Source: Pachysolen tannophilus NRRL Y-2460 (Eukaryota). From it: a stretch of DNA of 64,000 nucleotides. Positions 1 through 64,000 of the stretch are shown here, one piece after another. The stretch is taken from NCBI GenBank assembly GCA_001661245.1, contig KV454013.1:331005-395004 (forward strand), in the 5' to 3' direction. The position numbers and the translations under genes were made by a program. The notes under the pieces are model-generated. The model was not told where the DNA came from, did not search any database, and saw nothing but the letters and a program-made list of their open reading frames with translations. Every line of letters starts with the position of its first letter. The first letter of the stretch is position 1.

Positions 1-2
1 AC

Positions 3-2606
3 TCAGTTACAATTTTAGAATTGACTTTATCAATTATAAACAGAATATTGATATTGCAACCTTATTACATTGACAACTTATTGCCTATAATTAAGGATTC
101 CTCAAATACAAACTATTTGACGAGTTCTGTGGGTACTCATGGTTTGAGATCTTTCTTTGATGCAATTTTATTCAAACTCCCGGTGGTTGCACATTTTGCT
201 CTTTACGTAGGTGCACAGCATTTGAAAGTTGCCTCAACATCACTTTCAATTTTGGATAAAATATCCAAGGCAGAAGTATTCGCTACTTCAAATGAATTAA
301 TTGGTAAAAATCGATTATTGACAACTTTAGACACAATTGATGAGTCCCTGAGAATTAAAAATTCATTTATTGATCAATTGGAAACTGAAATCATAAGCGA
401 TGAAAATTTGAGTTTAAAAATTGAAATTTTGAATTTTATCAATTCACATTTATCTTATAATGATAACGAATCTACGGTATCTCACTTTTTGTTAGGTTTT
501 CAAGTTCGAGGTAAAAATACATTAACATTAGGATTCAAAAGAAGTAAAGGTGATATAGACTCTGGAAGATCCGTCTTGAGCACATTACTTTATATTTTGA
601 ACTTGAGCGTTGAGATAATTAGTAAGAACTATAACATTGAATATACTTTTACAAGATTGACCTCATTAATAATGGAGATAATTTTGAAGATTACGAGAAG
701 CCTGATGTCAAGAAACTTGGTGACTCCCTATTTAAGAAGCAATAACTTGTTTTTGAAGTTGATCTCGTCGGAACCTAAAATTGATTCCGACTTAACCTTA
801 TGGCATGGACTGAAATTCACTAATAATTTAAACCAAAATAATTTGTTTACCACTCAAAGTCAAAGTATCGGCTCGTTTTTATCATTTATTCAGCATAGAA
901 GCTTTATTCTTCAATATTTGGCCTACGAGTTAAGTAATATGTTATCGGTGAATGGATCCGTTTCATTGACAAAAAAATATATCGATTCCTTAATTCATAA
1001 TAATGAACCTCTAAGTGGAGCTTCAAAAGTGTTAAACTTTTTAGATATCCTAGAGTTTAATTTCATAAACATTATAGAGCCGTTAAATCTGAAATTGTTT
1101 CAAGATTTTGATTATGATTACATTTTGAAAAATATCAAGTTAAACAATAAAAACATATTTCTCTCAGATTCAAGTGATTCTACATCCTTATATGATCTAA
1201 CCATTATTGATGTTATGGTTGAACTAGCTGGAAAAGAAATAAAATTTTTACACAGGAATGATATTGGAAAACAAAATTTCGACACTCTTTTTGAGAACGA
1301 GGCTGGATATTTGAAGAAATTTTTGACAAATGTTATAACTATTAGGGACTTCAAAAAGTATCAGTTGAAGTGTTTACATTCTTGGGCAACTTTGATACAG
1401 GTTATTGTTTCAAGCAGTAGTATTGATAGCGTAACAAAGTCGAATTTCATATTAAAAATCTTTCAATCGATATTACCTAAAATCAACGACTATATTGAAA
1501 TAGATATTTCCTTTGCGGAAGAACTAATCTCACTGTGTGTCTTATTGTACGATTTGTATGATAATAATGAGGATAACATTAATTTGATATCTCTTAGATT
1601 ATATCCATTATTCAAGACTTGTGTGAATGGAATTTTAGCTCCGCTTTCTACCCCTGATTTAAGGTCAGATTTATACGTGTTAGCAAATAGATATTTAAAC
1701 CAAATTGAAAATTCACAAGATGTTCTTGATGACTTACTTACACCTATCAAAGAAGGTATTGAAACGGAAAGATTTTTCAAAATAATACTTGAAGATTCAA
1801 TAGGAGGCGAAACTTCATCTAGGATTACATCATTATTATTACTAGAAACTTTTATGAAAATCACTTCTTCTAGGCAAGACAATTTTATTTTAAGCTTGTT
1901 AGTTAAAAATAACTACTTGGTTCTATTAATTAGATCGATTAAAAGAGCCGACGATTTATTATTTTCATATGCTGCTACTACATTGTCAGCTATTCCTACT
2001 GGTATATGCCAAAAAAATACTTCATTGTCTAATTTATTATATGAGCTAACGGCTTTTAAAACAACATTATATTTCTTGATAAGACTTGCAGAAACCAGAT
2101 CAGGTGCTTCCAAATTGATTCAATCAGAAATATATCGAGTTTTACGATCTTGTTCTGTTTTAAAAATTGACCCAGATATAGGAATAGATTTGAAATTTGA
2201 TGAATTTAATGTCTCAGATAGTGACGATGGTCCGCAAACACTGGTCATGGTTAATCTTTCTTTGGACACTCCTTTAAAATTACCAAAAGGATACCGTCAT
2301 CTGCAACAAACCAATGATGACACTTCTATTTCATTATTCGAGATAATAGTTCCAATCTTCCAGTTACTCAGCGCTATCTTAATATCAATGGGTCCATCCA
2401 ATAAACCAGTTATTGATAAGACAGAAGAAATATTGAAAAGTTCAGAAAGATTAATGCTTGGTGTCTTGAAAAGAGACCTTATCTTAGAGAAAACCCCAGT
2501 TTTGAAAAACTCTGAAGGTTTAATTTACCAAAACGACGTTTCCTCCTTGGGCTTGAAGGAATTGGTCAAGCAATATACATTACTTTTTGGATTGGTCAAC
2601 CAGTGA
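3..2606 (+). CDS. NUP192: Nucleoporin Nup192/Nup205, C-terminal part (5' end lies outside the window)
   Basis: The frame is open from the window edge. It encodes a long helical protein with Nup192-like segments (NRLLT..DES.RIK..FI.QL, HFLLGFQ, LHSWATLIQVIV, RITSLLLL, LKIDPDIG). Confidence 0.85.
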   Translation, partial: SVTILELTLSIINRILILQPYYIDNLLPIIKDSSNTNYLTSSVGTHGLRSFFDAILFKLPVVAHFALYVGAQHLKVASTSLSILDKISKAEVFATSNELIGKNRLLTTLDTIDESLRIKNSFIDQLETEIISDENLSLKIEILNFINSHLSYNDNESTVSHFLLGFQVRGKNTLTLGFKRSKGDIDSGRSVLSTLLYILNLSVEIISKNYNIEYTFTRLTSLIMEIILKITRSLMSRNLVTPYLRSNNLFLKLISSEPKIDSDLTLWHGLKFTNNLNQNNLFTTQSQSIGSFLSFIQHRSFILQYLAYELSNMLSVNGSVSLTKKYIDSLIHNNEPLSGASKVLNFLDILEFNFINIIEPLNLKLFQDFDYDYILKNIKLNNKNIFLSDSSDSTSLYDLTIIDVMVELAGKEIKFLHRNDIGKQNFDTLFENEAGYLKKFLTNVITIRDFKKYQLKCLHSWATLIQVIVSSSSIDSVTKSNFILKIFQSILPKINDYIEIDISFAEELISLCVLLYDLYDNNEDNINLISLRLYPLFKTCVNGILAPLSTPDLRSDLYVLANRYLNQIENSQDVLDDLLTPIKEGIETERFFKIILEDSIGGETSSRITSLLLLETFMKITSSRQDNFILSLLVKNNYLVLLIRSIKRADDLLFSYAATTLSAIPTGICQKNTSLSNLLYELTAFKTTLYFLIRLAETRSGASKLIQSEIYRVLRSCSVLKIDPDIGIDLKFDEFNVSDSDDGPQTLVMVNLSLDTPLKLPKGYRHLQQTNDDTSISLFEIIVPIFQLLSAILISMGPSNKPVIDKTEEILKSSERLMLGVLKRDLILEKTPVLKNSEGLIYQNDVSSLGLKELVKQYTLLFGLVNQ

Positions 2607-2789
2607 TTGACTATATGAAGCAAGAATTACCGTTTCAATAAGACGTTTTATAGTTTGTATGTCATCAATAAATGAAAAATTGATAAAAACTGGTCGTGTA
2701 AAAAGCCTCTCACACCATCATTTATGATATGAAAACTGGAGTGAATAAAGTAATATAATATAATATAATATAGATTAATATATTATGAA

Positions 2790-3287
2790 TTACAAATAGT
2801 GCAGTCTCTCTTTTTGAATCATTGTTATTGTTGAGATATCCCAGCTTCTATTACAACCTGGTGTCAAATGAACTGGTTTGAAATAATCGGCAATTAAAGG
2901 ATTTATTCCACTACCTAAGGGTAATTGGTCTGGTTTAATCAGATCATTGATTTCCTTAATTGATAATGGATTTTTAATTGGATCATGATTTAAATTGCCA
3001 AAGCTCGTATAATATTTTCTCAAGTTACTCTCAACCACAGGAGAAATTGATATATAAGTAGACGGATCCGTGGGTTGTAATGGTGTTCTTGGTATTCTTA
3101 TTCCAATATCTGGTTTATATATTCCGTCGATATTCTCAAATTGAAACTCATCTTCTTTCAACTTAAACACAGAATTAGCATCCGCAGTGTTAATCGGACA
3201 AATAGACGAACTTAGAAAAGTGTTCAAAGCATTTTTGGTGGCATTTGAAGATGTCGGTAATCTACCGAAATCACCAGGTATATACAT
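2790..3287 (-). CDS. Hypothetical protein, 165 aa
   Basis: ATG-started ORF filling the gap between NUP192 and the WD40 gene. No recognised motif. Confidence 0.65.
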   Translation of the reverse strand: MYIPGDFGRLPTSSNATKNALNTFLSSSICPINTADANSVFKLKEDEFQFENIDGIYKPDIGIRIPRTPLQPTDPSTYISISPVVESNLRKYYTSFGNLNHDPIKNPLSIKEINDLIKPDQLPLGSGINPLIADYFKPVHLTPGCNRSWDISTITMIQKERLHYL

Positions 3288-3435
3288 CGCTATAGCCTTT
3301 TTTTTTTTTTGCCCTATAAATTTACCTAAACCCCCAACCTAATAATAATACAACAATTTTCAATAAAATAAATTTGAAAGAAAAGTAATTCCTTAACTCT
3401 CCTACTGCATTGCTGAAATTGTATCATTTGATGCG

Positions 3436-5205
3436 ATGTACCAACTGAATACTGGTGGCACTGGTAGTAATGGCGGTGGTGGTCATAGTAGCGGTGGTGG
3501 TGGTCATACATCAATATTGGGACGAACAAATAGTGTTTATAACAGAAATACTTCTAGCTTGGGTAAGAAGATTTTGTGGGGTAAAAAACCATTGGACGAA
3601 GGACATTCTTCTAGTTCAGTTAATGATTTGAAACAACCAAAATCATCTTTAAATAGATCTTCATCAGCTTTTATTTCGAAAGTTACAACTTGTGATAATT
3701 TACATAAAAAATTAAACCAAGCAAATGAGTTGATAATAGCTGCTCATGGCAGATTTTTCAATATACTCAATTCAAACGATGATTATACTAAAATTGAAGC
3801 AGAAAACCCTTATATCAGAGTATTATTTAATATTGGAATAATCACTTCAATAGCTTGCTTTATCCATTCGTTTCCACATGACAAAAATTTGGATATAGCG
3901 ATTGCATTTTCTACAGGTGATTTGGTGTGGATTAATCCGTTTAAAATGAAATATACAAGATTTAATAAAAATGCAAAATTACTTAATAAACCTATAATCT
4001 CAGTTAGGTGGTCAAACTGTGGACGGTACATTTTAGCTGGGTTTAGTAATGGTGAGGTAATGGTATTCAATAGAGATTTGGAAGAAGACGAGAACTATTT
4101 TATAAGCCAAGATTTAGCTAGGAGAGAACCACATGCTGTTTTTTATAAAGAATCAACTTTGGCCACTAAGTTGAATCCTATCTCGCATTTTAAAATATCA
4201 AATAAACCTATAACTTCTATAAAAATAAACCCTGTTTATAATAATTTTTGTTGCATTACTTCAGATGACGGATTTATTAGAATTATAGATCTTTCCAAAA
4301 ATTTCCTATCAGATATTTATGAATCCTATTATGGAGGAATCTTGGTATCTGAATTTACAAAAGATGGGAAATTTTTATTAGTAGGAGGCGAGGATGATTT
4401 CATATCTATTTACGAATTGTTGATTAATAATATAAGCAATGTCCCTATAAATGGTAACTTAAGATTAATAACGAGGTTACAAGGGCAGTCTTCTTGGGTA
4501 AGATCTATTAAAGTTGACTATGTTAAATCTTCCCCAAAAGTCCTGGTATATAGAATCGGTGGAGTGGGCGATGACGGATACTTAAATTACTGGGAGTTTC
4601 AGCCACGAAGGTTGCCTAAAATCAAGAGACCTTTGCACCATCATAATCGAACTGGTAGTCGTAATATTAGCGGTAATTATGCACCTAGTTCCCATAATAC
4701 CACGCCAAATTTGAAGAGTGGTTCGAATGGCACGTTTCCATCTCAAAAACAATCCCAACAGCAGCAGCAAAGTCACAGACGTAGAATTTCATCGTTGCCT
4801 CTAGCAAATTTATATCGCCATTCGAATTCAATATCATCATTAACTTCTTCAACAACCCAGCAGCATATGTCGTTAATTGAACTGATCCATTCCAATTCCC
4901 AAGCAGCAACTTCTGGAGACGGTTATAGCAGCAGCTCAAATAATAACAATAACCTTTCCAGTAATAGTCTCATTCCTGAAACGCTGCTCTCTTTTACTAG
5001 TAATACTGTTACCTGGATACCGATTAATCTCGAGATGAATAAGTGTGTTGTTCATAATCTGGCTGGTTATAATGCTGTTCCAATTTTACAGCCACTTAGC
5101 AGTAAAGACGTTTCATTGGGAAGACTTAGTGGCTTATTTTTTGATAAGAATTATTCGTGGGTTTTTAGTGCAGGTGGAGATTTAGTGAGATGGAAAAGAC
5201 CTTAG
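3436..5205 (+). CDS. WD40-repeat protein, CreC/WDR20-like deubiquitinase cofactor
   Basis: WD40 blades with CreC-type motifs SYYGG...FTKDGKFLLVGGEDD, RLQG.SSWV, YRIGGVGDDG and YTRFNKN. Confidence 0.8.
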   Translation: MYQLNTGGTGSNGGGGHSSGGGGHTSILGRTNSVYNRNTSSLGKKILWGKKPLDEGHSSSSVNDLKQPKSSLNRSSSAFISKVTTCDNLHKKLNQANELIIAAHGRFFNILNSNDDYTKIEAENPYIRVLFNIGIITSIACFIHSFPHDKNLDIAIAFSTGDLVWINPFKMKYTRFNKNAKLLNKPIISVRWSNCGRYILAGFSNGEVMVFNRDLEEDENYFISQDLARREPHAVFYKESTLATKLNPISHFKISNKPITSIKINPVYNNFCCITSDDGFIRIIDLSKNFLSDIYESYYGGILVSEFTKDGKFLLVGGEDDFISIYELLINNISNVPINGNLRLITRLQGQSSWVRSIKVDYVKSSPKVLVYRIGGVGDDGYLNYWEFQPRRLPKIKRPLHHHNRTGSRNISGNYAPSSHNTTPNLKSGSNGTFPSQKQSQQQQQSHRRRISSLPLANLYRHSNSISSLTSSTTQQHMSLIELIHSNSQAATSGDGYSSSSNNNNNLSSNSLIPETLLSFTSNTVTWIPINLEMNKCVVHNLAGYNAVPILQPLSSKDVSLGRLSGLFFDKNYSWVFSAGGDLVRWKRP

Positions 5206-5268
5206 GGGTATTTGTAAGCTTACCGAATAAATTAAAATACTTAGCAATAAAAATTAGATTTTATAATT

Positions 5269-6747
5269 TCATATATCCTTTAAATTAAACTTATCATGCA
5301 ACAATAATTGAATATGGCATATCAAAAAATTGATTTGAGATGTTAATGTGTAGAAATTGCAGTCTTTGTTTTCCGTCTCCTTGATATATTTTACGCAATC
5401 TTTCAGAAAATTTGCTGCTACTATGGTATTAAAATTTCTACTCAAATTCTCAAACATCTTTGATACTACCAATTTTTCATCATTATCAATGATCCCAGAA
5501 ACCAAATTCGCCAAAAAATTATAATCCACTTCCAATTTTATCAGTCTTCTGTCATTATATAAATATTCTGTTGGAATATGCAATTTAAACGGAATTTCCG
5601 TAATTTTTATAGAATCAGATTCGATCTGAATCACCAAACCCTCTTTTGATGCCTCTGTTGTTAGAGGTATAGTCAATGCAAATATATCATTGGACTGAGT
5701 GGCTTTCAATTTTTTGATATTGAATTCTTTGAAACGTTGTAAAAAAATGGAGATTTCTCTTGATCGTAGTTCCGTATATTTCGCTGGGATTTTTGAAGAA
5801 GAGCTCTGTGGTTTTCCTGAGAAAGTTTCACCTGAGAAATTTTCAATTTTTTGAGAAGACGATGGAAATGTCAGAAGTTGTGTTTGAGTTTTTAGTTCAG
5901 GAGTTGATTTTTGAGTTGTGGAATTTGAACTTTTTTCCTTCTTTTTAACTCTAATAACTTTTATTGTTTCTTTTTTTTCTTTTTTCAAAAATTTTTCCAA
6001 ATACTTATCCAAAGTCAAAATCATTGAAAGCAAATCGTTTCCCTTTGTCATTTCAATAGTATCATCATCTTCTGTAATTACGTCGTTTTCGTTACTTGCT
6101 TCACCAGGGCTCATCTTGTTATCATTTTTCCGATTACGTTTCCTCTTGCTTTTCCTATTTGATTTGTTTTCTATGCATTTGTCAACAATTTCATTAAATC
6201 CATATTCTATATTTACACTAAAACCTTTTGGGATCTCTTCATTTAATACCGCAATGGAAGGTCTAGTTGTCTTATCATAACCATTTCTTTGGAAAAAAGG
6301 ATATTTGCTAGGAACAAACAAGGAAATTTTCAAGAAATCCAAATCAAACGGAAAATCGGGATCAGATGGAACTATTGATAACGTCAAATAAATATTCTCT
6401 TTAGCTAAACACAATTTTTTCAAATTTTGCTGTATAGATGAGGACAAGTTAGAAACTAGTGATCCATTAATAGTCAAAGGTTCAAATGTCTTTATCAATT
6501 TATTTATTTCTAAAAATTTTGGATCTGGTTTCTCCTTCTGATATTTGTTGTGTCCATGATGTCCATGTGATGACTTGCTCACTCTTTTATCCTCTTCATG
6601 AACATCTGTTTGTGATTTCTTCTTCTTATTATTATTATTTCTTTTCCTATGGCCTCTTGAATTTTGATTATGACCATTTTCCCGCAACAGTATCTCATTT
6701 GAGTCCTGGGTCGGTACCATAAGAACACTAGCAGTATCCAATGACAT
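5269..6747 (-). CDS. Conserved fungal hypothetical protein, possible UBC/RWD-like fold
   Basis: 492-aa ORF with the motif PSDPDFPFDL...L.VP.KYP and N.EIPKGFSVNIE.GF, which I recall from uncharacterised fungal proteins. Confidence 0.6.
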   Translation of the reverse strand: MSLDTASVLMVPTQDSNEILLRENGHNQNSRGHRKRNNNNKKKKSQTDVHEEDKRVSKSSHGHHGHNKYQKEKPDPKFLEINKLIKTFEPLTINGSLVSNLSSSIQQNLKKLCLAKENIYLTLSIVPSDPDFPFDLDFLKISLFVPSKYPFFQRNGYDKTTRPSIAVLNEEIPKGFSVNIEYGFNEIVDKCIENKSNRKSKRKRNRKNDNKMSPGEASNENDVITEDDDTIEMTKGNDLLSMILTLDKYLEKFLKKEKKETIKVIRVKKKEKSSNSTTQKSTPELKTQTQLLTFPSSSQKIENFSGETFSGKPQSSSSKIPAKYTELRSREISIFLQRFKEFNIKKLKATQSNDIFALTIPLTTEASKEGLVIQIESDSIKITEIPFKLHIPTEYLYNDRRLIKLEVDYNFLANLVSGIIDNDEKLVVSKMFENLSRNFNTIVAANFLKDCVKYIKETENKDCNFYTLTSQINFLICHIQLLLHDKFNLKDI

Positions 6748-7072
6748 CTATAGATAATCTTTATCAAAACGCGCTCTTTATTTTAATATTAATCAATTCA
6801 AAAATTGAATTAATACGGATTTATAATAATAGATTTGATAAAATAAAAATCGCCATACTAAAAAATTTTTACATGCAAAAATATATATATATATATATAT
6901 TTTATAATTATAGGACAAATTAATTATTAAAATTATATTGAACTTATTTAATATCCAATTTAAATAGTTTTGGACTTTTCAAATGCTTAGAGGTGAATTA
7001 TATAGTATACGAAGGTAAAATATGTAAAAATAAATTAAAAAGATTATTTAATAATGATATGTTTAAAAAGTT

Positions 7073-9199
7073 TTACCAAACTTGAATTTGATCAAATAAT
7101 TCAACAGTGTTTTTTGTCTTGGTGATATTTTGAGTAACAGCATATCTTACATCGTCTGTAAAGTTGACATGAGCACATGTAACAAAGGCAACTGAGCCGT
7201 TTGCACTTGTGATTTCTTCTTGTACGAGTTCGTCAAGATTTGGTCTAGATTCTCTAAATTCAACAAACGGTAATCTAGCTTTCAATTGCAGAACAGAATC
7301 AACTTCTTTAGTTTCCATTAAATCTGATGTTTTTTCATCTGAATCAGACGCCCCGTTGGAGTCTGAGGAAGTATTAGGTAAAGATAAACCGTCAACTTCG
7401 TTAGGACGTGTCACGTATACAACAACTTGAGCTTTAGTATCTTTGAAATTTGATAATTCTTCAAAAAACCAATCAAAAGATTTCCAATGACGAATTGCCC
7501 AGTAAAATTTAACTTCTTGTCCCTCAATATTTTGACGAATCAATGACATTGCTTCAGCATATAAACCTGGAACACCGTTACCACTTGAGACGAAAACAGC
7601 TTTCTTAAATCTATGGACTGGTGCAACTGAACCATATGGACCATCAATTGAGACTCTAATCTTAGCACTCTTTGAAGACTGTTTTTGTAAATATTTGAAT
7701 AAACTATTTGTGATACCACCCTTTAATTTGACGTAAAAGGAAACAGTACCATCACCTTCAACTGAATCGACAACGGTGAAAGGATGTGATTGCCAGAAAC
7801 ATGATTTGCGTACAAAGGTGATAAATGCATGTTGACCTGGTGCAGCCTTCCAGTACTTTGGTTTTGGAATAGTGATCTTTAATGTTTCATCAGCTTTTAA
7901 TGAGACATCTGCTAATGGGAATCCAAAAGCAATAAGTCTGCAGACTCTAACAACTCTGTCAAAACCCCAAACGGCAACAGCAGCGTAATAATACTGCCCG
8001 TAACCTTCTGCATGAGTGTGAACCCAACCACCAGCGATGAAGAAAGCGGCAAGAGTAAGATGCAACAGGAAGAAAATTTCATAACTTCTCTTTCTGAAAA
8101 ATAATAATGCCTGAACCATAATGACACCACCAGCACATGTAGCAATAATTCCCCATTTGACAAAAGATTCTTGATTACGAGATACAACCTGACCTGCTGA
8201 AACACCATTACATGTCATAGCAACGGCATGAATAAATACAAAGATAAAAGCTGTTCTTGCAACCCATCTGTGGAAGGCTAACATTCTAGCAAAATTCCAA
8301 CGAGTGAAAAATTGTAAGAAATTATTTCTTCCAGCAAATAATACCAATAATGGCATCAAGAAAAGTGACATAACACCTGATCTATCAGCGACATAACGTC
8401 CAATTTGTCCTTCTTCCCCAGTCCAAAATGCGTTTGGATAAATAAAATGATAATTACTTGTTAAGAAAGCAATATTTAAAACCATAAATATACCAATAAG
8501 AATTGAATCCAAACGTGTCGGTACTAACCACTCAAATATAATCAAAAATCTTTTGTTAACATTGTGAGCACGACGACCAGCAGCTGCTAAACAAATGTAT
8601 CTTTGCCATAACTTGGAAACACAATTATTATTAAGATTTGGGAAAAAGTACAAGATCCAATTGATTATTGAAGCACCAATCATAACCAGCATCCAGTATG
8701 CAAGCAATGCAGTTCCATAATAAATAGATCTATTGTAATTCAAATAACGACCTTTATATGAGTCAAAATACATTTCTGCCTTTTTCTTAGTCAAAGTGAC
8801 TGGACTATAAGAAATTGCAGTTGAATTAAAATCATCAGCAGTTGGATCAACAAAATAATTTGTAGCATTTTCATATGCAGCATAAAATTCGTCTAAAGTT
8901 AATTCAACATCAGCTTCGGACTCACATTGTTCCAAGAAATAATTGATCTTTGATGTAGAGTTTGATAAACCGACAATATAACATTCGGCCATCGTTCCCA
9001 AAGCAGGTATTGTAGCACAAAGACATTTATATCCCGAAGTTTCACAAAAAGTAGCAGTTTTTTGAATATATCTGGCACAAGCCTCTTCTGCTAATTCATT
9101 TGAAGTATATTTGGTCCAACCATTATCACCAGAAGCATTAACAACTTCAAAAGAAGTTAGACAGGCCAATGCCAACGAAGCTAGACTGAACAGACGCAT
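7073..9199 (-). CDS. Plasma-membrane ferric/cupric reductase (FRE/CFL family)
   Basis: Signal peptide, Cys-rich N-terminal domain, heme-binding TM helices (FHRWVAR, H...H), FAD motif QSHPFT and NADPH motifs DGPYG and G.GVPG. Confidence 0.95.
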   Translation of the reverse strand: MRLFSLASLALACLTSFEVVNASGDNGWTKYTSNELAEEACARYIQKTATFCETSGYKCLCATIPALGTMAECYIVGLSNSTSKINYFLEQCESEADVELTLDEFYAAYENATNYFVDPTADDFNSTAISYSPVTLTKKKAEMYFDSYKGRYLNYNRSIYYGTALLAYWMLVMIGASIINWILYFFPNLNNNCVSKLWQRYICLAAAGRRAHNVNKRFLIIFEWLVPTRLDSILIGIFMVLNIAFLTSNYHFIYPNAFWTGEEGQIGRYVADRSGVMSLFLMPLLVLFAGRNNFLQFFTRWNFARMLAFHRWVARTAFIFVFIHAVAMTCNGVSAGQVVSRNQESFVKWGIIATCAGGVIMVQALLFFRKRSYEIFFLLHLTLAAFFIAGGWVHTHAEGYGQYYYAAVAVWGFDRVVRVCRLIAFGFPLADVSLKADETLKITIPKPKYWKAAPGQHAFITFVRKSCFWQSHPFTVVDSVEGDGTVSFYVKLKGGITNSLFKYLQKQSSKSAKIRVSIDGPYGSVAPVHRFKKAVFVSSGNGVPGLYAEAMSLIRQNIEGQEVKFYWAIRHWKSFDWFFEELSNFKDTKAQVVVYVTRPNEVDGLSLPNTSSDSNGASDSDEKTSDLMETKEVDSVLQLKARLPFVEFRESRPNLDELVQEEITSANGSVAFVTCAHVNFTDDVRYAVTQNITKTKNTVELFDQIQVW

Positions 9200-11290
9200 A
9201 TTGTGATAACCACTAATGATTTGAACCTTTACAGAAGAAGAAGAAAAAAAAAAGAAAAAGGAAAAAGGAACTTATTATTCAAAGAGTGAATACTTCCATC
9301 TATTTATATACAGACAAAAAAAAAAAGGTTTTTTATTTTTTTTTTTGTCTTGGACTGTTGCTTGAAAAGCCAACATTCAAATGCACAAAAATTTTTCAGG
9401 TACTTGATTCTGAAAATGAGAGAGTAGATGTCACTTTACTTCAAAGGCCTTATCTCATCATATAATAATATTTTAATGCTCCCCTTCACTAAACCCTCGG
9501 AACCGATTACCCTAGTGAAGACTAAGTGAAAACACATATATTTAAAAAACCTGAATGGCTCAATCCTTCAAATTTGATGGTTGATATGTCATTAGTTTTG
9601 GTTCAAAGACCCGAGAATTGGTGAATAATTTTGATTTACGCTATTTTTTTTTTTTTTTTCGAATTCTTACATACCGCTTATAAAATAAAGTTGCATTGCA
9701 TCAACCCTTATGCATGAACAGTACAGAAAAAATAAAAATTTTTATCTCAACCATCAGTACAGTTCTCGACTCAACAGAATTAAAATATTCCCCTGGAAAA
9801 TTTTTTATCCTCAAGCCTCTAAAAGGTACTCAACATAAAACATGAAACAGGGCAGTAACAAGTGTTTTAAAAATTAAAATAAAAAAAAAATATTGAAACA
9901 CCTTTGTTTTTAGTGTTGAATTAAATCAAGTCCAATCAGGTCACTTTTCAGTTTATTGTATTTTGTGTTTTTAACTAAGGAAGAAAGAAATAGTGTATCT
10001 GCAGTAGTTGATATCAAAAAAAAGAAAAGAAAGAGAAAAAAAAACTATCAGTTCTTATGTAGCCAAGTGTTTAATACCCTCGGGCTTTGAACAATGAAGA
10101 TGGTAGGTAGATCAAAATAACTTCTTTAAGAATATGAACCAAAAAAATGTAAAATACATTATACTATTATTACAACTGTTGACAAAAAACAAAAAAATTT
10201 CCTTTTATGGATTTATAGGACCGTACATCTTGCATCTTACATTATAATACCGTATTTAATCTCAAAAATCCTTTTAACAAATAGTAATACTGAATTGAAT
10301 TGAATTGGACTGAACTGAACTTTACTGATCCAATTGGACATTGAGTTTTAATGCTTATTTGAAAACTCAGATTTTTTAGTTCAATTTAATCTCATGTTCA
10401 TATCAGTTGCTAAATTGTTTTAAAATTAAATTCTAATCTTTTTGTTAGGACACTATTTATTTAAGGAAGAAAAAAAAAATAACATTCACGCATAAAAGTC
10501 TTAGAATAAAGCCCTGAACGCGTAGGTTTTTTTCTTAAAAAAACTTTTTTTTTTTGTCATGGCTTTTCTTTCAACAATTTATCTCAAAGATCAATGCACT
10601 GCAGAAATAGTAGTCGCCTCCTACCCTGTAAAAATTTAAATTTGAAGCCAAAAAAAGCATTTACTATTATATGTAATGAGGTGAAGCTTTTATGATGCAC
10701 GTATCACTATAATCAAAATATGACATCAATAAAGAAGCAGAAAACGCTCCGAGACATTTGTAAATTCTCATTGTCTATTGCTTTCCTTCTTTCGTTTGTG
10801 TGCTTAGAGCTGCTTGACTGTTGCAAAATGATTTGCCAACGTTATATTATTTTTTCGTTTTTTTTTTCAATTTAGGATCCTCAACTAAAATGTTATACGA
10901 GATTTAGGCATAAAAGATTAAATGTATAAGGATTTGCGGAAGAAAAGAAAAAAATTTTGATCGTCATACTTGATGTGTGTAATTTCGCTAAATTTCCTAA
11001 ATATAAAGTGACAAAACTATTGAAAGCTTATTTTTTGTAGTGCGTTGGCATTATTATTATTATTTTTATTATTAGTAAAGAAGCATGAAAAATTTCTACT
11101 GGTGGAAAAATAAAATACTTAAAGTTTGAAAGGTTTTGAATCTACATTACCGCATTCACTACTACATTTTTGACTAGTCAGTCTAAATTAGATCTTTTAG
11201 ATTATATACTAATTTTCTACCCTACTTTAAGTGAAAGTGAAAGTGAAAGAAAAAAAAAATTTTTTTTTGGCTTTTTTTTATTTCTTATTA

Positions 11291-12187
11291 TTATTCTTTT
11301 ATGAAAAGTGACGCAGCACCCATACCAGTTCCGATACACATACTAACAACACCAAACTCACCTTCTTTTAATTCCCTCATTAAAGTTGCAACCTGTCTTG
11401 CACCTGTGCAACCCAATGGGTGACCCAAGGCTATAGCTCCTCCTCTAGGGTTAACTTTATTTAAATCCAAGCCCAATTTTTCAATACAGTAAATACATTG
11501 ACCAGCAAAGGCTTCATTAATTTCGAAAAAAGTTATATCATTCTTGCACAATCCAATTTTTTTCAATAATGAAGGAATGGCATAAGCTGGTCCAACCCCC
11601 ATTATCTCAGGTGGGACTCCAACAACTGATGTGGCAACGTATTTCCCCAAGATGGGCAAATTCAATTCATTTGCCATTTTTCTTGTACATAGTAAGCATA
11701 AAGAGGCACCATCGGATATTTGGGAAGCATTACCAGCATGTGTAGTGCCATTAAACGATGATTTTAATTTGGATAAGGATTCAGAAGTGACATTGGGCCT
11801 TGGGCCTTCATCTTTGGAAACTAGAATTTTTTTAACTTCATGTTTCCCATTGGAGGTTCCTTCTCCTTTTTCATCATCGTCTTCATCATCATCATCTTCT
11901 TCTTCCTGGTTTTGGGTGATTTCAATTGGTAAAATTTCGTCTTTAAATAAATTTTGTTTAACTGCCCTTTCAGCTTTTTGATACGATAACGCAGCAAAAT
12001 TATCTTGCTTTTGTCTAGAAATTTGAAAATTCTTGCTGACATTTTCATTTGTAATACCCATTGGTATTAAACATTTAGATCCCTGTGAATCTTGTTTAAT
12101 ATCATGAGAAAGTTTTGGAACTGCTTTTGGGCCATAATTGGAACTCATACTTTCAACACCTCCTGCTAAACCACAATCAATTTGTCC
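11291..12187 (-). pseudogene. POT1: 3-ketoacyl-CoA thiolase POT1, C-terminal half (GQIDCGLAGGVESM... to stop)
   Basis: Thiolase motifs GGVESM, MGITNENV, GNASQISDGA, FEINEAFA, GGAIALGHPLG and SMCIGTG. Homology extends 13 codons upstream of the ATG at 12148 to 12187. Three unrelated codons and in-frame TGA TAA precede it. Confidence 0.9.
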
Positions 12188-12493
12188 AAAGGTGTTTTAT
12201 CAGTGGACACTTCAAAGAATTAGTAGTTAATCATAAATAAATCATTATCATATATATATTTATTTTTCTGGTTTTTCCTTTTTTTTTTTTTTTTTTTTTT
12301 TTAGTTTACAGAAACCGTTATCATTAACTTCCCCGCCTAATCATCATTTATCGAAAGATCAGGTTTGCTCAGTTCTGAAACATATATAATTGAAATTAAA
12401 TATCATTATTTGGAACGAATTTTTGGCTATAATTTTTTTTTTCTATATTATAATTAGAAAAAAAAAATAAAGAAAAATAAAGTTTAAGTAGAT

Positions 12494-12910
12494 ATGAATC
12501 GTTTGTTACAGGTTAATTCTCATTTAACAAATCCTGGAGCTGCAGATGTGCGTACCAAAAATGATGGAGATGTTGTTATCATTGCCTCATATAGAACTCC
12601 TATTGCTAAAGGTGGGAAAGGTTCTTTTAAAGACATGAACTCTGACGAGTTATTATACAAATTTACTAAAGAGTTTATTAAGAAATTGCCTCCTCAATTT
12701 GATTTGAGAAAAATTGAAGATGTAGTTATTGGGAATGTATTGAATCATGGTGCAGGTGCCATTGAACATCGCGCTGCTCTTTTAAGTGCTGGTTTAGATT
12801 CTTCAATTCCGTTTATGGCTATTAATAGGCAATGTTCTTCTGGGTTAATGGCTATAAATGATATTGCTAATAAGATTATTAGTCATTCTGTTCAAACAAC
12901 TGTAACTTGA
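12494..12910 (+). pseudogene. POT1: 3-ketoacyl-CoA thiolase POT1, N-terminal half (homology ends at 12883, then an 8-codon unrelated tail)
   Basis: PTS2 signal RL-x5-HL (MNRLLQVNSHL), DVVII..YRTPI.KGGKGSFKD and the catalytic Cys motif NRQCSSGL. Homology stops at ANKIIS. Confidence 0.9.
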
Positions 12911-13242
12911 TAATATCGATTGATGCTTTTCTTAATAGAAATGATTGCTTAATAAAAGTTTAACAGCCAAAAAAAAGAAAAAAAACGGAGAAGAAATTTA
13001 GTTTCCGAAAAACTTTAAAACTTCTCCACTTTTGACTACAATTCTCCTTCGCGGATATTGTTTTTTTTGATTTTATTATTTTTGAAACAAAAGAAGATCT
13101 AAACAAAGTAAACTTTAACATTGGTACTTAATAGTCTAATGAAGTTGAAGACAACGACTTTGGATTTAACCCAAACCAGAATTTGAAAATTGCCATCTCA
13201 GGCCTAGTTGAGGTTTCAGCGCTTAGTTTCTAGTTCTCAGAA

Positions 13243-16200
13243 ATGAGTGAGAATAATAGCGTGGATTCGTTAAAAGAGCTGCTGATCGATGCAAGCATTG
13301 ATTTGGAATCCACTTCAACGGAGAGATCATCAAAGAGTAAAATATTTAAAAATATCAAGAGAGTATTTAGGTCTTCGGATAGTGGTAATGCTGAAGATAT
13401 GACTAGAAGTAGAAATGCTTCAGGCGCTTTTTCATCAAATGGTGGTGGTCCTGGCAGTGCTGCTGGCGGAGCTGCTGCTTGTGATAGTACATCTAATCTG
13501 GATGATTCAGATCAAAAAATTATCACTTTCACTGAGGAAGATGATTTAGGAAATGACTCTGACTTAAGCGATATGAATATTAATAACAAAATTTTGTTGA
13601 ATCCAAAGAAAAGAAGTGTGTCTCTGCAGCGACTGCTGCAGATGCTGCCTCATATACATTTGGGACAAAACGAAGATACAGAAGATGATCTAGGAAGAGT
13701 GGTGAGTATTGGTTTAGATTTGGCAGGCAAAGGTTTATCTAGTGATGATTTGAAAAATCCATTTTCTTCAGTAGGAATTCAAAGTCATAAGTATGGAAAT
13801 AATGCTCAAGATTCTGTTATTTCATTTTACAGTGAAGGTACAATAACTGATTCAGAAACTTCAAATAGTTATTCGAGAAAACCTTCATTAACTAGAAGTG
13901 CTTCAATGATTTTTGGGAAAAAATCGCCAAAACCAATCTCTCCTGTGATTCCTTCTCCTACTTTTAAATCTTTAGAAGATAACAATACTTGGTCAAAATT
14001 GAAAAAATCTAGAAATATAACACCACCAATGCCTTCTATTTCTAAAGTTAATAGCTTATTTGAACAATTCTTGGTAAAAAGAAAATATACAATGGAAGCA
14101 AGGTTAAGAATGAATGAGTTAGATCCAGCGAAAAAATGGGAAATTCTTTACAAAAGCAATGGTAGTAATACAGATGATTCTACAAGTAGTAATAAAAACG
14201 AATACATGAAAAGAGGATTAAACATTCCATCACCAGTTGTTAAATTAAAAGAAAATTCTCCAAAGTGGTTTGTCTCAAAGTTAATCACAAATGAACTATC
14301 TTTAAAACAATTCCAAAGTTTATCAAAATATTTGAAAAAAAATATGGAATTTGTTAAAAATTTCATTTTGCTTCAAGGTACTATTGCACTTTGTATCACT
14401 TTGCAAAATATAAATAAACGTTCAATAAAGTCCAATGAGCAGTTAGATAAAGAATTCATAATAGTAACATGTTTAAAAGATATAATAAATTATAAAGAAG
14501 GTGCAGATTCGGTTTTTGAACTTCCGCGTTGTATTCATGGTTTAGTGTTAAGTTTAGTTTCCCCAAGATTATCAACTAGGATACAAGTTTCCGAGATCTT
14601 AATGCTTTTAACTTATTGGAGAGTTCCATTGGGACGCAAGACTATCTTAGAAGGTTTAGCACTAGTTCAAGATAGATTGGGAGATTTTAATAAGTTTGAA
14701 CCATGGTTAAGAATTGTCGACGAAAGTTTGAATGGGAAAGGTATTATGGGAAATTTAATCAGTAATGGTGACTATAGCAAGATTGGATACAAGTTGGAAA
14801 CCACTTTAAAGGATTACTCGTTGGTAACCTTATTTTTAGTTAACGCTTTATTGGAAAGTTTTGAAGATTATACTGAAAGGTTGCAGATAAGAGAGAGCTT
14901 TAATCAGTCTGGCATATTGAGTATTTTTAATAAGATGAAATTACTAAAATGCGGTTTGATAAATGAACAGATAGAAAAATACGAAGATTTTAGTAACGAA
15001 GATTTCGATGATGTTATTCATTCCAAAGACAATGGAATTGAGCCAAAAGAAGTTGTCACGTTCAAAGATCTTGAAGAGTTGATTAATGATGTTTTTTTGG
15101 AAAGATTGAAAAATTACCAAGATCATGCGGAAATTCTAAGACATTTGCATCTGATAGTGAATAACCTTAGTTTGGTGCTAAGTTCAAAAGATTTGGATGT
15201 TTCACCTACAGATAATGCTATCAAATATTTTAAAGTCATAGATGCAATATTGACACACATAGTCAAGGAATCATCTAGGGTCGGCGAGAATCCTTCAACT
15301 GTGTTGAACATGACCTTACAGCGGTTAATGGATAAATTAACAACCGAAGAAATCGCTAGAAAGGCCATAGTTGAGTCTCAAAATTTATCTAGAACATTGA
15401 AAAACCTTCTTGTAGAAAATGACGAATTGAAGGCAACAATAGAGTTGGGAAGTGATGGTATGATAAATAGGTTACAAAGAGAAATCAAATTATTAGCTGA
15501 TAAATCACATACACAAGAAAAGCAATTATTATTATATCAAACTAAGTTTAGAAATTTATTGGATGAGAGAGAAATTGATAAGGTAAAATTTGAAAGAGCA
15601 TCATCAGAAAGAGCATCATCAGAAAGAGTATCATCAAAATCATATAGTGGAGGTACAAACGATAGTAGTAGTACTCAAACACAGGATCCAATCAAGGGAA
15701 TCAATAATCAAAATTTTATGCTGTCTAACGCTTCCCACTTTGATATATTTAGCGGTTTATTTGCTAAAAGTGATAGTACCGAAAATAATGTTGTATCAGT
15801 TAATGATAATGATTTAGGAATCAGTACTAACTTTACTACTACTCATAATACTCAGTTAAATGAAGCAAAAGATGTTGAACAGATGGAGGCCTGGTGGGGA
15901 TCAAACAGCCATGAAAAATATGCCAACATTACCAGTATACATCCGAAGTTGCCTCCAAAAAGCGTAGGAGCTTCTAATGAAAGTGAAGTTGAAGGAAATT
16001 GTAATGTTAGCGCCCAACATGAAAATAAACCACTTTGTAAAGTTGGTATTGCTAAGAATAACGATTTAATTTTGAAGGAAGATTATAATCAAACTGATGA
16101 AACTCCTATTTATACTGAAGAACTGGGTATATATTCAGGATTGTCGCAGTCAGATGCAAAAGAGGAGTGTTTGGGAGAAACTTCAACGGAAATGCATTCC

Positions 16201-18489
16201 AAGTCAAGAGTGTTCATGTCTCAAGTATCTGATTCTTCTACAAGGGACTTGAAAGAGAAGTCAGTGGCAGTCTCTCCGACTGCAATTGTTCCACCACTTT
16301 CCGTTCAGTCCCCATTACAGCTGAATGTTCTTCCAATTCAAAAAGCTAACAAAGCAGCCTCGATACCACCTCCACCACCCTTGCCGCCATCATTGATTCA
16401 TCCGCCGAAGAGCAATGTTACTGAAAGTCATTCTACGTTGACCCTGTCAACTTCTTCACCATCTCACGCCGAGAAGGAAACAAATAATTCAACAACTCCA
16501 GTAAAGGTACACTCTTCTCCACCTCCACCTCCTCCATTACCGCCATCATTTTGCTCAAACAAACCTATTTCACCTCCATCCCATCCAACCCCACTTCCAA
16601 CAGCATCTCCGAATATTAAAAACTCGCTGGCCCCACCCCCGCCGCCATTACCACCATCACTTCTCAAATCTGATTCAAATAATGATGCGTCAATTCCGCA
16701 ATTTCCAAGTATATCTCCAGCTCCATCTTCCCCAGCAAAGAATGTTTCAGTTCCCGAAAAACAAGATCTGGAACTGTTTGATTTGACTTCAGAATCTCCG
16801 TTGACTATTAAACAATTACCAAGACCCAAAACCAAACTAAAGCAAATTCATTGGGACAAAATTGAAAATAGCAGAATTGACCATACTTTTTGGAAAGATT
16901 TGAATGATAATAGTATAGCTTCAAATTTGGAAAAATTAGGAATTTTAAATGAGGTGGAAACCTTCTTTGCTGCTAAGCAGTCTGTTTCTAAATTCAAGAT
17001 TGAATCGAAAGCTGATACTAGTAAAAAGAAAGTTTCTTTCTTATCCAGAGACCTTAACCAACAGTTTGGAATAAACTTACATATTTTAGGTAATATGTCA
17101 GAAGAAGAATTGGTCTTGAAGGTCTTACATTGTGATGAGAAGATAATGCAGAACATTAATATTTTAGAATTTTTTAACAAAGACGAGTTAACAGACTTCT
17201 CGGCCACTTTGAGAAAAAATTTTGCTCCTTATTCAACAAATTTTAAAGATCCAAATTCCAAACCAATGAAAGATCCCCGCGATTTGGGAAGAGCGGATAG
17301 GATTTTTTTGGAGCTTTGTTTCAACTTGAATGGTTATTGGAAGGCAAGATCAAGATCGTTGTTGTTTATCAAAACTTATGAAAAAGGATACTATGATTTA
17401 GTTCACAAGCTAGATGTCATCGATGAAGGAATAAAATCAATTAGACAATCAGATTCTTTCAAAGATGTTTTGGATATAATAAGAACAATAGGAAATTTCA
17501 TGAACGATGATTCTAAAAAGGCTCTTGGTTTCAAACTAGGAACTTTACAAAGATTGAAGTTCATGAAAGACGATAAAAATTCAATGACTTTTTTACACTA
17601 TATTGAAAAAATAATTAGGAACTGGTTTCCAGAATATGGAGAGTTTGTTGACGATTTAAGTATTGTCGGCATAGTGTCCAAATTATCAATTGATCAATTG
17701 GAAGCAGATTCTTTGGATTTTGATAAACAGGTCAACAATTGTAAGATGTCATTGGAAAAGGGTAATTTGAGTGATAGTGCCAATTTTCATCCTGAGGATA
17801 AAATTCTTGAAATTATTTCGAAACCATTAGAAAGGGCAGTAACCAAAAATTTTTTATTACAGCAACATTTGAAAAGTACAACGAATGGAGTTCATGACTT
17901 ATTAGAGTATTTTGGTGAATCTTGTAAAGAAAGATCATCATTCTTTGGTATTTTGGCTAATTTTATTGATGATTTCAAAAAAGCTCATTTAGAAAATATT
18001 CAAAAAGAAGAGGAGGAACGTGCTTACCAAAAAAGAAAAAAAATGGTAGAAGAATCCAAAAACCGACAAAAGAAAAATGGCATAGTAAGGATCCCAAAAT
18101 CGAATAAATCCGATGATTATGACCCCTCAAAAACTTCAGAAGAAAATAAAGAAAACAGTGAGCTTGATGAAGGGAAAGACAATTCCGAATTATCTATTTC
18201 TGATGATAAAGATAGACCAAGTGAAGGACATAATTATGGACCTCACGATGGGAATAGTTCAGTGATAGATGATTTATTAGAAAGATTAAAAGCTTCAGGG
18301 AAGCAATCAGGCACTACTTTAACTCCAAGTAGCTCTTCAACTACTTCATCAAAATTGAAAAGAAGATCAGCATTATCTGCATATTATCAAATGCAGCAAC
18401 AGTTAAAGGAAAATTTGGATAATGATCTAGGTGACGAAGATGTAGAAATAAGAGCACAGAGAATGTTAAAAGACTTATCCAACTATTAA
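13243..18489 (+). CDS. Formin (Bnr1/Bni1 family)
   Basis: GBD/FH3 region, three polyproline FH1 tracts, and an FH2 domain (LKQIHWDKI, IGNFMND, GFKL.TLQRL, MTFLHY). Appears more Bnr1-like, but the orthologue is not certain. Confidence 0.93.
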   Translation: MSENNSVDSLKELLIDASIDLESTSTERSSKSKIFKNIKRVFRSSDSGNAEDMTRSRNASGAFSSNGGGPGSAAGGAAACDSTSNLDDSDQKIITFTEEDDLGNDSDLSDMNINNKILLNPKKRSVSLQRLLQMLPHIHLGQNEDTEDDLGRVVSIGLDLAGKGLSSDDLKNPFSSVGIQSHKYGNNAQDSVISFYSEGTITDSETSNSYSRKPSLTRSASMIFGKKSPKPISPVIPSPTFKSLEDNNTWSKLKKSRNITPPMPSISKVNSLFEQFLVKRKYTMEARLRMNELDPAKKWEILYKSNGSNTDDSTSSNKNEYMKRGLNIPSPVVKLKENSPKWFVSKLITNELSLKQFQSLSKYLKKNMEFVKNFILLQGTIALCITLQNINKRSIKSNEQLDKEFIIVTCLKDIINYKEGADSVFELPRCIHGLVLSLVSPRLSTRIQVSEILMLLTYWRVPLGRKTILEGLALVQDRLGDFNKFEPWLRIVDESLNGKGIMGNLISNGDYSKIGYKLETTLKDYSLVTLFLVNALLESFEDYTERLQIRESFNQSGILSIFNKMKLLKCGLINEQIEKYEDFSNEDFDDVIHSKDNGIEPKEVVTFKDLEELINDVFLERLKNYQDHAEILRHLHLIVNNLSLVLSSKDLDVSPTDNAIKYFKVIDAILTHIVKESSRVGENPSTVLNMTLQRLMDKLTTEEIARKAIVESQNLSRTLKNLLVENDELKATIELGSDGMINRLQREIKLLADKSHTQEKQLLLYQTKFRNLLDEREIDKVKFERASSERASSERVSSKSYSGGTNDSSSTQTQDPIKGINNQNFMLSNASHFDIFSGLFAKSDSTENNVVSVNDNDLGISTNFTTTHNTQLNEAKDVEQMEAWWGSNSHEKYANITSIHPKLPPKSVGASNESEVEGNCNVSAQHENKPLCKVGIAKNNDLILKEDYNQTDETPIYTEELGIYSGLSQSDAKEECLGETSTEMHSKSRVFMSQVSDSSTRDLKEKSVAVSPTAIVPPLSVQSPLQLNVLPIQKANKAASIPPPPPLPPSLIHPPKSNVTESHSTLTLSTSSPSHAEKETNNSTTPVKVHSSPPPPPPLPPSFCSNKPISPPSHPTPLPTASPNIKNSLAPPPPPLPPSLLKSDSNNDASIPQFPSISPAPSSPAKNVSVPEKQDLELFDLTSESPLTIKQLPRPKTKLKQIHWDKIENSRIDHTFWKDLNDNSIASNLEKLGILNEVETFFAAKQSVSKFKIESKADTSKKKVSFLSRDLNQQFGINLHILGNMSEEELVLKVLHCDEKIMQNINILEFFNKDELTDFSATLRKNFAPYSTNFKDPNSKPMKDPRDLGRADRIFLELCFNLNGYWKARSRSLLFIKTYEKGYYDLVHKLDVIDEGIKSIRQSDSFKDVLDIIRTIGNFMNDDSKKALGFKLGTLQRLKFMKDDKNSMTFLHYIEKIIRNWFPEYGEFVDDLSIVGIVSKLSIDQLEADSLDFDKQVNNCKMSLEKGNLSDSANFHPEDKILEIISKPLERAVTKNFLLQQHLKSTTNGVHDLLEYFGESCKERSSFFGILANFIDDFKKAHLENIQKEEEERAYQKRKKMVEESKNRQKKNGIVRIPKSNKSDDYDPSKTSEENKENSELDEGKDNSELSISDDKDRPSEGHNYGPHDGNSSVIDDLLERLKASGKQSGTTLTPSSSSTTSSKLKRRSALSAYYQMQQQLKENLDNDLGDEDVEIRAQRMLKDLSNY
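15592..15636 (+). repeat. 15-bp coding tandem repeat x3 (ERASS-ERASS-ERVSS) in the formin
   Basis: GAAAGAGCATCATCA twice, then GAAAGAGTATCATCA. Confidence 0.85.
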
Positions 18490-18876
18490 AATATCTATTT
18501 CCACTTTCAAGTTTAATTTTTTGTATACATAGATTTCTATTTATTTAATGCTTATTTTAATTTTGAAAAAAAAAATCATAAAAATATTTGATTACAAATA
18601 TAATATAAATTTGATGTATATAATTAAAATTGAAGAGATTAAAATATATATATATATATAATTATATATATGAAAAAAAAAAATAAAAAAATATAAAAAA
18701 AATTAATAAAAAAAGAAGAGAAACACTAATCCAACCACACAAAAAGTAACAAATTAAGAAAGAAGAAAATAATTAATTACATATGTATATATATGTATAT
18801 ATATATATATATATATATTAAATATTTTTAAAAAGAAAGCATTAAAAAAGAAGAAGGGTGAATTGAATTTTGGTAT

Positions 18877-20382
18877 CTAATATTCACCACCTTCAACTTC
18901 ATCTTCAAATGAATCTGCTCCAACTTCTAAGTAATCTTGTTCCAAAGCTGCTAAATCTTCTCTAGCTTCAGTAAATTCACCTTCTTCCATACCTTCACCA
19001 ACGTACCAGTGAACAAAAGCTCTTTTCTTGTACATCAAATCGAATTTAGAATTGATATGAGACCAAGCAGTTGAAATAGCAGTAGTATTTGATAAAGCAC
19101 AAACAGCTCTTGAACTTGCAGCCATATCTCCATCTGGTACAAAAGTTGGTGGTTGATAACAAATACCAATTTTAAAACCTGTTGGACACCAATCAACCAA
19201 TTGAACTGTTTTTTTGGATTTAATGTTTGCAACAGCTTTTTGAACATCTCTATTGACTACATCACCACGGTATAATAAACAAGTAGCCATATATTTACCA
19301 GCTCTTGGATCACATTTAACCATTTGATTTCCTGGTTCAAAACAAGCAGTAGTAATTTCACTAACTGAGTTAGATTCATGATTTGATTTTGATTTTGATG
19401 AAACTGGAGCATAAGAGACCAATGGGAAATGAATTCTTGGGTATGGAACTAAATTTGTTTGAAATTCATTTAAATCAACATTTAAAGAACCATCAAATCT
19501 TAAAGAAGCAGTAACTGAAGAAACAACTTGAGCAATTAATTTATTTAAATTATCTAAACTTGGTCTTGGAATATCCAAATTTTTACGACACATATCATAG
19601 ATTGCTTCATTATCAACCATAAAAGTACAATCTGCATGTTCTAAAGTTGTATGAGTTGTTAAAACAGTATTATAAGGTTCAACAACAGAAGTTGAAACTC
19701 TAGGACCTGGATAAACTGCAAATTCTAATTTAGATTTTTTACCATAATCAATAGAGAGTTGTTCTAATAATAAAGATCCAAAACCTGAACCAGTACCACC
19801 ACCTAAAGAATGACTAAAGATAAAACCTTGTAAACCATCACATTGATCTGACATTTTTCTTAATCTTTCTAAAGTATCATCAATTAATTCTCTTCCAACA
19901 GTATAATGACCTCTTGCATAATTATTTGCTGCATCTTCTTTACCACTAATAAGTTGTTCTGGATGGAATAAATTCTTGTATTTACCAGTTCTAACTTCGT
20001 CAATAACATTTGGTTCTAAATCAACATATAATGCTCTTGGAACATATTTACCTGAACCAGTTTCACTGAAAAAAGTTGAAAATCCTTCTTCACCACCTTT
20101 TGGCTTTGTAAGACCTTCTTGTAAATACCCATCTGACGTGATACCATGCTCCAAGGAGTACAACTCCCAGCAAGCATTACCGATTTGACAACCAGCTTGA
20201 CCGACTAAAATAAAAATAAAAAATTTAAAAGAAATAACGCGTTAATATATATATATATATATATATAAAGATCAAAATTTATCATAACATCTTGTGATCC
20301 AATAACCACAAATCTATCAATCAAAAAAAAAAAAATAATAAACGGCGCTTAACTTACTGTTGACGCTGATAACTTCTCTCAT
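18877..20382 (-). CDS. TUB1: Alpha-tubulin, 2 exons (20382..20358 and 20204..18877), 450 aa
   Basis: Exon 1 encodes MREVISVN and is followed by a GTAAGT donor at 20357. A TAG acceptor at 20205 gives [23 protein letters not shown] motif and C-terminal EY are present. Confidence 0.97.
20205..20357 (-). other. Spliceosomal intron of TUB1 (153 nt)
   Basis: GTAAGT donor, probable variant branch point TATTAAC (20247..20241) and TAG acceptor. Splicing restores the frame. Confidence 0.93.
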
Positions 20383-20696
20383 ATCGTAGCTTCAATAGAA
20401 TCAACTTAAATTCTGCTATTAATTAAATAACTATATTAAAATTAATATTTAATTATTAATAGTTTTGAATGGGCGTCTAATTTGAGAATTTTTGTTTACA
20501 TTTTCTCTTTTAAAAAAAAATAAAAAAATTTAATGTTTACATTTTTCCATCTCCTTATATAGCCCGTGATTGGAAATACCCGCAAACACTGGGGCGATAG
20601 CAAGTAAAATGTACTGAACCGCCCCTGATTTATAGTGTGCTCCCATACAAACCATTGTCGCGGTAAATCTCAGCACTAACAAAAAATTACAAAAAG

Positions 20697-20732
<36 letters not shown>

Positions 20733-22042
20733 AAAAATCCCCCAAACTTCCTAATGCGGTAGCTACTTAAAACGGTACTTTCTGCCCAGCCCATATATAT
20801 ACACATATCATATATATATACGTGTATATGTGTATATGAGTATAGGCTTATTTAAAGGCGCCTTTTTAAGATTGCTAATCTAAAATCTGAACTCAGGAAA
20901 GGTGGTCATTCAAATAGCAATAGAGATAAATTACAATTTGTTTTTACTCTTTCACTTTCTTTACAAGAAGAGAAGAGAAGAGAAAAGAAGAAAAAAAAAA
21001 CTTTTTTTTTTGTGTTCTGGTTTCTTTCCTCTGTTTCGTTTCATTTCATTTCATCTTTAACTCTAGTAAAAGGAAGAAGATGATGATAAAAAATAAAATA
21101 AAAAATAAAAAATAAAAAAGAATCCGGTCTTGGCTCGGGGATGTTCGGCCTCCATTAAAAGGAGATAGATACCACTATGTGTGTTATAGTTCGAATAAAA
21201 ATGATTGGCTTATCCTGCTCCGTACAACCTAGATAATTATTACGTAAGTGCTTTTATTATTATTATTATACGTAATATTCACATGCCTCTTTTATTTTTT
21301 TCTTTATATTTGAGCTCGGAACATCTTTCCACAAAAATGATAATTTAACAATAATAAAAATAACTAAAAATTGTTTAGTACCTAGGTAGGGAGGGGGAAG
21401 GGCAAGAAAAAAAAAAAAAAAATTGTTTTGCGGTCAACAGGATTTTAAAATTTTAAAAATTTTAATTTTAATATTAAGAAAACAATTTATTTTAAAAGTC
21501 TTTAATGTTTTATATGAAAAAGCAATAAGAAAAAATATAATAAAATTGAAGAACTTCTTTCATTTTCATATGATTAAAAGATAGCGCTATTAAGGTGTAT
21601 AGGATATGTTTATAAAAAATATAAAAAATTTATGTCCTGTATCCGATGTCTTATGTCCTATGTTTTATGTCTTATGTTTCTCCTTGCCCTTTCCCCCACA
21701 AAAATTTCCCGATTCATGTTTTGTTCATAATACATATATGCCCCTTTGTGCAGGGGCAACTCAAGCAGATACCCCGGGATTCAATTTTTATAACCCTATT
21801 TCTTTCTTTCTTTCTTTAATTCTTTATAATTCTTTCTTTTTTAAAGTTACAAAGTTCATTATTTATTGATTTTATTGAATGATTAAATTAAAATTTATAC
21901 ATCTATATAAATAGAGAATGATTTCCCCAGATTTTTTCTTTTTTCCTAATTTTTTATATTTCATGTTTTTGCATTGAAATTATTATTGTCATTTTTTTTT
22001 TTCTTATACTCATTAATTTTTTATAAAATATAATATTCAAAT

Positions 22043-23710
22043 ATGTCACCTACAGCAATAGATTTACAACAATTGAATCTGTTTCATCAAAAAGTTACTA
22101 AACCATCAAATCCAAATAAAGTTATTACTACACAGTTGGGTTTAAATCCTGATGCTATTATTCGTCATAATCCTTCAGTTCCAGCTTTATATGAAGATGG
22201 TTTATTAGAAAAAGGAACTACTATTTCTTCATCAGGTGCTTTAATTGCTTATTCAGGTTCTAAAACTGGAAGATCTCCAAAGGATAAAAGAATTGTTGAT
22301 GAAGAAACTTCAAGAGATGAAATTTGGTGGGGACCAGTAAATAAAAAAGTTGATGAAGAAACTTGGAAAATTTCAAAATCAAGAGCTTCTGATTATTTAA
22401 GAACAAGAGAAAAAATTTTCATTATTGATGCTTTTGCTGGTTGGGATCCAAGATATAGAATTAAAGTTAGAATTGTTTGTGCAAGAGCTTATCATGCTTT
22501 ATTTATGAAAAATATGTTAATTCAACCAACTGAAGAAGAATTAAAAAATTTTGGTGAACCTGATTTTACAGTTTGGAATGCAGGTCAATTTCCTGCAAAT
22601 GCTTATACTAAATCAATGAATTCAGGTACATCAGTTCAAATTAATTTTAAAGCTATGGAAATGGTTATATTAGGTACTGAATATGCAGGTGAAATGAAAA
22701 AGGGAATTTTCACTGTTATGTTTTATTTAATGCCAATTAAATATAAAATTTTAACTTTACATTCTTCTGCTAATCAAGGAATAAAAGATCAAGATGTCAC
22801 TTTATTCTTTGGATTATCAGGTACTGGTAAAACTACATTATCTGCTGATCCAAATAGAAAGTTGATTGGTGATGATGAACATTGTTGGAGTGATCATGGA
22901 GTTTTCAATATTGAAGGTGGTTGTTATGCAAAATGTATTGATTTATCTCCTGAAAAGGAACCAGAAATTTTTAATGCAATTAAATTTGGTTCAGTTTTAG
23001 AAAATATTATTTATGATCCAATTACAAGAGTAGTTGATTATTCAGATAAATCAATCACTGAAAATACAAGATGTGCTTATCCAATAAATTATATTCCTTC
23101 TGCAAAAATACCTTGTTTAGCTGATTCACATCCTAAAAATATCATTTTATTAACATGTGATGCAAGAGGTGTATTACCACCAGTTTCTAAATTATCAAAT
23201 GCTCAAGTTATGTATCATTTCATTTCTGGTTATACTTCAAAAATGGCGGGTACAGAAGAAGGTGTTACTGAACCAGAAGCTACTTTTAGTTCATGTTTTG
23301 GTCAACCATTTTTGGCTTTACATCCAATGAGATATGCACAACAATTATCTGATAAGATGACTCAACATAAAGCTAGTGCTTGGTTATTAAATACTGGTTG
23401 GACTGGTCAATCTGTAACAAAAGGTGGTAAACGTTGTCCATTAAAATATACTAGAAGTATTTTAGATTCTATTCATAATGGTACTTTACTGAATGCAGAA
23501 TATGAAACTTTCCCAATCTTTGGTTTACAAGTTCCAAAATCGGTTCCAGGTGTTCCAAAAGAAATTTTAAATCCAGCTGCAAATTGGGTAGATGGTTCTA
23601 AAGATTTTACTAAAGAAGTTAATAATTTGGCTAGCTTATTTTTAGAAAATTTCACAAAATATTCAGACAAAGCTACAAAAGAAGTAATTGCAGCTGGCCC
23701 TCAATTATAA
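22043..23710 (+). CDS. PCK1: Phosphoenolpyruvate carboxykinase (ATP)
   Basis: [17 protein letters not shown]-loop [16 protein letters not shown] and NIEGGCYAK. Confidence 0.98.
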
Positions 23711-24402
23711 TGCATCATCACTAAAGCTATATTACACTTCAAGCTGGAAAAGTAAATTTCAATTTGTAATCTATTTAAATTTTGAAAGCTAAGTGTGGAA
23801 AAAGGTACAACGAATAGAGTCTTTGATTTTTTGAATTTTATTTTATCTACTATTTTATTATTTTTATCTTTTTACTATTAACTAGTCACTTACTATTTTT
23901 TTTTTTTAAGTTATTGTTGTTGTTTTTTTATTCATGTATACCTTTTGAAACCTATCTTGAATTATATATTTATCTATTATTATTATTATATACACATAAA
24001 CCTTTTTTTTTTTTTTTTTTTTTTGTGTGTCTCAGTCAATTATGAAGTTCACATTGTGAAATACACTTTCATTCAACCAGTTATTCAGATAAAACCCAAA
24101 AGTTAATCAAGTATTTGCACTAAGCAGTGACACCTAAAATATTTCTCGGTTATTGAAGAAGCTAATTTTCCATAGCGTTTTTGGAGTGGCCACAGCAAAA
24201 ATATTATGCATGTCTGCAATAAATTAATTAATTAGATTAAGCAGTAAGTGTTTCAAACATGAAAAGCAGCAATATTTTTGCCAGTTACGATTTGATGAGA
24301 ATTTCGTTAGCTTTAAACACATCTTGACTTGTTTTAAAGATTTGTAGATCTTACTGTTTTGAATTTAAGGAAAAAAAAAAAAACCAAAAAAAACCCTGTG
24401 CA

Positions 24403-25584
24403 ATGACTTCCCTGGTACTGTTTAATAGAAGCGGCTGTTACTCTTTATCGTATGAGCCGGAAGAATTACATTTTAATGATGAAATTACTATATCTGAATA
24501 TATATATAGAAGAATTCTTCAATTAGGAGTTAGGCATATTTTTGGAGTGCCGGGTGATTATTGTCTTGATTTTTGTGAAGAGATCAACAAGGTTCCTGAT
24601 TTAAAATGGGTTGGTACTTGTAATGAATTGAACGGTGCATATGCAGCCGACGGGTACGGTAAGATGAGTGAAAATAAAATTGGTGTATTTGTAAGTGCTT
24701 TTGGTGTTGGTGAATTATCAGCAATTAATGGAATTTCAGGTGCTTTTGCCGAATATTCTCCTATTTTACACATTGTTGGTACATCATCTAGACAGCAGAA
24801 ACAAAAGCCTTATCAAATGCACCATTTGATTCCAACTCAAAATAAGTTAGAACCTGATCATTATGTGTATGAAAAAATGGTTGAGCCAATATGTGTTGTT
24901 AAGGAAAGTCTCCATGATGTATCGAATGCTTGTTCTCAAATTGATAATGCTATTGAAAAAATTTGGCAGCATTCAAGACCAGGATATCTTTATTTACCCT
25001 CTGATATGGCTACTGCAAAGATACCTGCTGAACGTTTAACTTCCTATAGTTTAAATTTAAAGAATGGAAAAGATGATGATGATTTGCAATTAGTTGAAAA
25101 AATTGCTGGTATTATCTTGGAAAAATTATACAAATCTGAGAAAACAGTTATTATATCAGATTATTTGATTAGACCATTTAGACAACAAGAAAAAGTTCAA
25201 TGTATCTTGGAGAAATTAATTGACAAAGTTAATTTAGTAACGACTACAATGGGTAAAGGATTTATCGATGAAGATAGTCCAAGATTTTGTGGTGTATACG
25301 CCGGTGCTCAATCTCCTTTACCCCAAACCAATATGATTGTTGAAAATGATTCGGATTTAGTTATTAGTATTGGTACTTTTGAAGTCCAAGGTAATACAGG
25401 TAATTATACTACAAAGATTCCTAGAGAAAAATTAATTTCAATGTCCGAATTTTATTGTACAATTGGTGAAAATTTTTACCAAAATGTTTCCTTTGTCAAT
25501 ATCTTGAGTAAAATAAATGAAAAATTGGATTCAAATAAAGTTTTAAAATCACCACATTATTCAATTATGTCAGAGGCAGATTCC

Positions 25585-25615
<31 letters not shown>

Positions 25616-26235
25616 GTAATATTGATATCGATTCTGAAGCGTTATCTTTAAAATTTTTAATAAAATCTTTACAAGATTTTTTAAAACCAAACGATTTAAT
25701 AGTTATTGAAACTTGCACTTTTATGTTTGCATTTCTTGATCTTAAATTTAAACCAGGTCAAAAAGTTTTATCACAACTTTTCTATAACTCAATTGGTTAT
25801 GCATTACCTGCCACACTTGGAGCTAGTCTTGCATTACGTGATTTAGGTTTAGAATCCACAACAAGAGTTATTTTAATTCAAGGTGATGGTTCTGCAATGA
25901 CCACTGTCCAAGAATTAACAACTTATCTCAGACAAGATATCACACCAACGGTATTATTATTGAATAATGATGGTTATACAGTTGAAAGAATCATTAAAGG
26001 TCCAAATTCAGTGTATAATGATGTTGCGCCGCACTGGCAGTGGACAAAACTTTTCCAAACTTTTGGAGATTACAATCTGAAATCTTTTAATGCTAAAATT
26101 GAAACTTGTGGTGAATTGACCAAGCATTTCAATAATCCAGATTTTGCTACCGGTAAAAGATTACAATTTTTAGAATTAATCTTGGATAGATTAGATGCTC
26201 CAGATTTTTTCAAAAGCATGTTTGATAAGAAATAA
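24403..26235 (+). CDS. ARO10: ThDP-dependent 2-oxo-acid decarboxylase, Aro10 (phenylpyruvate decarboxylase)-like
   Basis: FGVPGDY, CNELNGAYAADGY, FGVGELSAING and the ThDP motif GDGS...NNDGYTVER. More similar in style to Aro10 than to Pdc1, so the symbol is tentative. Confidence 0.75.
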
Positions 26236-27035
26236 GAAAACATAGCTGAGGGTACGTACGATGTGCAATAAACGCACAAGAACAATTTTTTTTTTTAAAT
26301 TTTTTTTTTTTTTTGACTCCAATTTTAAATCAAAATCAATTCAAACACTCTATCTATAGATACCAATCATATCTCCAAGATATTTTTATACAAATAATTT
26401 TTTTTTATTTTAATTCACTTTTATATATAATATAGTAAGTATTCTTTATAAGCACTATAATGCGTGTTTAATTTCAACTTCTATCTTAGGAAGTAATTAA
26501 CTAAAATTGATAATCAGAAAAAAACAGTTTCCTGATTTGGAATAAATCTTAAAATTTAAAATGATAAGCAAATTTACAGAAAGTTCTATTTCCCCCTTAT
26601 ATTTACCAAATTAATATTACTATATTATATTAATAAGTTTTACTTTTAAATAAATAATCATCAATTAAAATTGATTAAAAGTATATTTTAGTTGAATATA
26701 ATAATAGCGCCCTTTATTAATTAATATAGGTATTTTATTTTTTATTTTTTTTCTTTTAAGAGAGATAAAAAAAAAAAAAAAAAAGAATTTAAGGAACAGC
26801 AGAGATAAGGTGGGTTGTTAATAACAGTGCTTGAAAATCTAGATTTAAGGTGATTTTTATCTGTTGGGTACTCATTCCACCACATTTGAAATTACACCTA
26901 TATTTATTTTTGCAAAATACAAAAAATACCAACATATCAACATTAACATATTGTACTATTTTATTTGGCATATATTTTTAAATTTGATCGAATTAGTTGG
27001 CAATTGATTATAAATTACAAAAAACGCAGGTTAAG

Positions 27036-28784
27036 ATGCCAATTAACAACGCTAATACCAATATATTGGAAGATAGAAGTTATAACGAGCATATCAATAA
27101 TAATAATGCGGTTAATACCGGGTTGTTCTCACCACATAATTCTGTTTTCCAAGCGTTGAATAATCCAAGCTTGGAGTTGAGTAGCGTTTCAAGGACTAAT
27201 AGCAGGAATATTTCAAATTCACCTGATTTGACCATGTCGTCGCAATTTTCACAATATTCACTGAACGATTTTTCTTCATGGCAATTGGTTCACAATTCAA
27301 CTCAGAATAGTGGTAGATCTTCTGGATCCATACTTTCGAGTTCGGATACAGATGATCAGATGTTGAATAATTTCTCACTTGGTCAACATCACAACCATTC
27401 GAATTTAACAAACCAGGTAATCATATTTGATAATGAAAGTGAATTGCATAGCGAGTCATATGAAGATGAAGATGACGTGAACGTGAACGTGAACGTTGAC
27501 GTTGACGTGGATGTGGACGCGGATGTAGACGATGATCTTGTGGAAAATGCATCGACTCTTCACCAAATTGAAAAACTTTCAATGCCCTCATTTATAATGC
27601 CTAGAGTTTCATTGGAAGAAGTTAATTCTAATTCAGCAAATATTGATCCATCACGTTTAAGAATTAATGTTGTTGGTCATGGATCTTTTGAATTGATTAA
27701 CAGATTAAACTGTTATTCAAAAATTTTGAAAAATATTGATTTTACGAATGTTAACCCAAATTTAATAATTTTAATTGTTGATCATCAAAATTTATTATTA
27801 CCGCAACGATTAGAAAAACCTTTTATTCCTATATTCATTGAAGAACAAATACAATTGGGTAAAGATTTTAATGCAGATGAAATGAGTACAAGCTCAGGTA
27901 CAAATTCTCAACTATTAGCTTCAAGATTAAATTCTTTATCAACTATTTGTCATCCAATTCATTTAAAATCTTTGAATGATGATTTGTTTCCTTTAATTCA
28001 TATATTATCAAATATTGATTGTGATAAATTTAATGCATTGAATTATACAGCTAATAAGGATGAAGTAAGGGAACCGTGCGATTATGGATGCAATCTTTTT
28101 ACAAGACAATCTGATCTTGATAATTCAACAAGGAGATATGACAAATTATCAAGATCTGCTTTGAATAAGAGAGATAAGAAAATTAGCAAGCGTAAGAATA
28201 GTGGTAGTAACAGTAATAATAATAATAATAATGATAAGAAAAAAATCATTTCAACAAAACTTTCATTATTATTGAAAATTATCAATGGGAAGGTTATTGT
28301 TGGTGTTGGATATATTGGACTATGTTATTGTGTTTATAGATATTTCAGTGAACATTGTACTGCTGAGAATGACTTGCTAGAAAATTTTACTAAATTTTCA
28401 GCAGGAAGTGGAGTTGCAGGAAGTGCAATTACTGGTGGTGTCACTGGTGGAGATTTTTATCCAGAATCACCATTTTCATTAGCACGATCCCCAAGTAACG
28501 TAAGATTTACTAGCTCATTTGGGCGATTGACTGAAAACTTATCATCAAATACTGAAACTTGCTTACTTAAATTAAAAGATTTTCAAGAATTATCTTCATC
28601 CAGTATAAATGAGCAATTCAGTGAATTAAATGATGAATTTAAAAAAATCTTACTAGATGTTCACCTGTTCATATCAAATCATGCAGGTAATGATTTGTTC
28701 AAAGAATTACATTATATCATTAAAGATTTAGTTGAAAGGACAAAATTAGCTGGATATTGGTTATATTATAATATTCTTTATTAA
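27036..28784 (+). CDS. ATG32: Mitophagy receptor Atg32-like
   Basis: AIM-like SSWQLV, followed by the Atg11-binding-like SILSSSDTDD, then SFIMPRVSL and one C-proximal TM segment. This is the motif order of Atg32. First in-frame ATG is at 27036. Confidence 0.8.
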   Translation: MPINNANTNILEDRSYNEHINNNNAVNTGLFSPHNSVFQALNNPSLELSSVSRTNSRNISNSPDLTMSSQFSQYSLNDFSSWQLVHNSTQNSGRSSGSILSSSDTDDQMLNNFSLGQHHNHSNLTNQVIIFDNESELHSESYEDEDDVNVNVNVDVDVDVDADVDDDLVENASTLHQIEKLSMPSFIMPRVSLEEVNSNSANIDPSRLRINVVGHGSFELINRLNCYSKILKNIDFTNVNPNLIILIVDHQNLLLPQRLEKPFIPIFIEEQIQLGKDFNADEMSTSSGTNSQLLASRLNSLSTICHPIHLKSLNDDLFPLIHILSNIDCDKFNALNYTANKDEVREPCDYGCNLFTRQSDLDNSTRRYDKLSRSALNKRDKKISKRKNSGSNSNNNNNNDKKKIISTKLSLLLKIINGKVIVGVGYIGLCYCVYRYFSEHCTAENDLLENFTKFSAGSGVAGSAITGGVTGGDFYPESPFSLARSPSNVRFTSSFGRLTENLSSNTETCLLKLKDFQELSSSSINEQFSELNDEFKKILLDVHLFISNHAGNDLFKELHYIIKDLVERTKLAGYWLYYNILY

Positions 28785-28877
28785 AGAAAAAAATTTTATT
28801 CTCAAAAATCCATTAAACTTTTATGTTCTTTTAACCTAACCTTTTCTTATTATTATTATTTATTTTTTTTTTTTTTT

Positions 28878-29525
28878 NNNNNNNNNNNNNNNNNNNNNNN
28901 NNNNNNNNNNNNNNNNNNNNNNNNNNNNNNNNNNNNNNNNNNNNNNNNNNNNNNNNNNNNNNNNNNNNNNNNNNNNNNNNNNNNNNNNNNNNNNNNNNNN
29001 NNNNNNNNNNNNNNNNNNNNNNNNNNNNNNNNNNNNNNNNNNNNNNNNNNNNNNNNNNNNNNNNNNNNNNNNNNNNNNNNNNNNNNNNNNNNNNNNNNNN
29101 NNNNNNNNNNNNNNNNNNNNNNNNNNNNNNNNNNNNNNNNNNNNNNNNNNNNNNNNNNNNNNNNNNNNNNNNNNNNNNNNNNNNNNNNNNNNNNNNNNNN
29201 NNNNNNNNNNNNNNNNNNNNNNNNNNNNNNNNNNNNNNNNNNNNNNNNNNNNNNNNNNNNNNNNNNNNNNNNNNNNNNNNNNNNNNNNNNNNNNNNNNNN
29301 NNNNNNNNNNNNNNNNNNNNNNNNNNNNNNNNNNNNNNNNNNNNNNNNNNNNNNNNNNNNNNNNNNNNNNNNNNNNNNNNNNNNNNNNNNNNNNNNNNNN
29401 NNNNNNNNNNNNNNNNNNNNNNNNNNNNNNNNNNNNNNNNNNNNNNNNNNNNNNNNNNNNNNNNNNNNNNNNNNNNNNNNNNNNNNNNNNNNNNNNNNNN
29501 NNNNNNNNNNNNNNNNNNNNNNNNN
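28878..29525. other. Assembly gap (N run) flanked by poly-T
   Basis: Run of n characters. Confidence 1.
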
Positions 29526-29734
29526 TTTTTTTTTTTTTTTTTTTTTTTTTGTTTTTTTTTTGTTTTTATTTTTTCCTTTTTTTTTTTTGCACTGCGACCG
29601 CTAACGACCAGTAATCATCATCTCAAATTGAAAGAAAAGAAAGGGGAAAGGTCGAGATCAACCAGGACTGATTATAGAGTCGCGGCCACTTTAATCACAA
29701 TAAATTTGATTATATACTTGAAAATTTAAAAAGT

Positions 29735-32700
29735 ATGGTGCAAATAAAGATTAAAATAAGAACTCAGCTTCTTATTTTAGTATGTTGCTCTACTTTGTTT
29801 TCATTATTGATTTTAAGTATTGTCACTGGTGTTTATTTTACTTCGAATTTGACAAAGTTGAGATCGGATAAATTGGAGGTTATGTCGGAATTAAAGGCTT
29901 CTCAAATAGCTCAATATACTTCATATTATTACTATCAAATTTATTCAGTGGCGTCTAGAGATGATGTTAAGGATTCTTTGGTGAACTATAAAGCTGGTAA
30001 TACTAGTAGCTCAAACTTTATTGGGGCCCAAGATTATTTACAAGAATACCTCGATAGTACAGAGAATATGTATGATGCTGTGTTGTATGATGTAAATTCA
30101 AAAGCTTTGCTTAAAGTTGAAAATAAGGTCGTGAATACAAATCTAATGGATTCAGTTGTACAGTTTTTACATCCGTTAAGCAGTAATCATTCTATACCAG
30201 ATAGTTTAAATGGTACTGACGGAATGTTATTAGCTGGTCCTCTGATAAATGATACCACGTATTTGGTTTCATTGACGTTGCCGATATATGGTAATTCTTC
30301 AATATTAATATCAACTCCAGATTTAACTGGGTATATTACAGTCACAGTAAACGCAGAAGATATGTATCTGGCAACAGAAGCTAATGATATAGATCTGTCC
30401 ACAGCAACGGTAATTAAATCTGTTCTGTCATCAACTAATTCTTCGGATTTTATTGGGTATCAATATGCTTTCATACCTGAGAAGGGGACATCAAATCTCT
30501 TATATGATGTTTCAAATTTTTCTTCATACCCTTTAGTACGAGATATCTTGGAAAATCATATAACACAAGGTTCAAGAGCAAAAGTAACAACACCAATGAA
30601 TTCTACAGTTGCTGTTGGGTTCACTTTAGAAGATATGCAAAGTTGTTATTGGATCATTTTCATCGAACAAGATAGAAGTTCTTTCTTATCATCAACTGTT
30701 AAATTGACAAAGATTATAGTTGGTGTAGTTATTGGTATTGCTGCATTTATGTGTCTTATAACTTTCCCACTTGCTCATCTTGCTGTGCGACCAATTGTTA
30801 AATTACAAAAAGCTACTGAAGATATTTCATATCGTAGAAATTTGCATTATAGAAAAGAAAAATCAATTTTTGTTTCAAAGACAAATAGCGTTTTCAGTAC
30901 AGTGCCCAATTCTCCAACAAGCGCTACAGAAAAGGACAAAAATGCCAATATTAATGACAAAGTGAGTGGATACCAAGGAGGAGATGTCATTGCTGCCGGT
31001 GCTGCCGGTGCTGCCGATGGGACAGAAGATAAAATTAATGGCAGAAACAGTGGAAGTGGAGGTGGAACCGCAGGTGGAAACGAAGAATCAAGAAATCGTA
31101 ACTGTTTGTCTTCAACTTATTCTTCACCTACTTCTGATCATTTTGTAATACCACAACGTGTTCAACACTCAAGAAAAATAATAGTTGATGAGCTATCTGA
31201 ATTAACAGAAGCTTTTAATGTGATGACGGATGAATTAGACCGTCAGTATACCCATTTAGAAGATAGAGTTCGTGAAAGGACAAGAGAATTAGAAAAACTG
31301 AAAATTGAAGCAGAAAGTGCTAACGAAGCCAAAACTGTTTTCATTTCACAAATTTCTCATGAATTAAGGACCCCTTTAAACGGTATATTGGGACTTTGTT
31401 CAGTTTGTATGTCCGAAACGGATATTAACACAATCCAAGAATCTTTGAAATTGGTTTTCAGAAGCGGTGAATTATTATTACACATCTTAACTGAATTATT
31501 AACATTTAGTAAAAATACTTTAAAGAAATCAAAATTAGAAAACAGAGATTTCAAAATTTTAGATATTGCTTGGCAAATAAAATCGATTTTTGGAAAACTT
31601 GCAAATGATCAAAATGTTAATCTATCAATATTGATTAGACCTAATTTAATAAGAAAGATGATATTATTTGGCGATTCAAATAGAATAATTCAAGTTATAA
31701 TGAATCTTGTAAGTAATTCGCTTAAGTTTACTCCCGTTGACGGAAGTGTCAAAGTGAATATAAGGTGCTTGGGTGAGTATGATGAAGCAAAATCAAAAGG
31801 TGATAATTACCAACATGTTTACGTGAAAGGTCGTACTCTGAATGATGAAACCAACAACACTTCAATGGATTCTTCGACATCCTCGGGCATTATTGAGAAA
31901 ACTCATTCTAAATCTGTTTCCACAGTTACAACCAAGAGGCGTAATAATGATTCTGATGAATCTGATTCTCAAAGTATACATACCTTAAGTACAGTTGAAT
32001 ATTCCAATGCCATATTTGAGTCACAATTTAGGCATCGCAAAAAGTCGAGTAAATTGTCAATATCTTCACTGACTTCATCAAGCTCTTCTTCACCTCCTAC
32101 TTCTTCATCGGGGGTAAGTAAAGATATTGAGCAGAATGGAGAAGCCGATCCAAGTGCTGAGGTAACCACTAGTGAAGAATTTAAGATTAAACCTTTGGAG
32201 AATTTGAAAAAGTGGGTTATTGAAATTACAGTTGAAGACACAGGTCCTGGTATTGAACCTGCGTTACAAGAAAAAGTTTTTGAACCTTTCGTTCAAGGAG
32301 ATCAAACATTGTCGAGAACATATGGTGGTACCGGTTTAGGTCTTTCAATTTCAAGGCAATTGGCTACCATGATGCATGGTACCTTGATATTAGAAAGCAA
32401 AGTTGGTGAAGGAAGTAAATTTACTTTTAGAATTCCTTTACCGCAAACACATTATATCGAAGTTGATAGCTCAGAAGAAGAGTCGGAGTTATATAATGAT
32501 GAATTCAATGTCAACAGTAAGAAAAATAGAAAGGTGAAAGTTGTGGATCCTGGAGAGGCTGAGGAACTGAGGGACAGTCTCAGTGAAATTCTGAACCATG
32601 ACCACAAGAAGATGACATCCCAGCTTAAAATAGATGATTTACCGGAATCAGTTTCTGCAGCTGATGCTCCTCCGACTCCGTCGACGCAGACATCTGGTCA

Positions 32701-33271
32701 TTCTCTGCAGTCACCTCATGGAGAGTCCTCAGGTTCTTCTTATTTCGACAAACCATCGGTGTTAACTAAATCATCAACAGGTACAGCGCCTTCTTCTGCT
32801 GTTCAAACTCATAGCGGTGTATGTGTTACCGGTGGAACATCGGATAAAAAATCTGATAATGAAAATGACAACGTGAAAATATTGGTAGCTGAAGACAACT
32901 TGGTAAACCAGGAAGTTATCAAGAGAATGCTAAACTTTGAAGGCCTTAAATCAATTACCTTGGCATGCGATGGGCAAGAAGCTATCACCATCCTACAGAC
33001 AAGTTTGAAAGAAAATGATAGTTTTGATTTAATATTTATGGATGTTCAGATGCCTAAGGTAGATGGTTTACTGGCGACTAGAATTATGAGAAACGAATTA
33101 AAATACGATAAGCCAATCGTTGCTTTAACGGCATTTGCCGATGAATCTAATGTAACGAAGTGTTTAGATTCAGGAATGTCTGGTTTCTTATCAAAACCTA
33201 TTAGAAGATCCCAATTAAGAAAAATCCTTGTGGAATTATGTCCAGATGCAGTATTACCGAACACTCCTTAA
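29735..33271 (+). CDS. SLN1: Osmosensing hybrid histidine kinase
   Basis: Two TM segments, H-box SHELRTPLNG, N-box NLVSNSLKFT, G-boxes DTGPGI and GGTGLGL, and a receiver domain (AEDN, MDVQMP). Confidence 0.96.
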   Translation: MVQIKIKIRTQLLILVCCSTLFSLLILSIVTGVYFTSNLTKLRSDKLEVMSELKASQIAQYTSYYYYQIYSVASRDDVKDSLVNYKAGNTSSSNFIGAQDYLQEYLDSTENMYDAVLYDVNSKALLKVENKVVNTNLMDSVVQFLHPLSSNHSIPDSLNGTDGMLLAGPLINDTTYLVSLTLPIYGNSSILISTPDLTGYITVTVNAEDMYLATEANDIDLSTATVIKSVLSSTNSSDFIGYQYAFIPEKGTSNLLYDVSNFSSYPLVRDILENHITQGSRAKVTTPMNSTVAVGFTLEDMQSCYWIIFIEQDRSSFLSSTVKLTKIIVGVVIGIAAFMCLITFPLAHLAVRPIVKLQKATEDISYRRNLHYRKEKSIFVSKTNSVFSTVPNSPTSATEKDKNANINDKVSGYQGGDVIAAGAAGAADGTEDKINGRNSGSGGGTAGGNEESRNRNCLSSTYSSPTSDHFVIPQRVQHSRKIIVDELSELTEAFNVMTDELDRQYTHLEDRVRERTRELEKLKIEAESANEAKTVFISQISHELRTPLNGILGLCSVCMSETDINTIQESLKLVFRSGELLLHILTELLTFSKNTLKKSKLENRDFKILDIAWQIKSIFGKLANDQNVNLSILIRPNLIRKMILFGDSNRIIQVIMNLVSNSLKFTPVDGSVKVNIRCLGEYDEAKSKGDNYQHVYVKGRTLNDETNNTSMDSSTSSGIIEKTHSKSVSTVTTKRRNNDSDESDSQSIHTLSTVEYSNAIFESQFRHRKKSSKLSISSLTSSSSSSPPTSSSGVSKDIEQNGEADPSAEVTTSEEFKIKPLENLKKWVIEITVEDTGPGIEPALQEKVFEPFVQGDQTLSRTYGGTGLGLSISRQLATMMHGTLILESKVGEGSKFTFRIPLPQTHYIEVDSSEEESELYNDEFNVNSKKNRKVKVVDPGEAEELRDSLSEILNHDHKKMTSQLKIDDLPESVSAADAPPTPSTQTSGHSLQSPHGESSGSSYFDKPSVLTKSSTGTAPSSAVQTHSGVCVTGGTSDKKSDNENDNVKILVAEDNLVNQEVIKRMLNFEGLKSITLACDGQEAITILQTSLKENDSFDLIFMDVQMPKVDGLLATRIMRNELKYDKPIVALTAFADESNVTKCLDSGMSGFLSKPIRRSQLRKILVELCPDAVLPNTP

Positions 33272-33792
33272 TTTATCAATTAACCAATTGTTTAATTTTT
33301 ACCATTAATTTTAACCACTGCTGTAACAATTGTATAAAAAAGTTTCTAGACATTATGTTTTTTTTTCTTTCTTTTTTACGATGCTTTTTTTTTATATTAC
33401 TTTATTCACTTGATACATTTTTGCATGCTTTATATTGTTTTGGTTTTGACTTCTTTATTTATGTATTTATTATTTTTTATATTTTATTTTTGGAAAACCG
33501 GTTTTGGTAGAACGGTTATTTGAGCTATAGTTATTCATATTTTCAGGCTTTGGTTTTGATTTTTTCTTTAGAACCATTATTTTAATAAAAATTTATATAT
33601 TTTTTACCTTAATTTTAGATCAGATTTTGTATTTTTTCAAGTTTTTATGCACTTGGTGAAGAAAACTAGTGGAAAATTAGATTTTTCAAAAAAAATGATA
33701 ATTTGGACAAATAATATTATATATTATATATAGTACCACTATATCTATATAAATTATCGAATCTTCAAAGTAGTAGACTCAATTGATCAAAA

Positions 33793-34786
33793 ATGTTAAT
33801 AACTGAATCTTATCATGATGTTAAATCTACCCTGGGTACAACTATGAGGATTTATATTTTCCATCCAAAGATCACTGGTTATCCACAAGCTAAGTTTCCA
33901 GGTGTTGTTGTATATTCAGAAATATACCAAGTAACCGGACCAGTTGCCAGATTTGCCAAGGATATTGCTTCTCGTGGTTACATTGTTCTGGCTCCTTCAA
34001 TTTATCATAATTTTGAAGGTAAGTGAAAATTAATATGAATTTTAGTTTTCTTAATTTTACCCTTCATACTTACTAACGACTTTTATCTGCTATGATAATA
34101 ACTAGGTCCTGAACCTTTAAACTATGATACCGAGGGAACTGACAAAGGTAATCTTTATAAGATCACCAAACCTCTTGACTCCTATGATGAGGATAACAAG
34201 TTGACAATTGATTATTTGAGTTCTTTACCAACTTGTACTCAAAAAATTGCAGCTACTGGCATGTGTCTTGTAAGTATTTTTTTTTTTTTATGGCAAAAAA
34301 ATAATTCATTTTGCGAAATCATTTCTTCTTCTCTAGCAATAATTTCTAACAACTCAATATAATTAGGGAGGTCATTTGGCATTCAGAGCATGTCTAGATA
34401 AGCGTGTTAAAGCTTCCGTATGTTTCTTCCCAACAGATATACATGACCATGCATTGGGAAAAGGAGGAGATGATTCTCTAGCAAGGTCCAAAGAAATGTC
34501 TCATGCTGAGATTATCTTAATCTTTGGAACTTTAGATAATCATGTTCCTCCTGAAGGAAGAGACTTGATAAGATCCACATTGAGAAATAACAACATAGGT
34601 TTCACATTCATGGAAATTAACGGCGCCCAACATGCTTTTGTCAGAGATGAATCAAGCAAAGACAGATACGACGGTGCAATTACAGCAAGCTGCTTCGAGT
34701 TCTTATTCGAATTATTCGATAGAATCTTAAAACCCGATCTTGGCGAACATGATGGTAAGAAGATAGTGGTTGAAAACGTCTGCTAA
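33793..34786 (+). CDS. Dienelactone hydrolase family protein, 3 exons (33793..34018, 34106..34269, 34367..34786), 269 aa
   Basis: Two GTAAGT...TAG introns with branch points TACTAAC (34071) and TTCTAAC (34344). The spliced product has SEIYQVTGP, nucleophile motif GMCLGG, D.HVP and AQHAF. Confidence 0.93.
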
Positions 34787-35111
34787 CCAACAAGTTGTCA
34801 ATCTATAATTTTTCACCTACAGTTCCGAATCGGGAAGCTGCAGCAGCCAATTGGTTGCGGCTTTCCTGCCATGCAAGAGCTTCCTAAAGAGGAAACTCGA
34901 ATTTTTCAATGTAAGAAAAGCAGCGTATCCGCTATCTATTGGATAATGGATAAGAACTGGCGCATCGAAGATATATCTTAAATTTGCAAGTATGGTATAT
35001 AAAGCTGAGTTGCTTTTCTTGTCTCTTTATTTTTTCTTTTAGTTTTTTGTGTTTTCAGTTTTAGTATTTAGTAGATAATAGAAGTTGTTCTAGTCTTATT
35101 GTTTATTGATA

Positions 35112-37100
35112 ATGCAACAAGTTATCCACCCTTTTGACTCTATAAGAGAAGGCGAGTTTAGGCTTGCAACTAAATTGATTAAAGATGCTTACCTTGGTGA
35201 GAAAGTTCATTTTGTCCAAGTTGATAGGGCCGAACCTCCTAAGCAAGATACATTAAGGTACCTTGCAGCAGAAAGAGAAGGCTTACCGTTACCAAGAATT
35301 CCAAGAATTGTGTACCTCTATTATTATACAAATGAAGGTAAAAGATTCCATAAAGCTTTGGTTAATGTTAGTGTTGGTCACATTATTACCAAGACCCAAT
35401 TACCAAAAGGTGTCGTTGGTCCATTATTACCTGAAGATTTGGGTGAGGTTGAAAAACTTTGTGTTGAGCATCCTCTTGTTAAAGCTGAAATTGCAAAATT
35501 GAAATTACCAAAAGGTGTTTATGTTCAAAATGATCCATGGATGTATGGTACAGATGAATCAAATGAAGATCTTCAGTTAATTCAATGTTATATGTACTTG
35601 CGTTATGACCATCCGGAATCAAACCATTATTCTTTGCCTTTAAAATTTTCACCAGTATTTGAATCTTTTAGTCACAAATTTGTTAGAATGGATTATTTAC
35701 CTGGAGGTTATGATGAAAGAATTACTTTAACTGAACCATGGAAACAAGTTCCAGCTGTTGAATTTCATCCTGATTTAAATGGTGAGCATACTATGAGAAT
35801 TCCTAAACCTTTAATAATTCAACAACCTGAAGGTCCAGGTTTCACTTCCAAGAATGGTGCAGTTGAATGGCAAGGTTGGAAATTTAGAGTTGCTTCAAAC
35901 GTCAGAGAAGGTTTTGCAGTTTACGATGTCTCTTTCAAAGGTAGATCCATTGCTTATAGAATCTCTTTATCTGAAATGACAGTTCCTTATGGTGATCCAA
36001 GAGCTCCATACCATAGAAAGCAGGCTTTTGATTTAGGTGATTGTGGGTTTGGTGCTAATGCAAATCATTTGAAATTAGGTTGTGATTGTCTTGGTTATAT
36101 CAAATATCTTGATACAATTAGAACCAATGGAGAAGGTGAACCAATCTTACTTCCAAATACTATCTGTATGCATGAGCAAGATAATGGTATTTTATACAAA
36201 CATGTCAATTATAGAACAAATAATGCTGTAATTGCAAGAAGACGTGAATTTGTTGTTCAAACCATTGCAACAGTTGCCAATTATGAATATATTGTTAATA
36301 TAATTTTTGATCAAGCTGGTCTGATTTGTATTCAAGTTAGAGCCACTGGTATTTTGTCAACTATGCCAATAGATGACGGTGTTACCGTTGATTATGGAAC
36401 CAATGTTGGGCCAAATGTTATGGCTGCATTCCATCAACATTTGCTTTCTTTCAGAATTGATCCAGCTGTTGATGGCCATAAAAACACTGTTGTATATGAT
36501 GATGTTTACCCAATGGAACCAAATACATCTTTGAATCCACATAATGTCGGATTTTATTCTAAAAGAACTGTCTTGGAAAAATCAGGTTCTGTTGAACAAT
36601 CACCTTTTACTAACCGTGCTTATAAAATCATCAACGAGAATGTTATTAATCCAGTCAGTAAAAAACCTGTTGGTTATAAGATTGAAATGCCTGCAAGACA
36701 ATTGGCATTAGCTTCAGAAAATTCTTACAACGTACATCGTGCTAAATTTGCTACAAAACAATTATGGGTTACTAAATACAGAGACGGTCAATTATATGCT
36801 GCTGGTGAGTTTACAAATCAATCAAGAAACGATACAGGTCTTGGAGAATGGGCCAATGGACAAGATTTAGTTAGAAACGAGGATATTGTTGTCTGGGCAA
36901 CATTAGGTTTCACACATGTTCCAAGAACAGAAGATTTCCCAGTTATGCCAGTTGAGATTCACAATATAAATATTGTTCCATTTGGTTTCTTTACCAAGAA
37001 TCCAGCTTTAGACTTGCCGCAATCAAACAATAGAGACAATCAATCGGTTTTGGTCAACGAAGATTCAACAGGACCATCATGTTGTAAAAGTTCTTTATAA
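35112..37100 (+). CDS. Copper-containing amine oxidase, probably peroxisomal
   Basis: TPQ consensus ANYEY, Cu ligands HQH and H in FTHVPR, catalytic Asp in AFDLGD, and a PTS1-like SSL C-terminus. First ATG is at 35112. Confidence 0.95.
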   Translation: MQQVIHPFDSIREGEFRLATKLIKDAYLGEKVHFVQVDRAEPPKQDTLRYLAAEREGLPLPRIPRIVYLYYYTNEGKRFHKALVNVSVGHIITKTQLPKGVVGPLLPEDLGEVEKLCVEHPLVKAEIAKLKLPKGVYVQNDPWMYGTDESNEDLQLIQCYMYLRYDHPESNHYSLPLKFSPVFESFSHKFVRMDYLPGGYDERITLTEPWKQVPAVEFHPDLNGEHTMRIPKPLIIQQPEGPGFTSKNGAVEWQGWKFRVASNVREGFAVYDVSFKGRSIAYRISLSEMTVPYGDPRAPYHRKQAFDLGDCGFGANANHLKLGCDCLGYIKYLDTIRTNGEGEPILLPNTICMHEQDNGILYKHVNYRTNNAVIARRREFVVQTIATVANYEYIVNIIFDQAGLICIQVRATGILSTMPIDDGVTVDYGTNVGPNVMAAFHQHLLSFRIDPAVDGHKNTVVYDDVYPMEPNTSLNPHNVGFYSKRTVLEKSGSVEQSPFTNRAYKIINENVINPVSKKPVGYKIEMPARQLALASENSYNVHRAKFATKQLWVTKYRDGQLYAAGEFTNQSRNDTGLGEWANGQDLVRNEDIVVWATLGFTHVPRTEDFPVMPVEIHNINIVPFGFFTKNPALDLPQSNNRDNQSVLVNEDSTGPSCCKSSL

Positions 37101-37584
37101 TTCAAAAAAAAATTCCGGTGTGTTAGTGTGTACATATTCAAACTAAAAAGTAAATTCAATTCAATTTTTATGGCTTTATATTATTAATTGCGGTGTAGTT
37201 AATCTTCAGATATCTGTGAAAAATAGAATATATCAAACAATTTCTGACTTATTGTGATATATCGTAATAAGGCAATACTATTTGCTTAAAACTTTTTAGC
37301 TGAAAGTATTCAATTTCCAGTTTATAATATAGATAACATAAACACGGTATTATGATGCTTTTATAATTATAGCTAAGAGCCCAAATTTTCTTGTGTATAT
37401 TTACATCATTTGGAATACTTTGATTAGCTGAGTACAATATAAAAATGAGTTGAAAGTACTCCATTTTGTTTTTTTCCTCTCTCTCTTCTTTTTTTTTTTT
37501 GGCTTAATACTAAAACTGTGTTTCGCAAGTAATCAAATCACTAATCATAGAATCCAAACAACTTTCTGAGGTAAACTATTTCAA

Positions 37585-38870
37585 ATGCTTTCAAACTTTC
37601 ATTCAGGTTCAAAGACTGCTTCGTCTTCGGTGTTCAGCAGGAATTTTCAGACTTCGGCCCGATTATCTGGTGGTGCGGCTGCATATTCTAGTAATGCTAA
37701 CAATAGTAGAAGAAATAGTTGGACTCCAGGGAGTTTCCAAAATGATGAAGTTGAAGTTTCTGCAGATTTACAAGAACTTATCAAGAAGTTTACTAGTATC
37801 AAAGATCCAACTTATCAATTGGTTAAAATTTTTGGACCAGCAATTAATTTTACAGAACCTAGTGCTGTAGGTTCTGTTTCTGCCAAAGATAAATTTAAGA
37901 TACATGATCATCGCAAATCATGGTTTGGAGGATCTTTTCCAACAGATACTGATGAACCAGTAGGAAATGAGTCAGCGGTAAAAGATAATTCTGCTGAAAA
38001 AATTGAAAAGAAAAAATCTTTAGAAGATATATTAAAGAAGTTTGTCATTGAAAAAATCAAACCAAATTTAACTTTATTTTCAGATGAAATTTTTTTCAGT
38101 CCAGATGCTACTAATTACAGTTATTTCGTTGGTTGTAATAAAGAATTAATTAAGACATTACCGATTGAAGCACATTTTTTCACAAAAGCAGGATTAATTT
38201 GGAATCATCTAGATAATGAAACAAAACAAAAATTTTATATTGCAGCAAAAGCTCATGAAGATCAATTATTTTGTGATCAATTGCACAGGAGAAGAATTAA
38301 AAGCTTACAAGAGGAAACTTCAGTTCCAGAACATCAGAATGATGATTTTTTTGTTAATTCTGAATTAGAACATAGCAACAAAGTAGTAGAAAATAAACCT
38401 AGTGATGATATAGTTACAACCCCAAAAAAAAATTATCTATTGAAGAAAATTCAAACAATGTAGATGAGATAAAGGATTCAACTACTTCTTCTACAAAGAA
38501 AAATTTTTTAGGCAAACTTAAAAAAGTTACCAATTCAGTTATTAAAAATGATTCAAAGAACAAGAATAAACTGTCAAACCAGAAAACTGAAGAAAACCAG
38601 ACAAACCAAGTGAACTTGGAAAAAAACGATAATAAGAATGAAAAACGCAACGTTATCGTATTTCCAAGTCCAATTACTCTATTCATCTACGAAAAAACAG
38701 GATTGACAATCAAAGAAAGTAAACTCCACAAACAAAAAGACTTGATCTTAGAATGGGAAAACATGGATTTCAAACAACAGAAACCCTACGTTGCCAAATG
38801 CTATCTGGATAAACAGATTCAAGACTTTGTCAACGGTTACAAATACTACAAGACTGAAGGTTACTTATAG
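37585..38870 (+). CDS. Putative mitochondrial HMG-box-like protein with a -1 frameshift at the A9 run (38424..38432)
   Basis: Ser/Arg-rich presequence-like N-terminus. HMG-like segments occur in ORF 37585..38463 (NYSYFV...WNHLDNETKQKF) and in the -1 frame, open 38409..38870 (PSPITLFI...WENMDFKQQKPY). Confidence 0.55.
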
Positions 38871-39023
38871 ATCACGCTATATACACGACCTATCTTGTGT
38901 TTATTTATTTCCAAGTTGAAAAGAATGAGAAGATAAAAGTATTTAAGATATTGATTTAAAAGAGATTTGCGAGAGTGGATTGAATGTTTTAGTGGGAAGT
39001 AAAGGAGTAAAGGAGTAAAGGAG

Positions 39024-40415
39024 ATGGTGTTAGATAGTCGATGTATGATAAACTTTAATGTATGCTTGGGGTCTTTTCTAATATATTTTATTAATACAGA
39101 TTTTTTCAAGTTCCATTTTAATGTTGTTGAGAAAGATAACGATAACAATGAAAGCCGTAGTGCGAATCTCGATCTGGATCTGGATCTGGATCTGCAGAGC
39201 AACGATAATCCCACCCATCAAGATTTGGTGATAGATGAAAGTGAAAAAGTGGGGTCATCTGGGGATATTTTGCAAGAGAAATTTGAGGAATTTTTTCTGG
39301 AATTGACGCTGGATAGAATATTGCAGAATGGGAATGAGAGTACTGATGACGATGATGGAGAAGAAGAAGAAGAAGAAAAAGAAGGAGAAGATGATGATAA
39401 TAACAATCATATGACTCTTTCAGATATTGAGGAAATTTTGATTTCAGAGTTTGAAAATGAGCATAACAGTAGCAGTTCCGATAACGGTATATCTGAAGGT
39501 GATTCTGTTGATGTTTTTGTTGATAATAACCTGAACAATAATTCCAGTACTACATTGATTCCAGATTTTGAGAAAAGTTCTACTCCTCAATTTTTGTTGA
39601 AAAAAGTTTCAAGATTATTAAAATCATTACCTCGTGATAAAAAATCTGAAGGTGATGATTTTCAAAAACAATTTCATAATTTTTTCATAAATTGGAAAAG
39701 ACAACACAAGAGTGAAGATATTAGAATAATTACCAAGACTCCAGATTCAAACCTGAAAAATATAAATAAAATCTTGTCTTCATTCTCAGATTTTGAAGAT
39801 AAGGATTTAATAATAAAATTATCAAAAGAAATAGATACATTTTTGCCATCAGATTTAATAACACAAGAATTAATAAATTTTAAAATACGATTATTATCCA
39901 ATAATTCACCATCTTCTCCATTTGATTTTTTTTATAATGATAAATTGAAAAATATAATAACTAAAGAGACATTTAATTTTAAGAAAAATATTATATTAGA
40001 TATTATAATTACTAAATGGGAACATGTTAGTGTTTTAGAAAAGGCAAAATATTCAAATTTAATAATTAAAAGACAAAATGAAGAAGCAACAAAATTAGTA
40101 ACATTGAAAAATAGTACCGACTCATTACGTAAAAGAGCACTTAGTATTTCTGGTTATAACAATTTAGGTCAAGAAAATATCAATAATAATATCCCGAGAT
40201 CTATCAGTACACATCACCCACTTTATCATGGAATATCTGACAATAAGACAAAAGATTTATTGGATCAGACAGAAGGCGAAAGAATAAATAATATCACCTC
40301 GATAAATGGTGATAGTTCCACTAACACCAACACAGATACAATATTAACACCTCCATCATCACCATTACTGAACAGTATAATATGCTCTTCCCCGATAAAA
40401 TGTACTAAAGAATGA
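39024..40415 (+). CDS. Acidic low-complexity protein with an HMG-box-like segment; possibly the 3' part of the preceding gene
   Basis: 463-aa ORF. PSSPFDFFY...KWEHVSVLEKAKY resembles an HMG box. It starts only 153 bp after the previous stop. Confidence 0.55.
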   Translation: MVLDSRCMINFNVCLGSFLIYFINTDFFKFHFNVVEKDNDNNESRSANLDLDLDLDLQSNDNPTHQDLVIDESEKVGSSGDILQEKFEEFFLELTLDRILQNGNESTDDDDGEEEEEEKEGEDDDNNNHMTLSDIEEILISEFENEHNSSSSDNGISEGDSVDVFVDNNLNNNSSTTLIPDFEKSSTPQFLLKKVSRLLKSLPRDKKSEGDDFQKQFHNFFINWKRQHKSEDIRIITKTPDSNLKNINKILSSFSDFEDKDLIIKLSKEIDTFLPSDLITQELINFKIRLLSNNSPSSPFDFFYNDKLKNIITKETFNFKKNIILDIIITKWEHVSVLEKAKYSNLIIKRQNEEATKLVTLKNSTDSLRKRALSISGYNNLGQENINNNIPRSISTHHPLYHGISDNKTKDLLDQTEGERINNITSINGDSSTNTNTDTILTPPSSPLLNSIICSSPIKCTKE

Positions 40416-40582
40416 TATAAATAACAAAAGGAGTTTTGAAGTTTTTTTTTCTTTTTTTTTTTTTTTTTTTTGTCTTGACTTGACTTGTCTTGTTTTTAAT
40501 ATATAGCTTAATTTAAATGAATAATTTTATATGATTGTTTTGTAGTTTTGTAAAAATAATTTATATTAGACTCTCTATTTAA

Positions 40583-41059
40583 CTAAACCAAATACCCAAG
40601 AAAACACGAATCTAAAATTCTATCACAATTTATCCAAGGATGATACTTATTAAACAACAGAGTACCATCTTTCCCAGCACATTGTTTCAAAATATCTATC
40701 CCACCGGGATGAAAATCCAAGTATGGCGTTAAATTGAAAACTTTTCTATTTATCACTATCCAAAAATCATCCAACTTATTATGCTTCTGTACTTCTTCCT
40801 TAGATATCTTTAAAGGATATCCACATGAACCCAGTAAATTCTTATTTGTTCGTTTCATAGTAGCCCAATCTAAAGCTGAATGTCCTGGTTTTAATACTAC
40901 TTTCTGCCTTCCTCTAGAATTATTACTACTACTTGATCCAATAGTTAACGAGCTAGCAGGAGGTTTTCGAAGCTGTGATCTTACATTGGGCCCACCTCTC
41001 AAATCATTTATACTCATCCCTACCGGTTTCCTATCAGAGTTGATCTCATTATTTGACAT
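40583..41059 (-). CDS. IRC21: Cytochrome b5-like heme-binding protein
   Basis: KVVLKPGHSALDW, HN...D.WIVI, HPGG and AGKDGT..F.KYH. Confidence 0.85.
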   Translation of the reverse strand: MSNNEINSDRKPVGMSINDLRGGPNVRSQLRKPPASSLTIGSSSSNNSRGRQKVVLKPGHSALDWATMKRTNKNLLGSCGYPLKISKEEVQKHNKLDDFWIVINRKVFNLTPYLDFHPGGIDILKQCAGKDGTLLFNKYHPWINCDRILDSCFLGYLV

Positions 41060-41284
41060 CTTATCACCTTATCTTCAAAAGATTGATTTATATAGATAAA
41101 TAAATAATTAATTAAAAATTAAATAGATAAAAAAAAACAAAATAAGATAAAAAAAAAAAAAAAATTAAAAAAATTTTAATAATTGGAAAAAAGCAATATA
41201 ATTTTATAATTCGATAAATTGGAATTAGTAGGTTTTGGAAAGTCAATTGAGCATCATTTGGGGTTATATCCACATATCAATCTA

Positions 41285-42613
41285 ATGATGATGGCACATC
41301 TTATTTTCAAGAAGCACATATCGCAATATTTGTCTGTGCCGATCAAGAATTCCAGGTATAGGTATAGGGTTGATTTAATGAAAGTTCCTTCCAACTATGG
41401 ATATTATTCAAGTCGAGTGAATAGGTTATACAATGAAGATAATTTCAGTTCAGCTGTATTGGATGTGAACATGGCGGGGAAAAGGATAGACGATATAGAG
41501 AAAATTGGAGCTGATGCTGGTATTGGTTCTAAGCATATTACAAAAGTGTTTAATTTTAATGTGTTCGATGGTCATGGGGGTGATAATTGTGCAATTTATT
41601 TAAAGGAAAATTTATCAAAAAATATTGAAAATTATATTATTTCACAGGAGAATATTGATAAATTATTTAAAAGTTATGTGAAAGATATAGGAGGATATTG
41701 GAGAAGATGGTATAAGAAAAAAGATGAAAAATTAAATGAAATTGTAAATCTGATAGAAAATTGGCAAAAGGAAGAGATTAATGGTGAAAATTTATTTAAA
41801 TTAAAAATTTATATGAGTTTTTTAGAAACTGATTATAATTTTTTATTAAAAGATTATAATTCTAAAAATCATTCAGGTTCTACTTGTACATCATGTTTTT
41901 TATATACAATTGATCCAGATATAACAAATGGAGGTGATGAATCATTTTTTTATGAACCAAATACATTATCTAAATTAATAGTGGCACATTGTGGTGATAC
42001 AAGAGCCATATTATGTGATAATCAAGGTTTAGCACATGGTCTAACAGTGGATCATCATCCAAATAACCCAGTTGAAAATAGAAGATTAACAAAATATGCT
42101 TCAAATTTTTTAATGACAGATTCATTTGGTGAAGAAAGATTTGTTAATTTTGCTAATACAAGATCATTTGGAGATATTAATGGTAAAGATAAAGGTATAT
42201 CAGCAGAACCAGAATTTTTTGAATTTATAATTGGTGATACTATAAAATTACAAAAATATCTTAAAATTACAAATGAACAACAAAAAAATTCAAAAATTTT
42301 GAAAAATTTAAAAAATTTTGGAGGTGATGAATGTTTTCTTGTTCTTGTAAGTGATGGAGTTACAAATTGTATATCTGATCAAGAAGTTGTTGATATTATA
42401 ATGGCAACTTCAAATAATAAAGGTTTATCAAAAGGTACCCCACAAGAACTGGCAAAACAAGTTGTAAAATTTGTTGAATGTGTTGGAGGTGATGATAACG
42501 CTACATGTAACGTGATAAAACTAAGTGGCTGGGGTAAATGGCCACTTGTTGACAGGACAGGAAAATTAAGAGAATCCAAGATGATGGATGATTTAAAAAG
42601 ACTTAAAAATTAG
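41285..42613 (+). CDS. PTC6: Mitochondrial type 2C protein phosphatase
   Basis: PP2C motifs NEDN, VFDGHGG, GSTC, HCGDTRA, ANTRSFGD, SDGV and DDNAT, plus the Ptc6-type GGYWRRW. Start set at the first ATG. Confidence 0.88.
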   Translation: MMMAHLIFKKHISQYLSVPIKNSRYRYRVDLMKVPSNYGYYSSRVNRLYNEDNFSSAVLDVNMAGKRIDDIEKIGADAGIGSKHITKVFNFNVFDGHGGDNCAIYLKENLSKNIENYIISQENIDKLFKSYVKDIGGYWRRWYKKKDEKLNEIVNLIENWQKEEINGENLFKLKIYMSFLETDYNFLLKDYNSKNHSGSTCTSCFLYTIDPDITNGGDESFFYEPNTLSKLIVAHCGDTRAILCDNQGLAHGLTVDHHPNNPVENRRLTKYASNFLMTDSFGEERFVNFANTRSFGDINGKDKGISAEPEFFEFIIGDTIKLQKYLKITNEQQKNSKILKNLKNFGGDECFLVLVSDGVTNCISDQEVVDIIMATSNNKGLSKGTPQELAKQVVKFVECVGGDDNATCNVIKLSGWGKWPLVDRTGKLRESKMMDDLKRLKN

Positions 42614-42822
42614 AACATAGATGAAAAAAAAAAAAAAAAAAATAATACATAGATATAGCTTATTTTTTTGTGTTTCTACCTACATTGTGCAAAAATTACA
42701 ATCCAAGCATCCTGATCTATTATAGACAAAAGAAAAAAGAAAAAAAAACAAGTAAAGTCATTCAGATAGATAGATATATATATATATATACAGGTTAACA
42801 CAACATCTCTTGATAAATTTTC

Positions 42823-43168
42823 TTATTTATTCTTTGTTTGAGTATATTTAAAGGCTTTCCTTGTAGGAGCAAATTCTCCTAATTTTGAACCGATCATATC
42901 TTCTGTCACCTCTATCTGCACATAATCTTTCCCATTATGAATTTGAAATTTCACTCCAACAAACTGCGGCAATATTGTACAAGCTCTAGCATTAGTTCTT
43001 ATAGGTGTTCCCGTTTTCAAAGCATTGGAAATTGGTAACGGAACAACATGAGGACCTAAAAACCTTTAAAGTTAGTTGAAATTTTGATCTATAAAACAAA
43101 AAAAAACAAAAACAAAAACACAAACCTTTCCAAGCTGAACGACGAAGCAATACCAAACTCAATCTCAT
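42823..43168 (-). CDS. RSM19: Mitochondrial ribosomal protein uS19m, 2 exons (43168..43126 and 43055..42823), 91 aa
   Basis: A 70-nt intron (GTTTGT donor, AACTAAC branch, TAG acceptor) joins [14 protein letters not shown]19 motifs HNGK and [10 protein letters not shown] are present. Confidence 0.93.
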
Positions 43169-43425
43169 TATCCTACCACTAAAGAATAACCTCTTAAACT
43201 ATAGTTTTACTCAATGATTTAACTATAGATTTCAACGATGAAATAAATTTTCAATTTTATTTTTTTAAAGACTTTTTTTGGTGTGCAAATACACTACCAT
43301 TTTTTCAGTAATAAAATTTTTAAAGAGGTCTCAAAAGAGAGATGGGAAGATAGATGATTATAAGAGATATAATTAAAATTGAATAGGTGTTAGAACGGTG
43401 TTAGAACGGGTTGTGTTGGAGAGAG

Positions 43426-45492
43426 ATGTTTGCAGCTAGGTTTGATCCATCGCAAGTATATGATAGTGCAAGTGGTGCGGCGAGTGGTGATGGAGTTGTG
43501 CGTGGGAAGACTGATTTTATAAAGAAGAGAAAGTTGAGTATTTCATCTGAAGATGAACAAGAAAGTGAACAAGAGTCTAGTGACGGGTCCAGTCAAGATG
43601 AGTCTGATAATGGGAGCAGTAGTGAGGAAAGTAGTGATGAAAGCAGTGTGGGTAGTAGCGAGAGTGCATCCGAGGTTGAAGTTGAGAATGAAAATGAGAA
43701 TGATGAGGATTCTATGGATGTTGACAATGACGGTGATGATGATTCCACAGTTGCGCCAAAGAAACATACTTCAATCATGCATAGATTTCAGAAATCCACA
43801 AGCAAAAGTCGAGCAACGGGGAAAGGAGAATCAGAGGAATCAGAAGAAGAAGATAATAATGGTGAGATTGTTCCATTGAATGATATTAAACCTTTACCAC
43901 AACCATCATTACCTCATGATAAGAAATTATCATCTTTATCGCTGCTGAATAGAAACTTGGATTGGTTGACTAAACCTATATTTTATGACATTCAAAATAC
44001 TAAGCCATTTAAAGATTTACAACCTTCTATCAATCCTTTAATAATAAAAAATTTGGAGGTTTATTTGAAAACTAATAATGCTTTTAGTGTTCAAATTGCA
44101 TGTATTGAACTTTTATTAAAAGATTTAAATAAAAATAAGATATCTCCAAGTTTCCAAGGAGATTTATTATGTAATGCATCAACAGGTTCAGGTAAAACTT
44201 TAGCTTATTTGGTACCTATTTTACAATTATTACATGATATTAAAATAACTGGGAAATTAATAGCCATTATCTTAGTACCTACAAGGCCTTTGATACAACA
44301 ATTATTAACTACAATTAATTTATTGTTAAAAAATTTTAAAAGAAATATTAATATTGTAAGTTTTAAAAATGATGGTAGCATAAGAGAAGAAGCAGAAAAA
44401 TTGAAATCTAATAAACCAGATATTATTATTTCTACTCCAGGTAGATTGGTTGAACATTTAGGAAATTTAAATTTACTGAATTTAAGATTTTTAGTTATTG
44501 ATGAAGCTGATAGATTATTAAATCAAAGTTTCCAAAATTGGTGTGATTTATTAATAAATAAAATTGAAAAAGAACAAAATTTAATTAATTTTAAAATTTA
44601 TAACAAGTTTCAATTAAAAGTTCAAAAATTAATCTTTAGTGCAACTTTAACAACAGATTCAGGTAAATTATCACATTTGAATTTACAAAAACCAAGATTA
44701 ATAGTAGTTAATAATGAAAAGACATTAGTAAATGAATTATATCAATTACCATTGAATTTAAAAGAATGTTATATAAGGTTTAATTCAGGTTTAGAATTTT
44801 ATAAACCTTTAATATTATTAAAATTTTTATTAGATTATACAAATTTTGATAATTTTGGATTGAAATTTAATTTTAATAATAATATTTTAATATTTGTTAA
44901 ATCAAATGAAAATTCTTTAAGATTAACAAGATTATTAGAAATTATGAATCAAAATTTAAATGAAGGGAAAAAATTAATAATTAAATCAATAAATTCTAAT
45001 TTAAGTATTTTAGAAAGATCTAAAATATTGAAAAATTTTGAAGAAAATAAGATAAATATTTTAGTTTCAACTGATTTAATTTCAAGAGGTATTAATTTAT
45101 TAAATATAAAAACTGTATTGAATTATGATTTACCAGTTTCTTCAAAAGAATATATACATAGAGTTGGAAGAACTTCTAGAGCAAATAATTTCGGTTTTAC
45201 TATAAATTTTATATTTGGACTTGGTGAATGGAAATGGTTAAGTAAGACATGTTTGTTTAATAATCAAATTAATAGAAATGGTAATAAAGTTCATAAGATT
45301 AACGTTTTAAGACGGAAACAGCAAGAAAATAATGAAATTGCAACTGCAACTGCAACTGCAACTGCAACGGAAACAGAAACAGAAACAGAAACAGAACCAG
45401 GTTTTGAATTGGACTTAACTGATATGGAAAAGCAAATTTATGAAAATTCATTAAAAGAATTAGAAAATGAAGTCTACAATAGTGGTAAATAA
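43426..45492 (+). CDS. DBP6: DEAD-box RNA helicase for 60S biogenesis
   Basis: N-terminal MFAARFDP, an acidic tract, ASTGSGKT, PTRPL, TPGRLVEH, DEADRLL, SATLT and HRVGRT. Confidence 0.93.
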   Translation: MFAARFDPSQVYDSASGAASGDGVVRGKTDFIKKRKLSISSEDEQESEQESSDGSSQDESDNGSSSEESSDESSVGSSESASEVEVENENENDEDSMDVDNDGDDDSTVAPKKHTSIMHRFQKSTSKSRATGKGESEESEEEDNNGEIVPLNDIKPLPQPSLPHDKKLSSLSLLNRNLDWLTKPIFYDIQNTKPFKDLQPSINPLIIKNLEVYLKTNNAFSVQIACIELLLKDLNKNKISPSFQGDLLCNASTGSGKTLAYLVPILQLLHDIKITGKLIAIILVPTRPLIQQLLTTINLLLKNFKRNINIVSFKNDGSIREEAEKLKSNKPDIIISTPGRLVEHLGNLNLLNLRFLVIDEADRLLNQSFQNWCDLLINKIEKEQNLINFKIYNKFQLKVQKLIFSATLTTDSGKLSHLNLQKPRLIVVNNEKTLVNELYQLPLNLKECYIRFNSGLEFYKPLILLKFLLDYTNFDNFGLKFNFNNNILIFVKSNENSLRLTRLLEIMNQNLNEGKKLIIKSINSNLSILERSKILKNFEENKINILVSTDLISRGINLLNIKTVLNYDLPVSSKEYIHRVGRTSRANNFGFTINFIFGLGEWKWLSKTCLFNNQINRNGNKVHKINVLRRKQQENNEIATATATATATETETETETEPGFELDLTDMEKQIYENSLKELENEVYNSGK
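45340..45396 (+). repeat. Coding hexamer microsatellites (GCAACT)n then (GAAACA)n in DBP6
   Basis: Encodes ATATATATATETETETETE. Confidence 0.85.
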
Positions 45493-45636
45493 TTAAAAAT
45501 AATTATAAAAGAATATAATTTTCCTTTAAGTAAGATAAATAAATAAATAAATAAATAAATAGTTAGATAAGTAAATCGATCGATGAATGAATCAAGGAAT
45601 GAATGGGGACCCCATTATTCAATTTCAAATTCAAAT

Positions 45637-46044
45637 TCAAACAGCATCCGGTTGAGCTTCAATTAAATCAATAGCATCTTTAACCGTATTGATTTCATCA
45701 GCTTTATCATCAGGTATTATTATACTAAATTCATTTTCAATTTCCATTATAATTTCAACCTGATCCAAAGAATCTAACCCCAAATCTTTCTTAAAATTTG
45801 CATTAACAGATATTTTTTCTGGAAGCTTAATATTATCATAATCTTCTAATAATTCCAAAATTCTTTCAGTAATTATCTCCCTAGTTAAAGCAGGAGCAGA
45901 TGAATACATTCTATGATACGAATACAAAATTGGTACCTTCAATGGAAAGCTCAATGGCACCTTCAGCGACACTGTCAATGGCGCTTTCAACGGCGCTCTA
46001 GTTGCACCAACCCTAGCAAACCTCACAAGTGATGATCTCAACAT
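45637..46044 (-). CDS. ACP1: Mitochondrial acyl carrier protein
   Basis: Presequence MLRSSLVRFARV from the ATG at 46044 and the phosphopantetheine site DLGLDSLD. Confidence 0.93.
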   Translation of the reverse strand: MLRSSLVRFARVGATRAPLKAPLTVSLKVPLSFPLKVPILYSYHRMYSSAPALTREIITERILELLEDYDNIKLPEKISVNANFKKDLGLDSLDQVEIIMEIENEFSIIIPDDKADEINTVKDAIDLIEAQPDAV

Positions 46045-46095
46045 TTCACCCAATAGATCTAAAAAAAAAAACAAAACAAAAAGGTATCTATATCT

Positions 46096-46126
<31 letters not shown>

Positions 46127-46514
46127 GGAAACACTGACCTGACTTGACACACCTTTTTTTTTTTGTAAGAGAAATTATTTGTCACTTGGTGACACGTAAA
46201 AACTGTGGTCGTTTGCAAAATATCAAACAACCAGAAAAAAACAAAAAAAACAATTTTGTTTGGCAGATTGTTTTTATGATTTTACGGGTATTTAAGTTTT
46301 GTTGACAGATTTCTTTAGAGTTTACGGGTTTTTAATTTTTGTTTTAAATTTTTAATTTTCCACCGAGAAAAAATTAGTGTTTTTTTCTTCCATCAACGGT
46401 AGCAGTATTATATACATATATACAGATAAATTGATTGAATTTATTAAATAAAGAAATTTAATTTTTCTTATTTTTCTTATAGGCTGGTTAGATTATACTA
46501 ATATCCTTTTGAGA

Positions 46515-47075
46515 ATGTTAAAATTTGTTTTCAGGAGCTTGACGAAGCAGTCGAGTATACCTATGATTGGGGCCAAATATGGAAGTTCTATGATGTCTTC
46601 AAATAATTTAATTTTTACAAGTTTTACTAAAAAAATAATTAATAATTTTAAATCACAAGAATTTAATTTTCCAATTTCACAGAAAAGGTTTGCAACATTA
46701 AATCAAATTAAAAGAGGTGGAGGTAGAATTAAGAGACCTGCAAGACAACCTGAAAGTCCAGATTTAGAAAATTGTCCTATTAAAAAAGGAGTTGTTGTTA
46801 GAGTAATGATTTTAAAACCTAAAAAACCAAATTCTGCTCAAAGAAAAGCTGCAAGAGTTAGATTATCAAATGGGAAAGTTGTTTCTGCTTATATTCCAGG
46901 TGAAGGTCATAATGCTCAAGAACATAGTGTTGTTTATGTTAGAGGAGGAAGAGTCCAAGATTTACCTGGTGTAAAGTATCATCTTATTCGTGGTGCAATG
47001 GACTTGAGTGGTGTTGCCAATAAAATTACAGCAAGATCCAAATACGGAGTTAAAAAACCACAAAAGACTAGTTAG
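46515..47075 (+). CDS. MRPS12: Mitochondrial ribosomal protein uS12m
   Basis: Presequence followed by [25 protein letters not shown] and [13 protein letters not shown]. Confidence 0.95.
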
Positions 47076-47422
47076 TTTATTTAAAATCTTGTAAATATAT
47101 ATAAAAATAAAATTCATACAACCTATTACAAAGAAATTTAATTCTTCTTATCGTGGTGCAGGATGTAGTGGTGCAGGGTGTATAAAGAAAAAATAAGAAA
47201 GTAGTGTTTTAAGTATCAATTCGTCGAATTTGGGAATTTTCTGTTTTTTTTAATTTGTTTTTGGACAAATTTCTTAAAAGCTGTTTTCTGTTATCTGTGT
47301 GTAATAATAGAAGAATAAGAAGAAGTTTTAGTTAGTTAATATATATAAATATATGTTTAATTTATTTAATCAATTGAATCAGTAATCAATTGAATTATTT
47401 GATTTAGTAGCAGAGGATTAAG

Positions 47423-48439
47423 ATGTTACAATTGGAATCAGAAAACTTGTTAATTCAAGAAACTTTTTCTAAAGCTTTTGAACTGAATTATGAACCAACT
47501 AATTTAGATAGAATTATTACAGATTTTGATTTTACAACTTATCATATTTCTACACCAGAATTAAAAACAAAAATTTTATTTTCTATTAAGATTAAATGTT
47601 TTGAAGATTTAGTAAAATATGGAGTTTTCGAAATTTTAAAATTGAAATATTCTACTCCAAATATTACTATATTATCTGAACCTCAACAAGGTTATGATTT
47701 TTCTCTTTATATTGATATTGAAAATTTAAAATTTAATAATGAAGATGAAAAATTAGAATTAATTGAAAATTTAAGTTTATTAAAAAGAAATTGTTTTTCA
47801 GCACCATTTTTAAAAGCATTTAATAGATATGATGAATTATCTAAATTATCACCACCAGATCCAAATAATTTATATGGTGTTGATAATATAACTTCAGATA
47901 CTAATAAAGAAGAAGTATTAACTATTAGTTATAGGGATTTAGAATCAATTTATATAAAACCTTCAAATGATAGAGTTACAGTGATTTTTTCAACAATTTT
48001 TAAAGATGAAACTGATAAAGTTTTATCAAAAGTTTTTTTACAAGAATTTAGTGATGCTAGGAAAAGATCAGTACAAAAAGCACCTCAAGTTATAAATTCT
48101 CATAAAGAACCTCCTTTAGAAATCCGTCATTTGATTAGACCTACAACAAGTGAGGGACAAACATCATATATTACGTTTGTCTTGTTTCCAAGACATTTGA
48201 CCCAACTGGCAAGATGGAATACAATAACTCATATTCAATTATTTAGATCGTATTTCCATTACCATATAAAGATTGCAAAATGTTATTTGCATCAAAGAAT
48301 GAGATATAGAGTCAGTGGTTTCATGAAAGTCTTAAATAGAGCAAAGATAGATAGTGATGAAGGTGAACTTGCAGCTGATGGTTCTGGTGTAAAAGAAAGG
48401 AAAACAGCTACAGGAAGAAGATTTGAAGTTAGAATTTAA
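47423..48439 (+). CDS. ARC35: Arp2/3 complex subunit ARPC2 (p34)
   Basis: DFDFTTYHIS, LLKRNCF.APF, DRVTVIFST.FKDE.D, YITFVLFPRH and YFHYHIK. Confidence 0.95.
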   Translation: MLQLESENLLIQETFSKAFELNYEPTNLDRIITDFDFTTYHISTPELKTKILFSIKIKCFEDLVKYGVFEILKLKYSTPNITILSEPQQGYDFSLYIDIENLKFNNEDEKLELIENLSLLKRNCFSAPFLKAFNRYDELSKLSPPDPNNLYGVDNITSDTNKEEVLTISYRDLESIYIKPSNDRVTVIFSTIFKDETDKVLSKVFLQEFSDARKRSVQKAPQVINSHKEPPLEIRHLIRPTTSEGQTSYITFVLFPRHLTQLARWNTITHIQLFRSYFHYHIKIAKCYLHQRMRYRVSGFMKVLNRAKIDSDEGELAADGSGVKERKTATGRRFEVRI

Positions 48440-48597
48440 TCAAAAAAAAAAATTAACTTCTCTTCTATATGATTTTTATTTTTATTCTTTTTTATTATTA
48501 TTTTTTATTTTAGCAAAAAACAAAAACAAAAAAAAAAAGCAAAAGGAACTAACTCTCTTTGATCATTTGTACTTTGGAAAATAAACTTAAAATGTTA

Positions 48598-48604
48598 TTA
48601 GTAA
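48598..48604. promoter_or_regulatory. Candidate Yap1 response element upstream of TRR1
   Basis: TTAGTAA (TTACTAA on the other strand) about 575 bp upstream of the TRR1 ATG. TRR1 is a known Yap1/Cap1 target in other yeasts, but this is a short motif in AT-rich DNA. Confidence 0.4.
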
Positions 48605-49178
48605 ATCAACGATAAATCCGTCATTGAATTTTAAAAATATTCCTCTATCTATAGAAAAAAAAAAAAAAAAAAAAAACTCTTCCAGAATAATCAGAAGATA
48701 ATCTCGAATTTAACTTCTCACATTCCACAATTCGTCTTTTGAATTTTATTGGTAATCACAAAAATTTCTTCGGTCAATTTCTCATCATCACCATCATCAT
48801 TATCATCTCTTCCTTATCAATTTCCCCAGTTCTAGGCCATAAAATGAACCTAAACCACAAAGAGTAGTGCGTTTGAGCACAAAAACACGTATTGGGTGAT
48901 CATTGAAAAGCTAGATTTTGGTCCAATTATTAATCACTGTAAAGTATTTAAATATAATTTTATTTAAATTTCTTTCGTTTCCAATTCTAAAATTAAGAAT
49001 ATTTAATTGAATAATTTTGCAAATCAATAAGTTTGTATAATTTCTATTATTTAACTATATTCAATTTTTTTTTTTCTGTCTTGTTTCTTTTGTTTGATCG
49101 GGTTAAAATAGACAAAAAAGTATTTTATTTTTGAAAAGAAATAAAGGAAAAAAAAATTTCAATTTTTAATTTTTTATA

Positions 49179-50144
49179 ATGTCAAGTATTCCAAAGAGAG
49201 CAGTTATTATTGGTAGTGGGCCAGCCGCTCATACAGCTGCCATCTATTTAGCTAGAGCTGAAATTAAACCAACTTTATACGAAGGTATGTTGGCTAATGG
49301 TATTGCCGCTGGTGGTCAACTTACTACAACCACTGATATTGAAAATTTTCCAGGTTTCCCACAAGGTATATTAGGTTCAAAATTAATGGATAATATGAGA
49401 GATCAAAGTTTAAGATTTGGTACAGAAATTATAACAGAAACTGTATCAAAAGTTGATTTATCTACAAGACCTTTTAAATTATGGACTGAATTTAATGAAG
49501 ATGGTGAACCAATATTGGCTGAATCAGTTATAATCGCTACAGGTGCATCGGCAAAGAGATTACATTTACCAGGTGAAGAAACTTATTGGCAACAAGGTAT
49601 TTCTGCATGTGCTGTTTGTGATGGTGCTGTTCCAATTTTTAGAAACAAGCCATTGGCAGTTGTTGGAGGTGGTGATTCTGCTTGTGAAGAAGCATTATTT
49701 TTAACTAAATATGGTTCAAAAGTTTTCCTTATTGTTAGAAAAGATCATTTAAGAGCCTCTACTATTATGCAAAGAAGAGTTCAAGCAAATGAAAAATTAG
49801 AAATTGTTTATAACACAATTAGTTTGGAAGCTAAAGGTGATGGTAAGTTGTTAAACGCTTTAAGTATTAAAAATGTAAAGACAAATGAAATTAAAGATTT
49901 AGCTGTTAATGGATTATTCTATGCTATAGGTCATACTCCAGCAACCAAAATTGTTCACGGTCAAGTAGAAACAGATGATCAAGGTTATATTAAGACAATT
50001 CCAGGTACTGCTCATACTTCTATTCCAGGTGTCTTTGCTGCTGGTGATGTTCAAGATAAACGTTACAGACAAGCTATCACTTCTGCTGGAACTGGTTGTA
50101 TGGCAGCTTTAGATTGTGAAAAATTCTTATCAGAGCTAGAATAA
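49179..50144 (+). CDS. TRR1: Thioredoxin reductase
   Basis: GSGPA, active-site CAVC, GGGDSA and FAAGDVQD. Confidence 0.98.
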
Positions 50145-50397
50145 AATAAAGAATCTTGATATGTTTTATGTTTTCAGTAATTGCTTTTCTTGATAATAAA
50201 TTTATCTGATACAGATATATATATATATATATAAACGATTTATCATTGTTTTATTCTCACATCCATTTTTATATGACGATATAATATAATAAATAGAAAT
50301 TGTTTGTCACTACCTACATTTCACATGGTTATATAAAAATTAATTAATTGTAGTTTATTAATAATGATATTGTAATCTCAGGTTATTTGTTATCTAA

Positions 50398-51714
50398 TTA
50401 AATTCTAAATGATTTATGGAAATCTTTTCCTGCATAAATAGCTTTTGATCCCAATTGCTCTTCAATTCTTAAAAGTTGATTTAATTTGGCTAATCTTTCA
50501 GATCTAGCTGGAGCACCTGTCTTGATTTGACCAGCTCTTAAACCGACAGATAAATCAGCAATAAAAGCATCTTCAGTTTCACCAGATCTGTGAGATACCA
50601 TAACACCCCAACCGGCAGCGTATGAATCTTTTGCAGCATTGATTGACTCGGACAAGGTACCAATTTGGTTAACTTTTAATAACAATGCATTGGCAGCTTT
50701 TTTTTGAATAGCAGTCTTAATTCTTTGAGTGTTGGTGACAGTTAAGTCATCTGCAACAATTTGGAATCCAGTGTCTATCTTGGAAACAAGACTAGACCAT
50801 GATTCCCAGTCATCTTCAGCAAATGGATCTTCAATTGAAACAATTGGGTACTCTTTTATCAATTCGATATACAACGAAGCTAATTCAGATCCAGTTAACC
50901 ATTTTGATTTATCAGAGTTTGGATTCTTGAAATCTAAATCATATTTACCATCCTTATAGAATTCTGACGAAGCTGCATCTAAAGCAATACTAATTCTACC
51001 TTCATAACCTGCTTGTTTAATGGCTGTATAAATTAAATCCAAAGCTTCCTTCAGAGTAGTAATATCTGGAGCAACACCACCTTCATCACCAACATTACCT
51101 GCAGATTGACCGTACAATTTCTTAGCCAATGATTTTAAAGTATGGTAAACTTCTGAACCAATTCTTAAAGCTTCACTGAAACTTGGAGCATCTGTTGGAA
51201 CAATCATAAATTCTTGGAATGCTAAAGCACCACCAGCATGGGAACCACCATTAAGAACGTTTTGGAATGGAACTGGTAAAACGTATGGTTCTGGGGATTT
51301 AGCTAATGAAGCAACGTGTTGATATAATGGAACACCTTTTTCAGCAGCAGCAGCCTTAGCAACAGCTAAGGAAACACCCAAGATAGCATTGGCTCCTAAT
51401 TTAGATTTATTTGGAGTACCGTCCAATTTTAAAAGGAAATCGTCAACAGCAGCCTGGTCCTTAACATCAAGGTTAGCCTTAACTAAAGATGGAGCAATAA
51501 TCTCATTAACATTAGCAACAGCTTTCAAGACACCTTTACCTAACCATTTCGATTTGTCACCATCTCTCAATTCCAAAGCCTCATGAATACCAGTTGAAGC
51601 ACCAGATGGAACAATAGTTCTAAAGAGACCTTTCTCTGTATGAAGATCAACTTCTACTGTAGGATTACCCCTCGAATCGTAAATATAACGAGCAAAAATT
51701 TTTTCAATCGCCAT
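50398..51714 (-). CDS. ENO: Enolase, tandem paralogue B (more divergent copy)
   Basis: Full-length 438 aa with [28 protein letters not shown] and SHRSGET. Confidence 0.97.
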
Positions 51715-52585
51715 TTGTCAATTTTAAATTCAATATCTCCTTTTTCAAAAGAAAAAAAAATTTTTTTTGTGTAAGAAGATATTCAATTCAATTTATACTT
51801 TAATGATATATGGGTCCTATAGCAACATTGGCAGAACTTTTCTTTTTTTTTTTAGGGAGAAAGGAGAGCAATAAAAACCTAACATTTGGCAAACCTTTTT
51901 TTTTTTCTCTCTCTTTCTTTCTTTCTGAAGAATAACCTTTCAACCTTCGAAAATGTTAGATCAGCATAGTAACTAGTACAAGTTTTGATGCAAGGCTACA
52001 TACAAACTCTCGGAATAATGTTCATGTATGTCAATTGTCTTAATTGAATTATCATGCTTGGATAATCTAACGTTGAAAATCGTTATAAAATCTTAAGCTT
52101 TTTAATTCTACCAAGTTAGGAAAACCCATAAATTTTTTTTTGAAATTCCTAGCTTTCTTTCTAGGTTTTATTTAAAGCATCAATGAATCCCAGTGAAGAT
52201 AGATTTTGATCAAAATTAGTAGCCTTTCATCAGTATCTTCACCATAGGTTAGATGGAAAACTTTAAAATGGGTTTAAGACTGCATAAAATCTCGGGAAGT
52301 TTCCTCTTATGGAAGTTATGGTTTTAACGCACTACTGATGCTGAATTTTTCAATTGAAATTGAATGGAAATTCGGAATAAAGAGGAGAGGAGGGTATACT
52401 AGAAACAACTTGATAAATTGAGTTTATGTGTTAAGTCAATTAGATATCATAAAATACTAAAAGATTATATATATATTTAAAAAAAGTCAATTAGGAAACA
52501 GTGAATCAGAAAAAAAAAAAAACATAACAAAACAAAACAAACAAAAACAATGAGTCTTTTTTTTCATAATCAAAAGTCATTTTAT

Positions 52586-53902
52586 TTAGATTGCAACTGA
52601 TTTGTGGAAGTCTTTACCGGCATAGACAGCTTTGCTACCTAATTCTTCTTCGATTCTTAAGATTTGGTTTAACTTAGCTAATCTTTCAGATCTTGCTGGG
52701 GCACCGGTCTTAATTTGACCAGCTCTTAAACCAACAGATAAATCAGCAATAAAAGTATCTTCAGTTTCACCAGATCTGTGAGATACCATAACACCCCAAC
52801 CGGCAGCGTATGAATCTTTTGCGGCATTGATTGATTCGGACAAGGTACCGATTTGGTTAACTTTTAATAACAATGCATTAGCAGCCTTCTTTTGAATAGC
52901 AGTCTTAATTCTAATTGGGTTAGTAACGGTTAAATCATCACCAACAATTTGTAAACGGGAACCTTCTTTCTCGTAAAAGTGGACCCAAGCTTCCCAATCA
53001 TCTTCAGCAAATGGATCTTCAATTGAAACAATTGGGTATTCTTTGATCAATTGACCATATAATGAGGCTAACTGAGGTCCAGTTAACCATTTTGATTTAT
53101 CAGAGTTTGGATTCTTGAAATCTAAATCGTATTTACCATCCTTGTAAAATTCTGATGATGCAACATCCAAAGCAATACCAACACGACCTTCATAACCTGC
53201 TTGTTTAATAGCAGTGTTAACTAAATCCAAAGCTTCTTTTGGAGTAGCAATATCTGGAGCAACACCACCTTCATCACCAACGTTACCTGCAGATTGACCG
53301 TATAATTTCTTAGCCAATGATTTTAAAGTGTGGTAAACTTCTGAACCAATTCTTAAAGCTTCACTGAAACTTGGAGCATCTGTTGGAACAATCATGAATT
53401 CTTGGAATGCTAAAGCACCACCAGCATGGGAACCACCATTAAGAACATTTTGGAATGGAACAGGTAAAACGTATGGTTCTGGGGATTTAGCCAATGAAGC
53501 AATGTGTTGATACAATGGAACACCCTTTTCAGCGGCAGCAGCCTTAGCAACAGCTAAGGAAACACCCAAGATAGCATTGGCTCCTAATTTAGATTTATTT
53601 GGAGTACCATCTAATTTTAAAAGGAAATCATCAACAGCAGCTTGATTTTTAACATCAAGGTTAGCCTTAACAACAGCTGGAGCAATGATTTCATTAACAT
53701 TAGCAACAGCTTTTAAGACACCTTTACCTTGCCATTTTGACTTATCACCATCTCTCAATTCCAATGCTTCATGAATACCAGTTGAAGCACCAGATGGAAC
53801 AATAGATCTGAAAAGACCCTTTTCAGTGTGGAGATCAACTTCTACAGTTGGATTACCTCTTGAATCATAAACGTAACGAGCAAATACTTTTTGAATAGCC
53901 AT
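52586..53902 (-). CDS. ENO1: Enolase, tandem paralogue A
   Basis: Full-length 438 aa with all enolase signature motifs. It has a long upstream region with a TATA-like element. Confidence 0.97.
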
Positions 53903-54298
53903 TGTGAATTAATTTATTTATATAGAAATTATTAATTAATAATATTATTATTATTATAATAATTATTATTAAATCTAAATTACGGTTAAAGTATAATTTT
54001 ATTAAAAGGAGGTGGATCTTCCCCTTTATATATGCTTTTGAAAAAAAATTGATGCTTCAACGAGAAAATAGACATTAACCTTTTTTTTTTTCTTTCTTTT
54101 TCCCTCATCTTTCTCATCCTCTCCCCTTTCACCGCCCAATTCCTTAATTTTCTCAGACCGCCCTCCGCCAAACAAGCGGGCGGAAAACTTCTTTCCACCG
54201 CGAACGACATGTTAAGTTTACTTAAAAAAACGGCGAGTGACATTGTCAACTGATGACGAAAAATTAAAAAATTAAAAAAAGTACCAAAAATTACCAGC

Positions 54299-54330
<32 letters not shown>

Positions 54331-55956
54331 CAACCACGAGGTTAAGCACGTTAGTAGTGGTGTGTATATTCTACGGTACTACTGGAATTGAATAGTATAT
54401 TAAAAAGAAAATGAGATATGAGATAATGGGCTAATAAGCTAATAGGCTATACTGATTAATTTAATACTAGAGGTAATTGAATTGGTACCGGGGTTGAGTA
54501 CCCACACCAGCTCATCTCAATTGCCTATCAATATTGTGTCATTAGTTCATTTGAACTTAAGAATTGTGTGTGTGTATGAGAGAAAAAGAGAGACATCTTG
54601 AGCTGATCTAGTAGTAGTGCACATAACCTTTTTTTTTTTTTTTTGCTTTTTGTTTTTTCTTTACCATCTTTGCTGGCAGGAATTTCGCAATATCTACAAA
54701 AGCTCACGTGATTTTTATATAGGTTGACACAACACATTATTATGAGGAACCATAATAATTCTTACACTACTACTATCAGTCGATAACTTAATAAAACGTT
54801 GTGAGAGGGCACTTTATAAACTGTTTTCAATTTAATGCAAGTAGTATAAGTATACAGTACATGCCACCTGCAGTGATTAGGAATTATATATAACTTATAC
54901 TAGTGGTTTGAGTCCTGGTCACACCAGAGCAAAAATTTCTTTCACTTCTTCTATAATCATAAGAGCAGTGTAGGGAATAATAGCCAAATAACTTTTAATT
55001 TCCCCAGGTGGTGCATATAGAGCCAAAGTACATGTTTTAGGAAAGAACAATTTGTGTACCATTTTCTTTACAAATAAGGAATTTCATTTCTGCAATATGA
55101 GAACACTTAACATAGATAAAATATCTTTTTTAATACTTGAGAGCAAGTGTAAACTAATTAATTAATTAATTGATTGACAATAAGCATGTTAGTTATTTAA
55201 GAGTAGAAAAAAAAAAAGTTTTTTTTTTTTCTTCTTTTAAATACATTAAAGTGTATGTCTGTATGTCCATCACCATATAAATGTTTAATACCGCTTCTTC
55301 TTCCTAATAATAATAATAATACTTACTCTTTCTATCTAAATTACATAACATAAAAATTTACAAGTCTAATACTTTTCAACCAATCTTCAACTTATCTAAA
55401 TTTTAAAGGGGCTATTTTACTATTATTTTTTATTTCCAAAGAAAGAAATTTAGAGACTTTTGAAGTTGAGGTTGAAATTTTTTTTTTTTTTTTTTTTTTC
55501 TTTTTTAATATAATGATACGATAGAACAACCAATTAATCAATTTTAACAAAATAGAAGAAAACTGCGCCTACAGAAGCTATAATAATACCTCATAAAGAA
55601 CTTTATTTGCCATCTTTACCAATTGTAGGCCCTAGATACATAATCAATAAACGACCCTAGAATAAATACCTATTTAATTTTTGTTTTTTTTTTTGGTTCC
55701 TGAAAAGTTTGTTTACCAATTCCTAATATGGCGGTATAGTAAATAGCTTAGGAAAAAAAAAATAAAGAGCAAAAATTATTTATTACCTTAAACGAAATTT
55801 TATGCTGTTGTAGTTGTACTTTATAATAATACTAGAATACATACTCTGTAATAGAGTTAAAAAAGAGAAATTTGCATTCTTTATGTTTTAGATCAAAAAG
55901 CAAACTAACAGAATTGCAGAAATAAAAGGTTTCCATATAACGATTAGTATCTATAA

Positions 55957-55999
<43 letters not shown>

Positions 56000-56088
56000 C
56001 ATGTATGTGTATATACTTATATATACGTCGTAATCGTGAATACAAAATTTAGAGTATATGGAAGATAGAAATTGTCATATATAGTAAA

Positions 56089-56134
56089 ATGTTTAATTCC
56101 TCTAAAGACACAGAGAATAGCGGTAATAGCAATC

Positions 56135-56176
<42 letters not shown>

Positions 56177-59100
56177 GCAATTCCGTATTATTGAGGAACA
56201 AACATATATCAAAGATTATATTAATCTTATTAATATTTATTGGGGGATTATTTTCATTAATAATTGGTATAACATTCATTTCAAATAATCAAATTGGACC
56301 AGATGTTGGTGCATGTCGTAATATATTCATGTATCCAAGTTATATGAGAGTTAATGGATTTGATGAATCACATACAAAATATGCTAAAAAATATTCTTTA
56401 TTTTTATATAGAGAACAAAATTTGGATCCGGATTTTACATTAGAACAAGGAATTCCAGTATTATTTATTCCAGGCAATGCAGGATCATATAAACAAGTCA
56501 GATCAATTCTGTCCCAAGTGGCAAACATGTATCATAAAGAATACAAGGGTAATGGTATGAAACTGAATTTGGATTTTTTTACCGCTGATTTTAATGAAGA
56601 TTTTACAGCATTCCATGGGCGGACAATGTCAGATCAAGCAGAATACCTTAATGAACTGATAAAATTTATCTTATCATTGTATAATGGTAAACGTAAGTCA
56701 GTTATACTTATTGGACATTCAATGGGTGGAATAGTGGCAAGGGTAATGGTAACTTTACCAAATTATTTAGAAGATTCAGTCAATACTATAATAACTCTAG
56801 CAGCACCTCATTCAGCAGCACCTGCAACATTCGATAGCGAAATATTGAAAATATATGCTCAAACTGATACTTTTTGGAAAAGCGCCTTTTCATTAGATAA
56901 TGGAGTTTCTAGAGATTTACATGAACTTGCTCATAGAAGATTAGCAGAAGTTTCATTGATTTCAATAACAGGAGGTTTAATAGATAATACATTACCTGCT
57001 GATTATACAAAAGTTTCTGGTCTCTTGCCATTGAATCAATCTTTTACTGTATTTACAACAGGAATACCCGATGTCTTTACAGCTATCGATCATTTGGCTG
57101 TAGTTTGGTGTGATCAATTAAGAAAAAAAATAAGTAAAACTTTATTGGAAATTATTGATAAAAAATCAAAAACTTGTACTTTGCCATTACCATTAAGAAT
57201 GGAAATATTTAGGAAAAATTTATTATCAGGTTTTGAAGAATATGCTAAACAAGATTTTGATGCATTTAAAGTTAAAAATTTATTATCAAGTTTTAATATT
57301 AGGTTTAAATTAGATAATGATCAGATAAATTCAAATACTTTAAGAATTCCAGCAACAATAGATAATTCAAAAGATCACAAGAAGGGGAAAATGAATTTAT
57401 TTAATATTAAACCAGAAGTTGCTAAAAAATCTCAATTTACTCTTTTGTCTTCATTACCTTTTATAAAAATTTCGGAATTATCTGACTCTGATACACCTTA
57501 TCCATCTGTATTAGGTTGCAGAACATCAACACCAACTTCGAAAAATGAGGAAGACGAAAATAATGAATACGAAGATGAGTTAATTATTGATTACACCACA
57601 ACCAATACAAATAAGTTTAGCGAATTAGAGTGTATTGATCTTATTAATGACTCTCATATAATTCCAAGATCTTCTTCAAATACTAAAGCAGCATCTGATT
57701 CTTCCACTGGAGGAGAAGTTACTCCTTTCTATGTGATACAGTATGATTCTGCTATATTACCAATATTCGATGCTATTATCGTTGTTGAATCCCCGAATGC
57801 AATAACAAATCAGGAGGATTTTATAATTGGAGAATTAGAATCTGAAGATGTTACTAACCTTAAATTAGGTGAAAAGAGTTTCTGGAAGTTAATAACTCGT
57901 GGTTATGATTTATCATTACCTTCAAGAAAACCGCTCAGTATTAATTTAAATTTGGAATCAGCTGTTTCGTCACTATTGGCATATAGAATTACCTTTAGTG
58001 GGATATCAACGTCTTCAAAACAGAAATTCTCACCTTTTATAAGACAATGGATACCAGAGCCATTTGAAACTAAATGGCATGTCAATTTGAAAAATGAGAA
58101 CACAAGATCGGTTTCATTTCATGGAATAGCTCCTTTCACACCATATAACAAAGGTATACATAGAAATTTGAATTTACAACTATGGACAGATCCGATTATG
58201 TTGGATGAAAATCCTTTAGATATTTATCTTAATGTCGACTTGTTAGGTAGTTTGAAATTGCTAGTCTTACGTTTTAGATTGGCTATGGTTTCTATTCCAG
58301 TCTCCATTTGTGTGTTAATACTCATAATACAATTGAGGTGTTATAACAGTACTGGTGTATTTATTTCATTTTGGGAAGGTTTACAAAAACTTTGTGATCC
58401 TAGATCTATGCTCCCAATTTTAGTTTTCCTCTCGCTGTTAACTCCATTACTAACTATTAAAAATGTGAATACTTTTATTTCATTTTTCAATCCAGTTGGA
58501 TTAACAGAGATGAATTTTGAAAACTATCAAACAAATAATTTGTTTTTAGGATTACAAGAAAATTATTTATTTTTGTTGGGTCCATTATTATTTATAATCG
58601 CCTTGTTTTTAGTTGCATTGTTATATCAGTGTGAGATAATTATTGGAAAGTTGATAACTATTTCGTATGGTATCGTAATTAAATCTCAAAAATATTCATT
58701 CCATGATTATTTACGTCGTCCACTTATTGAAAAATCGAACAAGGAACCATCGTCACTCAAGACACAAAATTCACTTTTTGTGATACCACCTTCTTTAGCA
58801 GGTAGTCAAGTTTTTTTACTAAAGTTTTTCAAATCCAGGAGTCAATTAATTGGAAGTTTACTTTTATTGACTGCTGTTTCCTTATATATACCTTATCAAT
58901 TTGCATATGTTATTTGTTGTGCTGTCCAAGTTGTTGTGGTTTTGAAAATTTTAATCAAATTCCATTATTACTATAATGAATCACCTAATTCAAATATAGC
59001 CGATGGAAATAAAGAAGATGGTTTATCGGATTCTTCAAGAGCATCATCACCTCTTGATGATTCGAAAACTGAATCTCAATCATCCACGAAATCTCCATTG

Positions 59101-59490
59101 GAACAACAGCAAGAAAGAAGAATTGCTTCAGGTACGAATAAGAAAAATTTAGTTAACTACTATATTACTATCTTGAACTTGATGATTTGGATCATTCCGA
59201 TAAATATTCCAATAATTGTGGTATTTATACATAATTTTTCAATAAGATGGTCTACTCCATTTTCATCACATCATAATTTCTTAGCTGTAATGCCCATATT
59301 ACTAATAGTTGAAAAACATGTTAATGGGAAGATGATTACAAATAAAACTAGAAGCAGGGCCATTAATTTATTCATTTATTGCCTATTGCTGTATTTTGTA
59401 TTTTTTGCTATACTATTTGGAATCAGAAGTTCCTTTTTCTTGAACCATTTATTGAACATGCTTTTCGGTATTTTACTATTCCAATTTTAG
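56089..59490 (+). CDS. BST1: GPI inositol-deacylase (PGAP1 family)
   Basis: N-terminal TM, PVLFIPGNAGSYKQVRS, DFNEDFTAFHG, lipase motif GHSMGG, DHLAVVWC and multiple C-terminal TMs. Confidence 0.95.
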
Positions 59491-59600
59491 ATTAACTTTT
59501 GTTTTTTATTGCTTTCTTTCCAGCTAAGATTTTTTGTCATTAAACTTAGAGGTCAACCACTACAACAATGAGAAAAGAAGAAAATAAGAAAATAAGAAAA

Positions 59601-59654
<54 letters not shown>

Positions 59655-60117
59655 NNNNNNNNNNNNNNNNNNNNNNNNNNNNNNNNNNNNNNNNNNNNNN
59701 NNNNNNNNNNNNNNNNNNNNNNNNNNNNNNNNNNNNNNNNNNNNNNNNNNNNNNNNNNNNNNNNNNNNNNNNNNNNNNNNNNNNNNNNNNNNNNNNNNNN
59801 NNNNNNNNNNNNNNNNNNNNNNNNNNNNNNNNNNNNNNNNNNNNNNNNNNNNNNNNNNNNNNNNNNNNNNNNNNNNNNNNNNNNNNNNNNNNNNNNNNNN
59901 NNNNNNNNNNNNNNNNNNNNNNNNNNNNNNNNNNNNNNNNNNNNNNNNNNNNNNNNNNNNNNNNNNNNNNNNNNNNNNNNNNNNNNNNNNNNNNNNNNNN
60001 NNNNNNNNNNNNNNNNNNNNNNNNNNNNNNNNNNNNNNNNNNNNNNNNNNNNNNNNNNNNNNNNNNNNNNNNNNNNNNNNNNNNNNNNNNNNNNNNNNNN
60101 NNNNNNNNNNNNNNNNN
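59655..60117. other. Assembly gap (N run) after a long poly-A
   Basis: Run of n characters. Confidence 1.
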
Positions 60118-60365
60118 AACAACTAAATTTTTAAATTTTTTTTTTTTTCCATAATTTTTTTTCGACGTTTCTGGTGTTGAAGTTATCCTGTTTTGTTGTA
60201 TAATACCAAATAGATTGAATCAATATAGAAACTCGTATTAGAATAAATAGATCGAAGTATTGTTAATAATCTAATAATTGTGTTATATTTGCATTATTTA
60301 ATATTTTGATTTAATTTTATTCATTTTATTTATCAACTATTTCGGACATATGCGAAATAAAAAAA

Positions 60366-61067
60366 ATGTCATTTTTTGGATTTGATAACAAGCATGGTTC
60401 TCTGGGAGATGGTAATTTAGAGACTTATAATTTTGAAGAAACTTATGATGGCTTAGGTGAACATCCAGAGGAAGATGAAGATGCTTTTAATGCTGAAACG
60501 TTTGGTGATGATATAGCTGTTGGTAAGGATTTTGACTTTACTGGTGGCAAAGGTGATGCTAACATGCCAAAGCCATCGGCGGCTAATGAGCAACATAGAC
60601 AAAAAGTTAGTTATGCACAAATTGCTCAGCAATCGACTTTAGAAGAGGATGTTTTACAACCTATGGCTTCCTTATGGGGTTCTTCAAATAAGTCAAGCGA
60701 ACAACAGGAACAAAGACAGGAACAAAATGATCCAGAAAGAAAAGTTTTATCGTTGGAAGAGATTGAAACTCAATTGCTGCAAGGTGGTGGAAGTAACGAT
60801 AATGTCAATGCTAATGCAGTTTCTTTGGCTCCTCAAGCTTTCTTACCGCATCCTCCGCCACAAGGAACTTTTCCAAATTTCATGATTCCGCCAGGCTTAT
60901 CTCCTCAGCAATTTCAACAGTTTCAACAACAAATGGCTTCTGCTGCTGCTGCCAATGGTGCTGGTCATTTTATTCCTCCTCCTCCCTTTATGAACAATCT
61001 GCCATTCCCGTACCCTGCCCCAATTGGTATGCTGCCACCACAGCAATTCCCACCACAACTTCAGCAA

Positions 61068-61105
<38 letters not shown>

Positions 61106-62987
61106 ACAACAACATGTTCAGCCGGAACAGCAACAACCACAACCACAACATCAGCAACAACAACCACAACAACATCAGCAACAGCAGCAACATGTATCAA
61201 CAGTTCCTAATCAGGACCAACAGCTGAAGAAACAAGCAGATTTAGCACTGTTTCCTGTTTTGGGTTCAAGGGAACCAGAACAACAACATCAACAACAGCA
61301 ACATCAGCCACAACAACAGCATCAGCAATCAAATTATTATCTACAAAATAAACAACAACAGCAACAACAATTTAGGCATCATAACGTTACTAACAACAGT
61401 AATTTTTCACAGCAACAACGTTATCATAATCTGAATAATCATTATAATTATGTTAACCCATTGCAAAATCCTGATTTGACTCCAGAAGAAAGGGAAAGAT
61501 TATTGAAAAGACAAGAAAAAGTTGCTAGAATTACTAAGGATTCAGGTGTTATGAACCCTCGTGATAAAGATTTTGTGACAAGATTTCAATTATCTCAAAT
61601 TGTTACTGATGATCCTTATAATGAAGATTTTTATTATCAAGTTCATAAAGTTATCAATAGTCAAGGTATCAATAGTAATATCGGTGGAATGAACTCAATT
61701 GCTAAAAACTATTTAGAACATTCAGGTCACAGATTAGGTGGTAGACATAAAAGAGTTGATGTTGCATTACAAAGAATGCAACAACAAGTTTCTAGAGCTG
61801 TCACGGTTGCCAAAGAAAGAGGTCCAAAACAAGGTGTTTTAACGAGAGAAGGTGCTTTGGGTAAAGTCAGTTTTGGTACTGGTAAACAACCAAGAAGACA
61901 ATTGGCTATCAAGCCAAATGAAAGAGAATCCACTCCTGACAGTTCTAACATTTCTAGAAGTGGCACACCAACCGTAAATGAACTGGATTACACTTCATCA
62001 GATATTGTCAGTAAAGACGCTGTTTCTTCTCCAATTCCTTCAGATATCAAATTGAGTAAATCCTCAAGGAAGTTTCATTTATATCTTATTGAAAAATTAT
62101 ATGGTATCACGTTAACTTTGGAATCAATGGAAAGGGAAAATTTACCAATTGACAACTCTGAATTATGGGCTACATTAATTGTCGCTGATGAGGAAAATCA
62201 ACAAGTTAATCCATTTGTTGCGGTTTTCAACTATAATAAAGGAATGAAGTTGTTTTCAAGATTATTTCATTTTTTAACTTATGAACAAAAAATGAATTTG
62301 ATAACTGTTATATTCAGCAATTTACAAAATATTGATGTTATTTTAAAAGGTTCTTATAAGAACTATGAAAGTTCAATTATTCCAGAAGATATTAATAAGA
62401 AAATTGAATTATTTCAATTAACTGTTTTGAAAACCTTGGTTTTATTTTTGTCTGAGGCAAAATTCCAAGAAGTATTGAAATTATTAATTTATATTATTAG
62501 TAAAAACAACTTGACATTTTTATGTACAACAAAGATTGGTTTATCAATTATTACCATTTCGATTTCAAGATTAGAATTGATCAAGCAAGAATATAATAAT
62601 AAATTGAGCGGTGAAGATTTGGCTACATGGAGCCAAATCTATGATAAATTATTTCAATACATTGAAGGAAGATTGACATCAATTTTCCCACCATCATTAT
62701 CATCATCTACTTCCAATAATAATAGTTTTGTTGAAAGTTCAAACGATGAAGATGATTCATATATCTGGCAATTTTTGGCTTCTTTGTCGTTAGCCGGTAA
62801 GTTGAATCACCAAAGAATTATTGTTGACGAGGTTAGAGATGAAATATTTGGTGTTCAAAAGAAAGCTAAACACGAGATGAGTATAGGTAATGTTGATAAG
62901 GCTAACAAGTATATCGGTAACTTGAATTTGTTTTTAAATGTTATGGGATTAAAGGCTAATGAGAATGACATTACTGAAATAAAATAA
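60366..62987 (+). CDS. PAT1: mRNA decapping activator Pat1
   Basis: MSFFGF, N.ETFG, FDF motif, LSLEEIE, MNPRDKDFVTRFQLSQIVTDDPYNEDFY, and C-terminal NLNLFLNVMGL. Confidence 0.96.
61040..61370 (+). repeat. CAA/CAG poly-Gln tracts in PAT1
   Basis: Imperfect (CAA/CAG)n arrays encoding Q- and QH/QP-rich runs. Confidence 0.9.
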
Positions 62988-63395
62988 TCTCTTTTTTCCC
63001 CTTTTTTTCTTTTCTTTTCTTTTCTTTTCTTTTTCTTTCGTTTGAATTATTAATTGTTTTTATGTTGTTTGTTTTATTTTTTAATATTTGGATTAAATTT
63101 TTTTTTTAATACTTTTTTTTTTTTTTTTTTTTTTTTCTTTTTCTTTTTTTTTCAATTTTATATTTTCTGGTATAAAGGTTTATCATAGCGGATGACACTA
63201 AAGCTAAAACTAAAAATGATTTATATGAATTTAAGTACATATAATGTAATGATTAATAGGGATAACTGAAATTCTACAAATTAATAATAATAAGATATGG
63301 TAAAGTGTAAATTTGTAAATTTCAAAAAATTTCTATATACAATAAAATTGAAAAATTCAGAATCAACAACATAATTTTATTCTTTTTTTTTGTTA

Positions 63396-63824
63396 TTAAA
63401 ACTTCAGTGCCAAGATGTTCTTAACATCATCTGTAAAATCCCCCTTTATTAAAATTTTTTTACTTTCCATAACACATTTGAACAGATTTTTATCTATATA
63501 TGGCAACGATTCTTGTAAATCATTTCTGAATGAAACTATATCACCTTTTATTTTCCTTATTTCAGTATAAATATTCTTCGATTTTATCGTCTTATATACA
63601 GGCAAATGATTAAATTTTGATCTAGAAACATGATAAGTCTTTGTATTTACTCCAAAAGCTTTATTACCATATAACTCATCCACATTAATTTCTGATAATT
63701 TTGGAAATATCTTTGAAGGCAGCAGTTTTGAAACAATAGAATCACCAGAAGCAGCAGACGTAGAGTTAAACCTTATAGAAAAACCAATTTCTTGGCAAGC
63801 AAGCCCAAATCTTGACTTAAACAT
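63396..63824 (-). CDS. IMG2: Mitochondrial ribosomal protein mL49
   Basis: Presequence from the ATG at 63824, YHVSRS....LPVY, TEIRKIKGDI and I.IKG. Confidence 0.85.
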   Translation of the reverse strand: MFKSRFGLACQEIGFSIRFNSTSAASGDSIVSKLLPSKIFPKLSEINVDELYGNKAFGVNTKTYHVSRSKFNHLPVYKTIKSKNIYTEIRKIKGDIVSFRNDLQESLPYIDKNLFKCVMESKKILIKGDFTDDVKNILALKF

Positions 63825-64000
63825 CCTCAAACACCAGATATAAAATTAATATTTTTTAAATAAAAACCAACAAGTCTTTTCTTTAAATAGTATTTATTCA
63901 TTTCTTTGAAGAAAAATTTCGACAATTTTTCACCATCTCCAAAATTTGTTTTGCGTAAACTACTTTTTTTGTTTCTTATTTCAAGTTCACTTTCAAGAGG

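Follow-up and report, generated by a model that had tools for sequence, protein, structure and literature searches.

The question raised by this locus is whether a gene that the public sequence presents in two pieces is also in two pieces in the organism. The window, i.e. the whole stretch of DNA that was analysed, comprises 64,000 nucleotides of Pachysolen tannophilus NRRL Y-2460 (assembly GCA_001661245.1, contig KV454013.1, positions 331,005 to 395,004). Within it, a POT1/FOX3-like thiolase gene is found in the deposited sequence as two colinear halves on opposite strands, each in its own stop-to-stop ORF under the standard code (140 aa at 12488..12910 on the + strand and 301 aa at 11291..12196 on the - strand). 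The features on which the argument turns are the following, with positions counted from the first letter of the window.

12494..12883, + strand: N-half, the first 130 thiolase codons, with a PTS2-like N-terminus and the first catalytic Cys (NRQCSSGL).
11291..12187, - strand: C-half, the last 298 codons (12187..11294) and the stop codon (11291..11293), with the His, the second Cys and an acidic loop insertion.
12188..12883, no strand assigned: inverted segment of 696 bases, found in the opposite orientation in contigs of four public runs.
12188..12493, + strand: promoter-proximal part that moves with the N-half, 306 bases, A/T-rich, with a run of 24 T at 12279..12302.
12884..12910, + strand: read-through tail of the N-half, eight codons and a stop codon (12908..12910), non-thiolase sequence.
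12884..13242, no strand assigned: rest of the thiolase/formin intergenic region, with a CGG-N16-CCG palindrome at 12986..13007; it sits upstream of the thiolase promoter segment once the gene is intact.

On the + strand the N-half runs up to 12883 and ends with GCT AAT AAG ATT ATT AGT (ANKIIS), while on the - strand the C-half starts from 12187 with GGA CAA ATT GAT TGT (GQIDC), the sequences and strands being those given in an earlier, sequence-only reading of the locus. That reading had also claimed that flipping the segment would rebuild the gene, and a script that took the reverse complement of 12188..12883 indeed joined the halves in frame, with no base gained or lost, into a single 428-aa ATG-to-stop frame. 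The ORF translations bear out the further claim that neither half contains an internal stop or a frameshift. Colinearity with yeast Pot1, likewise asserted, is apparent from alignments to solved structures. Residues 22-128 of the N-half correspond to chain residues 4-112 of 1pxt_A (7-115 of 1afw_A), and the C-half, whose residue 1 corresponds to chain residue 115, spans 1pxt_A 115-390. The two alignments to 1pxt_A leave only chain positions 113-114 between them, which N-half residues 129-130 fill, and the join is thus accurate to the single residue. That two complementary halves of a single enzyme should fit together seamlessly from opposite strands is far beyond chance, and the earlier observation of the split is confirmed.

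Domain and homology searches converge on the identity of this enzyme. In Pfam, the N-half matches profile positions 1-100 of the 260 in Thiolase_N (E 1.5e-25), and the C-half matches positions 102-259 of the same profile (E 9.2e-39) and positions 2-121 of the 123 in Thiolase_C (E 5.9e-46). The matches of the two halves are thus complementary with nothing missing, and the flip restores the full Thiolase_N to Thiolase_C order. The best solved matches are 1afw_A for the N-half (E 5.3e-35) and 1pxt_A for the C-half (E 9e-106). For both halves, acetoacetyl-CoA thiolases score far below the yeast peroxisomal thiolase, and in the C-half they match at E 1e-50 or weaker, compared with 9e-106. Among named proteins, the nearest are 3-ketoacyl-CoA thiolases from Komagataella phaffii (63%) and Candida boidinii (62%); over the C-half, named yeast thiolases reach no more than about 60-63% identity. 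Beyond the window's own fragment, the top match of the C-half is a Logan protein with 67% identity. No intact, 100%-identical thiolase is present in the large protein collection that was searched, which shows only the absence of another annotated assembly of the species there.

The S. cerevisiae enzyme Pot1/Fox3 (1AFW, 1PXT) has the same domain order, catalytic stretches and PTS2-like N-terminus as the protein rebuilt here. The NRQCSSGL, GGAIALGHPLGCTGARQ and SMCIGTGMGAA stretches contain residues identical to those of 1afw_A and 1pxt_A in the alignments, in agreement with the earlier statement that the enzyme retains its catalytic Cys (the acyl acceptor), its His and its second Cys; these roles follow the literature on 1AFW. 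The N-terminus reads R-L-x-x-V-x-x-H-L, the same pattern as in the K. phaffii protein, and presumably fits the PTS2 nonapeptide consensus, which would make it a candidate targeting signal on the strength of its pattern. Unlike the protein described here, the S. cerevisiae enzyme lacks an acidic insertion between C-half residues 91 and 124: this Glu/Asp-rich stretch covers residues ~92-123 (window 11820..11920, - strand), where S. cerevisiae has few residues, and similar acidic inserts are found in K. phaffii and in Logan-derived thiolase relatives. Since the thiolase gene has no CTG codon, a possible reassignment of CUG would be without effect on its product. Taken at the level of its sequence, this is an ordinary POT1/FOX3 orthologue, predicted to encode the peroxisomal 3-ketoacyl-CoA thiolase, the enzyme of the final step of peroxisomal beta-oxidation.

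A flip that is base-perfect and falls at a codon boundary invites the suspicion that it was put into the window in silico, after download, and would be absent from public records, a variant that the sequence-only reading had entertained. An exact look-up in NCBI, UniRef and nr returned both fragment products, on one record of 1,751,653 bases. The 138-aa product on this record consists of the N-half followed by the 8-residue tail read across 12883/12884, while the 285-aa product opens with the first ATG that the C-half frame offers past the 12187/12188 junction. Since both fragment proteins are on the public record, the flip was already in the deposit before the window was taken from it, and later alteration of the sequence is the least credible of the explanations considered here. 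The window contains two runs of N, at 28878..29525 (648 bases) and 59655..60117 (463 bases), both adjoining long A or T homopolymers of up to 53 A (59602..59654), and these gaps identify it as part of a gapped scaffold draft rather than finished sequence.

Whether the deposit reflects the genome was addressed with read-derived contigs. A run search returned seven public runs, of which five hold the stretch (word share 0.95 each; two samples, two studies). Four were compared with the window as Logan contigs, over 3,401 bases around the thiolase: X1, X2 and X4 share a sample and a study, X5 belongs to the second sample and study, and together they may or may not include the reads behind the deposited assembly. 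In all four, the segment is reversed relative to the window, the gene is intact and both junctions are bridged. One contig in each run passes from 12314..12882 (+) straight into 12188 (12187 in X5)..11303 (-), with more than 255 letters on either side of the joint. A second contig, again in each run, passes from 12240..12188 (-) into 12884..14200 (+), its shorter side measuring 52-53 letters. The opposite-strand joints connect 12187/12188 with 12882/12883 and 12188/12189 with 12883/12884 (X1, X2, X4 and X5). Among the contig pieces listed for these four runs, none crosses the window's 12187/12188 or 12883/12884 on one strand, and positions 12241..12313 are uncovered, Logan contigs breaking in this A/T-rich part.

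The intact gene is therefore present in the DNA of both samples, and these contigs exclude a fixed pseudogene or a species-wide inactivation. Contig ends at the breakpoints, which would be expected of mixed orientations, were found in none of the four runs, and no run holds a mixture of orientations at substantial frequency; Logan contigs drop rare variants, so that a minor flipped sub-population could escape them. The sequence-only reading had proposed an orientation check across both junctions and had taken support for the intact orientation alone as the sign of an artefact. Carried out on contigs rather than reads, this check returned only the intact form (four of four runs), which by that standard points to an artefact of assembly.

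Outside the flip, deposit and runs are nearly indistinguishable. In the flanks, 11303..12188 and 12884..14200, not one letter differs between window and runs, and the sole further differences in the 3,401 bases are a T after 10857, TTT after 12432 and a minor change at 12456-12457 together with one A. These three sites are all of A/T low complexity, and at each of them all four runs agree against the window. By our own arithmetic, the two junctions and the three sites disturb ~5% of 31-letter words, which accounts for the word share of 0.95 and implies that nothing else differs. This near-identity indicates that the deposit and the runs are from the same strain or nearly so. The deposit is the outlier at each discrepancy and is locally imperfect in low-complexity DNA.

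The explanation that we favour, with a probability of roughly 70%, is that POT1 is intact and that the inversion is an assembly or finishing artefact private to the deposit. According to this scenario, an AT-rich budding yeast would possess one intact POT1/FOX3 gene on the - strand, and a 696-base piece of it would have been set in reverse-complement orientation within a gapped scaffold draft, making the flip a property of the deposited assembly and no state of the genome. The 138-aa and 285-aa fragment proteins would then probably be spurious. Two features of the locus are those expected of such an origin. A computational reverse-complement of a piece, or of a gap patch, would preserve every base, as this flip does, and halves that are free of defects, with a coding sequence identical to that of the runs, are what one would see had no cell ever carried the break. 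Draft assemblies are known to suffer from inversion misjoins, a class of error set out by GAGE-B (PMC3702249). By the definition given there, the left and right pieces of such a misjoin align to the same locus on different strands, which is the situation seen here, although the present piece, at 696 bases, is below the 1000-base reporting limit of that evaluation (PMC3702249). A Pfam scan of the window's 27 other large ORFs revealed no further gene divided between strands.

The artefact explanation nevertheless has its difficulties. Scaffolding errors do not usually look like this flip, which has neither Ns at its joins nor repeats bounding it, and both breakpoints fall within unique sequence through which other assemblies run smoothly. 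An ordinary scaffolding or repeat-induced error does not readily account for this flip, nor does any one step of the pipeline stand out as its origin. The evidence consists of contigs, which do not by themselves prove the absence of the split form from cultures. Moreover, an inversion made by two breaks and precisely repaired would look identical in the deposit.

This last point leads to the main competitor, in which the clone or stock whose DNA went into the deposit had undergone a real and very recent inversion, by precise two-break rejoining or by template switch, that inactivated POT1 there and nowhere else. The same clean junctions without Ns, and the same unique sequence, in which assemblers rarely err, speak for this possibility. 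The lack of decay in either half would fit a very recent event, and the single base of microhomology at the breakpoints is compatible with end joining. This base, reported earlier as 1 bp of inverted microhomology, was recovered in the contig comparison as a breakpoint ambiguity of one base (A at 12188, T at 12883); it is not meaningful, since at the local composition ~0.29 of random base pairs would give the same complementarity (own arithmetic). A repeat-free inversion without the loss of a single base is a rare event. The split form was seen in none of the four runs from two samples, and the identity of 3.4 kb outside homopolymers would confine the inversion to one laboratory lineage. Since deposit and runs are otherwise of the same strain or nearly so, an independent natural inversion is improbable, and the deposit contains other local errors in low-complexity DNA. 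On balance, an inversion private to one clone is unlikely, if a good deal easier to entertain than the remaining biological alternative, and the cause is most likely the assembly process.

The remaining biological alternative is that the segment inverts reversibly and so switches beta-oxidation, which would be 'off' in the deposit and 'on' in the public runs. In favour of this, the flip loses no base and keeps the reading frame, and public data contain each orientation, one in the deposit and the other in the runs. The segment also includes promoter-proximal DNA and the gene's 5' half, and expression would therefore depend on which way it points. Bacterial phase-variation invertons use site-specific recombinases, and the yeast flip-flops cited next span many kilobases. 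In the accounts of the inversions themselves, MAT switching in Ogataea polymorpha inverts the DNA between inverted repeats (PMC4238957), invertible systems that recombine between inverted repeats are also described elsewhere (PMC6692504; PMC9731477), and the latter source presents a 24-kb flip/flop on chromosome XIV of Saccharomyces (PMC9731477). Like the flip-flops and invertons, the present case has a DNA segment found in two orientations, and expression of a gene depends on which of them is present. In contrast to them, it has no repeats, no recombinase is seen and no run holds both orientations.

The search for repeats was made with an inverted-pair search of 11000..14000, which found no inverted repeat with arms at 12188 and 12883. 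The longest 25 of the 515 weak inverted pairs in this interval are all of A/T low complexity and lie away from the breakpoints. The low-complexity pairs at 12255..12302 and 12969..13000 are off the breakpoints, and recombination between them would invert another interval. Inverted repeats as the cause of the flip were accordingly rejected, no pair being located at the breakpoints. The Pfam scan of 27 large ORFs in the window gave no recombinase, integrase or transposase domain. In each of the four runs, contigs read through the junctions with no ends of the kind that a branch point would produce, and in the nearest relatives the gene is simple and intact. A regulated switch is thus very improbable, and just as improbable would be a repeat-independent, base-perfect eukaryotic metabolic 'inverton' of the sole peroxisomal thiolase gene, with a mechanism unlike that of known flip-flops. 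Among the three options that the sequence-only reading had left open, local misassembly therefore gains from the intact arrangement in the contigs of four runs, whereas the regulated switch loses for want of repeats, of a mixture of orientations and of a recombinase.

If the assembly-artefact explanation is right, a public annotated yeast genome probably has a local orientation error that hides an intact POT1, and annotation-based surveys of the loss of beta-oxidation genes would wrongly score this species as POT1-defective. Had the split been biological, it would have provided a striking example of gene inactivation or switching via a repeat-free micro-inversion; the evidence says that it is most likely not real biology, and what remains of use is that the assembly and its annotation can probably be corrected. 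The lesson is a practical one: where flipping restores a split gene perfectly, the arrangement should be compared with reads before any interpretation is placed on it.

In its intact arrangement the thiolase gene (- strand) is divergent from a gene encoding a 1,748-aa formin (ATG at 13243; FH2, GBD and FH3 domains), with ~665 bases between them. Downstream of the thiolase, ~2 kb without large ORFs precede a ferric reductase gene (7076..9271, - strand). The CGG-N16-CCG palindrome in the thiolase/formin intergenic region is the kind of site that zinc-cluster regulators bind; it lies ~100 bases past the right breakpoint and ~410-430 bases upstream of the intact thiolase ATG, and it carries no weight in the argument. 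The oleate response element consensus has no match in the window, and CCTCGG is absent from the thiolase upstream region. Scans for tRNA genes and Rfam families across the window returned nothing.

Some features of other genes in the window deserve mention in their own right. A dienelactone-hydrolase-family gene at 33787..34783 (+) is spread over three frames (33787..34026, 34102..about 34270 and 34367..34783) and is best read as three exons and two short introns rather than as a broken gene. Its half-length match at 34367..34783, the only one of that kind among the 27 ORFs, had been considered as a possible second flipped gene and was rejected, the exons being on one strand. A tubulin frame at 18880..20241 (-), which we take to be of the alpha type by its start residues, has no ATG near its beginning, and a short exon further upstream probably supplies its first codons. 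A tandem pair of full-length enolase genes is found on one strand, at 50401..51717 (-) and 52589..53908 (-), with frames of 439 and 440 aa that both carry Enolase_N and Enolase_C, an arrangement that looks like a local gene duplication. Codon 222 of the first of these enolases is CTG in a column where solved homologues have Pro, and codon 410 of a copper amine oxidase gene (35094..37097) is CTG where solved homologues have Glu/Ala; in neither of these conserved enzymes is the residue Leu. CTG represents 59 of the 1,099 Leu-family codons in 14 ORFs, and a reassigned CUG codon in this yeast lineage is possible judging by these columns.
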